Shown here: positions 1-64,000 of the stretch, piece after piece
Layout of the letters: every line of letters starts with the position of its first letter
Numbering within the stretch: the first letter of the stretch is position 1
NCBI GenBank assembly: GCA_021613535.1
Contig: CP075492.1
Location: 14,446,001-14,510,000 of the forward strand
Source of the DNA: Adineta vaga
Taxonomy: Eukaryota; Animalia; Rotifera
Reading direction: 5' to 3'
DNA length: 64,000 nucleotides
Translations under genes and position numbers: made by a program
Notes under the pieces: generated by a model
What the model saw: the letters and a program-made list of their open reading frames with translations, nothing else
The model's database searches: none
Told to the model about the DNA's origin: nothing

Positions 1-3000
1 TCTTTCTCTTGTTCTTCATCTAGTAGTTGTGCTAGTCGTTTTTTTGAACCACTATATGTTTTCAATTGATCTTTTACTTTTTGATGAATGTCTGGTAAAG
101 ATGCAGATTGTTGTTGTCGAAATAGATAAATATCCAATACAGTTTGCATTTGTTTTGGTGAACCATACATTTGTTTCAATTCAATCACTTCAGGTTCTAA
201 ACATTGTTGTACTAATTGTTCCATGATCGTATTGGTGAATGTTTCTTGATGATTTTTCCAATGAATATTTTGAAATGCGAGAACTTTCCGTTGATAACTC
301 AAGCTTTGTGCTGCCCAATGATGAAAACCATCCCATATTGAATGAATTGTATTCTGATAAACCCAACGAAGAATATCGATAGCATAGCTATTTCGTTTCT
401 TCGATATTCTAATCTGTTGATGAACTTCATTCGAACTCCAAAATGATAACGAATGACCATCTCCTAATCTTCGCATTCGCATACATGCTTGAACAAAACG
501 ATCTTTTGTTAAACCAGTTCCTAATGTTACAGCAGCATGAAATCCACTTGGAAATTTAAAATCTGTTCCTCGAGTGTGAATTTCATCTAGATATATGATA
601 CAACGATCAAGACGTTCACTAGCAGGAGATGTTAGAAATGAATGATGATGAAATTGACGATTACAAACTATAATCGAATCAGATTCTAAATAAATTGCAT
701 AATCAATTTTGGTTTTATCCGACATTTCTAACCATTTTATCGCAACTTCACGATTGGTTTGATCAATAAATAATGCACCTACATCAAGAATCACTTGAAT
801 CAATGATGTGTAATTGACGATTTCAGTTAAAATACTCATCGTGTTTGCATCCATGGGCAGCGATTGATATCTGTTATTTTCTGGTTTCAACAAATTATTA
901 ACAACGATTGCATCGGTTTTTCGAAGTTTAGGTAAATCATATTGGCGTATAGAAACAGGTAGAAGTAGTTGTGTATCATTCGTTCCACTGAATCCAGTGA
1001 CGCGATGTGTTCGGTCTGCTGTCGAAAGATCCCATGCTGATGAAATCAATTTATATGGAAATTGTTTTGCTTCTCGAGGATAGACAAAATGATTGAGAAA
1101 GTAGTTAATAACAAGCGTATTGTATCGTAATGTTGGAAAGAGATAACAAGTTCGTTGATAATAATCTTTCAAATTCACATTCTTCCATTCTTTAATACTG
1201 ATATGAATTTGTTCTTGATTTTCCTGAAATATCCATTCGTCATAGATCAGTCTAGGATCACGTTCTTCTTCTATCAAACGATTAAAACAGTCCATCATTT
1301 GTGAATCTGTTAAACCAGAATAATAGTAGGAAAGTTGAGTTAAAACAATAGCGACATCAATATGACCAAATTCAGTTTTTTCAGCTGCGACGTCTTTCGC
1401 ACGAAATGGTACAGCCATAAGACGATTAAACGAAGAATTTGGATTGACACCATAATTAACACGAAATCGTTTTTTCAATGCAACTAATAAAACTTCGGAT
1501 GATAATAAACCACGAAGAGTAAGAAATAATTGAATATCATGATGTGAAAATTGATTAATCAGAGAATCGATCGATGTATTCGAATTTAAAATTAAATTTG
1601 AAATTAAATCTCGCTCATTTTGACGATAATTTTTTCGACTGAACCAATCTTCAGCTATTTTCTCACACAAAGTTGGATATGGTTTGTTGCCTAATAAATG
1701 AAATTTAGGGAAATGATTCTTATGTTCAATGAATTCAAAAGAAACTTCCTTTGAAAAGTTTTTTGCAATATCAGATGCATGTTTTCTCACTGATTCTAGA
1801 ACTATTTGGATAGTTTTCCAACGTTCTATACCACCGTCAATCTGTTGTTGACCACCCACTGTATATATTAATTGATATTTAACATGTAAAATTTCATCTG
1901 ATTCATCGAGAATATCACGAACGAAATGTTTTGACCAACATTGCATGAATAACATTAAACGACCAATATCGAATTCCTTTCGTCGACATTTATCGATAGT
2001 AAGTAGATCATATGAAAGGATATCTTCCGGTGAAGTTAGAATAACATCACAATTATTCAATCCTTGTTTAAAACGATTAAAAATTTGACTCATTTGTGTA
2101 CTACTGAAATTCATATCACGCCGGCATGCAAATGGAAGAATACGTCGATTGAGTAAACCACCTAATTTATACCGTAATGATTGATGATTCATAGAAAATA
2201 GAGATTTCAAAACAATAATACGCACTAAACTTGATGATGATGAACTTAAATTCAATGCTAACATTGGCAAAATAACAGATGTTTTTCCTTCACCCATATT
2301 CATTTGCATAACGATATTTTTCGTTGAAGAATTATTAGACACTTGCGGATCCATCATATGACGTGCTACTTCAATCTGCGTTTCTCGTATGGTAATATTC
2401 ATTTCAAGTTCGAGAATTAACCAAAGAATATGCTTCGATGGTATCCAATTTTTATGAGGAACATTAGATATTTCTTTCTCAAAATCTTCCCGTTTTCCAC
2501 GATGAGCTAGATATAAAGCTCTTTTGATCTGTTGTTCAATAATCCAATTAACAATTGTTCCCCCAAGTAAAATGCATTGTTCAGTCGTCAAAATTAGTGA
2601 ATAACATTTCCTATCATTCATTCGCGCATTCATTGATGAACATTTCGATTCATCCAGCTGTTCATTTAACCATATTTTTTGAAAGATAGAAATCAATGTT
2701 GCAGGAAGAATTCGTTCCATTAAACCTGTTCGAAATAGCAACTCGTGTGAACATATAATTGATCTTTCTAATTCATTCCAGAATAATTCAGATTCTCGCT
2801 CAATTGATTTTAAGAATAGACGCATCTCTTCTAGCGTAGGATATTTTGTTCGATATTCTTTTGTTAAAATGAACGTGTTCCAACTCTCCATTAATTGATT
2901 TTGAAAATGTTTAGTAATATCACTGAGAGGATTAATTTGATGATCAATTGAAGAAAAGACTTCTACTGGAAATAACCTTTGTGGATTCGAAATTTCAGTC

Positions 3001-6000
3001 GATTGTAACGGTATAATGAAATTTCCTGAATGTGAATTAAGAAACTTTTGCTTTGCTTGATCGAATGTATTTCTATCGGTTATTGTATTAGCTGTGTCGA
3101 GTTGAAGATGATAATGATCTTCATATAATTCAACTTTAAATTGTTGAGTAGAAGTTGGCATCAACATTTTCAATTGACATATTTCAACACCAAAGAATTG
3201 ACGTTGAATGTCGAATAGAAATGAACGAAGTTGCTTGTTTCTTCGCCACAATCGCAACAAAGCATTAATGTCATTTTTGTTAATATTTTCGTCTGGAAGA
3301 CGATAATTTTTATAAGTCGTATCACTATCAAAACATCTTTCAATTTCTGCTAGTGCTGTAGCACGCTCTGATGAATCTAAGCTTCGTGGCAGGTAAATAC
3401 GGTCGGAACAAAACGACGATTCTTTAATATTGCCATAGTTTATGAACTCAGGATATGACAAGTATCCTGAAAATATCGATGACACATTCAATGTCGTTCT
3501 CAGCATCTGTAAGTAATATGGACGAATCGAACATTCTGCAGAGATATAATGTAAAAAATCTAGTAACAATTCGAATCGTTCGATTTCTATTCGATTACTA
3601 GTATAAATGTTTGATTTAAACTGATTAGCTAATTTGAATAATCCAATCCAAATATTTTTCAATCCAAAATCGCTAGTTAACCATCGATTTAAAGGGAAAC
3701 AATTTAATTCGTTACTATCCTTCAATGTCATATAGCCATCAGTATATAAAGAATCTGAAAGGGTAATCAAATCGTAGTTCGTTTTCTTTAAATAGTTGTA
3801 ACCAATCGTTTGATATTGTTCCGTTAATTTGTCATTTAGAAGTTCTGCTTCTATTTGCTCGGATAATCGGGCAGTAGGGTTGTATGAATCGCGATAATTC
3901 CAATAAAGTTTTGCTAATAACCGTTCGTTATATCCGTTAGAGTTAATTATTTTTGATACTGAATTATTCGTAGATGATAAATACATGAAACTCAGTTTTT
4001 GACTAGAGATTAAAAGTTTTTTTGTGAGAAAATAATAACCAAAATGTTGTATTGAATATGGTAAACTTCGAAAATTCCAATCTATTCGTTCCATACACGG
4101 AGATGTATTGGATAATAGTTGACTTTCGGTGTGAGAGAAGCGATTTGTCTAAGAATATTTAATGAAAGTTCGTCATAAGGTTGATCTGAATAACAACCAG
4201 CGGAATTTAACAACTGAAAAGCACGTTCCATTCCTGTCATTCCTGTATACAAATCTGGTATTGGTTGAGATGTAAATGCATGTAATAAAGCTAAATAGAG
4301 CCATCCCATTGGACTATCAGTCGACTGAAGGATACGTAATCGATCATTTAGAGTAAAAATAAAGTATTGTCGAAGACCTAATTCTGATGCTTGTCGTTCT
4401 ATAGTCACAGTATGATAACTATCAGATACTTTGCGATGAGGACGCATATTTCCGAAAGGAACGATCAATTTTTGACATTTATCATATTTGTTCTCTTGAT
4501 TGGTTGAAGCTGAATATGCTGACAGCAAAAGACCCGATTGTAAGCCACTCAATGTTCCAAAAGATTGATCTTCAGTGATACACATGTCAGAATACTCACG
4601 GGAAATGATTGCATTCAGCTGCCCATTGTAAGTAAAACGGAGACCTAATCGAGATAAATAAATATGAACAATAGCATCTTGAGATGTTATATTGGATGAT
4701 GCGATGATCTGTAAAGCATTTTCTCTCATCATGTAAACATAAGGATAATCATCGAGACGAGAAAAGTATCGTGCAAATAATGTATAGAAAAAAGTAGATG
4801 ATTGATTAATGAGAATGTAAGGTTGATCAGTGTCTTGAGTGATAATAGAACCTGTTCGCATGAATAGCTTATATGATATATTGTTTAAAAAATCGTTATT
4901 TGCGAAACGTACAGGTCGGAAGAAAATATCATGCGTTTTTGTATTTCTCCAATGGCTATGATCAGATGCCAAATTATTAGGTAATTCTTTTGCAAAAGTA
5001 TTGTGTGGAATTAATTGATATTCTTCGTTTGAACAAATATGTTGTTCATGAATTATTAAATGTTGACTACTCTCATTGAAATGAAATTTATAATGAATTC
5101 TTCCATTTCCATGATACGCTTGTTTAGTAATATAAGTGTTGTATATTCCTGTTGCTTGTACTTCAAAGACATGATTTTCAAATACTCGAATAAAACTAGG
5201 ATGTGAAGTAATTTTATGTGGTAAATATCCAATCGTCATACCATTCACTAAAAATACTCCATTGAGACAATCGATGGATACAATCACTTCTTGATATCGC
5301 CCATCGTACCAGCCATCATAAATATTTGTATTTCGTTTGTTCCATTGAATATGTGTTGCATTGTCATTTTGTAGTACTGCCCAATACATTCTGGAAAATT
5401 CGTTTAAACTTTGATACGATGTCTTATCTATGAGTTTGTTTACAGTTGGTTGTATTGCTACGATTATGCGTCCACCCACTCGCATTATATCTCGCATGAA
5501 ATCATTTTTGTGAGTTTGATTCTTGTTTAAACTAATATTTTCATGCATCGTAGTAACTGTTTTTAATATAAACATCACATGTTCATTGGTGGATAATATA
5601 CAATGAACATGATTCGAATCTGTCGAGAATGTCAATATACAGGCAAGAGCAATATTAGTTATTTTAAGACGTAAAACTGCTATTTGATCAATTTCTGTTG
5701 TTGATAACGTTTGGATACTTTTTGTGAGCAATTCGATCCATCTATTTCCAATTTCACGACAACGCATTACCAATTTCGTCATTTCAGCTTCTCGTGTCGA
5801 ATTACATAGAGTTAAAATTCGCATTATTATGATGATAACAATGAATAGAACGAATTCATTTTGCCAATTATACTTACAATCATCTAAACGATGTTTTAAT
5901 CTCTCAATCAATTCGTCAACAAAATGATCTTTGAGAATTTGTCGATGAGATTCTGTACACCAAGCATGAGCAGATAAGTTATCGGTTGAAGTTACTGGAC

Positions 6001-8611
6001 CATACTGCCATAGAGAATGGGCAATTAACATCACTACACTTTCTTCATCGAATGCCAATGAATCTAATTCTAAACTGGACAAAAGATTCCACCATTGTAA
6101 ATGATGACCCGAACGAAATGATCCGAATTCGATATGTTGGACAGATTTCATTTTTGACGGACATTCCGATAATCGAGCAATAACTTCATTCTGAACGAAT
6201 CTGGTACTGTTGATTGCAAATTGTAAATGACGATAATTAGGATGAACTAGTCGAGGAGTTAGCATACAACATTCATCTTCAAAACTAATCGATTTATTTG
6301 GTGAGATTTGCACTTTGAGAGCATTTTCACACAAGAAACTGTCAGCAGACATTGATGTGATCAATGGTGGTGTGGAATAATGACTTTGTGTTAATGATTT
6401 CACTGATGATACTAATTTCACTTGACAATCAGGTGGGCCAGTGTAAAATGGACTTAGTTTCTTTGAATGAGGAGATACTTTCAACCATTCATAATAACTA
6501 TCGTGCGATGGTCTCGGCTTTGGATGATTGATAAATTGCCAAACAACATCGCGATAACATCTGAATTCACTAGGCATCTGTAATTCAAAAATCACAGCTA
6601 AAGCATCTTCGCGACGAGTCGGTAATGGACATTCATAAATTTGCACACGAATATTATTTGCTGTATTCACCAATGAACATCGCTCGCATACTCTATGATA
6701 TCGGTATGTATCACATATGCATGAGAGTCTTCCAGCTTCTTCTATACATTTTTGATATTTTTTTTTGGCAAGAGCAACTTCTTCAAGTTTATCTTGTTTA
6801 TCCTTTTTGATTTGTTCGTGAATTTGTCGAAGACTTTCATTCATCGATTCGGAACTTTCGGCGAAAACAACACCAAAAGCATTCGATTGATTGATATCGA
6901 AAATATCTGGATAGATTTTTTCTTTAAAACTATCGAAAAAGTTATAGAGATGACGAGCTCGAACCATATCATCTCGATTTGGTAATGTTAAATATTCGAA
7001 CAGTTTCAAAACATTGGGAATTTTGAGGGTGTGCAATTTTAGTCGTTCGAATCTTTGATCGAAACATAATTTTTCATGCATTATTTGAATAAGAGTCATT
7101 GAATTAAGAAGAAATCGACTGTAACCAATCGGATCTGTAGAATTTTTTTCTGAACCATAATGTTTTAAAGCAATGTTTTGATAAGCTTCGAAGAAATTCA
7201 ACAAGACTTCAAAACGATTTTTCTCGTTATTTCTTGATGCTGGTCGATTTATCCATTGTTCTAAATTCGATTCTATCCAGATTTCTAAACGAGTTAAGAT
7301 AGTGTCAGTTGAATAGTCGTATTGACTTTCTAAAACTTCAATCGATGGGATGTAATCGATTGTATTTACATCTGTTAATAATAGATCGGTCTTGGGGTTC
7401 GTATACGATAATCTGTTTAATTGGTTTAATTGATGACTTTTCAGATGCTCTTTTAAATCTGTACACAAATGTTGATAAGTATGAATATGATTAAGTTCTT
7501 GTTGAAGCTTCAACCAAGATTCATTGTTGTTGTTCTTGTTGTAACTTATTTCCATAGCTTGTGGATGCACAAATTTGGAAAGAATTTTATCTAGTTTTAT
7601 TTTAATACCACTTAAGATAGTTTCAATCCATTCGTGCATTTCATTGAACACCGTTTTTGATATAAGAAACTCGATTTTGTTCAGTCGTCGTGTTATTTTT
7701 CGAGTACAATAAACTGATAAATCTGTTGAAAGATTTTGTGTTGAAACAAAATCAGTCAGAAATAAAGCAATCAATGATTTATAGATAATACGACCGTTAA
7801 TTCCCAAATCTTTGGTTAAAATTAATTGAAGAATAACTTTAATTGTCATCCATAAACCAGAACGACGAAACGGTTGTTGAGCATCTTTCCAACGAATATG
7901 ATCACGATGTTTCTTTTGAAATTGATAAGTTAAATCAGAATTATTTTTCATTTTTTCTCCTTGTAATTGTGAAATCCACCATTGACAAACATAATGTGCG
8001 ATTGGAACATCACGTACTTCATCGAAGCGAGAAACTCCTTTTCGGGATTTTGAACACTCGATAGTATTCATCATGAATTCAACTAATAATTCACATTGAA
8101 TCGAAGATGTCAACAGTGTTCGATCACATAATCGATATGTTGTTACCGGAAAGCAGGACAAATGACTTTCGATAGATGAAGTTATCGTATCTGTTGGTAG
8201 TAAAACTTGCCATGAAGAAATCAAAGGTTGTTCGGTAGTATCATGATCAATTTCAATGAGAATTGCAGCATTTTGAGCATGAAAATAGAGAGGAAGGAAT
8301 TCGCACGATTGTAATTGTTGAATGGATAATTGCAAATTTGATGGGGTGCAGTTTTTTGGATTTTGTATTACTGACCAACGTTGGATGCAATTTATTAACT
8401 TGGGAAAAATTGGTAATATACATTTTTCATCGAATGATTTAAAGAATTTAATGATATATTCAAGTAATTTGTATTCATTTTCATGTTGATTTTGAGTTAA
8501 ATAATCTTTATCTTCAGATGTTGGTAAATTAATTGGCAGAAATAAATGATTTAAAATAGATTCTTCAATTGCTTGCAACCGTAAAGATTTTTCTTCATCA
8601 TTATGAAACAT
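1..8611 (-). CDS. Giant DUF6606/DUF3638/DUF3645 protein (fungal/protist-type, P-loop helicase-like core), >2800 aa, 3' end runs off the window; one frameshift at ~4098
   Basis: N-terminus has ILNHLFLPINLP and KKHRDHIRWKDAQQPFRRSGLW. After the ORF-track stop (YYPIHLR-VWNE*), a -1 frame continues as CMERIDWNFRSLPYSIQHFGYY. That frame contains MQMNMGEGKTSVI (ATG at 2309, in frame with ATG 4094), DESDEILHVKYQLIYTVG (~1855-1907), MAVPFRAKDVAAEKTEFGHIDVAIVLTQLSYYYSGL (~1310-1418), GFSGTND and ACMRMRRLG. No introns were seen. Likely start is ATG 8611. Confidence 0.85.
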
Positions 8612-9588
8612 ATTTGGAAAAAAAACCCAAACACAATGCAAGCAAAATAATCTTTCTCATGATATTTAAAACGACTGTAAGAGAAGTAAAACTGGGTATT
8701 TTTCGCGATAAGAAAGAGAAATATAAATTTTAAATGAAATACTCGTAATTCTACGATTCCAATTAATGTCTCTATTGACAAATAAAGAAGTTGATTGTGC
8801 GTTACAATATATAGACGGAAATACTAATAGTAAAATGAAGAATAAATAATTTCTTTCTTTTAATTGCCTCTATATAGTTAGTCAAAGTAAAAAAAAATCA
8901 GAAAAATGCATCTACTTTTACATAAAAATGTACATGTGGTCATATTTCGGCATCGTTGAATTTTCGGAATATAGAAGTCTCAATTCCTATTCCCGTTTCT
9001 TTCGAGATGATATCAAATATTAATAATCACTCGATGAAATTGTTCAATTAATTTCAGACAAAACTATCATTGGTTGTCGAAAGAAAGCTGGTATGATTTA
9101 ACATCTCCACGAATGTGACACGTAAAATAATCATTCTGTTATCTTCATTTGTCAAAGTGCTGTGTCGATCAAAAAAAGCAGTGTAAAGAATTAATTTGTT
9201 TTTATTTCTCATTTGATTATCTTTATTGCTATGAGAGAATAAGAACTATATGCATACATGATTAGATACAACATGTAATTCTTTTTTTTTATCATGAAAA
9301 GAAGAAAAAATATTTATCGTTACAATAGTCTTCTAGCACTTATTATTTTATAAATTAGATATATAGAAAATGAATAAAAAAAAGATTTAGTCTAATAAGA
9401 ATTTAAGAATATTGATTTGAATATTTTTAGCTACCTAGAAAAGAAAGACAAAGATCGTTTTCTACTCAATGCTAAATCTATTTATTTCTACATACGTGTA
9501 CTAGTTTTGTAAACTTTGAAGTTGTGTTACTAAAGATATTCATCATACATTCATGAAAATCTCAATCTTAGAATATATTGCTACTTAC

Positions 9589-10312
9589 ATTGTTCATTAG
9601 TGAGAGTAAAATCGTTTAAAGTATTAAATGATGTTGCTCGAATTGAAGAAAGATAAGTTACTGTATAATCACCGCTGATAGATCCTGCTGTTTGTCGTTT
9701 ACGCTAAAACAAAAAAACAATGAATGATTTGTTTTTCGTTATAATACAACGTAGATATGAAATTTTAACTTACACGTTTCGTTTTAGCAAGAGCTGATGC
9801 ACTATTTACTTTTATTGTACTACCTTTGGTTTTTCGATTACTATCAAGTCGTTGTTGAAACTAATATTTATCGAAAAAAAAACACATTAAAGTATCGAAA
9901 CCGAGATTTATAATGATACAAACGATAGATTGTAAATATGATATTTGTGCCGCATTAAAAGCACCTGCCTGAAGTATTGTATTACTACTTATTGGTAGAA
10001 TAAAAGAGCTGGCTAATGTTTGTATTGTTGGTGCCGTAGGATCTTTTCTTGTATAAACAGGAATTAATGCTATCACGATAGTTGCAGCCAATAGAAATAA
10101 ACCTAAGGCAAGCAAACAAACACCAACAAGGGCAGGCCAGGCAAGACTAAATATAGATAATGATAACAGCGATAAAATAGAATGATCTTGTATTACCGTG
10201 GACGCTTTGGTTCTGCTTCTAATGGTACGATTTGATCGGCAGGAGGTATTTGAGGATATCCAATATGTTGTAATTGCATCATCTTTCGTTGATAGAAATG
10301 GATTCAATCAAT
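9589..10312 (-). CDS. Multi-exon lineage-specific membrane protein of unknown function (ends not resolved)
   Basis: Hydrophobic segment LAWPALVGVCLLALGLFLLAATIVIALIPVY, followed by exons flanked by GT..AG at ~9860-9775 and ~9703-9589. Confidence 0.45.
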
Positions 10313-12348
10313 CTGAAATTTACTAAACTATCTTTATTCTATTCAATATGCATATATATATATGTACAATATCAAATGTACAGAATATCACTACAGAAGA
10401 AGAAGAAAAAAGATGTGTCCTTCATGATTGAACGCTTGACTTAAGTATACTTCGTCTCTCTCTCTCATGGACGTGATAGATTAAGAGAAAAGAAAGAATA
10501 TGAGTATTTGATAGTCATTCAACACAGCAATATTATTTGACGTACGATTTTTGAATAGAAAACCGAGCTATCTAGCAATTTCATCGATTCTTTGATGATA
10601 TTAAGAGGTTAACTAAGTATATTTTATCTCTTGTTGATATTGATACTTATTCTTCATATCAAGGATTTATCTAGAAAAAAAACGTATTCAAAGCCTTCGA
10701 GTATATCCTTTCAAAAAGTAACGTTCATTAACATGATAAATGTCGATATGAATACTTCTCCATGATATATCTTTACTTCATGATCAAATTATTTCTAATA
10801 ATCTGTTACTCATTAAATGACAGATGACATGATAACTAAGTTATTAACGTACATATATATCTTATCGAATTGTACAAAAGAGATTGATATGAGTATTTTG
10901 ATTTATATCAGTACTAAAAAGAAGCATTTGATATTTATTTCATTATTAAACGATGTGAACACCAAAACTTCGTACACTTTCCGTTATCTTGTTAGATTAA
11001 TATATCGAAGAATAAATAGTTAGTTTTTTTTCCTATTTGAACAAATAAGAAAAATACTGAATGAAGACTTTCGTTAAAATCAGCTATTGAGGATGTGATA
11101 TTTCGATAAGTGTTAATCCATGTTTTGAGGCACGTTTCACATCGTAAAGAATTTGTTTTGTCTTATATTGATAAATGTTAAGTAGTGAAGAGATTTGATC
11201 AACTTATCGATAAATAGGTTTGTCAACATTCTTTTTCATTATTGTTGTAAAACATTTTCGTAGTTCGACGTACGTATACAATATCAAGGGTAAATGATCT
11301 ATTAATGCGGAGAAAATTTACAAATATTTAACTAACTTTTCGTTTCTTTAGAGAGATTCTCTGGCTCTCTCTCTCTCTAACAACAGATTTGTTAAGAGCA
11401 AAAAATAAAATACTTAAAGATAGTGTAAGATACTTTTTTTCTATAATAAAAGAGAATTTATGATTATTATCACTTTTATGTGAATAACAAGCGATTACGA
11501 TTTATTTCGATCAAGTTCGTATAATTAATTTCGCTTTTCTATTCGGTATGGTAGAAAAAGATTGAAAAGAAAAATGTAGAAAAGAGTAAGGAGAATATTC
11601 GACGGTTAGAATGTATGAATAAGAGAAATAATCTTCAGAAAATGAGAATAGACTTTATTAAATGAAAAATGAATAAGAATTCCATTCAGTATCTCAAGCA
11701 AAAATTGCTTGATGAAAAAATATCATTTTTTACTTTTTTTCGATTTAACGTCCTTTGCAACAACATAAGATAACCCTTTTGGGATTTAATGAAAGAAATC
11801 ATATTAGACGACGTAGATAATAATTTTGAAATAATAAAACAACAATCCTTATCTCTTTTATTATTAGGGATTTCTTTCTCAAAATCTTGAATAAAGTATA
11901 GTTATTGGTAAAAAAAACAACGAAAAACTAACAAATATATGACATCGATATCTGTTCATTGTATTCGATCGTACATAATCACATGATTTCAACTAATAGA
12001 AATATTTGACTTCATAAGCCAATCAGACTAGATATGTTTCAGACATCTTATCATAGTGTCCTCTGATGAATTAATTCTTCTCGATATTTCTCCACCTTTT
12101 CTTTAATCAACTATATATTCAACATTTTTTCTTTCGATCTTTTCGCCCGCATTCTTCTATTCACATCTTGTAAATTAAATTTTGATGAGGATAGGAACAG
12201 TAGGTATCGCGGTTAGTCAAAGAAAATCTTTTTTTTTCATATCCTACTGCGCGACTATTGATTAGTTCTTGAAAAGAAAGAGGAGTTGTCAGTTTTGTAC
12301 AGTTCAATGAAATATTTATATATTCATTTCTTCTGTAGATAGAGTGCT

Positions 12349-13731
12349 ATGTCGCAAATATTAAGTTTGATTGTAATAATGAGTATTATGTATCATTCGA
12401 TACATAGCTCTCCAACTGTCAACTCTTCTGATGTGAATATCACTACAACTACAGCTACAACAAAAAATAAATCGTAAGTCCATGTTTTTAGCAACTAAAT
12501 CTCTCAATATTTATTTAGACTTTCACCTCCGTATCTTCGACCAACATGGATCGATATTGATCTTGATATTGTTCGCACTAATGTTCAGAATCTCAAAACA
12601 TATATCGGTAATAACGTTCATCTGATGGCTGTGGTTAAAGCCAATGCATATGGTTATGGTATTATGGAAATTACGCGTACTGCATTATCCGCTGGTGCTA
12701 CTTGGATAGGCGTTGCCACGTTAGACGAAGCACTTGTTCTACGTCGTGAATTTGCAAAAAATATTCCAATTCTTGTTCTCGGTTACGTTCCTACGGAACA
12801 TTTATCACGAGCTAGTGAAGCAAATGTTACTGTAACGGGTATTTCATTGGAATGGTTTCAGGAAGTCGATCGTGTTATTCAGCAACCATTAGATTTTCAT
12901 CTTAAAATTGATACAGGCATGAACCGACTTGGTTGTAGAACAGAAGGCGAAATAAAAGCAGTTCTAGATATTGTTGCTCGCAATCAAAATTTACGTTTTA
13001 AGGGTGCCTTCACTCATTTTGCAACATCCGAAGACCTCACGAATAGAACGTATTTTTTGCGTCAACTTGATCGATTCAAACAGCTTCTGGATGTCATTCC
13101 GAATCGTACTGAAAAAATTATTCATTGTGCAAATTCAGGTGCTACTCTATATCATGCTGAAAAACCTTTCTATAACATGGTACGATGTGGAAAAGCATTG
13201 ACAGGTCCACCTAATGAACCATTGAAAAACAATTTGCCGATTTCACTTCAATCAGTCATTTCTCTTCATTCCGTTTTGAGTCTTGTCAAAGAAGTCGAAG
13301 CTGGTGAAAAGGTTGGTTATGCCGATAAATATACGACACCAACAAAGCAATGGATCGGCACGGTACCAATAGGATATGGTGATGGATGGCATCAAAATCT
13401 TAAACCATCTGGTGTACTTATCGATGGCAAACGGATGGAGATCGTAGGACGTATTTCAATGGATCAACTCATGGTTGTTCTTGATCGTGAATATCCTGTT
13501 GGAACTCGTGTAACTTTTATTGGTCAACAAGGCAATTTAACAATTACAGGAGATGAAGTTGCTAGTAACGCAAATATTCCTCGATCAGAAGTTTTCAGTG
13601 CAATATCAAGTCGTGTACCACGTATCTACAAAGACAGTAGAACAACTAGTGCTTCTAATAGTCAACATTCTTTACATGAAACTATCTATCTTCTAGGAAT
13701 AGTACTTTCTCTTTACTTTACTGCTAACTAA
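12349..13731 (+). CDS. alr: Alanine racemase-family PLP enzyme (bacterial type) with N-terminal signal peptide and C-terminal GPI-anchor-like signal, ~445 aa
   Basis: Exon 1 12349-12473, intron 12474-12518 (gtaagt..tttag), exon 2 12519-13731; phases match. Motifs: RPTWIDIDL, AVVKANAYG (PLP Lys), HLKIDTGMNRLG, THFAT, HCANS, VGY (catalytic Tyr), GYGDG, GRISMDQ, RVPRIY. Confidence 0.95.
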
Positions 13732-14030
13732 GTAATGATTTAACTTTCTTTTTTTTTATTAAACATCTTTTCATGAATAACATGTTTAAAAAATATCAAA
13801 TCACTTCTAAAGTCAATTATAGTATTATTGTTTCATTTATTCCCACACTGGAATCTATTAGATGTTATTTTATGACGCATTGTTGAGTCATAATACTATA
13901 TAGGAAAAAGCACTATGCAAACATGATGTAATTATCTGAATCATTCTATGTATATATAAAATGACACGTTACTTCGATTCGTTCTTTCACTTCCTTCGTC
14001 TCAAAGACCAATAACACACATAGCTGACAT

Positions 14031-16124
14031 ATGTTACCTACTTCTTCAACTCAAGCAGCGGTATCATCGAATACAATCGATGATTGTTCGATTTGTTTAA
14101 ATGTTCTAGCACCGGGTCCACCAGTCTTAACATTGTCTTGTAATCATAAATTTCATTTACAATGTTTGGCTTCTAATATTCAAGCACGAAACAAACAATG
14201 CCCTCTATGCCGAGCAACTATTGATGCATCTGTGGTGCAATTACTTGCACAGGTACGAATCATCTACCAGTGCAACAACAACAACAAGTGCCATCTTTCT
14301 TTTTCGGTCATCGTTTTCCAACGCCTTCACCAATAACCATTGTATGTTATTTATCGATATAAAATATGATAAATCTTTATTATTATTTTTTATTTTATAG
14401 GCAATTCCTTCAGTTGAAGATCCAGTTGATGAAACTGCTGTACGAGATCTTTCTGCTCGAATTTCTTCAGCTCGACAAGCTGCAGCTGCTTCAGCTAACA
14501 CAGCTAGCAATCGTCCAATGATCACGACAACGACAACACTCGAATATGGTGCTCAAGCATTTCGTCCTCAATCAAATATTTATGGTCTAGTTACGCTTCA
14601 AGCGCCCCCAGAAATTGTATCATCTGCCAGTACATCATCAATCGCAAGCCGTGTTCCTGTTGATCTCGTTTGTGTTGTTGATCAAAGTGGATCGATGTCT
14701 GGTGAAAAAATGAGATTATTAAAACAAACTCTCGTTTATATAACTGAACAATTAAATGATCTTGATCGTTTAGCAATTGTTTCATTTGACACTTCTGCTT
14801 TTGATCGTTCACATGGATTAAAACGGATGAATCAACAAAAGTAAGTGACTTTCTTTGTAAAATACAACGAAATCAATATTATTGTTATTAAACCTTTTGT
14901 CTAGTCAACAAATTGTAACGAAAGCAATCAATGATGATATTCCTGATGGTGGTGGTACATACATCGGATGTGGATTAGAAATGGGTATCAATCTATTAAA
15001 TCATCGTCAAACAAAAAATCCTATTACTGCTTTACTTTTACTTACCGATGGTCAAGACAATGAAACACACGATTATACACAATTGTTAACAACATTACCA
15101 GCAGATGTTGTGTGTCATACATTTGGTTATGGCGCTGATCATATGGCTGCTTTATTAGTACAAATCGCCGAGAAAGGCAATAATGGTAGTTTTACTTATA
15201 TAGTAAGTTTGATCTTTTAAAAGTAGATAGATTAAGATAATTTTTTTGTTTTGAATAGGATCAAGAGCAAGCTGTAGGTCCAGCTTTTGCTATGACATTA
15301 GGTGGTTTATTTAGTTGTGTTGCACAGCAAATTCGAGTTGATATTGAATTTCATGGACAATATGCAATTACTCATGTACATTCGAAATATCAACATGAAC
15401 CAAATACGTTACCTTCGCAAAAGTTAACATTTAAATTAAATGATCTCAATGCAGATGAAAAACGAAATTTAATTTTTCAATTACATGTACCTGAAATCGA
15501 AGATAATCAAACTGTCGAAATGATTGATCAAGATATGATGTCACAAGTTGAACAATCAATTGATGTTTCTCAGACTATCGGTAAGAATCTATTTTCATTA
15601 TTATAAGAACTTTGCAATGTAATGTAATCTCTCTTTTTTTAGGTCAAGTCAGAGTCACTTATACTGATCCAAACAGTAATCAAACATTAACAACAATACC
15701 TGTTCCCTTTCAATTGATTCGAACACCACAACCAACTACTGCTGAACTTCAAGTCAATTATACACTTGATTTGCAACGAAATCGAGTCGAAACTGCTCGT
15801 GAAATCAAACTAGCTATGGATGAACATGATTATCGACGATCACGTGCCATTCTTAAAGCTCAAGTTAATAAAATCAAAGCAAGTGTATCCAGTAAAGATC
15901 CATTCTGTCTACTATTGATCCGAGATCTTGAATATCGATATCCATCAGAACATACCTATCGTTCATCACATCATAATACATACATGCAACATTCATCGGA
16001 ACGAGGAACGTACGCACCTGTAACTACATTTAGTTCTGCCGCATACTTAAGTCCTTACCAACAACAACAGGCCGTGCATTTTCAACAACAACAACAACAA
16101 CAAAATCATGATCAATCGTCATAG
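14031..16124 (+). CDS. RING-H2 finger + VWA + Vwaint-like protein (WAV3-like putative E3 ligase), 5 exons
   Basis: RING CSICL..LSCNHKFHLQCL..CPLC; VWA MIDAS DQSGSM and LLTDG. Exons: 14031-14252 (or to 14341 with a frameshift), 14401-14840, 14905-15202, 15259-15580, 15643-16124; GT-AG junctions are in phase. Confidence 0.88.
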
Positions 16125-16471
16125 TTTATTTATTCTCTGAACACTATTCATGACTTCGTTTTTTCGTATTTCCATGATTTTTTTAAAATAATTAACTTTC
16201 ATAGATAATTCTGTTCGAATAGTTCTTTTTTTTTACAATCTACCTTTCTTAGAAAGACGGTTCATGACTATATACGGATTAATATTAAATAATAAATGTA
16301 GGATTTTACTCGTTCATAGTAAAGAAATCATATGACAAATATTTGCATGAATGTATTAGTCGCATGATAATTCTTATTACTTTCTTTAAAATCAAGCATT
16401 TTCTTAAAGATTGTGGGTGCTACAGTTCCTATAAACTATGGGTATGCACCATTATCTTTCTTCTTTCAGAA

Positions 16472-17290
16472 ATGAACGTCAAGTCTGAAACTATTATTCA
16501 AATGACTAACGAATCATCGAATACAAATGTTAATGAAAGCAATTCTTCCGATGTTCTTCTAAGATTAATCAAAGCACACAAAAAAGAATCAATTCAGGAA
16601 ATTTTACTAATAACAATTATTACTGTTGTTTGCACCGTAGGAAGTATTATTTGTTTTGTCGTTGGAAAAGTTGTTGCTGAACGTTCTGAAGTTCTGATTA
16701 CACTATTAACTTTAGGTGGTATTCTATCAGCGAAAGTTCTTTTCCTCTTGCTCATCTTGTGTTATGGTATCAATTATTATCGCGTTGGTTTTCGTTGGAT
16801 GAATTATGCTCAGTATATCATATATTTGGATGGTGAACTATGGCAAAAACAAGTTGATTCACTTCGAAAGATTATTCATTCGAAACGTTCACGATTATGT
16901 TGTCGATCAACGAATTCAGAGCGTTTTCCAACGCACACATCTGGTCACATTGTTTTGGCAAAAGAAGGAATTATTATTGATGATTTTTTGATTTTTAAAT
17001 ATGAGAAATTTGTTATATATCGTCTTGATGTAATGGATGGTACAGCGGGAACAGACGTTAGTCTTCGATTGCTTCTTTGTCCTGATGATGCTGTACCAAC
17101 AGAAGGCTTTCCCGATAGAAGCAAAGAGAAAGAATTCGAACTCTATCTGTTCTTGGAACCATTTTGTCAAACACAAGAATTAATGAATATTCGCGATAGT
17201 ATTCTTGCCAATGCAGAGAAATGTCTTAATGCTACAGGGTATTTTAGACATACTCATAGTAGTGCACGGTCAAATTCGTTCAGTTTCTGA
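16472..17290 (+). CDS. Uncharacterised 2-TM membrane protein, copy 1 of a local 3-member family
   Basis: Two hydrophobic helices, then IIYLDGELWQKQVDSL..GHIVLAKEGIIID..FELYLF, shared with 18897-19721 and 23317-24092. Likely start is ATG 16472. Confidence 0.75.
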   Translation: MNVKSETIIQMTNESSNTNVNESNSSDVLLRLIKAHKKESIQEILLITIITVVCTVGSIICFVVGKVVAERSEVLITLLTLGGILSAKVLFLLLILCYGINYYRVGFRWMNYAQYIIYLDGELWQKQVDSLRKIIHSKRSRLCCRSTNSERFPTHTSGHIVLAKEGIIIDDFLIFKYEKFVIYRLDVMDGTAGTDVSLRLLLCPDDAVPTEGFPDRSKEKEFELYLFLEPFCQTQELMNIRDSILANAEKCLNATGYFRHTHSSARSNSFSF

Positions 17291-17326
17291 AAACAAACTC
17301 TCTAATTACATGACTATGAACGTTGC

Positions 17327-17415
17327 TTTTTTTCTCTCTGCTACATCTTGTTAATACTTAATGTTCCTTTTTTTCTCTCTGCTACATCTTGTTAATACTT
17401 AATGTTCCTTTTTTT
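17327..17415. repeat. Perfect 41-bp tandem duplication in a 3' UTR
   Basis: Unit tttttttctctctgctacatcttgttaatacttaatgttcc occurs at 17327-17367 and 17368-17408, followed by another T7. Confidence 0.9.
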
Positions 17416-17631
17416 GAATAAAAAAGCTTATATAAAAATATCATACAGTAATTTGAAGACGATAAACATTTGTACAGATTACAAGCTGAGAATATTTGTT
17501 TGAAGTACTCTTTTTTTATTTGTTCTGACTAAATATTGCGATGAAAACGAAGGAGAGAAAGAAATAGAAGTGTGATTCTTTTTTCTTTCGACACTTTTTC
17601 AAAAAAATCATTCATTTGAATTATATCAAAT

Positions 17632-18321
17632 ATGGGATTCAAAGAGCGATTTCCACGATGGGTTACATTAGTTTTAGCTATACTTCAATTGATTTTAACT
17701 GCAGCTATTGCTGGTTTGGAATTCGGTTCGTTTTATCATGATGTCGCACATGGTACGATATGGGCAGGCTTTTGGTCATGTCTTATTTTCATTCCAACAT
17801 TTCTCTTGATGTTTATTCTCAGTAAGTCAATCTAATGAGAAAAAATCTATCAAATAATTCATTTTAGCTTGTTGTTGTCGCGGACGATGTTGTGCAACAT
17901 ATCTTTTAATCTTAAATCGTAAGTTCGCATCCTTTCTTTTTCTAATGAAGAAAACTTTTTTTCGTCTTCTTCTCTATTCATAGTCTTAAGTGCACTATTG
18001 GCAGGTGTAATAATCTATTTCGATGTATATTTTCAAGATAATATATGCAAATGCTACTTAGGTGATAGTTTATGTTGTGCTTTACGTGATATAAAAAGTT
18101 TCAATTCAGCATATGGTGATATAGCTAAAAATTGTACACCGGTTTATTTCAATGGTGTACAAGCATCCGTTGATATGTGTTACAAATCTCCACCAACGGA
18201 TAAATATATTTTTCTCAAAGCACAATTAGGCTGTGCTGTCGGAATGTTAGTTACTTGTGCATTGTACATTATTGCTTATTTCTACGGTTGTTGTATGGTT
18301 TGTTTTGGACATAAAGATTGA
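17632..18321 (+). CDS. Four-TM membrane protein (MS4A/CD20-like topology) with Cys-rich second loop, 3 exons
   Basis: Exons 17632-17821, 17868-17918 and 17984-18321 are in phase. TM2 has GTIWAGFWS; four hydrophobic segments. Confidence 0.7.
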
Positions 18322-18896
18322 ATAAATATACAAGTTTGATTTTCTTTTTAAATGAAAAGACGTTTTTTTTTCTCGATGTTAATCAAATATGACATCGATG
18401 AAGGGCATGAATCGTTTCAAGAAGAAGCGAGAAAAAGGAAGAGAAAATGCTTCTTTTGCGTTCTGTATAGTATTCAACAAGACGACGACGACAACGACAA
18501 ACAATTGTCCATAGTTTCGTTTTTCTTAACCTTTCATTGAAAATTATGTGAGTTTGAGTTGAATCAATTGCTTATAAGAAATTTCATCTTCAGTTAACTA
18601 AAACTAATCTATTGAATGATAATTAAACGCTAAAATGTTTACTAAATGTCTATCAAAACAGCTCGTGACTATTTTTGTATTGTTAAATATTAATAAATAA
18701 GAAGAAAATATATGAAAAATCATGTTTTAAATATTTATAAATGCGTAATATCTCCATGATAATTCTTGAGAATTTTCAAACGATTGTAGATCATTATATT
18801 GACTCTGTCAGTCGAAGTCACTAACATCAGCATTATTTAGACATACTTGATGTAGTTAAAGAGGAAGCAAGTTGGTTCTTTAAAGTTATTTGAAAA

Positions 18897-19721
18897 ATGG
18901 AAACGAATGTAAAGATAACCATCGATACTCAAGATCAAAAGAACATTGTTGTTCAAACTTCTGTACCGCCAATGAAATCTTCGAGTGTTATTTCAAGAAT
19001 ACTGACATCGCGAAGAAAAGTATTCACATTCGCCGCTCTTATAACATGGAGTCTTACTGTAATCTTCATTATTCTAAGTATCATTTGTTTCATTTTTATA
19101 AAGAATAAACCATCCAAGAATGCCATATATTTACCATCAATGTTATATGGAATAACTGCAACTATACTCGCTTTTATCATGCTCGTCTTTTCTTATTTCA
19201 TCTGTAGCGCTCGACAATGTATTTGTGGTTGGATACATAATTTTGAAACCATAATTCAGCTTGATAATGAAATCTGGCAACAACAAGTTGATTCAATTAA
19301 AAAAACTGTACCTCCTAAAATGGCTCGTAAACATTGTCTAACTGCAAATTTTGGTCGTGTAAGAAAACGTCAATATGGTCATATCGTTTTGGCAAAGGAA
19401 GGTATTGCTGTTGATGAACTCACTATAATTAAATATAATGCTTATGTGATACGTCGTATTGAGTTGATAAATAATACTGTACAAACAGGATTTATTCTTC
19501 GATTATTTTTGGTTCAACGTACAGTTATGTATGATGAGAAGTCTCTTTCAAATGATGAAATCACATTTGAACTCTATCTATTTATGCCGATTGGTATTCC
19601 AATTGAACAAGTGATTTATCTTCGTGAAAATATCCTTGCTAACTCGTACAAATGTCTCGATGCTCTTGGCTTTTTTAAACATTCCACAGATAATTATCAG
19701 CTACAAATATGCAATTCATAA
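18897..19721 (+). CDS. Uncharacterised 2-TM membrane protein, copy 2
   Basis: Intronless 274-aa ORF with IIQLDNEIWQQQVDSI..GHIVLAKEGIAVD..FELYLF. Confidence 0.8.
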   Translation: METNVKITIDTQDQKNIVVQTSVPPMKSSSVISRILTSRRKVFTFAALITWSLTVIFIILSIICFIFIKNKPSKNAIYLPSMLYGITATILAFIMLVFSYFICSARQCICGWIHNFETIIQLDNEIWQQQVDSIKKTVPPKMARKHCLTANFGRVRKRQYGHIVLAKEGIAVDELTIIKYNAYVIRRIELINNTVQTGFILRLFLVQRTVMYDEKSLSNDEITFELYLFMPIGIPIEQVIYLRENILANSYKCLDALGFFKHSTDNYQLQICNS

Positions 19722-20456
19722 ATTCAAAGATAACAATGCATCCTTATAGTCGTTTGCAAGACATTGATGTTCTATAATTAATATTACAGCTTTCTTTTTC
19801 ATTAATATTGTTTGTTATCTTTCAATGCTTTCTATCTGTAGTCTTTTCAAATATGTACACTGGAAATAGAAACCTACGCAAAACTGTGATTCTCTTTCTT
19901 TCAAATGCCTTAGTATAATACTAGTATATTTACACGTGTCGTGCTCTAATTCAAGGAATAAGATTCAGAAAATAGATCGTGAGAATCTTCCTATAAGCTA
20001 TTTGGTACAAATGTTTGAATTGAACTTTTCTGAAGTATTGGAGACAAATGATTTCAAGAATGATAATCATTCAAATGTCATATCCATTAAGATATTAATA
20101 ATGAAGTTTTTCGATACGTTTATATTAGTTTACATATGTAGACAGAGGTCGTGTTATAACTAGTGTCAAGCAAACAATAAAGTTTGTTGCAATGTTATTT
20201 AATTTTCCTTTTGTATCGAATGGATAACAAAAGTAGAAACTCTAATTTTTCAATCAGATCATAGTTTGCATTGCAAAATAAAGTCTATACAAATTCTTTT
20301 TACATGAATATGACTTTTCTCAAGATCTACTATTGAATTGAAGATATAATAAGTCTATGTATAAGAAGTGGCTTTCGCAAGCAATCATTATATTAATAAG
20401 ACAAAAGCTATTTCCTGATGTTCTGTTTATCGAAACACACAATGATCAGAGAACGT

Positions 20457-22044
20457 TCAATCTTTCCAAAGTAATACAGTTTTTTCATCATAAGCTATAT
20501 CCAAGAACCCGCCAATACTGTGACTAACAGCAGAGCCAAAGTGATCACCAACAACACAGTGCCAAGTTGATTCAAAATTCTTATGTGCTGCTATTTGAAT
20601 TCGAGCAGCTATATCATCGTTTCTACCTCCTTTATCCACGCTCGATATGATAATAGGAATGATTTGTTCTTGTACATACAATGACATATCACAACTTTTT
20701 ATCTTGAATTTATTGTTTGGAGATTTGAAAGGAACATCTAAAATAAATGAAGTAAATCATTAGTAATGCAATTTCACAATTCTAAATGTTAAACTAGTCG
20801 ATCGTGCTTCTAATTCGTATACTGAAATAAACTTCAACCTGACTAGCGCATTTTTTAGTTCTCTCAGACCTAAAAAGCTTTTATAGAGAGTTGGTTGTGC
20901 ATAATTCCTAGAGCAAAATCGATTCTACGATGCTCAACAAAATGGATTAGAGTGTATTCTAGAAAATGCAACTATTTTACTTAGTTCCAACGAAGCAGGA
21001 TACTCGTCTGCTGTTTCAGAAACAGCGTTATCTTCGCATTTTGATATAGATGGTTTGCTGGATAATGAATTTGCTCTGTTTGTCGTACTGTTGTACAGCA
21101 TCCTACTTTTTGTTGGCTTTGTATCAACTATAGATGAATAAAAAACAGATATCGATAGAAAAATGAAATAAATGTAACAGTCAAATCAACACCAATCCTC
21201 TACTACAGAATATATGATTTATAAATAATCTTACTAGGTGATGGGGGCGAAAGTTTGATTTTCAAAAGAGTTGCATCGATATTGGAAGTTGGAGATGTAG
21301 GTTTATCCAAAGGAGGTTTCACCAATGGAAAAAGTGGATCTATTTCTTTGAGCTGAATAATATGAAGACCAGCTCCACCATTGAGTTGACCGATTACTTC
21401 GAAATATGAGCCAGGCATGAGTATTATTTCTTCTTCGGTATCTTTATAATAAGAATGAAGTGTTACTGATTTACCATATTGGCAATCAATAGAAAACATA
21501 GTACGAACACCGCTCTCACCCAGAAATTGTTCATTCTTTAGCATTCAATATTCTTCGTACAGGAACTTACTCCCCACCATGCTACTTTCTTTCCCTTCGG
21601 ATAATCCAAACTCAAATCTACATCGCGTAATCCACGCCAGACTGTGCGAGCTTGAGAAGGAAGTTTGTAAAGGGCCGTAAGAAAAAGTTTAAGAAACAAA
21701 TGCCATGGTTCTAGATTTCGTCGATTTACAGCTCGTAGATTTTCGTTCAAAACTTTAAATAGACTAGGACCACCATCGAATTGCATAGTGTACAGATGAA
21801 TAGCTGCTGATTCATTCTGCGTTAGACCTTCTTTCGGCTGCTCGCAATTGTGCATTGCTACCCAAGCGTTCTCGTGAATTTCGTTAAAGAAACCAGAAAT
21901 AGGTTCGATTGCTTCGGCAAGTGAGACAAGTGGTGCGGTTTGATAGGCTTTAACGGGTGAGAGCATATGAGTGACAGGTTCATCAGCGATATCCATATAG
22001 CGCCCGGTTGTTTTCTTCGATCGACGATAATTTGAGTTTGCCAT
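20457..22044 (-). CDS. NAD:arginine ADP-ribosyltransferase (R-S-ExE type) fused to a C-terminal dynein light chain LC8-like domain, ~412 aa; 1-nt frameshift at 21544
   Basis: ART motifs ESAAIHLYT, TVWRG, WWGVSSCT, TEEEIILMPG. Exons 22044-21235, 21127-20981 and 20737-20457, with phase-1 GT-AG junctions. Last exon encodes IKSCDMS..DIAARI..TWHCVVGDHFGSAVSH..VLLWK. Confidence 0.8.
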
Positions 22045-22098
22045 ATTTTATAATCTACAAATTTCACAACTTCTTCTGTAGTCTTCTGATGATGAAAA

Positions 22099-22122
22099 AC
22101 ACACACACACATACACATACAC
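22099..22122. repeat. Imperfect (AC)n microsatellite upstream of the ART gene
   Basis: acacacacacacatacacatacac. Confidence 0.8.
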
Positions 22123-23316
22123 AAGCAATATCGGCCTGATATACCTCCCTCATGCGCGTGACAGAGAATACAGTATTTGAAAGAATGAATAATATCGGAG
22201 CAAAAAACATCATGGGCAAACCACAAGGCAACAACGAAAATTTTACGATAAAAATCACTCGCCATCCATCTTTCTATGCTGTTTTCAACAGTTTCTCTTT
22301 CTTACTTATATTAGTCAAAGGCTTCATGTTTTTTTTCATTTCTGCCAAGTTGTTTTGTTGTCTGGAAGGATGCCAGGAAGCGTTTTCGGTATTTTCAAAA
22401 TGTCGATAATCCTTCAGTCATTACTCGCGGGTACAATATGTTATGGTCTTAATATTCTCAAGAGTATTATGTCTTAGTTCACACGTCTGAATGTCCAACA
22501 CATCATCGGATAAAGCAACTCATAAAAAAATTAAAGAGTAATATCATTATATTATATTTCTTATATGTATACATAATTTGAACTACGCATACTTCATTTT
22601 GCGAACCTACCGTTTCGTTTGTATTTTAGGTGTAGAAAGAAATACTGTGTAAATTGTAAGAGAACTTCATTCTCTTTGCACATCGACGAAAAAAAAGTGA
22701 GTCGTCAATCTGCCAAAAAACACAACGATGCGTACCCGACTGAAACAATTCTATTTACTTTGCATTTTTGACTAAAAATTTTATTTAGTCAATGCTTCAC
22801 AGAAAAAAAATGTGGTCTGGATGAAAATAAGAATTACATTAAACATTATATTTTTTTATCCACACTTATCGAATAGTATATACATGTGAATGCACATATT
22901 TACTTATGTAACAAATAAATTTTCAAAAAATCGTTTTATGAACGTGTCTTAGAAACGTTTATTAAAAGTTTTTATTATCGCTAAATAACATCGTGCGTGC
23001 ATGAAATGGCTGAAAGGTTTTCTTTTTATGAGATCATATGCGATAAATATTTATCTGAAGTTTATGATATCTTTAGACAACATTCATTTTTGCGTAAAAA
23101 TTAATAATTCTTTTAAAAGCTGTAGTTACTAAATCATTTGCTCTGTGAGAATTGCACTAACAGCATATCTGCACAATACAAGCAATAAAGAGACTTATGA
23201 TTTTCTTTTAACAATAAGTGAGTAAACTATTATATCGTGTGTGTGATGATCTCGCGAAATTCATCTAAGGATTCTTTTTAGCTAAATAAAATACTTTAAA
23301 TGTCAATACTGTCTTC

Positions 23317-24092
23317 ATGGCTACAAATACTTCTGCATCATCAATAATTCATTCAGATGTAATTTCAAGATTGATCAAATGGCATAAGAGAATCATAAAA
23401 CATGGAGTTATCATATTTTCGATTATTACTCTGATCTCAATCGCTATCACTAGTATTGTTTTGTTTTTGTTAAGATAAATGCATCAAAAAGTAACAATAT
23501 AGTGATACCTTTAGTATTCGGTATAATTGGAACCTTAGCAATGATTTCTTTTCTCATCATTCTTTGCTTGGTCTGTCGATCTTGGCATGATGGTCTTAAC
23601 TGGATGAACAATGTTCAGCATATGATTCAACTTGATGGTGAACTATGGCACAAGCAAATCGATTCACTTCAAAATACTATACCTCCTAAAGAAGTAAGAG
23701 TATTGTGTCGAGATCTGAATTACGATTATTTAAAAAGAAATCCATCTGTTCATATTGTTTTCGCCGTAGAAGGAATTATTATTGATGCAATTTTCGTAAT
23801 CCGATATGATTTGTATGTTGTACATCAGGTTCATTTGATTCATAATACCGAAAATACAGGATACATTCTTCGATTAGTCCTAGTTACGCGCATTAACTCT
23901 TTGAATACCGATATCGACAAAGGTTTACAAATAGCATTCGAAATATATTTATTTATGGCATCGCATATTCAACTTCAACAGATCACTGATATACGTGAAA
24001 GTATTCTTTCTAACTCACATAAACATCTAGCTGCTACTGGATATTACAAAAATGTTAGGAATGATCTACAATTAAACACAATCAATCGATAA
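23317..24092 (+). CDS. Uncharacterised 2-TM membrane protein, copy 3 (1-nt frameshift in a T run at ~23465)
   Basis: ATG 23317 gives MATNTSASSIIHSDVISRLIKWHK.., homologous to SDVLLRLIKAHK of copy 1. One extra T in the run joins it to the 23502 ORF (MIQLDGELWHKQIDSL..HIVFAVEGIIID..FEIYLF). Confidence 0.75.
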
Positions 24093-24218
24093 GAAAATAT
24101 ATCTACTCATTCTTCTATTGTCGTAACTTTGAAAGACATTGATCTTGCTTTGTATGCTTTAAGTGTCTGTTGGTGCCAAATCGTAAAAATAAATGTTCTT
24201 TCATCAATGTAATTGAAG

Positions 24219-24653
24219 TTATGATAATGCTTTGATTCGTTCGATCAGAGGAGTTGGATCAAGATAAATCTTGAGTGAAGATAGTTTGTTTTCGTCGATT
24301 TTCTTTTGAAATACAGCAAGTCCTGAAAGTTTAATCTCTTTTTTGGATGGATCATGCTTTAAAATAATTATTGCATCAACTTCAGTATAAATTCGATTCG
24401 AAACAACATCAACATGTTTAACAATATATTTTGCCGATTGTCGTTGACGATTTTCTGCAACATGTGAAGCTATATCTTTGTGTCCTTTAATTAATGGTCC
24501 ATTCGTATGAACTAGAACTGCATCATGTTGAAAAAATTCATCGATCCAACTTCCGATGTTGAATGTATCAGAACTCATTTTGTCATAAAATGCTTGAGCC
24601 CATACACGTCCGGCTTCATTTTGTTCATCGATTGATGCGTTTGAAAAGGACAT
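24219..24653 (-). CDS. SnoaL/NTF2-like fold protein
   Basis: 144 aa, intronless. WAQAFYDKM..EFFQHDAVL..NGPLIKGHKDI..SSLKIYLDPTPL matches the typical SnoaL-like pattern. Confidence 0.7.
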   Translation of the reverse strand: MSFSNASIDEQNEAGRVWAQAFYDKMSSDTFNIGSWIDEFFQHDAVLVHTNGPLIKGHKDIASHVAENRQRQSAKYIVKHVDVVSNRIYTEVDAIIILKHDPSKKEIKLSGLAVFQKKIDENKLSSLKIYLDPTPLIERIKALS

Positions 24654-27080
24654 GTTTCGGATGAATGAATGTATATATGTTAATATCTCAATATAAATAC
24701 GAAAAAGTAAAGGTATATAATATGTTTTTTTTTCGTTCTAACGAGCATGTGCTTTTTTTCTAATTAACCATATCAATGAAGGTTAATAAAGTAAAAAAAT
24801 GGCTTGAGAGAGAGTGAAAGAAATATTCCGAAGAAAGCATATACTATATACTAACTCTATAATAGTCAAGGATACATTTCTTATATGTACTTTTTATTAA
24901 TCAAATCCTTCGAATGCATCTCGCAATGCAGCACATACAAAATGTGCGTAGATTATTACTGTAATTATGTGATTTTAAAGTTTACAGAAATAAGATGACT
25001 CCATTCTCATTCCAATGTCAATTCTCACGTTTTGATTGATATCTTTACGATATAGCCAAATAAAATATTTGAATCGATCTATAACTATGATATACAACCA
25101 CTAAAACATGTCCTCGGTGCAGAAATCAAACTATATCTGACTGTTTTCAAAACTCAACTCAAAGATGAGCCTACTCATGATGAATCAGCATCGATCGATT
25201 TGTATACAATAAAATGATTCATTAGCGTGTAACTGTTCTTAAAGTAATAGGATCATAAAAACAAGCTGATAGTATTCATATCATTCATTTACCTGTTATT
25301 GAAATGTGACTCTACAATCCGATCAATATTGAAATTCATTACCCGAAGAAACGATCCGATCGTTAGAAACATGCAGTATAAATCATATATGTATTACAGG
25401 ATGACCCCCCCCCCCCGCCGTTTTTTTCTTTCTTTTCCATTTATAGTATTCGATCCTTTGACTCTGTCATATGCTTACTCGTTAGAGATATATAAAAAAA
25501 GTTTTGATGTTTCTACTTTATCACCCTTATAATGTAACAATAAGAAAGATGAAGAAAAACAATTGTTTTAAAATTATTTCGATTTAGTTAGTGATATTTA
25601 ATACATTTTATTTTCATTACTGAGAATATAAGAAACTTTTTCTTCTATTTCTTCTTCTTCTTCTGTATCCACACTAATAGACAAAAACAGCAAAAAAAGA
25701 TACTCATCAACTGAAGAAAGTTTATTTTCTTGATAAACAAGAAAAGAAACAAGTATGTTTCATTATCTATATTCTCATCTTTCGTTCTACATACAATCTG
25801 AAGTGGAGTTTAAAATGTACTCAACAAACAATTGGTTTCGTGATTCAAAATGAATGATAATCAGAATAACCATGAGAATTGAATCGTACAAAAAAAGACT
25901 ATTGAATGTTATCAACGACATTCGATTCTTTTACTGTTATTCATCAATCAATAGTTCATGTGTAGATTAATTGCAAATCTATTTACTGAAAACATATTCA
26001 ATACAATTTCATCAACGGACATTATAACCATGAATAAACCATAGAAAGAAAGAAAACATTCAGCTTCTTAGAACTATATTCCTTAGGAATGGATTGAGAG
26101 TGTGTTTCATCTAAATGTAAATTTAAGTATCCACACGAATGAGAAGAGGATATTTTGAGTGAAATCGAAATGAAGATACATATGAAATGAATTTACATGT
26201 ATATATGATTATAAGTATTCTATATTCTTTGTTAACTTCCTCAGGCTCATCTTGCATAACAATCGTACTTAGACCATAATCCGATACTGTTGAGAATAAG
26301 TCTATTATGAGAACTTTGTCTTTACATGATGAGTTCCTCATGTAATTAAATCTTTTACTGCCTTCCTTCTCAGTTCGTATGTATTATCATCATTTCGATA
26401 TCTTATATCAAATACATCGAGACAAAAGGAAAGATTTCTAAGATGATAATAGAGAAGAGAAGAGAAGAGATGAAGAAAAAACAAAACATCAGGTGTTTTC
26501 GACTTGAATGAGAGAGCGAGAGAGAAAGAAAGGAGTGTAAGAGTAACAGAAATGGCACAGATAAACAACATTACAAAGCTAATTTCATTGAGATATAAAT
26601 GAAATTGACGTCACGATAACGAAAATGATGGATCACATGAGAAAAGCGTTAGAGTTGAAAGATCTTCGAATTGTTGTCTTTTGATAAGGGAAGAGCCAAT
26701 ATGTAAAAGTAGCACAGAACAATGTCGTATATAAACAGTTGATGAAAGTAGAATTATAATCATCATCATCAGATAGGAGAGATGGTAAGTCATATTTGTT
26801 TCATTTCAAAACCACTTCCTTACCCTTCACTCTCACATCATTTAGATTGGAGAAAAAACTCATACACCATCATTTTTGTCGATATGGAAAAGATGCTGGC
26901 GAAGATATGGTGAAAGCATTGGAGGAAAGTTTAAAATAAGTTTATCATCATGAATAGTTGTAAGAATGAATGAATATGTCGACTTGGATTCATACATCCT
27001 CGATGTTCTCGAATTTATTGTATAGTTTATAAGTAACTAACTATAGACATGTTTAGTTTGTAGATAACTCTTGATTTTAG

Positions 27081-28346
27081 ATGAAACCGAGCAAAATAAA
27101 TCGAGTTGATGAGATGAATGTAGATGAACTTGAATTGGAAAATATGGTTATCGGTGAACATCGGCAACAGCAACATGAAAAAGCAATTTCGAAATCCGTG
27201 AAAATTATTCAGTAACTATTTTATCCGCACATCCATATACACATGAAAGCTATATATTATGATTTTTGAATTCGTTTCAGATCGTGGCGATCGAACGCTT
27301 TGTGTGCAACGAAAATGAAATTAGTTTACACAGTTTTGGCACTACTCGCCATTGCTAGTGTTTCGATAGTACTCCTGATGTCTCATCGTACGTCAAAGAT
27401 GAATGACAATCCCATTTTCGAAACAGAACAAGGTGAGATAGATTCTATCAATTAAAACCTTCTTTGTTAAATGAAAAGGATTCCACAGATACAACAAGAA
27501 TTGCAAATGATCGAGATGATAGCAACTTATATCAGGAAACATCACAACAACTAAATGAAGTTCATGAGGATGAACAGATGCCACAATTACGATCATATGA
27601 CAGATATGAGGTGAGTTCTATTTTATTTACTTTAGATGATATTTATTTATATGCTGGAAATAAAGATCTCGATCATACGAACGTCTTGGTCACACGCATG
27701 TTTATGTTCGAGAAGGTAAACAAAAGTCATCTCAACGTCTTCGTTTTCCTGTTGCTCATTATACAAGACGTCATAATCGTATGTTTCATTCGATTTCGTA
27801 GTCAATCATCCTAACAACATCTTCTCGTTCTAGCATTCAAGAGTTCTTTGATGCATTTCATGCCTTGGATACCCATCTTTGCTGATCGTCGTACAAAACA
27901 AACGATCATTTTCTCACAAACAGGCGGTGGTCGGTTGTTTATTTCCCTCAAAAATCTTCTTTGCAAATCATCTCTTTGATTGTAGTTTATATTCTTCCTC
28001 CATTGATCAACATGTATGGAAAAATGTATTCAGTAGCTGAATTGATTGCATCCGGCTATGCAAGTTTAGTTAGTAGTGGTGTTCCACCCACTTCAAACAT
28101 AGATATGTTTCGCTTTTTCCATCCACAACCATGTGAGAGTTCAGACATTTTTTTATTGATTCTGAATATTGATAATTTGTTTTCTATTGAGTAGTGTTTG
28201 GCCCAAGTATTCCAATTGTGAATCCACATACAGGCATCTTTCGTGGTGGAATTCATGGCAAATTTGGATCATTTCCTCTTTCCACAAGCAATTCTAAATA
28301 TTATTCAGAAGATTATTCGCCCGAAAGAGAAGAGGACAACTATGAC

Positions 28347-28377
<31 letters not shown>

Positions 28378-31300
28378 GTGATGATAATTACAACGACGAT
28401 CGATATCGTAAAAATCTATACGAAAATAACAAACGACCACACTTGAGAACCAAATATCCAAGTAATGTACATGTTCTAGAATGTTTTTAATCGAAAAGAG
28501 ATGATTATAGAGAAAGGGGAATATTTCTTGTTGAGCACTTCAAGAATATATAGTTGACAATATGTAACAGATATTGAATAATCCAAAAGTGACATTTGAT
28601 TTGGATTTATGATTTCGTTAGTAGAGAGATAAAAGTGATATTTCATAAAACATCAGACTTCATAAAGAAGCAATGGATGAAAAATGTAGATATATCTGTT
28701 GTGGAACTTATATTTATTCATCGTAACATAATTTCCTTCCATCTTTATTTAATAATAATTTCAATATTCTCATATTATCTATTGTCTTATTTTTCTGAGA
28801 AGACGAAGAAGTAAGATTGGACAATTTTGAGGGAGTTTCGTTTCTATTTGAATGGAGTCACACATTTTCATGATGATTTATTTTGATATAGGAACAACTA
28901 CTGCAACAACAAGATCAACTAAAATAACCAAATCAACAAAAAAACCTACACCAACTACACCAACTACATCAAATGCGGAGTTTCTAACGAAGTGTGAACC
29001 AGATGTGGTACCTCGTAAGTTCACTTGCTTTTTCTTTCAAATTACATCTACTTTCGCAACAACCTTTATTGTCGTATTTATCACATTTAACTTGAATACT
29101 TACAAAAAATGTCCCAAAATTTATGTCATATTTTTCTAATGTCTATTGATGTTGATTAATTAACCGATTAACGGATATCAACATATAGCGATATACAAAT
29201 GAGGCAACCATAAGATAAGAAAACCTATAGTAATTAATGACGAGATAGTTAATGAAATTGAATTTGTTATATGATGTGTAATCCGATATGATCTTGGTAT
29301 TTTCATCTGCTGAAGTCCAATGATAGTGGGTTCAAGATTTTACATTTGAGTTTCACAAAATAACTAAACTATTATATGTCGATATTCAAACTACTATATT
29401 ATTATTTGCTGTTGTATTTTGTAGGCACCTTTAAAAGAAATCGAAAGATTCAATCACGAGAAGAAAAGAAAAAGCGATTAAAGACCAAACTAAAAGAAAT
29501 ATGTAGCAAACAGATAATGGGTAGTCGCCAACGACTCAAAAATGCCGTGATGGTTGAATTTGCAAGTGATAGTAAAGACAAAGATTATGCTAAGAAGGTC
29601 CTGGAAACTCTAACAAAGAATGATCGAACTCGTAGTTTATCGGTTAAAATACGGCAAAAATTTAATTCCGAAGCTATACATGGTGTATCTATTTCTGTCA
29701 ATGATGAAAGCACACTGGAAACTCTTGCAGATCTCGATGAAGTTGTTGAATTTCATCCGATCACAATTGTTCCTGCACCAAAACCTATGAAATATTTCAC
29801 AGCAAGTGATAAATTAAAAGATGGTAATTTACAACCTATTCTTCCTCACGCTATATCCGGTGTTTCAAAGCTGCATGAACAATTTCAAAACTATGGTAAA
29901 GGTGTTCGGGTAAGAAGAATCGAAAAGCTGATATTTTGTTCGTTTTTGATCATCTTTATGAGAAGAACGATACGTTCTTACTAATTCTATAAAAAGTTTT
30001 TATTTCTTTATTTCGTGTTCAAAAGTATATTTTCTCATTTACTATTAACGTAAGTATATGTTATAGATTATTATCAATCGATTGAGTGATCATGAGAGTT
30101 TTCTTGTCAAAGTTGCTCAAAAAGTGACTACTATACCTGCTCCTATTGTTGAGTCATAACATAAGCGACAAAAATTATTTGTTTTTTTTTCTTCGCAGAT
30201 AGCAGTTGTTGACAGTGGAATTGATTATAATCATCCAACATTGGGAGGGTGCTTTCGAACAGAAGGATGCAAAATTGAAGATGGTTACGGTACATAACTT
30301 CAGGAAAGATCTCGACATGATGAAAAAATAAAAATAAATACTTTTTAGATTTTGTTGGTGATAGTTACGGTGCAGCTGATCCAATACCAAAACCTGACAA
30401 TGATCCGTATGATGGTTGTCCTGATGGTGGTCATGGTATTGATAGTCTTTTATAATTTACTAATTTGTTTCACTTCTGTTACAGGTACACATGTGGCTGG
30501 AATTATTGCTGGAAATAGTTCTGGAACTAAGGATTCATTTTATACTCCTGTGACACCATTCTTAGGTGTTGCTCCTCAAGCAACCCTTCTTATTTGTAAG
30601 TTTCTTTAATCGTTTCATATTCATTCGTTATTTCCATTATATTTCATTTTGATGTTGTAAAGATCGTGTAGGTGGATGTCCTGGTGAAATTGGATCAGGT
30701 CAGTTTAACTATTCATATCTTCTAACTAATTTATTTGTTCATACTATGTTTATCTTTTCAATCATACAGATGTATTTGCGCAAGCGATCTTGACTGCTTA
30801 TGAAGCCAAGGCTGATATAAGTGAGTATATTTTATTGGTGACGTATTTTCTGATCACGACAGATTCCATTGCAAAATGTTAGGAATAGATTTTTACTAAG
30901 AGATGTCAAGAAAGAAGTTTGGAACGCTGCCAGAATAATTAAATTATAGTATGGAGTAAGAATGGAATACGAATAAAGTAAGAGCATAATGTATACTTAG
31001 AAGTTTCGTCCTTCATTCAGCTTGATAGTACTATTCGATGATTATTCACCTTTACAGTTTCAGTTGACGAACGTTGTCAAATATAAATGAGGTGCATCTA
31101 TTGTCAAAATGTGAGCCCTATATGTTCTAAACACTTTAATATGATCTCTTGTGAAATCCAAAAGTCTCTCCCTTATTATTAAAAAGTTACATTAACACTT
31201 TGAAAATATTAACACAACATTATTATATATACAGTAACAACGTCTATCGGATCTAGCAGCCCTTATCCAACTGATATATTTGCAATAGCTGTTGATTATG

Positions 31301-34300
31301 TTACCAGCAAAGGAGGTAATGATCGAATTCTCTTGTGAAGCTGGCCACGAATACCTTTGTCATAGTTTATACGACTGTTTGCGCCGGCAATGAAGGCGAA
31401 TATGGAATCCAAACCATAGTTACTCCAAGTATAGCAACAGCAGCGATAAGTGTTGCCTCCGTAGATAATACTCACACAGTTAAGTTTATCCTCATTGCTC
31501 CTAATGGAAGAAAAATACCATATCTTGCTGGACATGCCTTCAGCAATGAACAATCAACTTTTCAATCAAAAATTGTTGTCAATGGTAGGCTTGACCTTCA
31601 GCGAATATACTTGATCAATGTTCATCTCTCATGTTAAGATCCAGATCGAGGAGTTAGTGATGGATGCAATGGACCAAAAATATCAGTCGCTGGTGTTGTT
31701 GTCTTGTTTGCAAATAATCCTAACGACATGTGTACTATTTCTGAACGATGTATGAAAGCAGCAGAGGCAGGAGCAATTGGCTGTCTTATTGATGATCCTT
31801 CTCTCACAGGAGGTATTTTTCCTCTTTCTTGTCTCATTACTTCTTTATCTTGATAAAACTCATTCTAGCATTCATAACTGTACCAAACGGAATCATCAGT
31901 TTAGAAGATGCTCAATTTATTACAAAAACAGTGTCAAAAAATCCAGATGGTATCTATCAGTTTACGAATTCATTCGAAATGATTTCAATGGTAAGATGTC
32001 GCAATAAATAGTGCTGAGAAATAAGAAAGTTCTTTCTCAATATGTTCATCTAAGGAGATTGATCACTTTGAAGAAAATATCTTCGTTCTTTTTCAAACAA
32101 ACAGATTGTATGTCTCATCGCCGAAACAAATGTCATAGAATCATCTGTTTCAACAATTTTTCCTTTGACCATCTCGTTTTTCGACAAGGTTTGTTCTGAC
32201 GATGAGCATATTAACTGTATCTTCTTATTCCTATTTACAAGTAGCAACGAAATACAAGTTTTCATTTGTTTTCTTTTCGTTTCCAACAGTCACATGTGAT
32301 ATTTATAGTTTTCTTCATTTGTGACAAATTGAAAATATCACATATGAATCTATTTTAAGGCAACAAGCGTAAAACCATCCATATTCACATCAATAGGACC
32401 AAGGATCGATTTAGAGTTCAAACCAGATATAGGTGCGGTAGGTGGATTCGTTTATTCGACTGTAACTACCAATGTTGCCAAATATCTGGGATTACCTTCT
32501 GCATATGCTGTGTGGTCTGGTACAAGTATGTCAACTCCTTATATGGCTGGGTAAGTTTTCATTTATATAATATAAATAGATGAATATCAATATAGTTTTA
32601 TGCAGAGGATTTTACAATGTTGGAAGACATTTATATTATAACTCTATTGTCTACAATATTGTAGAACTACCTGTATATTTTTAAAAAAAACTTCAGAAAA
32701 CCCACCTTTTCTATTTGTATTCATTTATTATGAGGATTCGATTACTTCTCCATTCTTTATGAACAGGTTAGACTTAGAAAAGTTGATTATCTATTGTCGT
32801 AAAAGTAAAACAGTTTCCACAGTTATGTTTTGAATTTCAAGTCATCCTCTGATTAGAAATTTATAGTATAATGATTTAGTTTTCCTAGAACGTATCAAGA
32901 ATAGTGATTTTTTTTATATTTGATTGATTCGTCCAAATAATGTGATAAAGGCATTATTGTCGAAACGACTTGTGTAGACGATAACTGAGTTTCTGTTGAT
33001 ATTTCTTCTTTTTAAAGCGTTTTGGCACTTTTCCTTTCGCACATTGGTAATCCTGCTCCAAGTACTGTTGATGGGGTTTCAAGTGATGGAAAATGTCGTC
33101 CTAAACCATCTGTTGCTCGAGATCTCTTTCAATCGACTTCGAAAATATTGAAAGATGATGATTCTTCGCTTGTTGAGCCGCCCCTTCGACAAGGTGCTGG
33201 ATTTGTAGATGCTTATTATGCTATTACTACAAAAGCTTTCTTTTCGCCGGCTAAACTAAGTCTTAATGATACAGTCAACAAAAAAGAGTCATACACTGTT
33301 CGACTGTTCAATATTGGTCAACAACCAGCTAGATACAAACTCAGTCATCAAGGAGCTCCAATGACTACTGGAATGGAACCGAACAACGATTTACTACTAC
33401 GAAATCCAGTATATACTGAAGATTATGCTGTAAGTATCCGATTACGGTACTTGTTTTTATACATTGCAATTTTAAATAAGTAAAAAATATCGGACATTTA
33501 CGTAAACAGATTATTCTGTCGCTGTGAAGTTCCTATCCGAGAATATTAGTAATATTTGGAACGTAGAAATTCTTTCATCAAAATGAGTCTTATATTGAAG
33601 GATGTTAAAATGATACCAAATCGAGTCGAAATTCAACCTGGTGAATCACAAGAAATAACACTTCGATTCAAACCACCTAAAAATGCAAAGTCAGATCTTC
33701 TTCCATACTATTCTGGCTTTATTCATGCTAAAAATGAAGATAATGGAGAAGTGGTTCATTTGTCATGTATACGCTTCGATTTTCTTTTTATATTGTTATG
33801 CGTAATTATTATGCTTTAGATATTGGCGTTGTTGGCGATTACGAAAAAGCACGAATGATTGTTCGACAAACTCCATCGGGTATTGTAACAGGACTTAAAG
33901 ACCACCATGGAAACTACATATCTGATAACGGAATAACAACTGTCAATTGTACACAAGGAGCACTAATCATACTTGTTTTTGCATATGGTCCACGTGTTTT
34001 TGCTACAGAATTGGTGCCTGCTGATAAACCCATTGAGCCTGGCTATCACATCAGGTAATATCTGATTTAACAGATCATAAACTTTTGTTAAAAAGCACTG
34101 TTTCACGAACGAATCGAGACATGGAAATCTTCCAGACATGAATAGTATAACAACTTCAAAAACCTTTTCGGTGCTATTCTCTTGGGACTAAAATGTAGAA
34201 ATTGCATAGTTCATTTGTCATTTACTTCCTGGAAAGGAAGCGGATATAGGTTTATGTATAAAATTGAGGAGTCTAAGAATGTTGAGGTTTAGAGAATAAC

Positions 34301-35109
34301 GTTCGCACTATGCTTTGAAAAAGAGAATACAAATGTGTTTCTGTACAGTATAATGTGAACAATAATATAATACTTGCAAATAGTTTCATATTATTAAGAA
34401 AGAAAGAATAGGGAGAAGAATTTCAAATATACATAGAATCAATGCTGATATGGAATGACGAACGACTTATATATACCTCTACTGACATGAACTTTCGATA
34501 CATAGAACAATGACTTATCATATGGTAGTATTCATAGTTAGTCTTCATTCTTTTGACGCATTTACAAGCATAAATTCAAATTTTCATCCACATCTCGACT
34601 CTCAGTTAGCATCAAACAACTTAAATGAAGTTAACCGCATTCTTAGATCAATTCGAAGTATTTAGAGTTATGTATAAATGATTCGTATATTGTAATGTAA
34701 TGTTCAATGAAAGATGAATTTCTTCTTCAAGAAAGTATATATTTGTTCTACTATTTTCTGTAGAAAGTCTATTACTTATTTTAATTATTTCAAGAAAAAA
34801 ATTCGTCGTTTTACTGATTCTTTTAGTGGTCAAGTACCATCAACAACGTACATCTCCCTAGCTGCTGAAAATGTTCCCAGAAATATGGACGTACCGTTCA
34901 ATTCATATGTATCATCATCATATGATTTTCCGTGGGATGGACAAGTTCTACAGATAGATGCGACTGAGAATGGCGTCAGTCAAAGCGTGGTTCAGATTCC
35001 ACCAGGGCAATATCGAATGTTGTTCGAAGTTGCTAAGAATTTCGGTCGTGCGACAGAGATTGATGATTTTGAACTTTATGCCACACCAGTATTCGATTTA
35101 GTTTACTAA
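27081..35109 (+). CDS. Large multi-exon subtilisin-like serine protease (S8A, Vpr/Pr1C-like with PA and Fn3-like domains) with N-terminal hydrophobic anchor and low-complexity stalk
   Basis: Catalytic Asp IAVVDSGIDYNHPTLGGCF (exon from 30199), His GH|GTHVAGIIAG (~30430-30515), oxyanion CAGNEG, Ser WSGTSMSTPYMAG (~32513-32550), RQGAGFVDA, SPAKLSLNDT. Upstream exons (TM ~27321-27380, poly-Asp, Thr-rich) chain by GT-AG into the prodomain exon at ~29425; one junction near 27610-27670 is unresolved. Confidence 0.85.
28344..28376 (+). repeat. Coding GAC(GAT)10 repeat encoding a poly-Asp tract
   Basis: Encodes 11 consecutive Asp in the putative protease stalk exon. Confidence 0.85.
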
Positions 35110-35658
35110 TCTATCAAAAATATTTTGATTCCTTTTTTGAATTCTTTTGCTGTAATATTTTGATCAAATTATTTTTAGTAGAAAATGATTAGAACTTTTT
35201 TCATTCCATTTTCAATAAATTATTAATTTCTACTTTTTTCAATGTGAAACTATACAACATTTTTCGCAAAATGCTTCGATCTTTTTTTTATACCAGAATG
35301 AGTTCATTGTTCAGATCGTACTATATTTGATAAGACGCATGCAACAATGAACCACGTTGAGAGTATGGGTGTGGAGTATGAATGATGTGAAGTATAATGA
35401 AACTCACATTCACCTTGTTTTTTTGATTATCTGATATCTTTAGTATGAATATAATGTTACGAAAACATTACTGTTGATAATTATATCACATAGAATTTAC
35501 ATTTGTTTTATATTTCAAGACAAACTTTCAGTGCGAAAACAATAAAGTTGACTCTTTGATATCTTATCATAGGCAAAAGAAAAAGAGTTATTTATTAGTG
35601 AAAAAAAAGTATACCCTGTTTTCTTCACGTCGATATGTGTTGATAAAAAGTGCAAGAT

Positions 35659-37376
35659 ATGATCATCACAATAATATTACTGAGTATTCTTTTCAGCCTA
35701 ATTATCTATTATTATTGGGTAATAAAAACGAGTTATGAATATTTTAAACAACAAAATATTCCTGGTCCTAAACCGAACTTCTTCTTTGGTCATTATTTAA
35801 ATATATGGAGTACACCTTCATTTGCTCGACAAATTCCTCAATGGACTAAACAATATGGTTCTCTCTATGGAATATTTCAAGGCACACGTCCAATCTATGT
35901 TTCATCCGATGTGGATTTCTTAGAAGAAGTTTATATAAAACAATTCTCTATCTTTCAATCACGTCCAAAGAATATTCTTACTGAACTATTGAAACGAAAT
36001 GCTGCAAGTTTATTTTCTGCCGATGCTAATCAATGGCGACGTCAACGACATGTAATTAATCCAACATTTACAACAGCAAAATTAAAAATGATGACACCAC
36101 TTATTCATAAATGTGTTCTATCAATGATGAATAAACTCAATGATAATTTTCATCAAGAATTTAATATCTTTACATTATATAAACGATTAACTATGGATGT
36201 TATTTGTAAGTATTATGATAAATCTTAAGTCTATATGACAGTATATATTTATTCTTAGGGCATTGTGCATTCGGTATTGATACTGATTTACAAAATGATA
36301 TTGATAATTCATACATGAAAAAATCATTGGCTCTTTTTTCTCGTGATCCAGAAAAGATGTTTCTCGTTCGAATATCGAATCTAATGCCATTTTTTGTTCC
36401 TCTATTAATTCAATTCATGAAATATTCAATAAAATTAATCAATTTATTCAAAATGTTAATACCTTCTCTGATGACTAATCTGGAAGGTCCACCTCAATTA
36501 TGGATTATTAAACAAATTGATACTCTTGTTCAACAAAGATTACATTCAGACAATAAACGAATTGATTTACTTCAATTAATGTTAGATGCATCCTCAGATG
36601 AAATAGTTCAGGTATAAATAACATTTTGTTTTTAAGAAAATAGAAAAAGGAAAAGGTTTCTTCATAGGATAATGATAATCATGAATTAATGTCAAAAAAA
36701 CTTCAGTACAAAGAAGTATTAATGAATGCTAGCTTATTTTTAAATGCAGGTTTTGAAACGACATCACTCAATCTGGCTTACTCAACATATGAATTAGCTA
36801 AACATGAAGATATACAAAAGAAACTTCAATTAGAAATTGATCAATATTGGAAAGATGAAGATTCGATTGATTATGATGTGATTAATCAACTGAAATATTT
36901 AGATATATTCATACGAGAAGTTCTTCGATCTTATTCAACGACACATCGTGTTTTTGGTCGACAATGTTCTCAAACAACAACTATAGCTAGTCATCATGTT
37001 GAAAAAGGTTTGTATTTATTTCAATCGAATTGAAATTAGAGAAATAGTCTTTAATCGAGTAGATTCAATCATTCAAGCAGATACATATACTATCCATCAT
37101 AGTATTGATTTATGGGGACCTGAAGATCCAAATGAATTTGTTCCCGAACGTCATTTAATAAAACGACATCCATTAGCTTATATGCCATTTGGTGCTGGGC
37201 CACGAAATTGTATTGGAATGAGATTTGCATTGATGGAATTGAAAATAGCTCTGGTTTATATTTTGCATGAATATAATATTTTACCTGGAGCTAAACTGGA
37301 ACAAGGAATGAAACGACAAGAAACTGTCACTCTATCACCCGAAGCAATTTTTATACGAATTCAAAAACGAACATAG
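35659..37376 (+). CDS. Cytochrome P450 (clan-3-like), 4 exons
   Basis: N-terminal anchor, PGPKP hinge, WRRQR, AGFETT, EVLR (ExxR), PERH, PFGAGPRNCIG heme motif. Introns at ~36206-36258, ~36612-36667 and ~37008-37062. Confidence 0.93.
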
Positions 37377-37631
37377 TTTTTTTCATTTCAAATTTCGTCA
37401 AAAATATAACGTTGTCGAGAAAATTGTTTTTTTTCATTACTAAAAATAAAACAATTCAAAATCGATTTAGATCTCAAGATTTGTTATAGATGAGCAAGAT
37501 ATTAATTTATTGCTTTATACATTTCTGCAGTATGGTATTATCTAACAATTGAGCAAAGACAAAAATATGTAGTGAAATCAAATTTATATGAGAAAGAAAA
37601 GGAATATTATCTATTGAATGTCCACAGGAAG

Positions 37632-39135
37632 TTAAAATCTTTGATTTGAAGTTGTTTCAGTATGCTTCATTGACAAAGGTTCAGTCTTCGATTTATCGGA
37701 CACGGTAACGGTAAACGTTGTTTTTCGAATCTGGCAGCCTACGACTACAATAGAGACGATGGTAATTATCAAGGATAGTGCAGCTAAAATACTGAATAAA
37801 GGTCCATATTTAATTACAGCTACCAACGGAATTGCAACAATAATTCCCACACCAGCAAGTACAAAACTAAGTGCAGTAATAAGCGCAAGAATGGCACCAG
37901 CCATTGATGGTTTCTCGATGTTAACGAAAGCGGCTACACTTGCAAATAGAAATGTTTCGCCAAAACAAAACAATGATGCACCCATAATTGGTACCGCTAA
38001 ATGAACACTAAAATGAAAAGTCCAACCACATAGTAGCAATCCGATAGGACATAGAAGAGAACCTAATAAACTAAAAATTAGACGACCTTCTGCTGCATGT
38101 GGGAAACGCTTAGTCGACCAGTCGGAAACCAAACCACCAAATACACTGCCTAGTAATGAAAATATACAAGTTGGTATATAGCAGAGACCAATATAAAATG
38201 GAGAGAGTGAGTAAGGTTTTTGAGCCGTTCGATTGGATAGAAGAGTAAGTGAAATGAAGAGTGTAGCAAAATCAATAGCGCACGCAAATACATGTGATGA
38301 TATTGTTATATCAAATAAAAATACGAATGGACGCCATGGTGGCATAAAGTAAGGTTTTTCGATAGAGTCAATTTCATGAAGTCTTTTCGTATCCAATTTC
38401 TTCTTGCTACCACCAATCTTGAACAAGGGAACGTGACGAGCGATGTGTTATAAAATAATGATGAGTTTCTGGAACAAATATAAGAATGATAATTGTCGAG
38501 ATAACAGCCATGATAATTAATGCAGCAAATGTGCTTCGCCATCCGAATGAATTTGCTAGAATACCACCAATGAATGGACTAAGAATAGGTCCTACCAGTA
38601 GTGGAACAAGAAAAAGACCCATAGCTAAACCAAGTTTTTCCGATGGATACATATCAACGACAATACTTTGTCCAACAACCAAGGATGCGGATATTGCTCC
38701 ACCTTGTAATGAACGAAATATTAGTAGAACAACAATTGTACGTGAAAGTGCACATACGATAGTAAAGGCAGTGAATACAGCAAAAGATATAAGAAGTATA
38801 ATCTTTCGACCAAATCGATCACTCAAAGGATCCCAAAGAAGACTACATACGCCCGCAGTTATTAGATATGATGAAATAGTATAATCGACTAATGTCGTGC
38901 TAGTCTTCAAGTCATGTTCTAATTGAGCTAATGCCGGTAAGTAGACTGTATCACAAAATGGAAGTATAAGACCAGAAAAAGCTAACATAATCAAAATGAG
39001 AAGACGACGTCGATTCGTACGAATATCATAAATACTAATAAAGGAATTATCATCAATCACCATGGATATTTCCGATGTTTTTGATAACACTGTTGGATTT
39101 AAAGCAAGCGAATCATTCATTATAATATTTTTCAT
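37632..39135 (-). CDS. MFS drug:H+ antiporter (DHA1-like), intronless, frameshift in the central loop at ~38420
   Basis: DTVYLPAL, PLSDRFGRK (motif A), FRSLQG, GPILSPFIGG, FGWRSTF, VPETH. The second half is in the 37632-38426 ORF (GGLVSDW, AEGRL). Confidence 0.88.
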
Positions 39136-40182
39136 CACTATCACTAATACTTCGATCGATTATAATAACGTTTAACAAAACACACACGATGATGTCTTGC
39201 ATATAGATATAAAATAACCTTTGATGATAAATTGTGATCTATGTAGAAATATATATAATTAAGAGTTATAAATAGAATGACCTTTTTCGAAAAAAAACAA
39301 ATGATATAAGTGAGTGCATTTAGCTTTCGTTTTTTCAAACAGGCAGGAATATTACTTGTGTTGACGAAGTGTTTTTCGATATTGTCTTATGATGGCATTG
39401 TAAAGATAGTATACAATAATAATTAACCATAACGAAAAACAAAGATTCACTTTTATATAATTTTGAGTGAAAGATGTTTTGTAAGTATTTGAAGAAACTC
39501 AATAAGAAAATTGGTCAAGTTATTTATTCCTACTTCGCTTTAATAGTTGATTCAATCAAAACTCACAAAGTCGATGTGTTACTTATCTCTACTATGAAGT
39601 TTTTCATTTGATTGAAAAATATATAAAGATTTATTTTCTATTTCTCAATTGGGTTAAGATATGTGCTGTTTATTATTGATATAATTCGTTATTCAACTAA
39701 GAACTGTTTTATTTCAATTTGATAACATTTAATTTTTCTCGAACTGTGAAAGTATACTACAAGGATAGTCTTTCATGATAAACACACATGACAAGCTGTC
39801 AGAAATGATTAGAAAAAAACAATAATGATTTTAATTTTACTTTAGTAATCACAAGAGATGTTATTTACCTTTCTATTCTCTAAAGTGAGTATTGATTTAT
39901 GAATATGAATAAAAAATGTCATGTCCATATTGCGTTTGACAGTGAGAAAACTCCTTTTTTTATATATTCATGATTAAATGTTTCGACGTATAATGCCCAG
40001 ATTCTCTTACTCTCATGATTCAGCGAGTTATCTGTATTTACACAGGAACAATTGCTTTTGTTTTTCCGAGCATATTGTCTATTTCATTCTCTACCCACGT
40101 TGTTGCCATATATCATTTTTATTATAGTGTAGACAAAATAACTTTGATTATATCAAAAATTGTATAGTAAGTCGCCGTTAAC

Positions 40183-41757
40183 ATGATAAATACATACTTC
40201 ATCTCTATAGCAATATGCATGTTACTCGGTATTTTGTTTCTAACTTGTCTGTGGAATCGCTCTTATACTATAAAGTACTCATTACAACCTGTGAATTTGA
40301 ATATGACAGCTAAAATCAAGAGAAATCAGCTAAACAAAATGTTATTTGTTTGGATTTTTCATGATGTTTATGAAAATGACCAATTACGATTAATTATAAA
40401 ACATTTGAAGCAAATTGCATCCTATACTTTTTCATTGAATGATTATGATGACTGCAAATTATGGTTGATGAAATCGAATCATATTAAAAATATTCATTTA
40501 GTTGTTTCTGATACATTTGCCAGACGTATCGTACCTTACATTCATCATTTACGAATAATCAATGCTATCCATGTATATTCTAAGAATTCTGAATTCGATC
40601 AAGGGTGGAGTACAAATTACAATAAAGTGCGCAAAGCTGATTTAGATATGAAATTTCTAATGAACTACCTGCCATCAATATCTTCGAGAAAATTCAAAAG
40701 TAGCAAAAATTCGAAACACGATCTGCTGTTAGTTTCAAGCGTTCAAGGTGATTTTACCAAAATACGGGCATCATTCGACATGTATATTCGAAAATCATTA
40801 GTTCTACAAACATCCTTTGACAAGTATGAAAAAATACTTTCAGGAAATTTAAATGGTCTTGATTACTATCAATTTGTTGTCGTTGATATTACAAAACGTA
40901 TAAGTCCATTAGCTACCGCTATGCTAAAATCCTTAATTGCGATGACAGAAAATGCCATCATTATATTTCAAGATAACGTAGAAATTGACTTTATTTATCT
41001 ATCTGGCAAGATCACATGTTTTTTTGCAAGCAGTCAATTTGTCGCCGCAATGACTGATAAACCCAAAGGGATCTTTATTTTAGAAGATGACAAAGAGAAA
41101 ATTGATAATCGACAACGATTTGCTAGTGGGGAACATCTTGTATTACAATTGGCGGATGAATTATATCGAAGTTACATTGACGAAGCAAGTAGACATTTAA
41201 AATCTGGAAATACAATGGAAGCATCTATAAAACAAGAAGTTGCCAGTAAAATCGATGATCAACTGAAAAAGATTCACAAATCCATGTCTTTACAAAGAGA
41301 TATTTCTGAATCACAGATGGATATGACAGTAACAGTTGTATGGCTCAAATCAAAACAAAATAATAGTGAAGTCGAAGGATTACGAAGTATTCTTGATAAT
41401 ATTGTCACATTATTTCAACCGTTCAACAATGTAACAGATTGTTTTACGTATAAACGACTGAATATTCTATATGGTACAATATTTCTCATTGTGGATAATG
41501 ACTATGATGCTTCAATTGTAGCAAATGTTCGACAATTTTTACATGCAAAAAGAGTTTATTGTTATGGAGAAACATCATCAGAACATGAAGCAGTTATCGA
41601 TGATTATAATGATCTTTGTTTTGAATTAATAACCGATCTTGCTTCACATTACAGCAAATTAGGCTTTGCTTGCAGTACCAGAGAGGATAAGAAAACAGCA
41701 GCTAAAATCATGTTTGACAAAGCATCTAAACTTTACAAAATGCTTGTTATATTTTAA
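40183..41757 (+). CDS. Uncharacterised 524-aa protein with N-terminal hydrophobic segment and repeated receiver-like alpha/beta modules
   Basis: Module VWI..FSLNDYDDCKLWL..IHLVVS..IVPYIHHL..IHVYS recurs as VWL..FNNVTDCFTY..IFLIVD..VYCYG. From recall, it resembles the N-terminal module of bdelloid ART/TPR proteins. Confidence 0.6.
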   Translation: MINTYFISIAICMLLGILFLTCLWNRSYTIKYSLQPVNLNMTAKIKRNQLNKMLFVWIFHDVYENDQLRLIIKHLKQIASYTFSLNDYDDCKLWLMKSNHIKNIHLVVSDTFARRIVPYIHHLRIINAIHVYSKNSEFDQGWSTNYNKVRKADLDMKFLMNYLPSISSRKFKSSKNSKHDLLLVSSVQGDFTKIRASFDMYIRKSLVLQTSFDKYEKILSGNLNGLDYYQFVVVDITKRISPLATAMLKSLIAMTENAIIIFQDNVEIDFIYLSGKITCFFASSQFVAAMTDKPKGIFILEDDKEKIDNRQRFASGEHLVLQLADELYRSYIDEASRHLKSGNTMEASIKQEVASKIDDQLKKIHKSMSLQRDISESQMDMTVTVVWLKSKQNNSEVEGLRSILDNIVTLFQPFNNVTDCFTYKRLNILYGTIFLIVDNDYDASIVANVRQFLHAKRVYCYGETSSEHEAVIDDYNDLCFELITDLASHYSKLGFACSTREDKKTAAKIMFDKASKLYKMLVIF

Positions 41758-41848
41758 AAAAACTATACGAGAAAATTCTTTTTTTTTCTTTTGCTTGTTT
41801 TATGTAAGTCTTTTAAAATCATATTCTAATCAAGTTCCAAAATTTTAG

Positions 41849-42394
41849 ATGTTAACCATTTCTCATATTGAATTCAAACATGATCCATACAATCATGCTG
41901 TCAATTGTGCTCTATTACTTCATGAAATGCAAGGTGTATGTGCAGTTATAAAAGTACCCCATGCTCGTATAATCAATTTTATTCAAGTCTTTTATGCAAC
42001 AATAGATTGTCAAAATTATATTAGAGAAAATATGAATAAACAAACGGCATTATTTGCATATGATCGAAATATGAGACCATGGCTAGCAGTCACTCGTGAC
42101 ATACCAAATAATCTTAAAGAAATAAAAATCTTTTGTCATTGTGAAGATTACTCTTATGTTCGAGATTGGACGAATTTATATCGTGAAAGATTTCAAAATA
42201 CTACTTTTGATATATGTACATTTGACGATTTAAATACAGAATTATTAACATATGGTCTCAAATATATCAGAAAACTTCGTAGACAATTTAAAAACGACAT
42301 CAATATAATTAATCAATTGGATCAGGATTTCAATGATATACGAAATGCATTAGAAGATCAAGCAATACGAAGAGCAACTGTAGATGAGATGTAA
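41849..42394 (+). CDS. Uncharacterised 181-aa protein with a degenerate receiver-like module
   Basis: FIQVFYATIDCQNYI..NLKEIKIFC..DDLNTELL resembles the module in the upstream gene; the ATG directly follows a ttttag acceptor. Confidence 0.55.
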   Translation: MLTISHIEFKHDPYNHAVNCALLLHEMQGVCAVIKVPHARIINFIQVFYATIDCQNYIRENMNKQTALFAYDRNMRPWLAVTRDIPNNLKEIKIFCHCEDYSYVRDWTNLYRERFQNTTFDICTFDDLNTELLTYGLKYIRKLRRQFKNDINIINQLDQDFNDIRNALEDQAIRRATVDEM

Positions 42395-42798
42395 TTGATG
42401 GTATAACTGTCTGAACATATACTAATAAGTGTCGGACATGACACTCTCAAACATATTATCAAGATCGTTTTTTTTATAAGATTGATAATAAATCTTGAGG
42501 GTATGAGTATCATATGTATCTCACTCATACATTTTTCAAATAGTTAGGAATGCATAATTCTGATAATATTATTCTCTCATGTGTCTTCTTGATGATGTCG
42601 GCTTTGCTGTCAGATGAATGTCTAGATTAGCATTTTTTGCAATAGTAACAACAAAGGTGAAAAAAATCTCTCATCACACATTCAATTTAGTTAGTTTTCT
42701 TATTTTTATTTAATTAAATTTGGAAATACACCCAAGAAAATTCAAGGACAAAATATGAATATGTAGCAATTCGATCATGTCTTTAATAAGATTTTGTC

Positions 42799-43900
42799 TT
42801 AAGTTACACGAAATAATTTAATTAATTCTTTTCGAAATATGGCACCACATAGTGTATAAATATAAAACTTGATAGTATTATTGAGGAAGAAACATATCAC
42901 ACTGGCATTAAAGATTGTATTTTCAATTGATTGACGTAGACTAGTTCTTGTGTCATAAATTGTTGCAACAGAATAGAATTTGTAGATACTAACAGGAAAT
43001 GCCGAAATAATGAAGATGACAACCTATCAATAGAATCGATAAGAAAAATAGTTCAATTCAGTGTTTTTTTTTTCGTACCTGTATAAGTAATATTGTAATT
43101 AATTGTGCATTATGTTTTTGTGCTGTACGATTTGTTTTCACTGGCTGTGATTGTGTGTTGGAAATAGGTTTGATATCTATTGATTGTTGTTGTTCCTGAA
43201 TAGGAAAATTTGCTGTCGCCAATGATTCCATTAGAATAGGTGAATTTGTTACATGTATCGCATGGATCCGGCGCCGTTTCTCACGTATATTTCGTAAAAG
43301 TAAAAATCCAAAGACAATCATTACCACTGCAGGTGATATGATTTCCAATAAAAATTGAATTAAACTATCAGCTATTTGACATGCAATATTCTGTTTCAAT
43401 TGATAACATGATTGAGGTGCACCTAATAATTGTTGATTAATATCAATACAATAAAATTGTTCACTAAATGCAATAATTCCTAAGATGACAACGAAAATAA
43501 TCGATAGATAAGCACGTTTTGTTGTAACACGTTCACGTTGCCGAACATTTGTTGATGAACAAAAATATCGTTCAATACAAGCTAAACTAACAAACCATGC
43601 GCCAGTAAATGCTGATAGATAAGTAATGAAAAATCTTAGTTTACAAAATATACTTGAAAATTGTGCCGGATCAATACTATATCCATAGAGGAAACGAGTG
43701 AGTAGACCAATACCAATAGAAAATGAATCCGAGATTGTTGATGCCAAGAAATAAATCACACAAATATTCTTACGGAATATTTTACGTGTAAATACAAATA
43801 TGTTTAAAATATTTCCAATGGTACCAAGAAATAGAAGTGGAATCGTAGCATAACGATTAATTGATTGATTGATAAAAGCAAAATTGATGGATGAAGACAT
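42799..43900 (-). CDS. Rhodopsin-class (family A) orphan GPCR, 2 exons
   Basis: GTIGNILN, FCKLRFF, ACIERY; intron 43078-43024; exon 2 encodes TM6-7 (FYIYTLCGAIFRKEL) and ends at TAA 42799. Confidence 0.9.
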
Positions 43901-45488
43901 AGATGAATTCGAAATTAATCTATAAATAAGGGAAAAGATCAGCTAAAAAGATTGATTTATTTAAATTTATAGAAAACAGCCTTTTCTCATCATATTATTT
44001 GCTCTACAGTGCTAGAATTGCGTTTCCTGGTCAACTTATCTGTCATTTGTAACTGTCATCGAAGATTATTTAGATTAATGCATTTTTCAGAATGAATATT
44101 TATACATTATCTAATTGAATTCAAAAAAAAATGTAATTATTCTCAACATCTTTTGCATCTATCCACACTAACCATATAGAGTTACGGATTATCAGATGAC
44201 ATAAATAGTCATTTGATGCAGCTAACAGCATGGAATAAACTTAGACTGTTACTGCTATATGGTATTATTCTCTATACAAAAATAATTAGAACAAGAAGCG
44301 ACTCTACTAATTTTCTAAAGACACAACATATATCTCGTAGAAATGAGAATAGTTATATTCAGCTCATTCAGGATGCTGCGTTACTGCAAAGAGACTTAAC
44401 CAAAGATCTTCTATAGGTAAAATTGACGAGTTATTTAGTCGTTTTGCTTTGTATAGTAACTTGATAGAGTTATGATGATATACTGCTACTCGATGCTTCA
44501 AAGGTCTTTCTTATATTTAATTCTCACCTGTCGGATTAGAATTTCTTTCTGAACTAATGAGATCCATTCATTAGCTTTCGTTCGATGTCATTAGTGTCTC
44601 AAACGTCAACATCAATATAATTTTGTTTCAAGGAAGCATAAAATGAACTTGTCATACCATCTGTTTTGAGTAAAACAAACACCAGAATATCATGGATAAC
44701 AATCAAGTTTTTTTTAGTGATTTCATCACAATTATAATGATATATTCAATGAATAGAAATATAGAGGGAATAAGAAGACCATCTCGCATTCGACTCTTTT
44801 GTGCGATCGTTGTTGTATAAACGCCGTTCATGAATGTTAAAGCTTTTAAATTAGGAAAATAGTGTAAGAAATCATAATTTCGTCGATATTCATCAGATTA
44901 AAGTGTGTTGAATTCTAGATATTGAATTTGATGATGGACAATATTAAGTTAAGTAAAATCTTTCAGTGACATTCGTTGTAATCAATGTCAAAATTCCGAT
45001 GGGACTGTATTTTTATAATCGAGTAAAAGCAAAGTTTATGATCATTGTGAAATTGTGAAATGCATAAAATAGATCGTACTATTTTAAATAACAAAAGACA
45101 ATTAAAATAACTTCATCTAGTAATGATTCCATGTCTTTCACATTGAAAAAAAAAGAAGTATCAGTTATTTCATCAACATAGATAACAATAAAGCGAATCG
45201 TTACAAAAACAAAAAGAAAAGTCTTCTATTATAAAATTAGACGTCTTAATAGAAATCTCCTTTGAAAATTCCATTGAATTTTACGTTTTTACTCCGTTTC
45301 AACATTGATCGAATAATTATTCTTACAAGCATGATTGATTATCGTTCTATAAGCAAAAACATACACAATAGATATTTTTGTTTTTTGTTTCTTCTATTAT
45401 TAAGCAAAGAAAAGAACATGTGCGCACGAATATAGTCAACAATAATCGTTGAATAAACTATCATTATTGATATATAAAAGTATATTTA

Positions 45489-46022
45489 ATGGCTGGTGTA
45501 GCAAAACTTTTTAATGGACATATTTACAATAAATTAAATGAAGAAGTTGATCTTGATGCAAAAGATTTGAAAAGTAAAATAATTGGTTTGTATTTTAGTG
45601 CTCATTGGTATGTTGAAAATCGAATGATACATTCAATATTGTATGTAAATAAACTTTATTTTAGGTGTCCACCATGTCGTAATTTTACTCCGAAATTAGT
45701 TGCATTTTATCAACAATATGCTCAAGCAAAAAATTTTGAAATCATTTTTCTTAGTTCTGATTCCGATGAACAATCATTCTATAATTATTATCATGAGATG
45801 CCTTGGTTAAGATTAGATTATAGAGAACGAGAAAAAAAACAAGAGTTAGAATATAAATATGGTGTAAATGGAATCCCTATGTTAGTTCTATTGGATGGCA
45901 AATCAGGAAATATTATATCCACTGATGCAAGACAACAACTTGAATTCCAAGATCCACATGGAGAGAATTTTCCATGGGGTGACGTTGAAAACCGATGTTG
46001 TTCCAGTTGCTGTTTAATGTAA
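45489..46022 (+). CDS. Nucleoredoxin/tryparedoxin-like thioredoxin (WCPPC) with C-terminal CaaX, ~158 aa after splicing
   Basis: Removing intron 45608-45664 (gtatgt..tttag) gives LYFSAHWCPPCRNFTPKL; also FEIIFLSSD, EMPWL, GIPMLVLL, FPW. Ends CCSSCCLM*. Confidence 0.9.
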   Translation: MAGVAKLFNGHIYNKLNEEVDLDAKDLKSKIIGLYFSAHWYVENRMIHSILYVNKLYFRCPPCRNFTPKLVAFYQQYAQAKNFEIIFLSSDSDEQSFYNYYHEMPWLRLDYREREKKQELEYKYGVNGIPMLVLLDGKSGNIISTDARQQLEFQDPHGENFPWGDVENRCCSSCCLM

Positions 46023-46489
46023 TTTCATATATTTTTGAAATAAACATTTGAGGGTGGGTGGGTGTGGGTGAAAATAAAAAAGATCCATCCACATTCACAC
46101 CTACACCTTCAATCTACCTAACACATATATAATGATTTCTTGTTTTTTATTATTCGCGGTGTTGGATTACAATGAAAGAAGTCATCCACAATCATCTAAT
46201 TCTCAATGTTGATAAGAAGGAAAAAAAGCCATGTCTTCTCTATGACACATACAGCAGTACACGCGTTTTGTTATTTCGTAATCATCTTGTAATTATGTAA
46301 GGACAGCTTATACTTATATATCTTTGAGTTGTAAAATATATGTGACTACAAATAGTTTCATTCTGTAAAATGGGAAGAATACAAAAAAATAATGTTCTTA
46401 ATTATCATACTATAAAAATAGGTAAACATCGTGTTTAATCATTGTTTTTACTCGTTTGATGTTTTTTTAGTAAATACATCAGATACTAA

Positions 46490-48277
46490 ATGGTTTGTTG
46501 TCTAGATATAATATTGTTTCTTATTTATTTTCAAATTATTTTTAGTTTTACACAACAATTTCCGACTCATTTCGAAGACTTATCTCATGAAATCATCTAT
46601 GAAATATTTGAATATCTTGATACATTCGATATTTATGATGCATTTTTCAATCTCAACATTCGATTTCGCAAATTATTTACTCATTCAAATCTTCCTATTA
46701 AACTTCAAATATCATCTATATCAAAATCTGATCTTGAATATTATTCTGCCAATATAATTCTTGTTTATTTGCATCGAATAACTTCACTGTATATAACGAA
46801 TAGTTTGAGCTACGATCTAAATATTTCTCCACTTAATATTCTAACCAAATATAATCGATTAGAAACATTAATACTTGAACAATTTCCAAAGGAATATCTT
46901 GATAAGCTCTTTCAAGATTTAACTTCCTTATCAAATCTTTCAACATTAATTATTCTCTGTTCCGAGCGTATTAGAAATACAAATCAATATCTTCTTCAAA
47001 TATTTCGTTTACCTGTTTTAAAATATTGTAAAATATTCCTGGCGAGTTTTAATGACGCGATTATATTACCATTTGCAATCGATGAACATAGTTCAATTGA
47101 ACATCTTGTTATCGAACATGGAATTTTGTTTCGAAATATTGATCGATTATTATCATATTTTCCACAACTTCGACGGTTATCGTTGAAACATTCTTTTCAA
47201 GAGAAGGAGTTTATCTTAAATCAATCAATTGTATTGCCTCATGTAACACATTTATTTCTCGATTTAGGTCAATTTAGTTTCGATAATTTTGTATATTTAA
47301 TCAAGAATTTCTTTCCAAAAATAGAAGTTTTACATCTTTATGCATATGGTGAAGAAGAATATCTCAATCCTAATCGATGGGAAGAATTAATTCTATCGTC
47401 AATGCCATCTTTACGTATTTTTGATATTAATATCTCGTCTTCTATTCCTAGTTCTTCCATATTGTTATTAGATCAATTCAAATCATCGTTTTGGGTCGAT
47501 CGACGATGGTCTTTTTCTCATCATGGTTTGCGCTTTGGTAATAGGTATTCAGCAAAATTCTATTCAATAAATCCTTATCGAAGTAAAACATATCAATTTG
47601 GATGGTTGACAAACTACTTTATTGAACCAACATATGCAAATACAAATCTAAATTCTGTTCGTCATGTTTGTTTTTATGGTCAACAATCAATTTACAAATC
47701 TAAACATAAATTTTTCAATGCAAAAGAACTCATTTTGGACAGAATTACTTCAAAGAATATAAAATCACATATAATCGCTCTTCAACAAGTCATTTCGCTA
47801 GAAAATCTTACTAAATTAGATATTACGTCATATGAATATTCATTTAAACAATTAATCGAATTCTTATCATTTACACATAATCTATTAACATTGAAAATAC
47901 GTCGTATATATCAACTTGATGAAACAGATTTTGTGACACTTCCAAATAATGAACTATTTCAATTTGTATCGAATATAAATACGATTCAAAATTTAACAAT
48001 TACAAATCTAACGGAAGTCAAAGAAGTGAAATTATTATTTCTATTATGTCCTCGAATACGATACTTTATAATCCATCAACGTCAACGACATGCAACAGCA
48101 ATAGTCCGATTTCTATCATCAAAATTCAATGATATTGCTCGACATCTTATTTTGTTATCTATTTGTATCGATAATGGAAGATATTTAGAATCATTAAAAC
48201 AACTCGTTCAAACAAAAGATTGTTTACAAAATTGTTTTCTAAAAGTTCAAAATCATCAAGTATATTTATGGCGATAA
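46490..48277 (+). CDS. F-box-like/LRR-like protein of a lineage-expanded family
   Basis: FEDLSHEIIYEIFEYL F-box-like start, repeated LxxLxL units, RWEELILSSMPSLRIFD. The exact start is uncertain. Confidence 0.75.
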   Translation: MVCCLDIILFLIYFQIIFSFTQQFPTHFEDLSHEIIYEIFEYLDTFDIYDAFFNLNIRFRKLFTHSNLPIKLQISSISKSDLEYYSANIILVYLHRITSLYITNSLSYDLNISPLNILTKYNRLETLILEQFPKEYLDKLFQDLTSLSNLSTLIILCSERIRNTNQYLLQIFRLPVLKYCKIFLASFNDAIILPFAIDEHSSIEHLVIEHGILFRNIDRLLSYFPQLRRLSLKHSFQEKEFILNQSIVLPHVTHLFLDLGQFSFDNFVYLIKNFFPKIEVLHLYAYGEEEYLNPNRWEELILSSMPSLRIFDINISSSIPSSSILLLDQFKSSFWVDRRWSFSHHGLRFGNRYSAKFYSINPYRSKTYQFGWLTNYFIEPTYANTNLNSVRHVCFYGQQSIYKSKHKFFNAKELILDRITSKNIKSHIIALQQVISLENLTKLDITSYEYSFKQLIEFLSFTHNLLTLKIRRIYQLDETDFVTLPNNELFQFVSNINTIQNLTITNLTEVKEVKLLFLLCPRIRYFIIHQRQRHATAIVRFLSSKFNDIARHLILLSICIDNGRYLESLKQLVQTKDCLQNCFLKVQNHQVYLWR

Positions 48278-48723
48278 ACAAATGCAATTGATAATAAAAG
48301 TTTCTTTCTCTCAATCATTTGTTACCGCGGTGCATTAAGCAAACCAGGGACAAGTTCTACTTCAGAATTCATCTTTTTCCATAAGTTCTTTAATTTGATC
48401 TTGAATTAGACTAAACATATTCATTAGTTGATCGTTTCGTTAAAAAAAATAACATATAATTAGCGAAACATTGTTTTGTTTTGATGATAGTGGAAATATG
48501 TAAAGAATATGTGTATCTTACCGAATTGTTTGCAAAGAAAAAGAGAGGAAGAGTGCAGATTTTTTTTAATGGAACAAAAAAACAAGGAATAGCAAAATGA
48601 GATTAAAATACATTTGATTATACAACATAAGTTTATATTCATGTCATGACATGTCGTGAGTTTGTTTATTCTGTGTATACAGATTTTCATTCGATTTATA
48701 ACGATAGAATTCATTTTCCATCC

Positions 48724-49695
48724 TTAAACTTTTGATGTATTATATTGTCGTTGATTTAATGTGTCTTGACTTGGATTGATTCGTGTTTGTTTGAAAATGT
48801 ATTTGTACCAAAAACGAGTTAATAAACCGATGCATTCATTTCGAAATGGTTTTGATACTAATAGAAATAGATAGAAAGGAACAACACCTAGGAGATAGAG
48901 AAGAAATTGAGTAATGAAGGTAATAAATGATTCAATTTCAATTCGTTGTGTACTTTTGTTCGTAACATAATATGTCAATGCTCCATACAAAAGATTCATT
49001 GCATAGGGAATCGATGTAAATATATTTACCATGACTTCAGCAATTACCATACGTGTCAGGCATCGATCGTTTTGTCTGATATAGATATGAGTAACATCAC
49101 GTTGACGATGTAATCTACGAATAGCAAGAATACTGAATATACTCATCAGTATCGGTGGTGCAATACTAAAAACGATAATTTGATAAATTGCATAGAATAA
49201 TTTGTATGTGCCAAACATACCACAAACACCATCTTGTAAATTGATTAGAATTGGCATATGTAAAGGAATCAATATGCATACTAGAGACATCATACAAATA
49301 ATAATCCATGCTGTTTTAATGGAACTGAACGAACGAATACGAGCTTTGGTAGATGTGATGAAAAATCGATCAACACAAGCAAAAACGACAGCGAAACGGG
49401 AAAGCAAGCCAGACGTATGACTACCATATTGTCTCAATTTGCAATAGACTACCGATTGAGATTGAGGATCCCTGTTATTAAGAGTATACAGCAATGGAGA
49501 TATAGTCCATATTAAATAAATAATAGAAAATATTGAAAGAAAAAGTAAATAAATAGAACTAGGGGCACGACGGTATGAACGTCGTGTAAACATCATGCAA
49601 TTGAAAATATTTCCTATGAGACCAAATACGAGATAAATACTAGTCGCATAACGAATCATTTCTCGCTGTATCGATGGTAGATTTGTTGTTGACAT
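48724..49695 (-). CDS. Rhodopsin-class (family A) orphan GPCR, intronless
   Basis: GLIGNIFN, YCKLRQY, ACVDRF, PFYLFLLVSKPFR; seven hydrophobic segments. Confidence 0.9.
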   Translation of the reverse strand: MSTTNLPSIQREMIRYATSIYLVFGLIGNIFNCMMFTRRSYRRAPSSIYLLFLSIFSIIYLIWTISPLLYTLNNRDPQSQSVVYCKLRQYGSHTSGLLSRFAVVFACVDRFFITSTKARIRSFSSIKTAWIIICMMSLVCILIPLHMPILINLQDGVCGMFGTYKLFYAIYQIIVFSIAPPILMSIFSILAIRRLHRQRDVTHIYIRQNDRCLTRMVIAEVMVNIFTSIPYAMNLLYGALTYYVTNKSTQRIEIESFITFITQFLLYLLGVVPFYLFLLVSKPFRNECIGLLTRFWYKYIFKQTRINPSQDTLNQRQYNTSKV

Positions 49696-51017
49696 CGTTG
49701 TGAGACTTTAATGTATAGTGTTAGAATTATATACAGAGTTCAATTATGACAAAAGTGCATCTTCTTATCTGAACAAACAATGAGTTGTTAATTTGAAAAT
49801 TCAAGCTTAACAGAAACGCTGAAGGTGGTCTAGTGTTTTCATACTAATGAATACTTATTGTTTGGCACCCATTGGAATATCTTTCTAAGAATTTACTCTA
49901 TAATATTTTGTGTATTATTTATTACAATTATTCAAGTAGAAAATCTGTAATAAATCTCACAAATGGGTATACCAAAATGAATTTTCTCTGTTGTAAAACA
50001 CAACATTAACTTTCATCACAAATAATGCAAATGTTCTCTTAAAGTTTAAGAGAAAATGTAAATAAACCTATATAATTGACGTTAATAGTTTTCTACGATT
50101 TCATTATATGTCACGTCTTTTTCAAAGTGAACTTTTATGTTAAATGTGTAAACATAGGAAAGTCAGCGATTTCTTTATTTGTATTAACCTTTTTCAGACA
50201 GTGAACAGTAAAATGTTTTGTTTTATATTTAAAAAGGAAACTGAATCTTTCTTCACATATGTACTACGATCTAAAGTAAGTCATTATAAACATTAAACTT
50301 TTTGTACATGAGTTTGATATTAATATTTCATCGATAAATAATCAATGAGATAAGTTTTAATGGTTATATAATTGTTATTTCTAAATACAATTCAAGTCGG
50401 AAAAAAGAAACTTCTTTTCTAATACAACGAACGACTCACGAGTTAGAGTTTATTGATTTATTGTACTTCCAAATTTTTAAAAGACTTCTCGGTTAAGTCA
50501 TGAATGTTTATTATGTTTATGTAAAAAAAGACAAGTAATCGATCAAGAATATAAAAAGTGAGAGGACATAGTTGTGTACTTTACAATTACATTTCTCGTT
50601 TTCTTTTCTTAACAAAGCCAATTGTTTGTAACTCTCTTCTTTATTTCTCACGTTGATTGTTGAATAAATCAGAAGAGCGTAAAAATATTTTGACTTCTGA
50701 AACAATAGAACATCGTCTGGTAATAATCATGTAAGTAATTAATTTTCTTGAGTTTTCAATGACTATTTTTCTAAATATTAAAAAAATTGGAATGATTGAG
50801 TGTGGCTACAGGAACGTGTTAAGAAACTACCATGATGCTATTTTCATAAACTAGAAGAATAGCAAAATTATTGGAGCTTAAAGTTTTCAATATAATAGAG
50901 CTGATCTGTGTTGAATCACCATACTTATACTCTTTCTAAACAATATAAATTTTATTTTACATCACTTTAGAAATATAACATAAATGTGTCCTTTGATTTT
51001 ATATTAGTCGAAGACAT

Positions 51018-54000
51018 ATGATGATTGATAAATTACCTTTCATCTGGTTAATCATATATGTATCCGTTGCTGATGGTTCTCATTTTCGCGGTGGATCAAT
51101 TACATGGTTAGTTCCTAGTAAATTTAAGCAAATTTAAAAAAAATCTCTATTATAGGCGTCCTTCCAATAGAACTCCATCAGGTTCTGCAGTTTCTATTAT
51201 AGTAACTGAACGATTTTCGTGGCGTCTAAGTTCAACTGCATGCAATGCTATTACTATTGCTGCACAAACTTCTAAGATCGGTAATTATGACTCAGTACTT
51301 TGTGTTTCAGGCAACTGTAGTTTCTGGAGTTCTTTGAATACACAAACATTTTGCACTGATTTTGATGTTAATCTTGATGTTGCCTCTGGAGAATACTATC
51401 AAACATATAATTTACCAGTGAATATTTCATTCGGTATTGCCTATTCTTCATGTTGCTGGTTTGCAAATATTGTGAGAGGTGGTGGTAATATGGCGATTGG
51501 CAGTAAAATCAGTACTGTTATTAGACCGGATGGCTATATCAATACGAGTCCTATTGCTGTCTCTCTTCCTATTATTTATAAAAAAGTTGGTGAACAACAT
51601 GTTCATGTTGTTCAAATGTCGGATTTTGATGGAACCGACAAATTAAGATGCCGATGGTCTAATGGATCAGCAGCTAATATTAATGGATTCGACGAATGCG
51701 GTGGTCTCTGTAATGGTGTATCTGGTGCTAATCTTACACAAGCAACTTGTACTATTACATTTACACTTACAAACTCAAATATGTATGTTGGTGTGGCATT
51801 ACAAATTGAAGATTTTTATAATGATGCAGCAGTTGTGGCAAATACACCAATGAGTTCGGTTCCAATTCAATTTCTTTTCTATGGTTATAATGCACCTATA
51901 GGTTGTTCGACTCCACCTGTCATCATTGGTAATCGACGTAATAAAGGTAATGAACAATAGTGTTCAATGAATTTTTCTTATCTTTACTGATTTATATTTT
52001 AGCTCGTGTCGCTGTTATGTCTGGTGTTAATATTACGGAAACCGTTGTTGCAAAAGTAATGTGTTCTGGAAAGACGATTGTCAATTTTATTTCAAGTTTA
52101 CCAATTGGAATGATAAAAAGCAACATTCAAAATCGAAGCACTGGTCAGTTCATATTTTGTATTTGAATTCAACTTGTTGCATGTCTTATTTCTAGATATC
52201 TATACTATGACTCTCAAATGGGTTCCACTTTTGAGCCAAACTGGTCCACAAGTAGTCTGCATGGGAGCAGTTGATAATACTCAGGTGCAATCGAACCAAT
52301 GGTGTGTCACATTCGTAGTTGGATCTGTGGCACCTAATATTATTCAAAGTTCAGCTAGACCGAACGGTATTATTCTTCAAAATCAAAGTATCTTTACCAT
52401 TCGAAGTAATAGTTATTGAAATGACTGAAAGAAAATATAAAATTGATATATTTTTCATAGCCACAAGTCCTGTCAGACGTCCACTAGAGAATGATACATA
52501 TATATATTTTTGGGATGCCACACTTGGAGGTACTCTTGTTCGAAAATATGATTGTGCTTGGGAACCACAAATAACATACAATAATTTTACCATTGCTATT
52601 CATTTTTCTCCTGTTCCATGGATTCTGGGACATTCCTATTATGTCACATTTGACAGTGGTATCTATAGTCAACTTATTACTGTCGTCTTGCATCTTGAAT
52701 TGATACGTTTGTCTTTGTTCATTTTTAGGTGTAGCTACTGATACAACATTCTGGGGTATGATAAAAGTGAATTAATAACATCATATAGGAATATAATTGT
52801 AGGACTTGAATCTGCATCAATTACTGATCCAACATTTTGGTTTTTCAATGTTTCAACTTCAATATTACCACCATTAAGCTCAGACCGTAAGTGAAAACTT
52901 TTACTTTTAGATCATTATATATTCCCTTATACTCAGAAAAAATATGAGCTATGAAGAGAAAGAATACAGACGTACAATTTACTTCCATATTGATAGTACT
53001 GATCAATGTTCATAGACACATAGTTATACGTGAAAACTATAATAAGTTGATTGATTTAGTATGTCTTGCGCCAACAATAGTAGTCATACCTGCTTTGTCA
53101 ACAATGTTTTCGCCAATCGAATTTCGTCGAAATCAAGATTTTTACATTGTTTCAATTATTAAATTCAATTGTAATAAGTCATTATCTATGACGACTCACT
53201 GGACAATTACAAGTTGCAAATCTCTTTGCTCACATCAACTTTCAATCGATCCATCAATAGACACAACATTCAGTGAATTATATATTCCAGCACGAACTTT
53301 ACTATATGGTTTATATGAAATCAAATTGACTGTTAACATGATAAACCTGACAAACTTATCATCATCAGCAACTGTCTATGTTCGAATCACTGCATCAGGT
53401 ATAACTGCAAATTTAATTCAATTTGGAACATCAATGATTACACGTGGTAATCGTCAAGATCTTCAATTAGATCCAGGAAATTATTCTATTGATCCTGATC
53501 AAAATACTTTCAATGCCAGTGTAAGTTTCAGCTCAAAACAAGATGTTTTTACTTAATCATTTGTTTTAAATAGAATTGGAAGTATAAATATTATTGTCGA
53601 ATCTATGGTTTATCGTTGTTTCCCAATTTACAAGGTTCATTGTTGACAGTAGATGATATAAGAAATGATTCATCGAATCCATCATGTTTATTCAATCGAA
53701 CAGGATGGAAATTTGATAATTCTATCAATTCATCATTGACAATTCTTTCTGATTCACTTCGTTCCAATCAAACATATCAGTTTATGGTTTACATGGAAAA
53801 TCGTTATAATTCTTCACTTCAAGCAACTGGATATGTTCTTGTTAAAGTTGAAGATACTCGTCCATATATGATTTTAATAGGGTAAATTCAAGTTGTTGTA
53901 ATTTTGTATCAAACATGACGACTATATGGTTTCTTTTAGTTGTGTCATTTCGACATTATGTCAACCAAATTTAGAATTTCATCTTGTGAATCCAACAACA

Positions 54001-57000
54001 CAAGTAGCTTTATTTTCAGTTTGTAATGGAAATTGTTCGACAATTCAACATATTACATGGAATGTTTATCATAGTACAATAAATTCAACTTCAAATTTCA
54101 CTCAATGGACAATACTCAATCAAACAACTTCTTATCAAAATAGATGGTTTTTTGGTATGTAATTTATAACTTCTTTGAAGAGATAATATTTAATTCATAT
54201 TCGTAGGTACAAATACAAGTAATTTCACTGCTACAAATCAATTATTTTCATCGAATCCTCATATTTACTTGTGGCGATTTGAAGTTGTCTATATATTTTC
54301 GAATGAAACAGGTTCAAGTTCGTTCAATTTTTTTATTAATCAACCACTGTCGAACGGTTCATGTTCAATCAATCCTCTCAATGGTACAACAACTAGTCTC
54401 TTTACTATTTCATGTTCCAATTGGTTCGCCGAGGATGAAATCAGAGATTATGCTCTCTACAGTATGTGAATATACTCGTTTACATTCAACCATTTTTAAT
54501 TTACTCTTTGTAATTAGTTCGGACAAATGATCCAAAAAAGAAAATGATTCTAGGTTATTCAGCAGTATCAACATTTCAAGTTCGATTACCACCCGGCGAT
54601 AATCAAACAGCATTAGTTCATTTAACTGTTCATATTCGAGATACATTGAATTGTATAACTGAATTTGATCTTTCACCAGTTCTTGTTGTATCAGACATGA
54701 CAACAATTACAAATTTAATTAATGATATTCATAGTACATCAGACAGAACAATGACAAATGGAATTAATCAATTACTTACAAGTGAAAATCAAAATATAGT
54801 TGGACAATTGATCACATCACTTTCATTCATATTCAATCAATGGCATTATCAAATGATTGAAAAAGCTGTTTCAAGTAAATGTTCATAGAATAAAATGAAG
54901 CTATTTCTTGTTAATTCTTTTCTATAGATGGTATCCCAGCTGTAACAATTTATATTTCATCATTCGATACTCGAAGTTTTCAGCAAGTAAGTTTTTCATA
55001 AAACGATTTTCTTTATTCTATAATACAATCATATTTCAACTAGTTGTCAATGTCATGGAATCAATCAGCATTTGTAGAATATCAAAAGGAACTTAATTCT
55101 CATGCAACTATTCGTGATTATCTCATTACATTCATGAAAAGATTTCTCATAACCACATCGAATAGTATTAAACTACAAGCATCATCATTAGCACAATTAA
55201 CAAAAGCAACAAATGAATTAACACGAGTAGCTTTAGTAAGATCTGAAAATACTTTATTTTTCTATTTATATTGAATTTCTACGTATAGATAATTGCATCC
55301 GATCGATGTTATCAATTAGGGATAGCCCTCGATTCAATGAGAACGAAAATTCCATATGAAGATGCCCAATTTGTAGCAGGTGACCTCCTTCAATGTGCTT
55401 CCAATCTTATAAGTGTATGTACTATTGCTCATACAGGCAATTAGAAGAGTGATTTCTGTGAATATATTTAGGCAGTGAATGGACCATTACAACAACGAAC
55501 AACTATCTTAGATTTAGACTCATCACGAGCCACAACATTGCCTGATGATTACGATACTGATCTCGAACTAGACTGGGCCAATCCACGTAAGTTTCTTCCA
55601 TTCCATATAACATCGATATAATTATTGTGAAATGTCTAGATTTATTTGCCGATGGAGATGACTTCTCATGGGAAACAATACAAAAAAATCGAAATATATA
55701 TTATCAAAAACATTTAGCTTATCAAATTAGTATTCAAATGAATAAATTGATCTCATTGTTAACTTCAACGTTAAATATTCATATGAATATTGGACAAAAT
55801 TTCTCCATTGAAACATCGCAAGTGTTAATGACATTAGAAACAGTATCTAGTCAATCACTCTCAAATTCATCCACGAAACAAATTGGAAATAGTCAAATTC
55901 ATCTACCTTCCAATGGCACTGTAGATCTAAATAAGAGTGAAAAAATTTCTATTCGAGTAAGTTCTCTATCAATTTGTGAATTTGTCTATCGATGATCTTT
56001 TTGTTTTAGTCAATCTTGATGCCATTAGCTGAATTTGGTAACTCTTCGTTATCATCAAATACCAATCTTTCTCGATCGATATCATTTTCTTTTCTTGATC
56101 ATAATCAAGAGGAAATTCCTATTGAAACAACTATGAATAAATCTATTGAAATCATCATCCCTCGTGATCCTAATCTCATCGTTTCACCAATGATCCTACA
56201 AAATGCAACATTAATGAACATGGCACCTCATCACCTCAGTTTTCATTATCAGTATTTCAATCTGACTACTTCACTCCCAATGTCAGTTCATTGGAACATT
56301 CAACCATTGAATGTATCTGTTGCTTATTTAATTATCTATCGATTTGATCAAATACCACAACTGAATAGTTCCATCAATCAAATCGATGGATGGACACTGC
56401 TGTGTCCTTCTATATTGACAAATGAAAGTGTCTACACTTTTTATATTGATAATCAACATACGGTAGGTCATCAAGCAGTGATCTTTGGTGTAAGAGAATT
56501 GAATGCAACAGAGATGAATGAAAGATGTTCGAATTCATCAATTACTAATCCTCCCATTACTAATGAACGATATAATTTTACTTCAAATTATCAATTCAGA
56601 GTTTATACATCAGGTTGTTATTATCTTGACAAAAACAATCGATGGAAATCTGATGGATTATTAGTTGGTTCATTGACAAATTACAATCAAACACAATGTT
56701 ATTCTACGCATCTGACAACGTTTGTAGGTAGTTTCGGTGTTTTACCTGAAACAGTCGACTGGAGTTATGTTTTTGCTAATGCTGATTTTACGAAGAATCT
56801 AACTGTTTATTTGACAGTGATTTGTGTTTGTGTGATCTATATTATTTTGATCATCTATGCACGTTATTATGATAAGAAAGATGTGGAGAAATTAGGTGTG
56901 ACAGTATTACCTGATAATCACAAAGAAGATCAATATTTCTATCAGATCATTGTATTCACTGGTCAACGAACAAATGCTGGAACAAACTCAAATGTAAGCT

Positions 57001-60000
57001 GATGAAAAAGGAATACTCTGTCAGTTTCTGTTTTTTGTAGGTTCACTTTGTGATTCATGGCAATGATAATGATACGCGAATTCGAACATTTACTGATTCA
57101 CATCGTCGAATTCTTCAACGTGGTGGTGTTGATGCATTTCTCATGAGTGTTCCTAAATCATTGGGCTTATTGAATTGTATTCGTATTTGGCATGACAATA
57201 GTGGCAAAGGTTCATCATCATCATGGTTTTTGAAATATTTGATCATTCGTGATCTGCAAACAATGGACAAATATCATTTTATTTGTCAACGATGGTTAGC
57301 TGTCGAAAAAGATGATGGAAAAATTGAACGTGTTTTATCAGTAGCAAGTGAATTAGAAAAACGTCAATTTTCATTTGTTTTAGCCAAACAAACGTATCAT
57401 AGTGTTTCGGACGGTCATTTGTGGTTTTCAATCTTTTCTCGTCCACCATCAAACCGCTTTACACGTGTTCAACGATGCACATGCTGTTTTGTTCTATTAT
57501 TTCTTTCAATGTTTCTGAACATCATGTACTACGACTTATCAAATGAAGATAAATCAACAAAGTCAACCAGTATGTCATTCGGTTCACTCTATATTACTCC
57601 TCAACAAGTATGTTTGAAATATCTCATTCATTTCTTTTTACTAACCTATATCTGTCTTTTGAAGATAATCATTGGTATGATTGTTGAATTGTTTGCATTG
57701 ATTCCAAGTTTGTTCCTTGTTCAATTATTTCGGCGTCTTCGTCCTCGTCAAAAACAACAATCATCGATACGACAAGCTTTGTATAAACTTAAATCACTTC
57801 CTCAAGACAGTCTTGGGAAGAAGAATGTAAAATCACCATTCATATTTCCATGGTGGTGTATTTTTATTGCTTATGGATTATGCATGCTCATTATTGGTCT
57901 TTCCATTTTATTTATTATTGCTCGTGGAATTGAATTTGGTGATGAAAAAGTACAGAAATGGTTAGCATCGATTTTGAGTGGCTTCTTCTCTTCAATTCTA
58001 CTTACCGAACCATTAAAAGTAACATTCGAAACTTTGAATATTTAAATAAAATTCATTTCATTGTTGTAGATTATTTCATTAGCCATCTTCTTTGCTTATT
58101 TTTGTCGAAAATCAGATGATAATAAAGAAGCAATTGAGTTGTTAGATGACGATCAAGTGATATTAAATCATGATGAGGAGTATCTACATACAACTGAGGT
58201 CAATTTGAAGACATCTCCGATCCGTACTCATCGTCTGAATGAAAGCGAAGTCAATCGTCTTCGTCATTTACGTACGAAAGAAATTCAAATGTGGTCTGTC
58301 ATTCGAGAAGTCTCATTATATTTATGTTTTCTATCACTTCTCTGTGTGGTGATTTATTCAAATCGTGATTCGAATGCATTTTTACAAGTGAATCATCTTC
58401 GAAAATATTTTCTCAATTCAAGACAAATTGATTTAGATTATACCAAAGTTCGTTACTTTTGTTACAGGTTTTTCCATTAACAATATGACTAATTTAGGTT
58501 ACGACAATACAGCAATACTGGAATTGGTTGGAGAACAGTTTTGTAGACAATCTTCGCGCACAAGAATGGTATAATGGTGAAGCACCTCGAAATTTAAGTG
58601 GTTTTATTGATGATAAATCCAATCGATTGATTGGATGGGCAACTATGCGACAATTACGTGTCAAGTCTAAGACGTGTCAAACACGAAATCCAATATTTTC
58701 TATGTGTCAAGGTGATTACAATCTTCTTAACAACGATGAAGATTCCTATGCACCTGGATGGAAAAATGAAACATTACAAATCTATAGTTCATTTATTCAA
58801 CAAGCATTTACATATCAATCGGCTGATACATTGGATACATATATACGTGCTGGAGATCACAGTACTTATAGTGGTGGTGGTTATGTATATGAATTTCGTG
58901 GACGTATATCTGATCTTCGAAGTAATCTTTCTCAACTTCATCAACTTGGATGGATTGATAATCAAACACGAGCTGTGATGATTCAACTAACATTATACAA
59001 TCCCAATGTTCAATTGTTTACTGCTGTTACACTTCTTGCCGAGTTCATATCATCAAGTGGAATATTTACTTCTGTTCGTTTTGAACCAATTAGTTTTTAT
59101 GGTAATTTCGTCTCGTTTTTTTTTCGATATATCATTTCGTTTCTTTTTTTATTCTATCTAAGCATTCACATCAGTGTATCAATTGGTTTGTACAATTATT
59201 TACATGATATTGATCGTGTATTTCATGTGGACAGAAATTCGATTGTTATATGAATTGAAATGGAAATATTTTCAGCGATTTTGGTCTTATGTGGAAGTTG
59301 GAATTATCGTTTGTTCATGGACAAGTGTTGGTATTTATATTTGGCGTTATCATGAATGTCAACGAATTGGCCAATTATTTAAAGAAACAAATGGATATGT
59401 TTATATTAATTTACAATTAGCATCCTATATCAATGATATCTTAATATATTTATTGAGTTTTTGTTGTTTTTTTGGAACATTTCAATTGATCAAATTATGC
59501 CGTTTTAATCAACGTTTTTGTTTATTTATTCACACTCTTCAATATTCTGCCAAGGAATTATTATCATTTTCGATGATGTTTGCTTTTGTGTTTATGGCAT
59601 TTCTTTGTTTATTTCATTTCTTATTTATTTCCAAATTGCTTGAATGTTCAAGTTTGTTAGGCACAGCACAGATGTTATTTGAAATGACATTGATGAAATT
59701 TGATGCACATCAATTGAGTGACGCTGCGGCATTTCTTGGACCATTCTGTTTCAGTTTATTTATTGTTTTTGTTGTGTTTATTTGCATGAGCATGTTTTTA
59801 TCTATTATTGCTGATAATTTTCGTCGCGCACGAGAACATATAGACGATAAAACATATGGCATATTCTCATTTATGTTAGAAACATTTCAGCAACGGATAG
59901 GTAACAAATTTAGAAATGAATTTGATTGAAAGTAATTAATCAAGATCTGTTTAGGTATAAAGAAAGCACCAGGAATAGGAATTCAAGCAGAAAGAAACGT

Positions 60001-60177
60001 GACAGTGCCTGAAGAATATTGTGAGTCAGTTGAACGATTTCCAGAGAAAATCGATCAATTACTTAATGCTCTCAATCAAGTATGTGGACGTTTGATTGTT
60101 AAATTAGAAGTATTTATTGTTTTTTCGATTATTTGTAGATTTACATGGATCAAACGAAACAAACATCAATTCTATAA
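51018..60177 (+). CDS. Polycystin-1-like protein (signal peptide, SHFRGG-type N-terminal domain, REJ, GPS, PLAT, polycystin channel domain), many exons
   Basis: Start MMIDKLPFIWLIIYVSVADGSHFRGGSITW; REJ-like NQPLSNGSCSINPLNG; GPS GCYY..WKSDG..TQCYSTHLTTF; PLAT YQIIVFTG..IRIWHDNSGKG; HLWFSIFSRPPSNRFTRVQR; channel domain WIDNQTRAV..LYNPN..MFLSII. Last exon ends at TAA 60177. Confidence 0.92.
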
Positions 60178-60379
60178 ACTTTATCTTTTCTGATATATAT
60201 TCATTCAAAATGCTTTTTGTATAGTGATATATTTCGTTGTCATTTTATTCTATTCACAATAAATTTCAAAGATATAAGAACGATGTAATTACGAAACTTG
60301 TTTTTTCTCTCATGACTCATAAAATCTATATGAAGATAAAATGGCATTGCTTTATTTCTTTCAGTCAGTTTGTAAAAGA

Positions 60380-61063
60380 ATGAATACGATCAACGACTAC
60401 ACATACGAGGTAATCAACAATGAAACGGACGCACGTATTTGTGCTCAATTATTAGCTGAAGAATTTGCTACACATAATTCATTATCTATTTTTGATCAAT
60501 ACGATTCACAACGTATCTTTGATGATGATGCATGGCCATTATTGGCTGATACTTACAACGAACGATTATCATTTCTTGTCCGATATCGTCAAACAGGTGA
60601 AATTATCGCTACTATCTGTAATAATGATCTATATTTATCCCAACAAAAACAACCATATGATCCATCAAGTCCTGCATCTCCTTATGCCTTTTTTGATCTA
60701 TTAGATGATTTAGATGAGAGATTTATTCATGAAGAATTCGGTCAAGAACTGAAATTAAACAAGGTTCTGAAAATAACGATGGGAGCAACTCGAGCTGCAC
60801 ATTCAGGCAACGGTATTGGAACTCATTTACGTAAAATTATGTTAATACATGCTCGAGAAACAAAAGGATTTCAATATGCATTGGCACAAACAACTAACGA
60901 AGCAACTCAGCATATATATGTGAATAAATTAGGTGGAAAAGTATTGAGTGTTCTCGATCCAGCAACATGGATATGGAAAAAGGAAGGTGGTCAATCACGT
61001 CCTTATAAAGATTATAAAGGTGGTTCAATACCAAATATTCTACTTGCTTTGTCATCAATCTAA
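60380..61063 (+). CDS. GNAT acetyltransferase (arylalkylamine/dopamine N-acetyltransferase-like)
   Basis: QLLAEEFATHNSL; motif A ATRAAHSGNGIGTHL; QTTNEATQHIYVNKLG. Confidence 0.75.
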   Translation: MNTINDYTYEVINNETDARICAQLLAEEFATHNSLSIFDQYDSQRIFDDDAWPLLADTYNERLSFLVRYRQTGEIIATICNNDLYLSQQKQPYDPSSPASPYAFFDLLDDLDERFIHEEFGQELKLNKVLKITMGATRAAHSGNGIGTHLRKIMLIHARETKGFQYALAQTTNEATQHIYVNKLGGKVLSVLDPATWIWKKEGGQSRPYKDYKGGSIPNILLALSSI

Positions 61064-61343
61064 AAGAAATAAAAAGCTGTTAAAAAAATTCCAAACGCAT
61101 TTTATTGGATATAATTCCGTATAAGAAATGATCCAGTTGCCCTTGATTAATGTGTTCGATTCGCATATATCGACACACTTGCCCTGTATATTCTTTATCT
61201 CTCTCGATGCGTTCGTTCTTTTCTTTTTCTTCTGTTTTATTCTACCTCGCTTATCTTAAGAATCATGTTGGTTACCATCAAGTATACCTATACATAAATC
61301 ATATATTGAGAAAAGGATTGTTTTTCTCTGCTTATTTCGATAT

Positions 61344-62668
61344 ATGACGACTAAACTGATGAAGGCAGCTGTTCTTACCGAATTCGAAGCTCCGTTAGAA
61401 ATTAAACAAGTACCAATACCACAACCGGAACCAAATGATGTTCTTGTTAAAGTAGTTGCGTGCGGAATATGTCATAGTGACCTACATGGTGCTCGTGGAG
61501 GTACGTAAATGATTTTCGATCAGTTTCAGCACGACTATTTTTCTAACTATAACTATAGATTGGGCCGTAAATCCTTCTCTTCCCCTTATTTTGGGACATG
61601 AAGGTGTCGGTCATATTGTTGAATTCGGTAAAGATGTTTGTCCAGAAAAATACAACTTAAAAATTGGAGATATGATTGGTGTTCAATTGATTCAAGATAC
61701 TTGTCGTAAATGTGAATTTTGTCTTGATGGACGTGAAACATTATGTAGTTCTAAGATTAGTACTGGATATCACAAGGTATAGTAGCTTCTTCTTTGAATA
61801 CAAAAATTAATGCATTTTTGAGCTGTTTAGAATGGTCCTTATGCTGAATATGCATTGATAAATGTTGATTTTGCTGTAAAATTACCGGATGGTTTAGATC
61901 CATTCAAATCAGCACCACTCTTCTGTGCAGGTGTTACTATGTATAAAGCTTTAAAAGTTTCACATGCACAACCAAATGACTGGGTTTCTATTGTTGGTAT
62001 TGGTGGTTTAGGTAACATATTTTGTTGTATTCTTCACTTTATTAGAGAAAATGTATTCGTACAGGTTCTATCGGAATCAAATATGCAAAAATTATGGGTT
62101 TTCGTGTTATTGGTATTGTTGCTGAAAAAGATCAGGTACGGAACTGCTTAATTTGACATAGATTTCTTATAGAAGATTGTTACATAGGCTGCCGCTAATT
62201 TAGCTCGTGAAATGGGTGCTGATGAAGGTAATTTATTTCGATTAGCTTGAAATCTAAATATATCTGTTTTCAGTTTATGATGGTCCTGGTGATCAACACA
62301 GTACTTTTGTTGCAGAAAAAACAAATGGAGGTGTTCAAGCAGCAATTGTTAGTGTTCCTGTTATTTCTGCATATGAACAAGCATTATTATCATTGAAACA
62401 AGGTGGTCGTCTTGTAATGATTGGTCTTCCAATAGAGAAACTTTCGATTTCAATCGGACTATGTGTAGGTAAAAATTTGGAACTTGTAGGATCATTAGTT
62501 GGTACAAGAGATGATTTGAAAGAAACACTTGATTTAGCACAAAAACATAATATTCAATGTCCGGTTCAAACCTGTCAACTCGAAGAAATCAACGAAGTTC
62601 TCAGTGATATGGAACATTCTCGTTACATAGGTCGGAAAGTTATTGATTTCACCAAAAATACACAATAG
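61344..62668 (+). CDS. Zinc-dependent alcohol dehydrogenase (AdhP/yeast-ADH type, MDR superfamily), multi-exon
   Basis: MKAAVL..CGICHSDLH, GHEGVG, structural-Zn CRKCEFC..C, APLFCAGVTMYKAL, GIGGLG, GSLVGTR, GRKVI; at least 5 short introns. Confidence 0.92.
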
Positions 62669-62744
62669 AGGAGAATTATGCTAGAATAATAATATTGTAT
62701 TTCTTCTTAGAAATAAACATTCGTGAAAAAGGATGTATAATGTT

Positions 62745-63290
62745 TTATGTTGATCTATTCTTGAAATAAACTATTGTATGGACTATTTGACCATTTATTT
62801 CAATAGGCGGATATGTTGATGACATTCCTCCATTAAAAAAGCCAAGCCTTTCTGGAATAGCTCGCGATTTCAAATTCTTATCACCACAATGAATTTCCAT
62901 TCGATTCACATTCCATTGTTCAAATGCAAATTTCATTAACTGTTCAACTGCAGCTGTAATCAATCCTTGTCCTTGAAATGATTCTCCTAGCCAATAACCA
63001 ATATCAGCAGAATTTGTTTCAACATTTCGTGTTAAACGACATCGACCAACCATTTGATTTTCATTTAGCCAAAGTCCAAAAGGTAAAGAATTTTCTCTTG
63101 GTGTACCCCATCGTTTTTGAACATCTTCACGTGTTCGAAGCACATCGATACCACAAATATGTCGATGAAGATAATCGCGATTCAATTCAATTAACTCATA
63201 TAATCGATCGATTTGATCAGGTTGAATTAATTCAAGATACGCCTCCCTATTCGGTAAATAAAGACGTGGTATATTCATAAGCATTGTCAT
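62745..63290 (-). CDS. RimL/RimJ-like GNAT acetyltransferase (bacterial type), intronless
   Basis: LYELIELNRDYL, ADIGYWLGESFQGQGLIT, NRMEIHCGDKNLKSRAIPERLGF. Confidence 0.88.
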   Translation of the reverse strand: MTMLMNIPRLYLPNREAYLELIQPDQIDRLYELIELNRDYLHRHICGIDVLRTREDVQKRWGTPRENSLPFGLWLNENQMVGRCRLTRNVETNSADIGYWLGESFQGQGLITAAVEQLMKFAFEQWNVNRMEIHCGDKNLKSRAIPERLGFFNGGMSSTYPPIEINGQIVHTIVYFKNRST

Positions 63291-63456
63291 TTTGTTTTTA
63301 GAGAGTAACACTTTTTAATTTTTATATCATATAGACACGTGTTTCTTTTTTTCTTCACTTCTGTTCTTATCAAACAATACTACGTCAGCATTGACACATT
63401 TATATTTTTATTTAGAAATGATAAATTTCAATCTTATAGATTCTGAATGTATGTAA

Positions 63457-64000
63457 TTAATCATCTTGTAGGTGTGAATGTTGCATAACATAGACCTAAA
63501 AGACACGAAATCTAAGAGTTATACAAAAATTCAAAATTTTCTTAAAAAAACTGTACCATATCTGATCGATCCATATGATAATTATACGGTGGGAAATAGA
63601 TAACGATGCGTTTTTGATCATTGAGTGATCGACCAGCTCTCCAATTTGGATCATTTTCAAGTAAAACATCTAAAAGACGATAAATACCCATGACAAGTAC
63701 ACGATGATGTTGAAGTGAATCACAAAAAAGTGAACTAAATGTTACTGGCTCTAACTAAATAAATGAATATATGTTATTTTTGACTGTATAACAAAATGAT
63801 GTATTCTATACTCTTGTATCAATATCAGAAATAAGATCTCGAATTGTCACCATAGTCATTCGTGCTCGTCTACGTTTTTTCAGTAATTCTGATGTTTTAC
63901 ATGGTGTGAAACGTATTCCTTCTACTAGAATATCATCTAATTGCGGATCAATACCACCAACAAGAATATTCCGAAGAAGATTTACAGTATTGACATTGTA
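63457..64000 (-). CDS. 3' end of a divergent Slo/BK-family Ca2+-activated K+ channel (RCK2 C-terminus), partial
   Basis: Hand translation (absent from the ORF track): YNVNTVNLLRNILVGGIDPQLDDILVEG..RRRARM..; FSSLFCDSLQHHRVLVMGIYRL..KRIVIYFPP..DM|VYVMQ. This parallels the Slo1 pattern LIRxLxTGG..LCIGLYR..KRYVITNPP..D.VF. Confidence 0.75.

Follow-up and report, generated by a model that had tools for sequence, protein, structure and literature searches.

A bacterial-type racemase gene of the bdelloid rotifer Adineta vaga with a putative signal-peptide exon and a GPI-signal-like tail

RESULTS

Gene layout at the racemase locus

We analyzed a 64,000-nucleotide stretch of DNA (the window) from contig 3 of the six-contig, 100.8-Mb Adineta vaga genome. 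A gene for a bacterial-type racemase lies on the forward strand of the window and consists of exon 1 (12349-12473) and exon 2 (12519-13731). The deposited protein (I4U23_015506, P0001) has 445 aa. The features of the gene are listed below, together with the evidence for each of them.

11491..11514, + strand: 3' end of a non-coding 5'UTR exon (24-letter contig overhang in run X1, exact match; one contig only)
11515..12338, + strand: 5'UTR intron, 824 nt, GT..AG (overhang before 12339 in the run X1 contig)
12349..12408, + strand: signal-peptide-like region, residues 1-20 (hydropathy and conservation across orthologues)
12409..12473, + strand: Ser/Thr-rich stalk with sequons at residues 25, 30 and 40 (sequons kept by class A orthologues, defined below)
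12474..12518, + strand: phase-2 intron, 45 nt, GT..AG (spliced in runs X1 and X2)
12519..13629, + strand: fold-type-III PLP racemase core, Ala_racemase_N and Ala_racemase_C (domain matches, model overlay)
13630..13731, + strand: GPI-signal-like tail, 33 residues and stop (composition rule, orthologues, model)

Exon 1 had been proposed in an earlier note on this DNA as an exon missed by the ORF track. It translates as proposed, and the deposited model likewise has 445 aa. Similarity searches used each exon separately, with the exon-2 part of P0001 as the local query. The same note singled out the 12473/12519 junction for a check in RNA-seq. The GT-AG joint is indeed present in contigs of two transcript-like runs, X1 and X2, which both come from a single study and are only presumed to be RNA. 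In the same runs all four introns of a neighboring gene are skipped and intergenic DNA has no coverage. The 5'UTR exon match is directly followed by a donor GT at 11515, and an acceptor-like AG also occurs ~8-12 nt upstream of the ATG in four orthologue loci (L006, L007, L009 and L012). We take the ATG at 12349 as the start because it is preceded by an in-frame TAG and by the upstream 5'UTR exon. The in-frame TAG also rules out a coding exon further upstream.

Contamination as a source of the gene is ruled out by the chromosome-scale contig, the splicing and the synteny with a RING-VWA gene in A. ricciae, where this gene also follows the orthologue downstream. Neighbors in the window are ordinary spliced genes. 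Bacterial affinity, location on a host chromosome, splicing and synteny in relatives are together the marks of a horizontally acquired and domesticated gene. The RING-H2 and VWA gene of the window itself (14031-16124, + strand) has four introns spliced in RNA and is syntenic in A. ricciae.

The enzyme core and its substrate entrance

Both Pfam Alr domains are recognized in exon 2, as is TIGR00492 (338 bits against a cut-off of 168). The closest solved structure is that of Geobacillus Alr (E 2e-93), which the predicted core structure (pLDDT 89) overlays at TM 0.86. Equivalents of Lys39, Tyr43, Lys129, Arg136, His166, Ser204, Arg219, Tyr265, Tyr284, Met312 and Asp313 are all kept. Both catalytic bases are thereby intact: the Lys39 equivalent is encoded at 12637 and that of Tyr265' at 13318 (residue 309, invariant in the alignment; residue 313 is the Tyr269 equivalent). 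Compared with A. ricciae, the core is judged to be under strong purifying selection, codon positions 1+2 differing by 0.07 and position 3 by 0.42. The enzyme is probably an active racemase.

The word 'alanine', as used in the earlier note, has to be loosened. Tyr354 is the gate for strict alanine specificity (PMC3485190, PMC4542195), and its equivalent here is Ser (13585); the position is non-Tyr in 12/12 tail-bearing members. The changes at the entrance are clade-wide (Y354S, I222K/R, Y225T/M, R290Q and N353R), and the rotifer clade has one residue inserted near 171. Among 149 diverse homologues, position 354 is Tyr in 123, 222 is Ile or Leu in 123, 225 is Tyr in 135 and 290 is Arg in 145. 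The 354 position holds Thr in Lyr and Ala in Bar (PMC3485190), Asn in VanT and Pro in BsrV (PMC4542195), and the Y354N substitution raises serine activity 62-fold with alanine activity unharmed (PMC4542195). With Ser in place of Tyr354 and an entry channel remodeled throughout the clade, a strict 'alanine' label is doubtful. On these residues a broadened racemase appears likelier than a strict alanine racemase, and there is a good chance that the substrate range is wider than, or other than, alanine. Since Tyr354 also contacts the PLP phosphate, and Arg290 and Tyr225 are lost, the activity could be low.

Relatives, phylogeny and other alr copies

By their C-termini the relatives fall into two classes. 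Class A proteins have a tail of 29-38 residues, whereas class B proteins have 15-21 residues after the core and a Bacillus-Alr-like end. Class A includes the gene at 12349-13731, A. ricciae, A. steineri, three Rotaria and metagenomic proteins. In a quick, core-only tree the rotifer-type proteins group together on a single branch (SH-aLRT 100), and within it the tail-bearing class A is again one branch (SH-aLRT 98). A lone class-B label inside the class A branch belongs to a C-terminally truncated protein. In this tree the rotifer clade has a long branch and is a neighbor of the Bacillus group rather than a part of it.

Two other alr copies are found in A. vaga. One (L002, G000:C3:12307103-12308185) is a class-B copy broken by stops and frameshifts, in which a trace of the donor site of the first exon is left; of the exported racemase, A. 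vaga seems to have retained only the putatively anchored form. The other (L003, G000:C3:13763600-13764760) lies on the same chromosome as the anchored-type gene, is only 28-29% identical to it and has a Bacteroidota MurF-Alr fusion as its best model. It contains a 49-nt internal intron and has neither signal nor tail. Because L003 is unrelated and Bacteroidota-like, two separate alr acquisitions in A. vaga are likely, which would have provided an exported enzyme as well as a cytosolic one. The A. vaga Alr that was published and assayed is reportedly Bacteroidetes-like, and L003 is presumably a better fit to it than the signal-exon gene; the published Alr may thus be this different gene. With a second, unrelated intron-containing alr in the genome, the link that the earlier note drew from the present gene to the known active bdelloid alr is not supported and may not apply. 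A bacterial A. vaga alanine racemase with an intron is mentioned in a passage of PMC5169069.

Signal exon, stalk and core sequons

The reading of exon 1 as a signal-like sequence followed by a stalk with three sequons held up, and Adineta and Rotaria orthologues share both the exon and the intron phase. Two of the sequons (NSS and NIT) lie within exon 1, while NKS is completed across the splice joint. Cleavage likely occurs after Ser20 (I-H-S / S-P). The signal region is 70% identical to that of A. ricciae. In eight related loci, and apparently also in L033 of Rotaria sp. Silwood1, the first exon ends at the same phase-2 intron position; loci with a matching first exon include A. ricciae, A. 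steineri, Rotaria magnacalcarata, Rotaria sp. Silwood2 and three metagenomic ones. Complete first exons begin with Met and a hydrophobic core whose best 10-mer scores 2.6-3.2; the likely cleavage point has a small residue and then X-Pro, and a stalk rich in Asn and Thr comes next. Many deposited models of the relatives lack the signal exon, which we recovered by reading the DNA. In one relative, which no longer has the intron, the signal is fused in frame, and another intronless branch has a short signal immediately ahead of the core. At the conserved intron of the A. steineri orthologue (L007:3955) there is an apparent GC donor.

The signal region is hydrophobic in all seven other full-exon loci checked, A. 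steineri class B excepted, where it is degenerate; P0039 has no signal at all. The A. steineri class B proteins (L014 / P0022, P0023, P0027) keep the first exon and 5-7 sequons, with a signal region that is not hydrophobic. In P0039 and P0050 (L031), of the same clade, the N-terminus is hydrophilic, sequons are not in excess and no intron is seen; this branch may represent a cytosolic state.

We assigned the ER signal peptide by a hydropathy heuristic and by conservation. In this AT-rich genome ~5-11% of ATG-open stretches are hydrophobic by chance, and a mean hydropathy of 3.0 in an N-terminal 10-mer is reached by ~5% of ATG-open 40-mers. Hydropathy that may arise by chance, whether at the N-terminus or in the tail, is not decisive singly; what is decisive, as far as sequences can tell, is conservation across orthologues. 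By this measure the signal exon has kept its position and its character in two genera, and it is under selection.

The core contributes evidence of a different kind. It has sequons at residues 144, 217, 237 and 381. The catalytic cores of 53 rotifer-clade proteins carry on average 4.19 sequons versus 1.82 in shuffles, although these counts share ancestry and do not amount to ~50 independent trials; in 67 bacterial homologues the mean is 0.97 versus 0.96 in shuffles. Columns 217, 237 and 381 hold a sequon in 35/52, 30/52 and 38/52 clade members, respectively, and each in 0/67 bacterial homologues. The middle residue of the column 217 sequon varies. Three new core sequons that appear to have been gained and retained are hard to explain for a cytosolic protein, and we regard export of the racemase through the secretory pathway as very likely.

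The C-terminal tail

The tail runs in the order of polar linker, omega candidates (Ser419 or Ser421, at 13648 and 13654), spacer, uncharged hydrophobic end and stop. In the predicted structure it is a low-confidence linker and then a helix, and the stretch from the last core strand to the omega site is short, at 6-9 residues. We looked for small omega and omega+2 residues 17-31 from the end, a spacer, an uncharged hydrophobic end and no cytoplasmic tail, which is a simple rule of our own rather than a trained predictor. The racemase tail conforms to it, compared with 2.9% (strict) or 4.4% (relaxed) of 1,359 open stretches from the same genome. An uncharged hydrophobic end is present in 11/12 class A tails (10/11 members other than the present one; best 12-mer hydropathy 1.64-3.12), and each of these tails has its small-residue triplet 19-31 positions before the end. 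The tail that follows the Alr core (33 residues) and its GPI-type pattern, both claimed in the earlier note, are thus borne out.

Glypicans are a GPI-anchored family, and the two glypicans of the A. vaga genome have tails whose style and scores (2.62 and 2.23) are like those of the racemase. The genome also encodes the GPI transamidase genes GPAA1 and PIG-K. As 19-residue membrane spans the tails score poorly, with unfavorable insertion sums in 10/11 by a crude, unweighted calculation. A type-I membrane anchor is disfavored by the short hydrophobic stretch, the missing cytoplasmic tail and these rough 19-mer sums.

Between the two Adineta species the tail sequence drifts near-neutrally (0.47 vs 0.48), which would fit a cleaved signal and also a dispensable extension. 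The first half of several class A tails has kept a resemblance to the bacterial C-terminal arm. For this reason we consider the tail to be an extension of the old arm, and the GPI tail seems to have grown from a C-terminal arm of Bacillus type. The signal exon predates the tail. The earlier description of a bacterial Alr with a GPI extension is right about the tail pattern, but the tail does not look like a wholly new addition. A check of both termini in orthologues, also proposed earlier, found the signal exon in Adineta and Rotaria and the tail pattern in 11/12 class A members, with exceptions in the P0011 tail and in the signals of P0039 and A. steineri class B. Signal exon, core sequons and tail properties are three independent lines, and because of them we consider secretory targeting and a GPI-type tail to be supported. 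GPI anchoring of the racemase is probable on these patterns. The class A protein of Rotaria sp. Silwood1 (L033 / P0011) has a tail of the usual length that is hydrophilic, and a loss of the anchor is possible there.

DISCUSSION

Proposed role and alternatives

We propose that a Bacillota-derived alanine racemase gene was acquired once by a bdelloid ancestor and that a signal-peptide exon would then have put the racemase into the secretory pathway. In one subclade, which includes the gene at 12349-13731, the C-terminal arm would have been lengthened into a GPI signal. The protein would enter the ER, be N-glycosylated and transferred to GPI at Ser419/421, and would reside as a PLP-bound homodimer on the outer cell face. 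There it may equilibrate D- and L-alanine, and likewise some larger amino acids, at a surface in contact with food, for example the gut lining. A racemase drives D/L only toward 1:1, so the direction would be set by context. Because bacterial food is D-rich and animal uptake takes L-forms, the net flux would run from D to L, serving salvage and detoxification; on a gut-facing surface of a bacterivore this seems the simplest reading. The main step that the proposal leaves to explain is how PLP would be loaded in the ER; plant alliinase, a PLP enzyme of the secretory pathway, is a precedent. The whole chain, from export and GPI anchoring to the salvage role, is offered tentatively, at slightly less than an even chance. 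The chances are about even that we are dealing with an exported family of PLP racemases, with soluble and GPI-anchored branches and a rebuilt channel, that sets the D/L amino-acid balance at the animal-microbe interface, possibly with repeated refitting of bacterial enzymes as GPI surface proteins.

The same GPI-anchored ecto-racemase might instead be useful in the L to D direction, making D-amino acids that act against bacterial growth, biofilm or spore germination, or that feed a D-amino-acid oxidase making peroxide. The widened entry does resemble the changes in Bsr, Lyr and VanT, and DAO-family genes are present in the genome, although the family is broad and the point weak. Released D-amino acids would, however, be diluted in open water, and the main text of PMC11258130 does not name the racemase among infection-induced genes. 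We regard these two uses, taken jointly, as unlikely. A somewhat less likely alternative keeps export but gives up the anchor: the tail would be dispensable or processed, and the enzyme would be soluble in the gut lumen or digestive vacuoles, as class B may be. Class B indeed combines signal exon and sequons with a bacterial end, the P0011 tail has lost its hydrophobicity, tail drift is fast and some tails are only moderately hydrophobic. Yet 11/12 tails keep length, uncharged hydrophobic end and omega-type triplet despite little identity, against a background of 3-4%.

Equally improbable, in our judgment, is that the protein is no plain racemase and has another PLP reaction or substrate (serine signaling, acidic amino acids, peptide-bound D-residues) or binds peptidoglycan fragments. 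The clade-wide Y354S, I222K/R, Y225T/M, R290Q and N353R changes with the insertion near 171, as well as a PLP supply outside the cytosol that is unexplained, speak for a changed function. Against it, the catalytic bases and PLP contacts (K39, Y43, K129, R136, H166, S204, R219, Y265, D313) are kept, and VanT, altered at the same position, still racemizes alanine (PMC4542195). By far the least credible is an ordinary cytosolic racemase whose termini are chance products of an AT-rich genome. Hydrophobic stretches do arise by chance (~5-11% of ATG-open and 3-5% of C-terminal stretches), but the signal exon is conserved across two genera and is under selection, and the core has gained sequons.

Relation to known systems

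Bacillus and Geobacillus Alr (TIGR00492; PDB 1SFT and 1BD0; B. anthracis 2VD8) share with the rotifer protein the fold, 43-51% identity, Lys39/Tyr265, a carbamylated-type Lys129, Arg136, Arg219 and what is left of the C-terminal arm. The rotifer gene differs in its signal exon, intron, sequons, GPI-like tail, Ser at the Tyr354 position, entry changes and animal host. VanT has a 10-pass-type membrane domain, and its enzyme part lies on the cytoplasmic side. Like the rotifer protein, it is Alr-derived and has its specificity widened via the Tyr354 position, and it is membrane-attached (PDB 4ECL). Membership in VanT is ruled out by Ser in place of its Asn at 354, the missing N-terminal membrane domain and a score of 258 bits against the VanT cut-off of 460. 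BsrV, Bar and Lyr are exported PLP racemases that, as in the rotifer, have a small residue at the Tyr354 position (PMC3485190, PMC4542195), but they are a distant lineage (E about 1e-25 vs 1e-93) and are periplasmic, not anchored. They have Asn for Leu137 and lack Lys129, whereas the rotifer protein keeps both Leu137 and Lys129 (PMC3485190), which rules out membership in the Bsr/Bar/Lyr group.

Secretion retargeting of transferred genes is a known theme. To our knowledge, known animal racemases are cytosolic. Exported racemases are known in Trypanosoma (PMC4417235): the T. cruzi proline racemase TcPRACA is likewise bacterial, horizontally acquired by a eukaryote and secreted (PMC4417235). It differs in being PLP-independent, of unrelated fold, from a protist and without GPI. 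No signal peptide was found in its trypanosome homologues (PMC4417235). A survey of transferred D-amino-acid enzymes in eukaryotes, with Adineta outside its scope, reported none with a signal peptide except a fungal oxidase, and hence no such transferred racemase (PMC5169069). Our literature search, mostly of open papers, returned none on a secreted or GPI-anchored bdelloid racemase and none that combined racemase, GPI-anchored and D-amino acid. If the proposal is true, a bacterivorous animal has gained a direct means of acting on the D-amino acids of the microbes it lives with and of its food. Few PLP enzymes belong to the secretory pathway, and its ecto-racemase would be one of them, implying PLP loading there. 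The locus would also illustrate stepwise domestication of a foreign gene, by a signal exon, glycan sites and an altered channel, and then by an anchor made from the old C-terminus.

Other open frames in the window

On the reverse strand, 4082-8641 holds an open frame of 1,519 aa with DUF6606 at the N-terminus. Two forward-strand paralogues (16343-17290 and 18897-19721) are 34% identical, have two hydrophobic segments and have no Pfam match. At 56016-58045 (+ strand) a GPS motif is followed by a PLAT domain, a polycystin-1-like layout.
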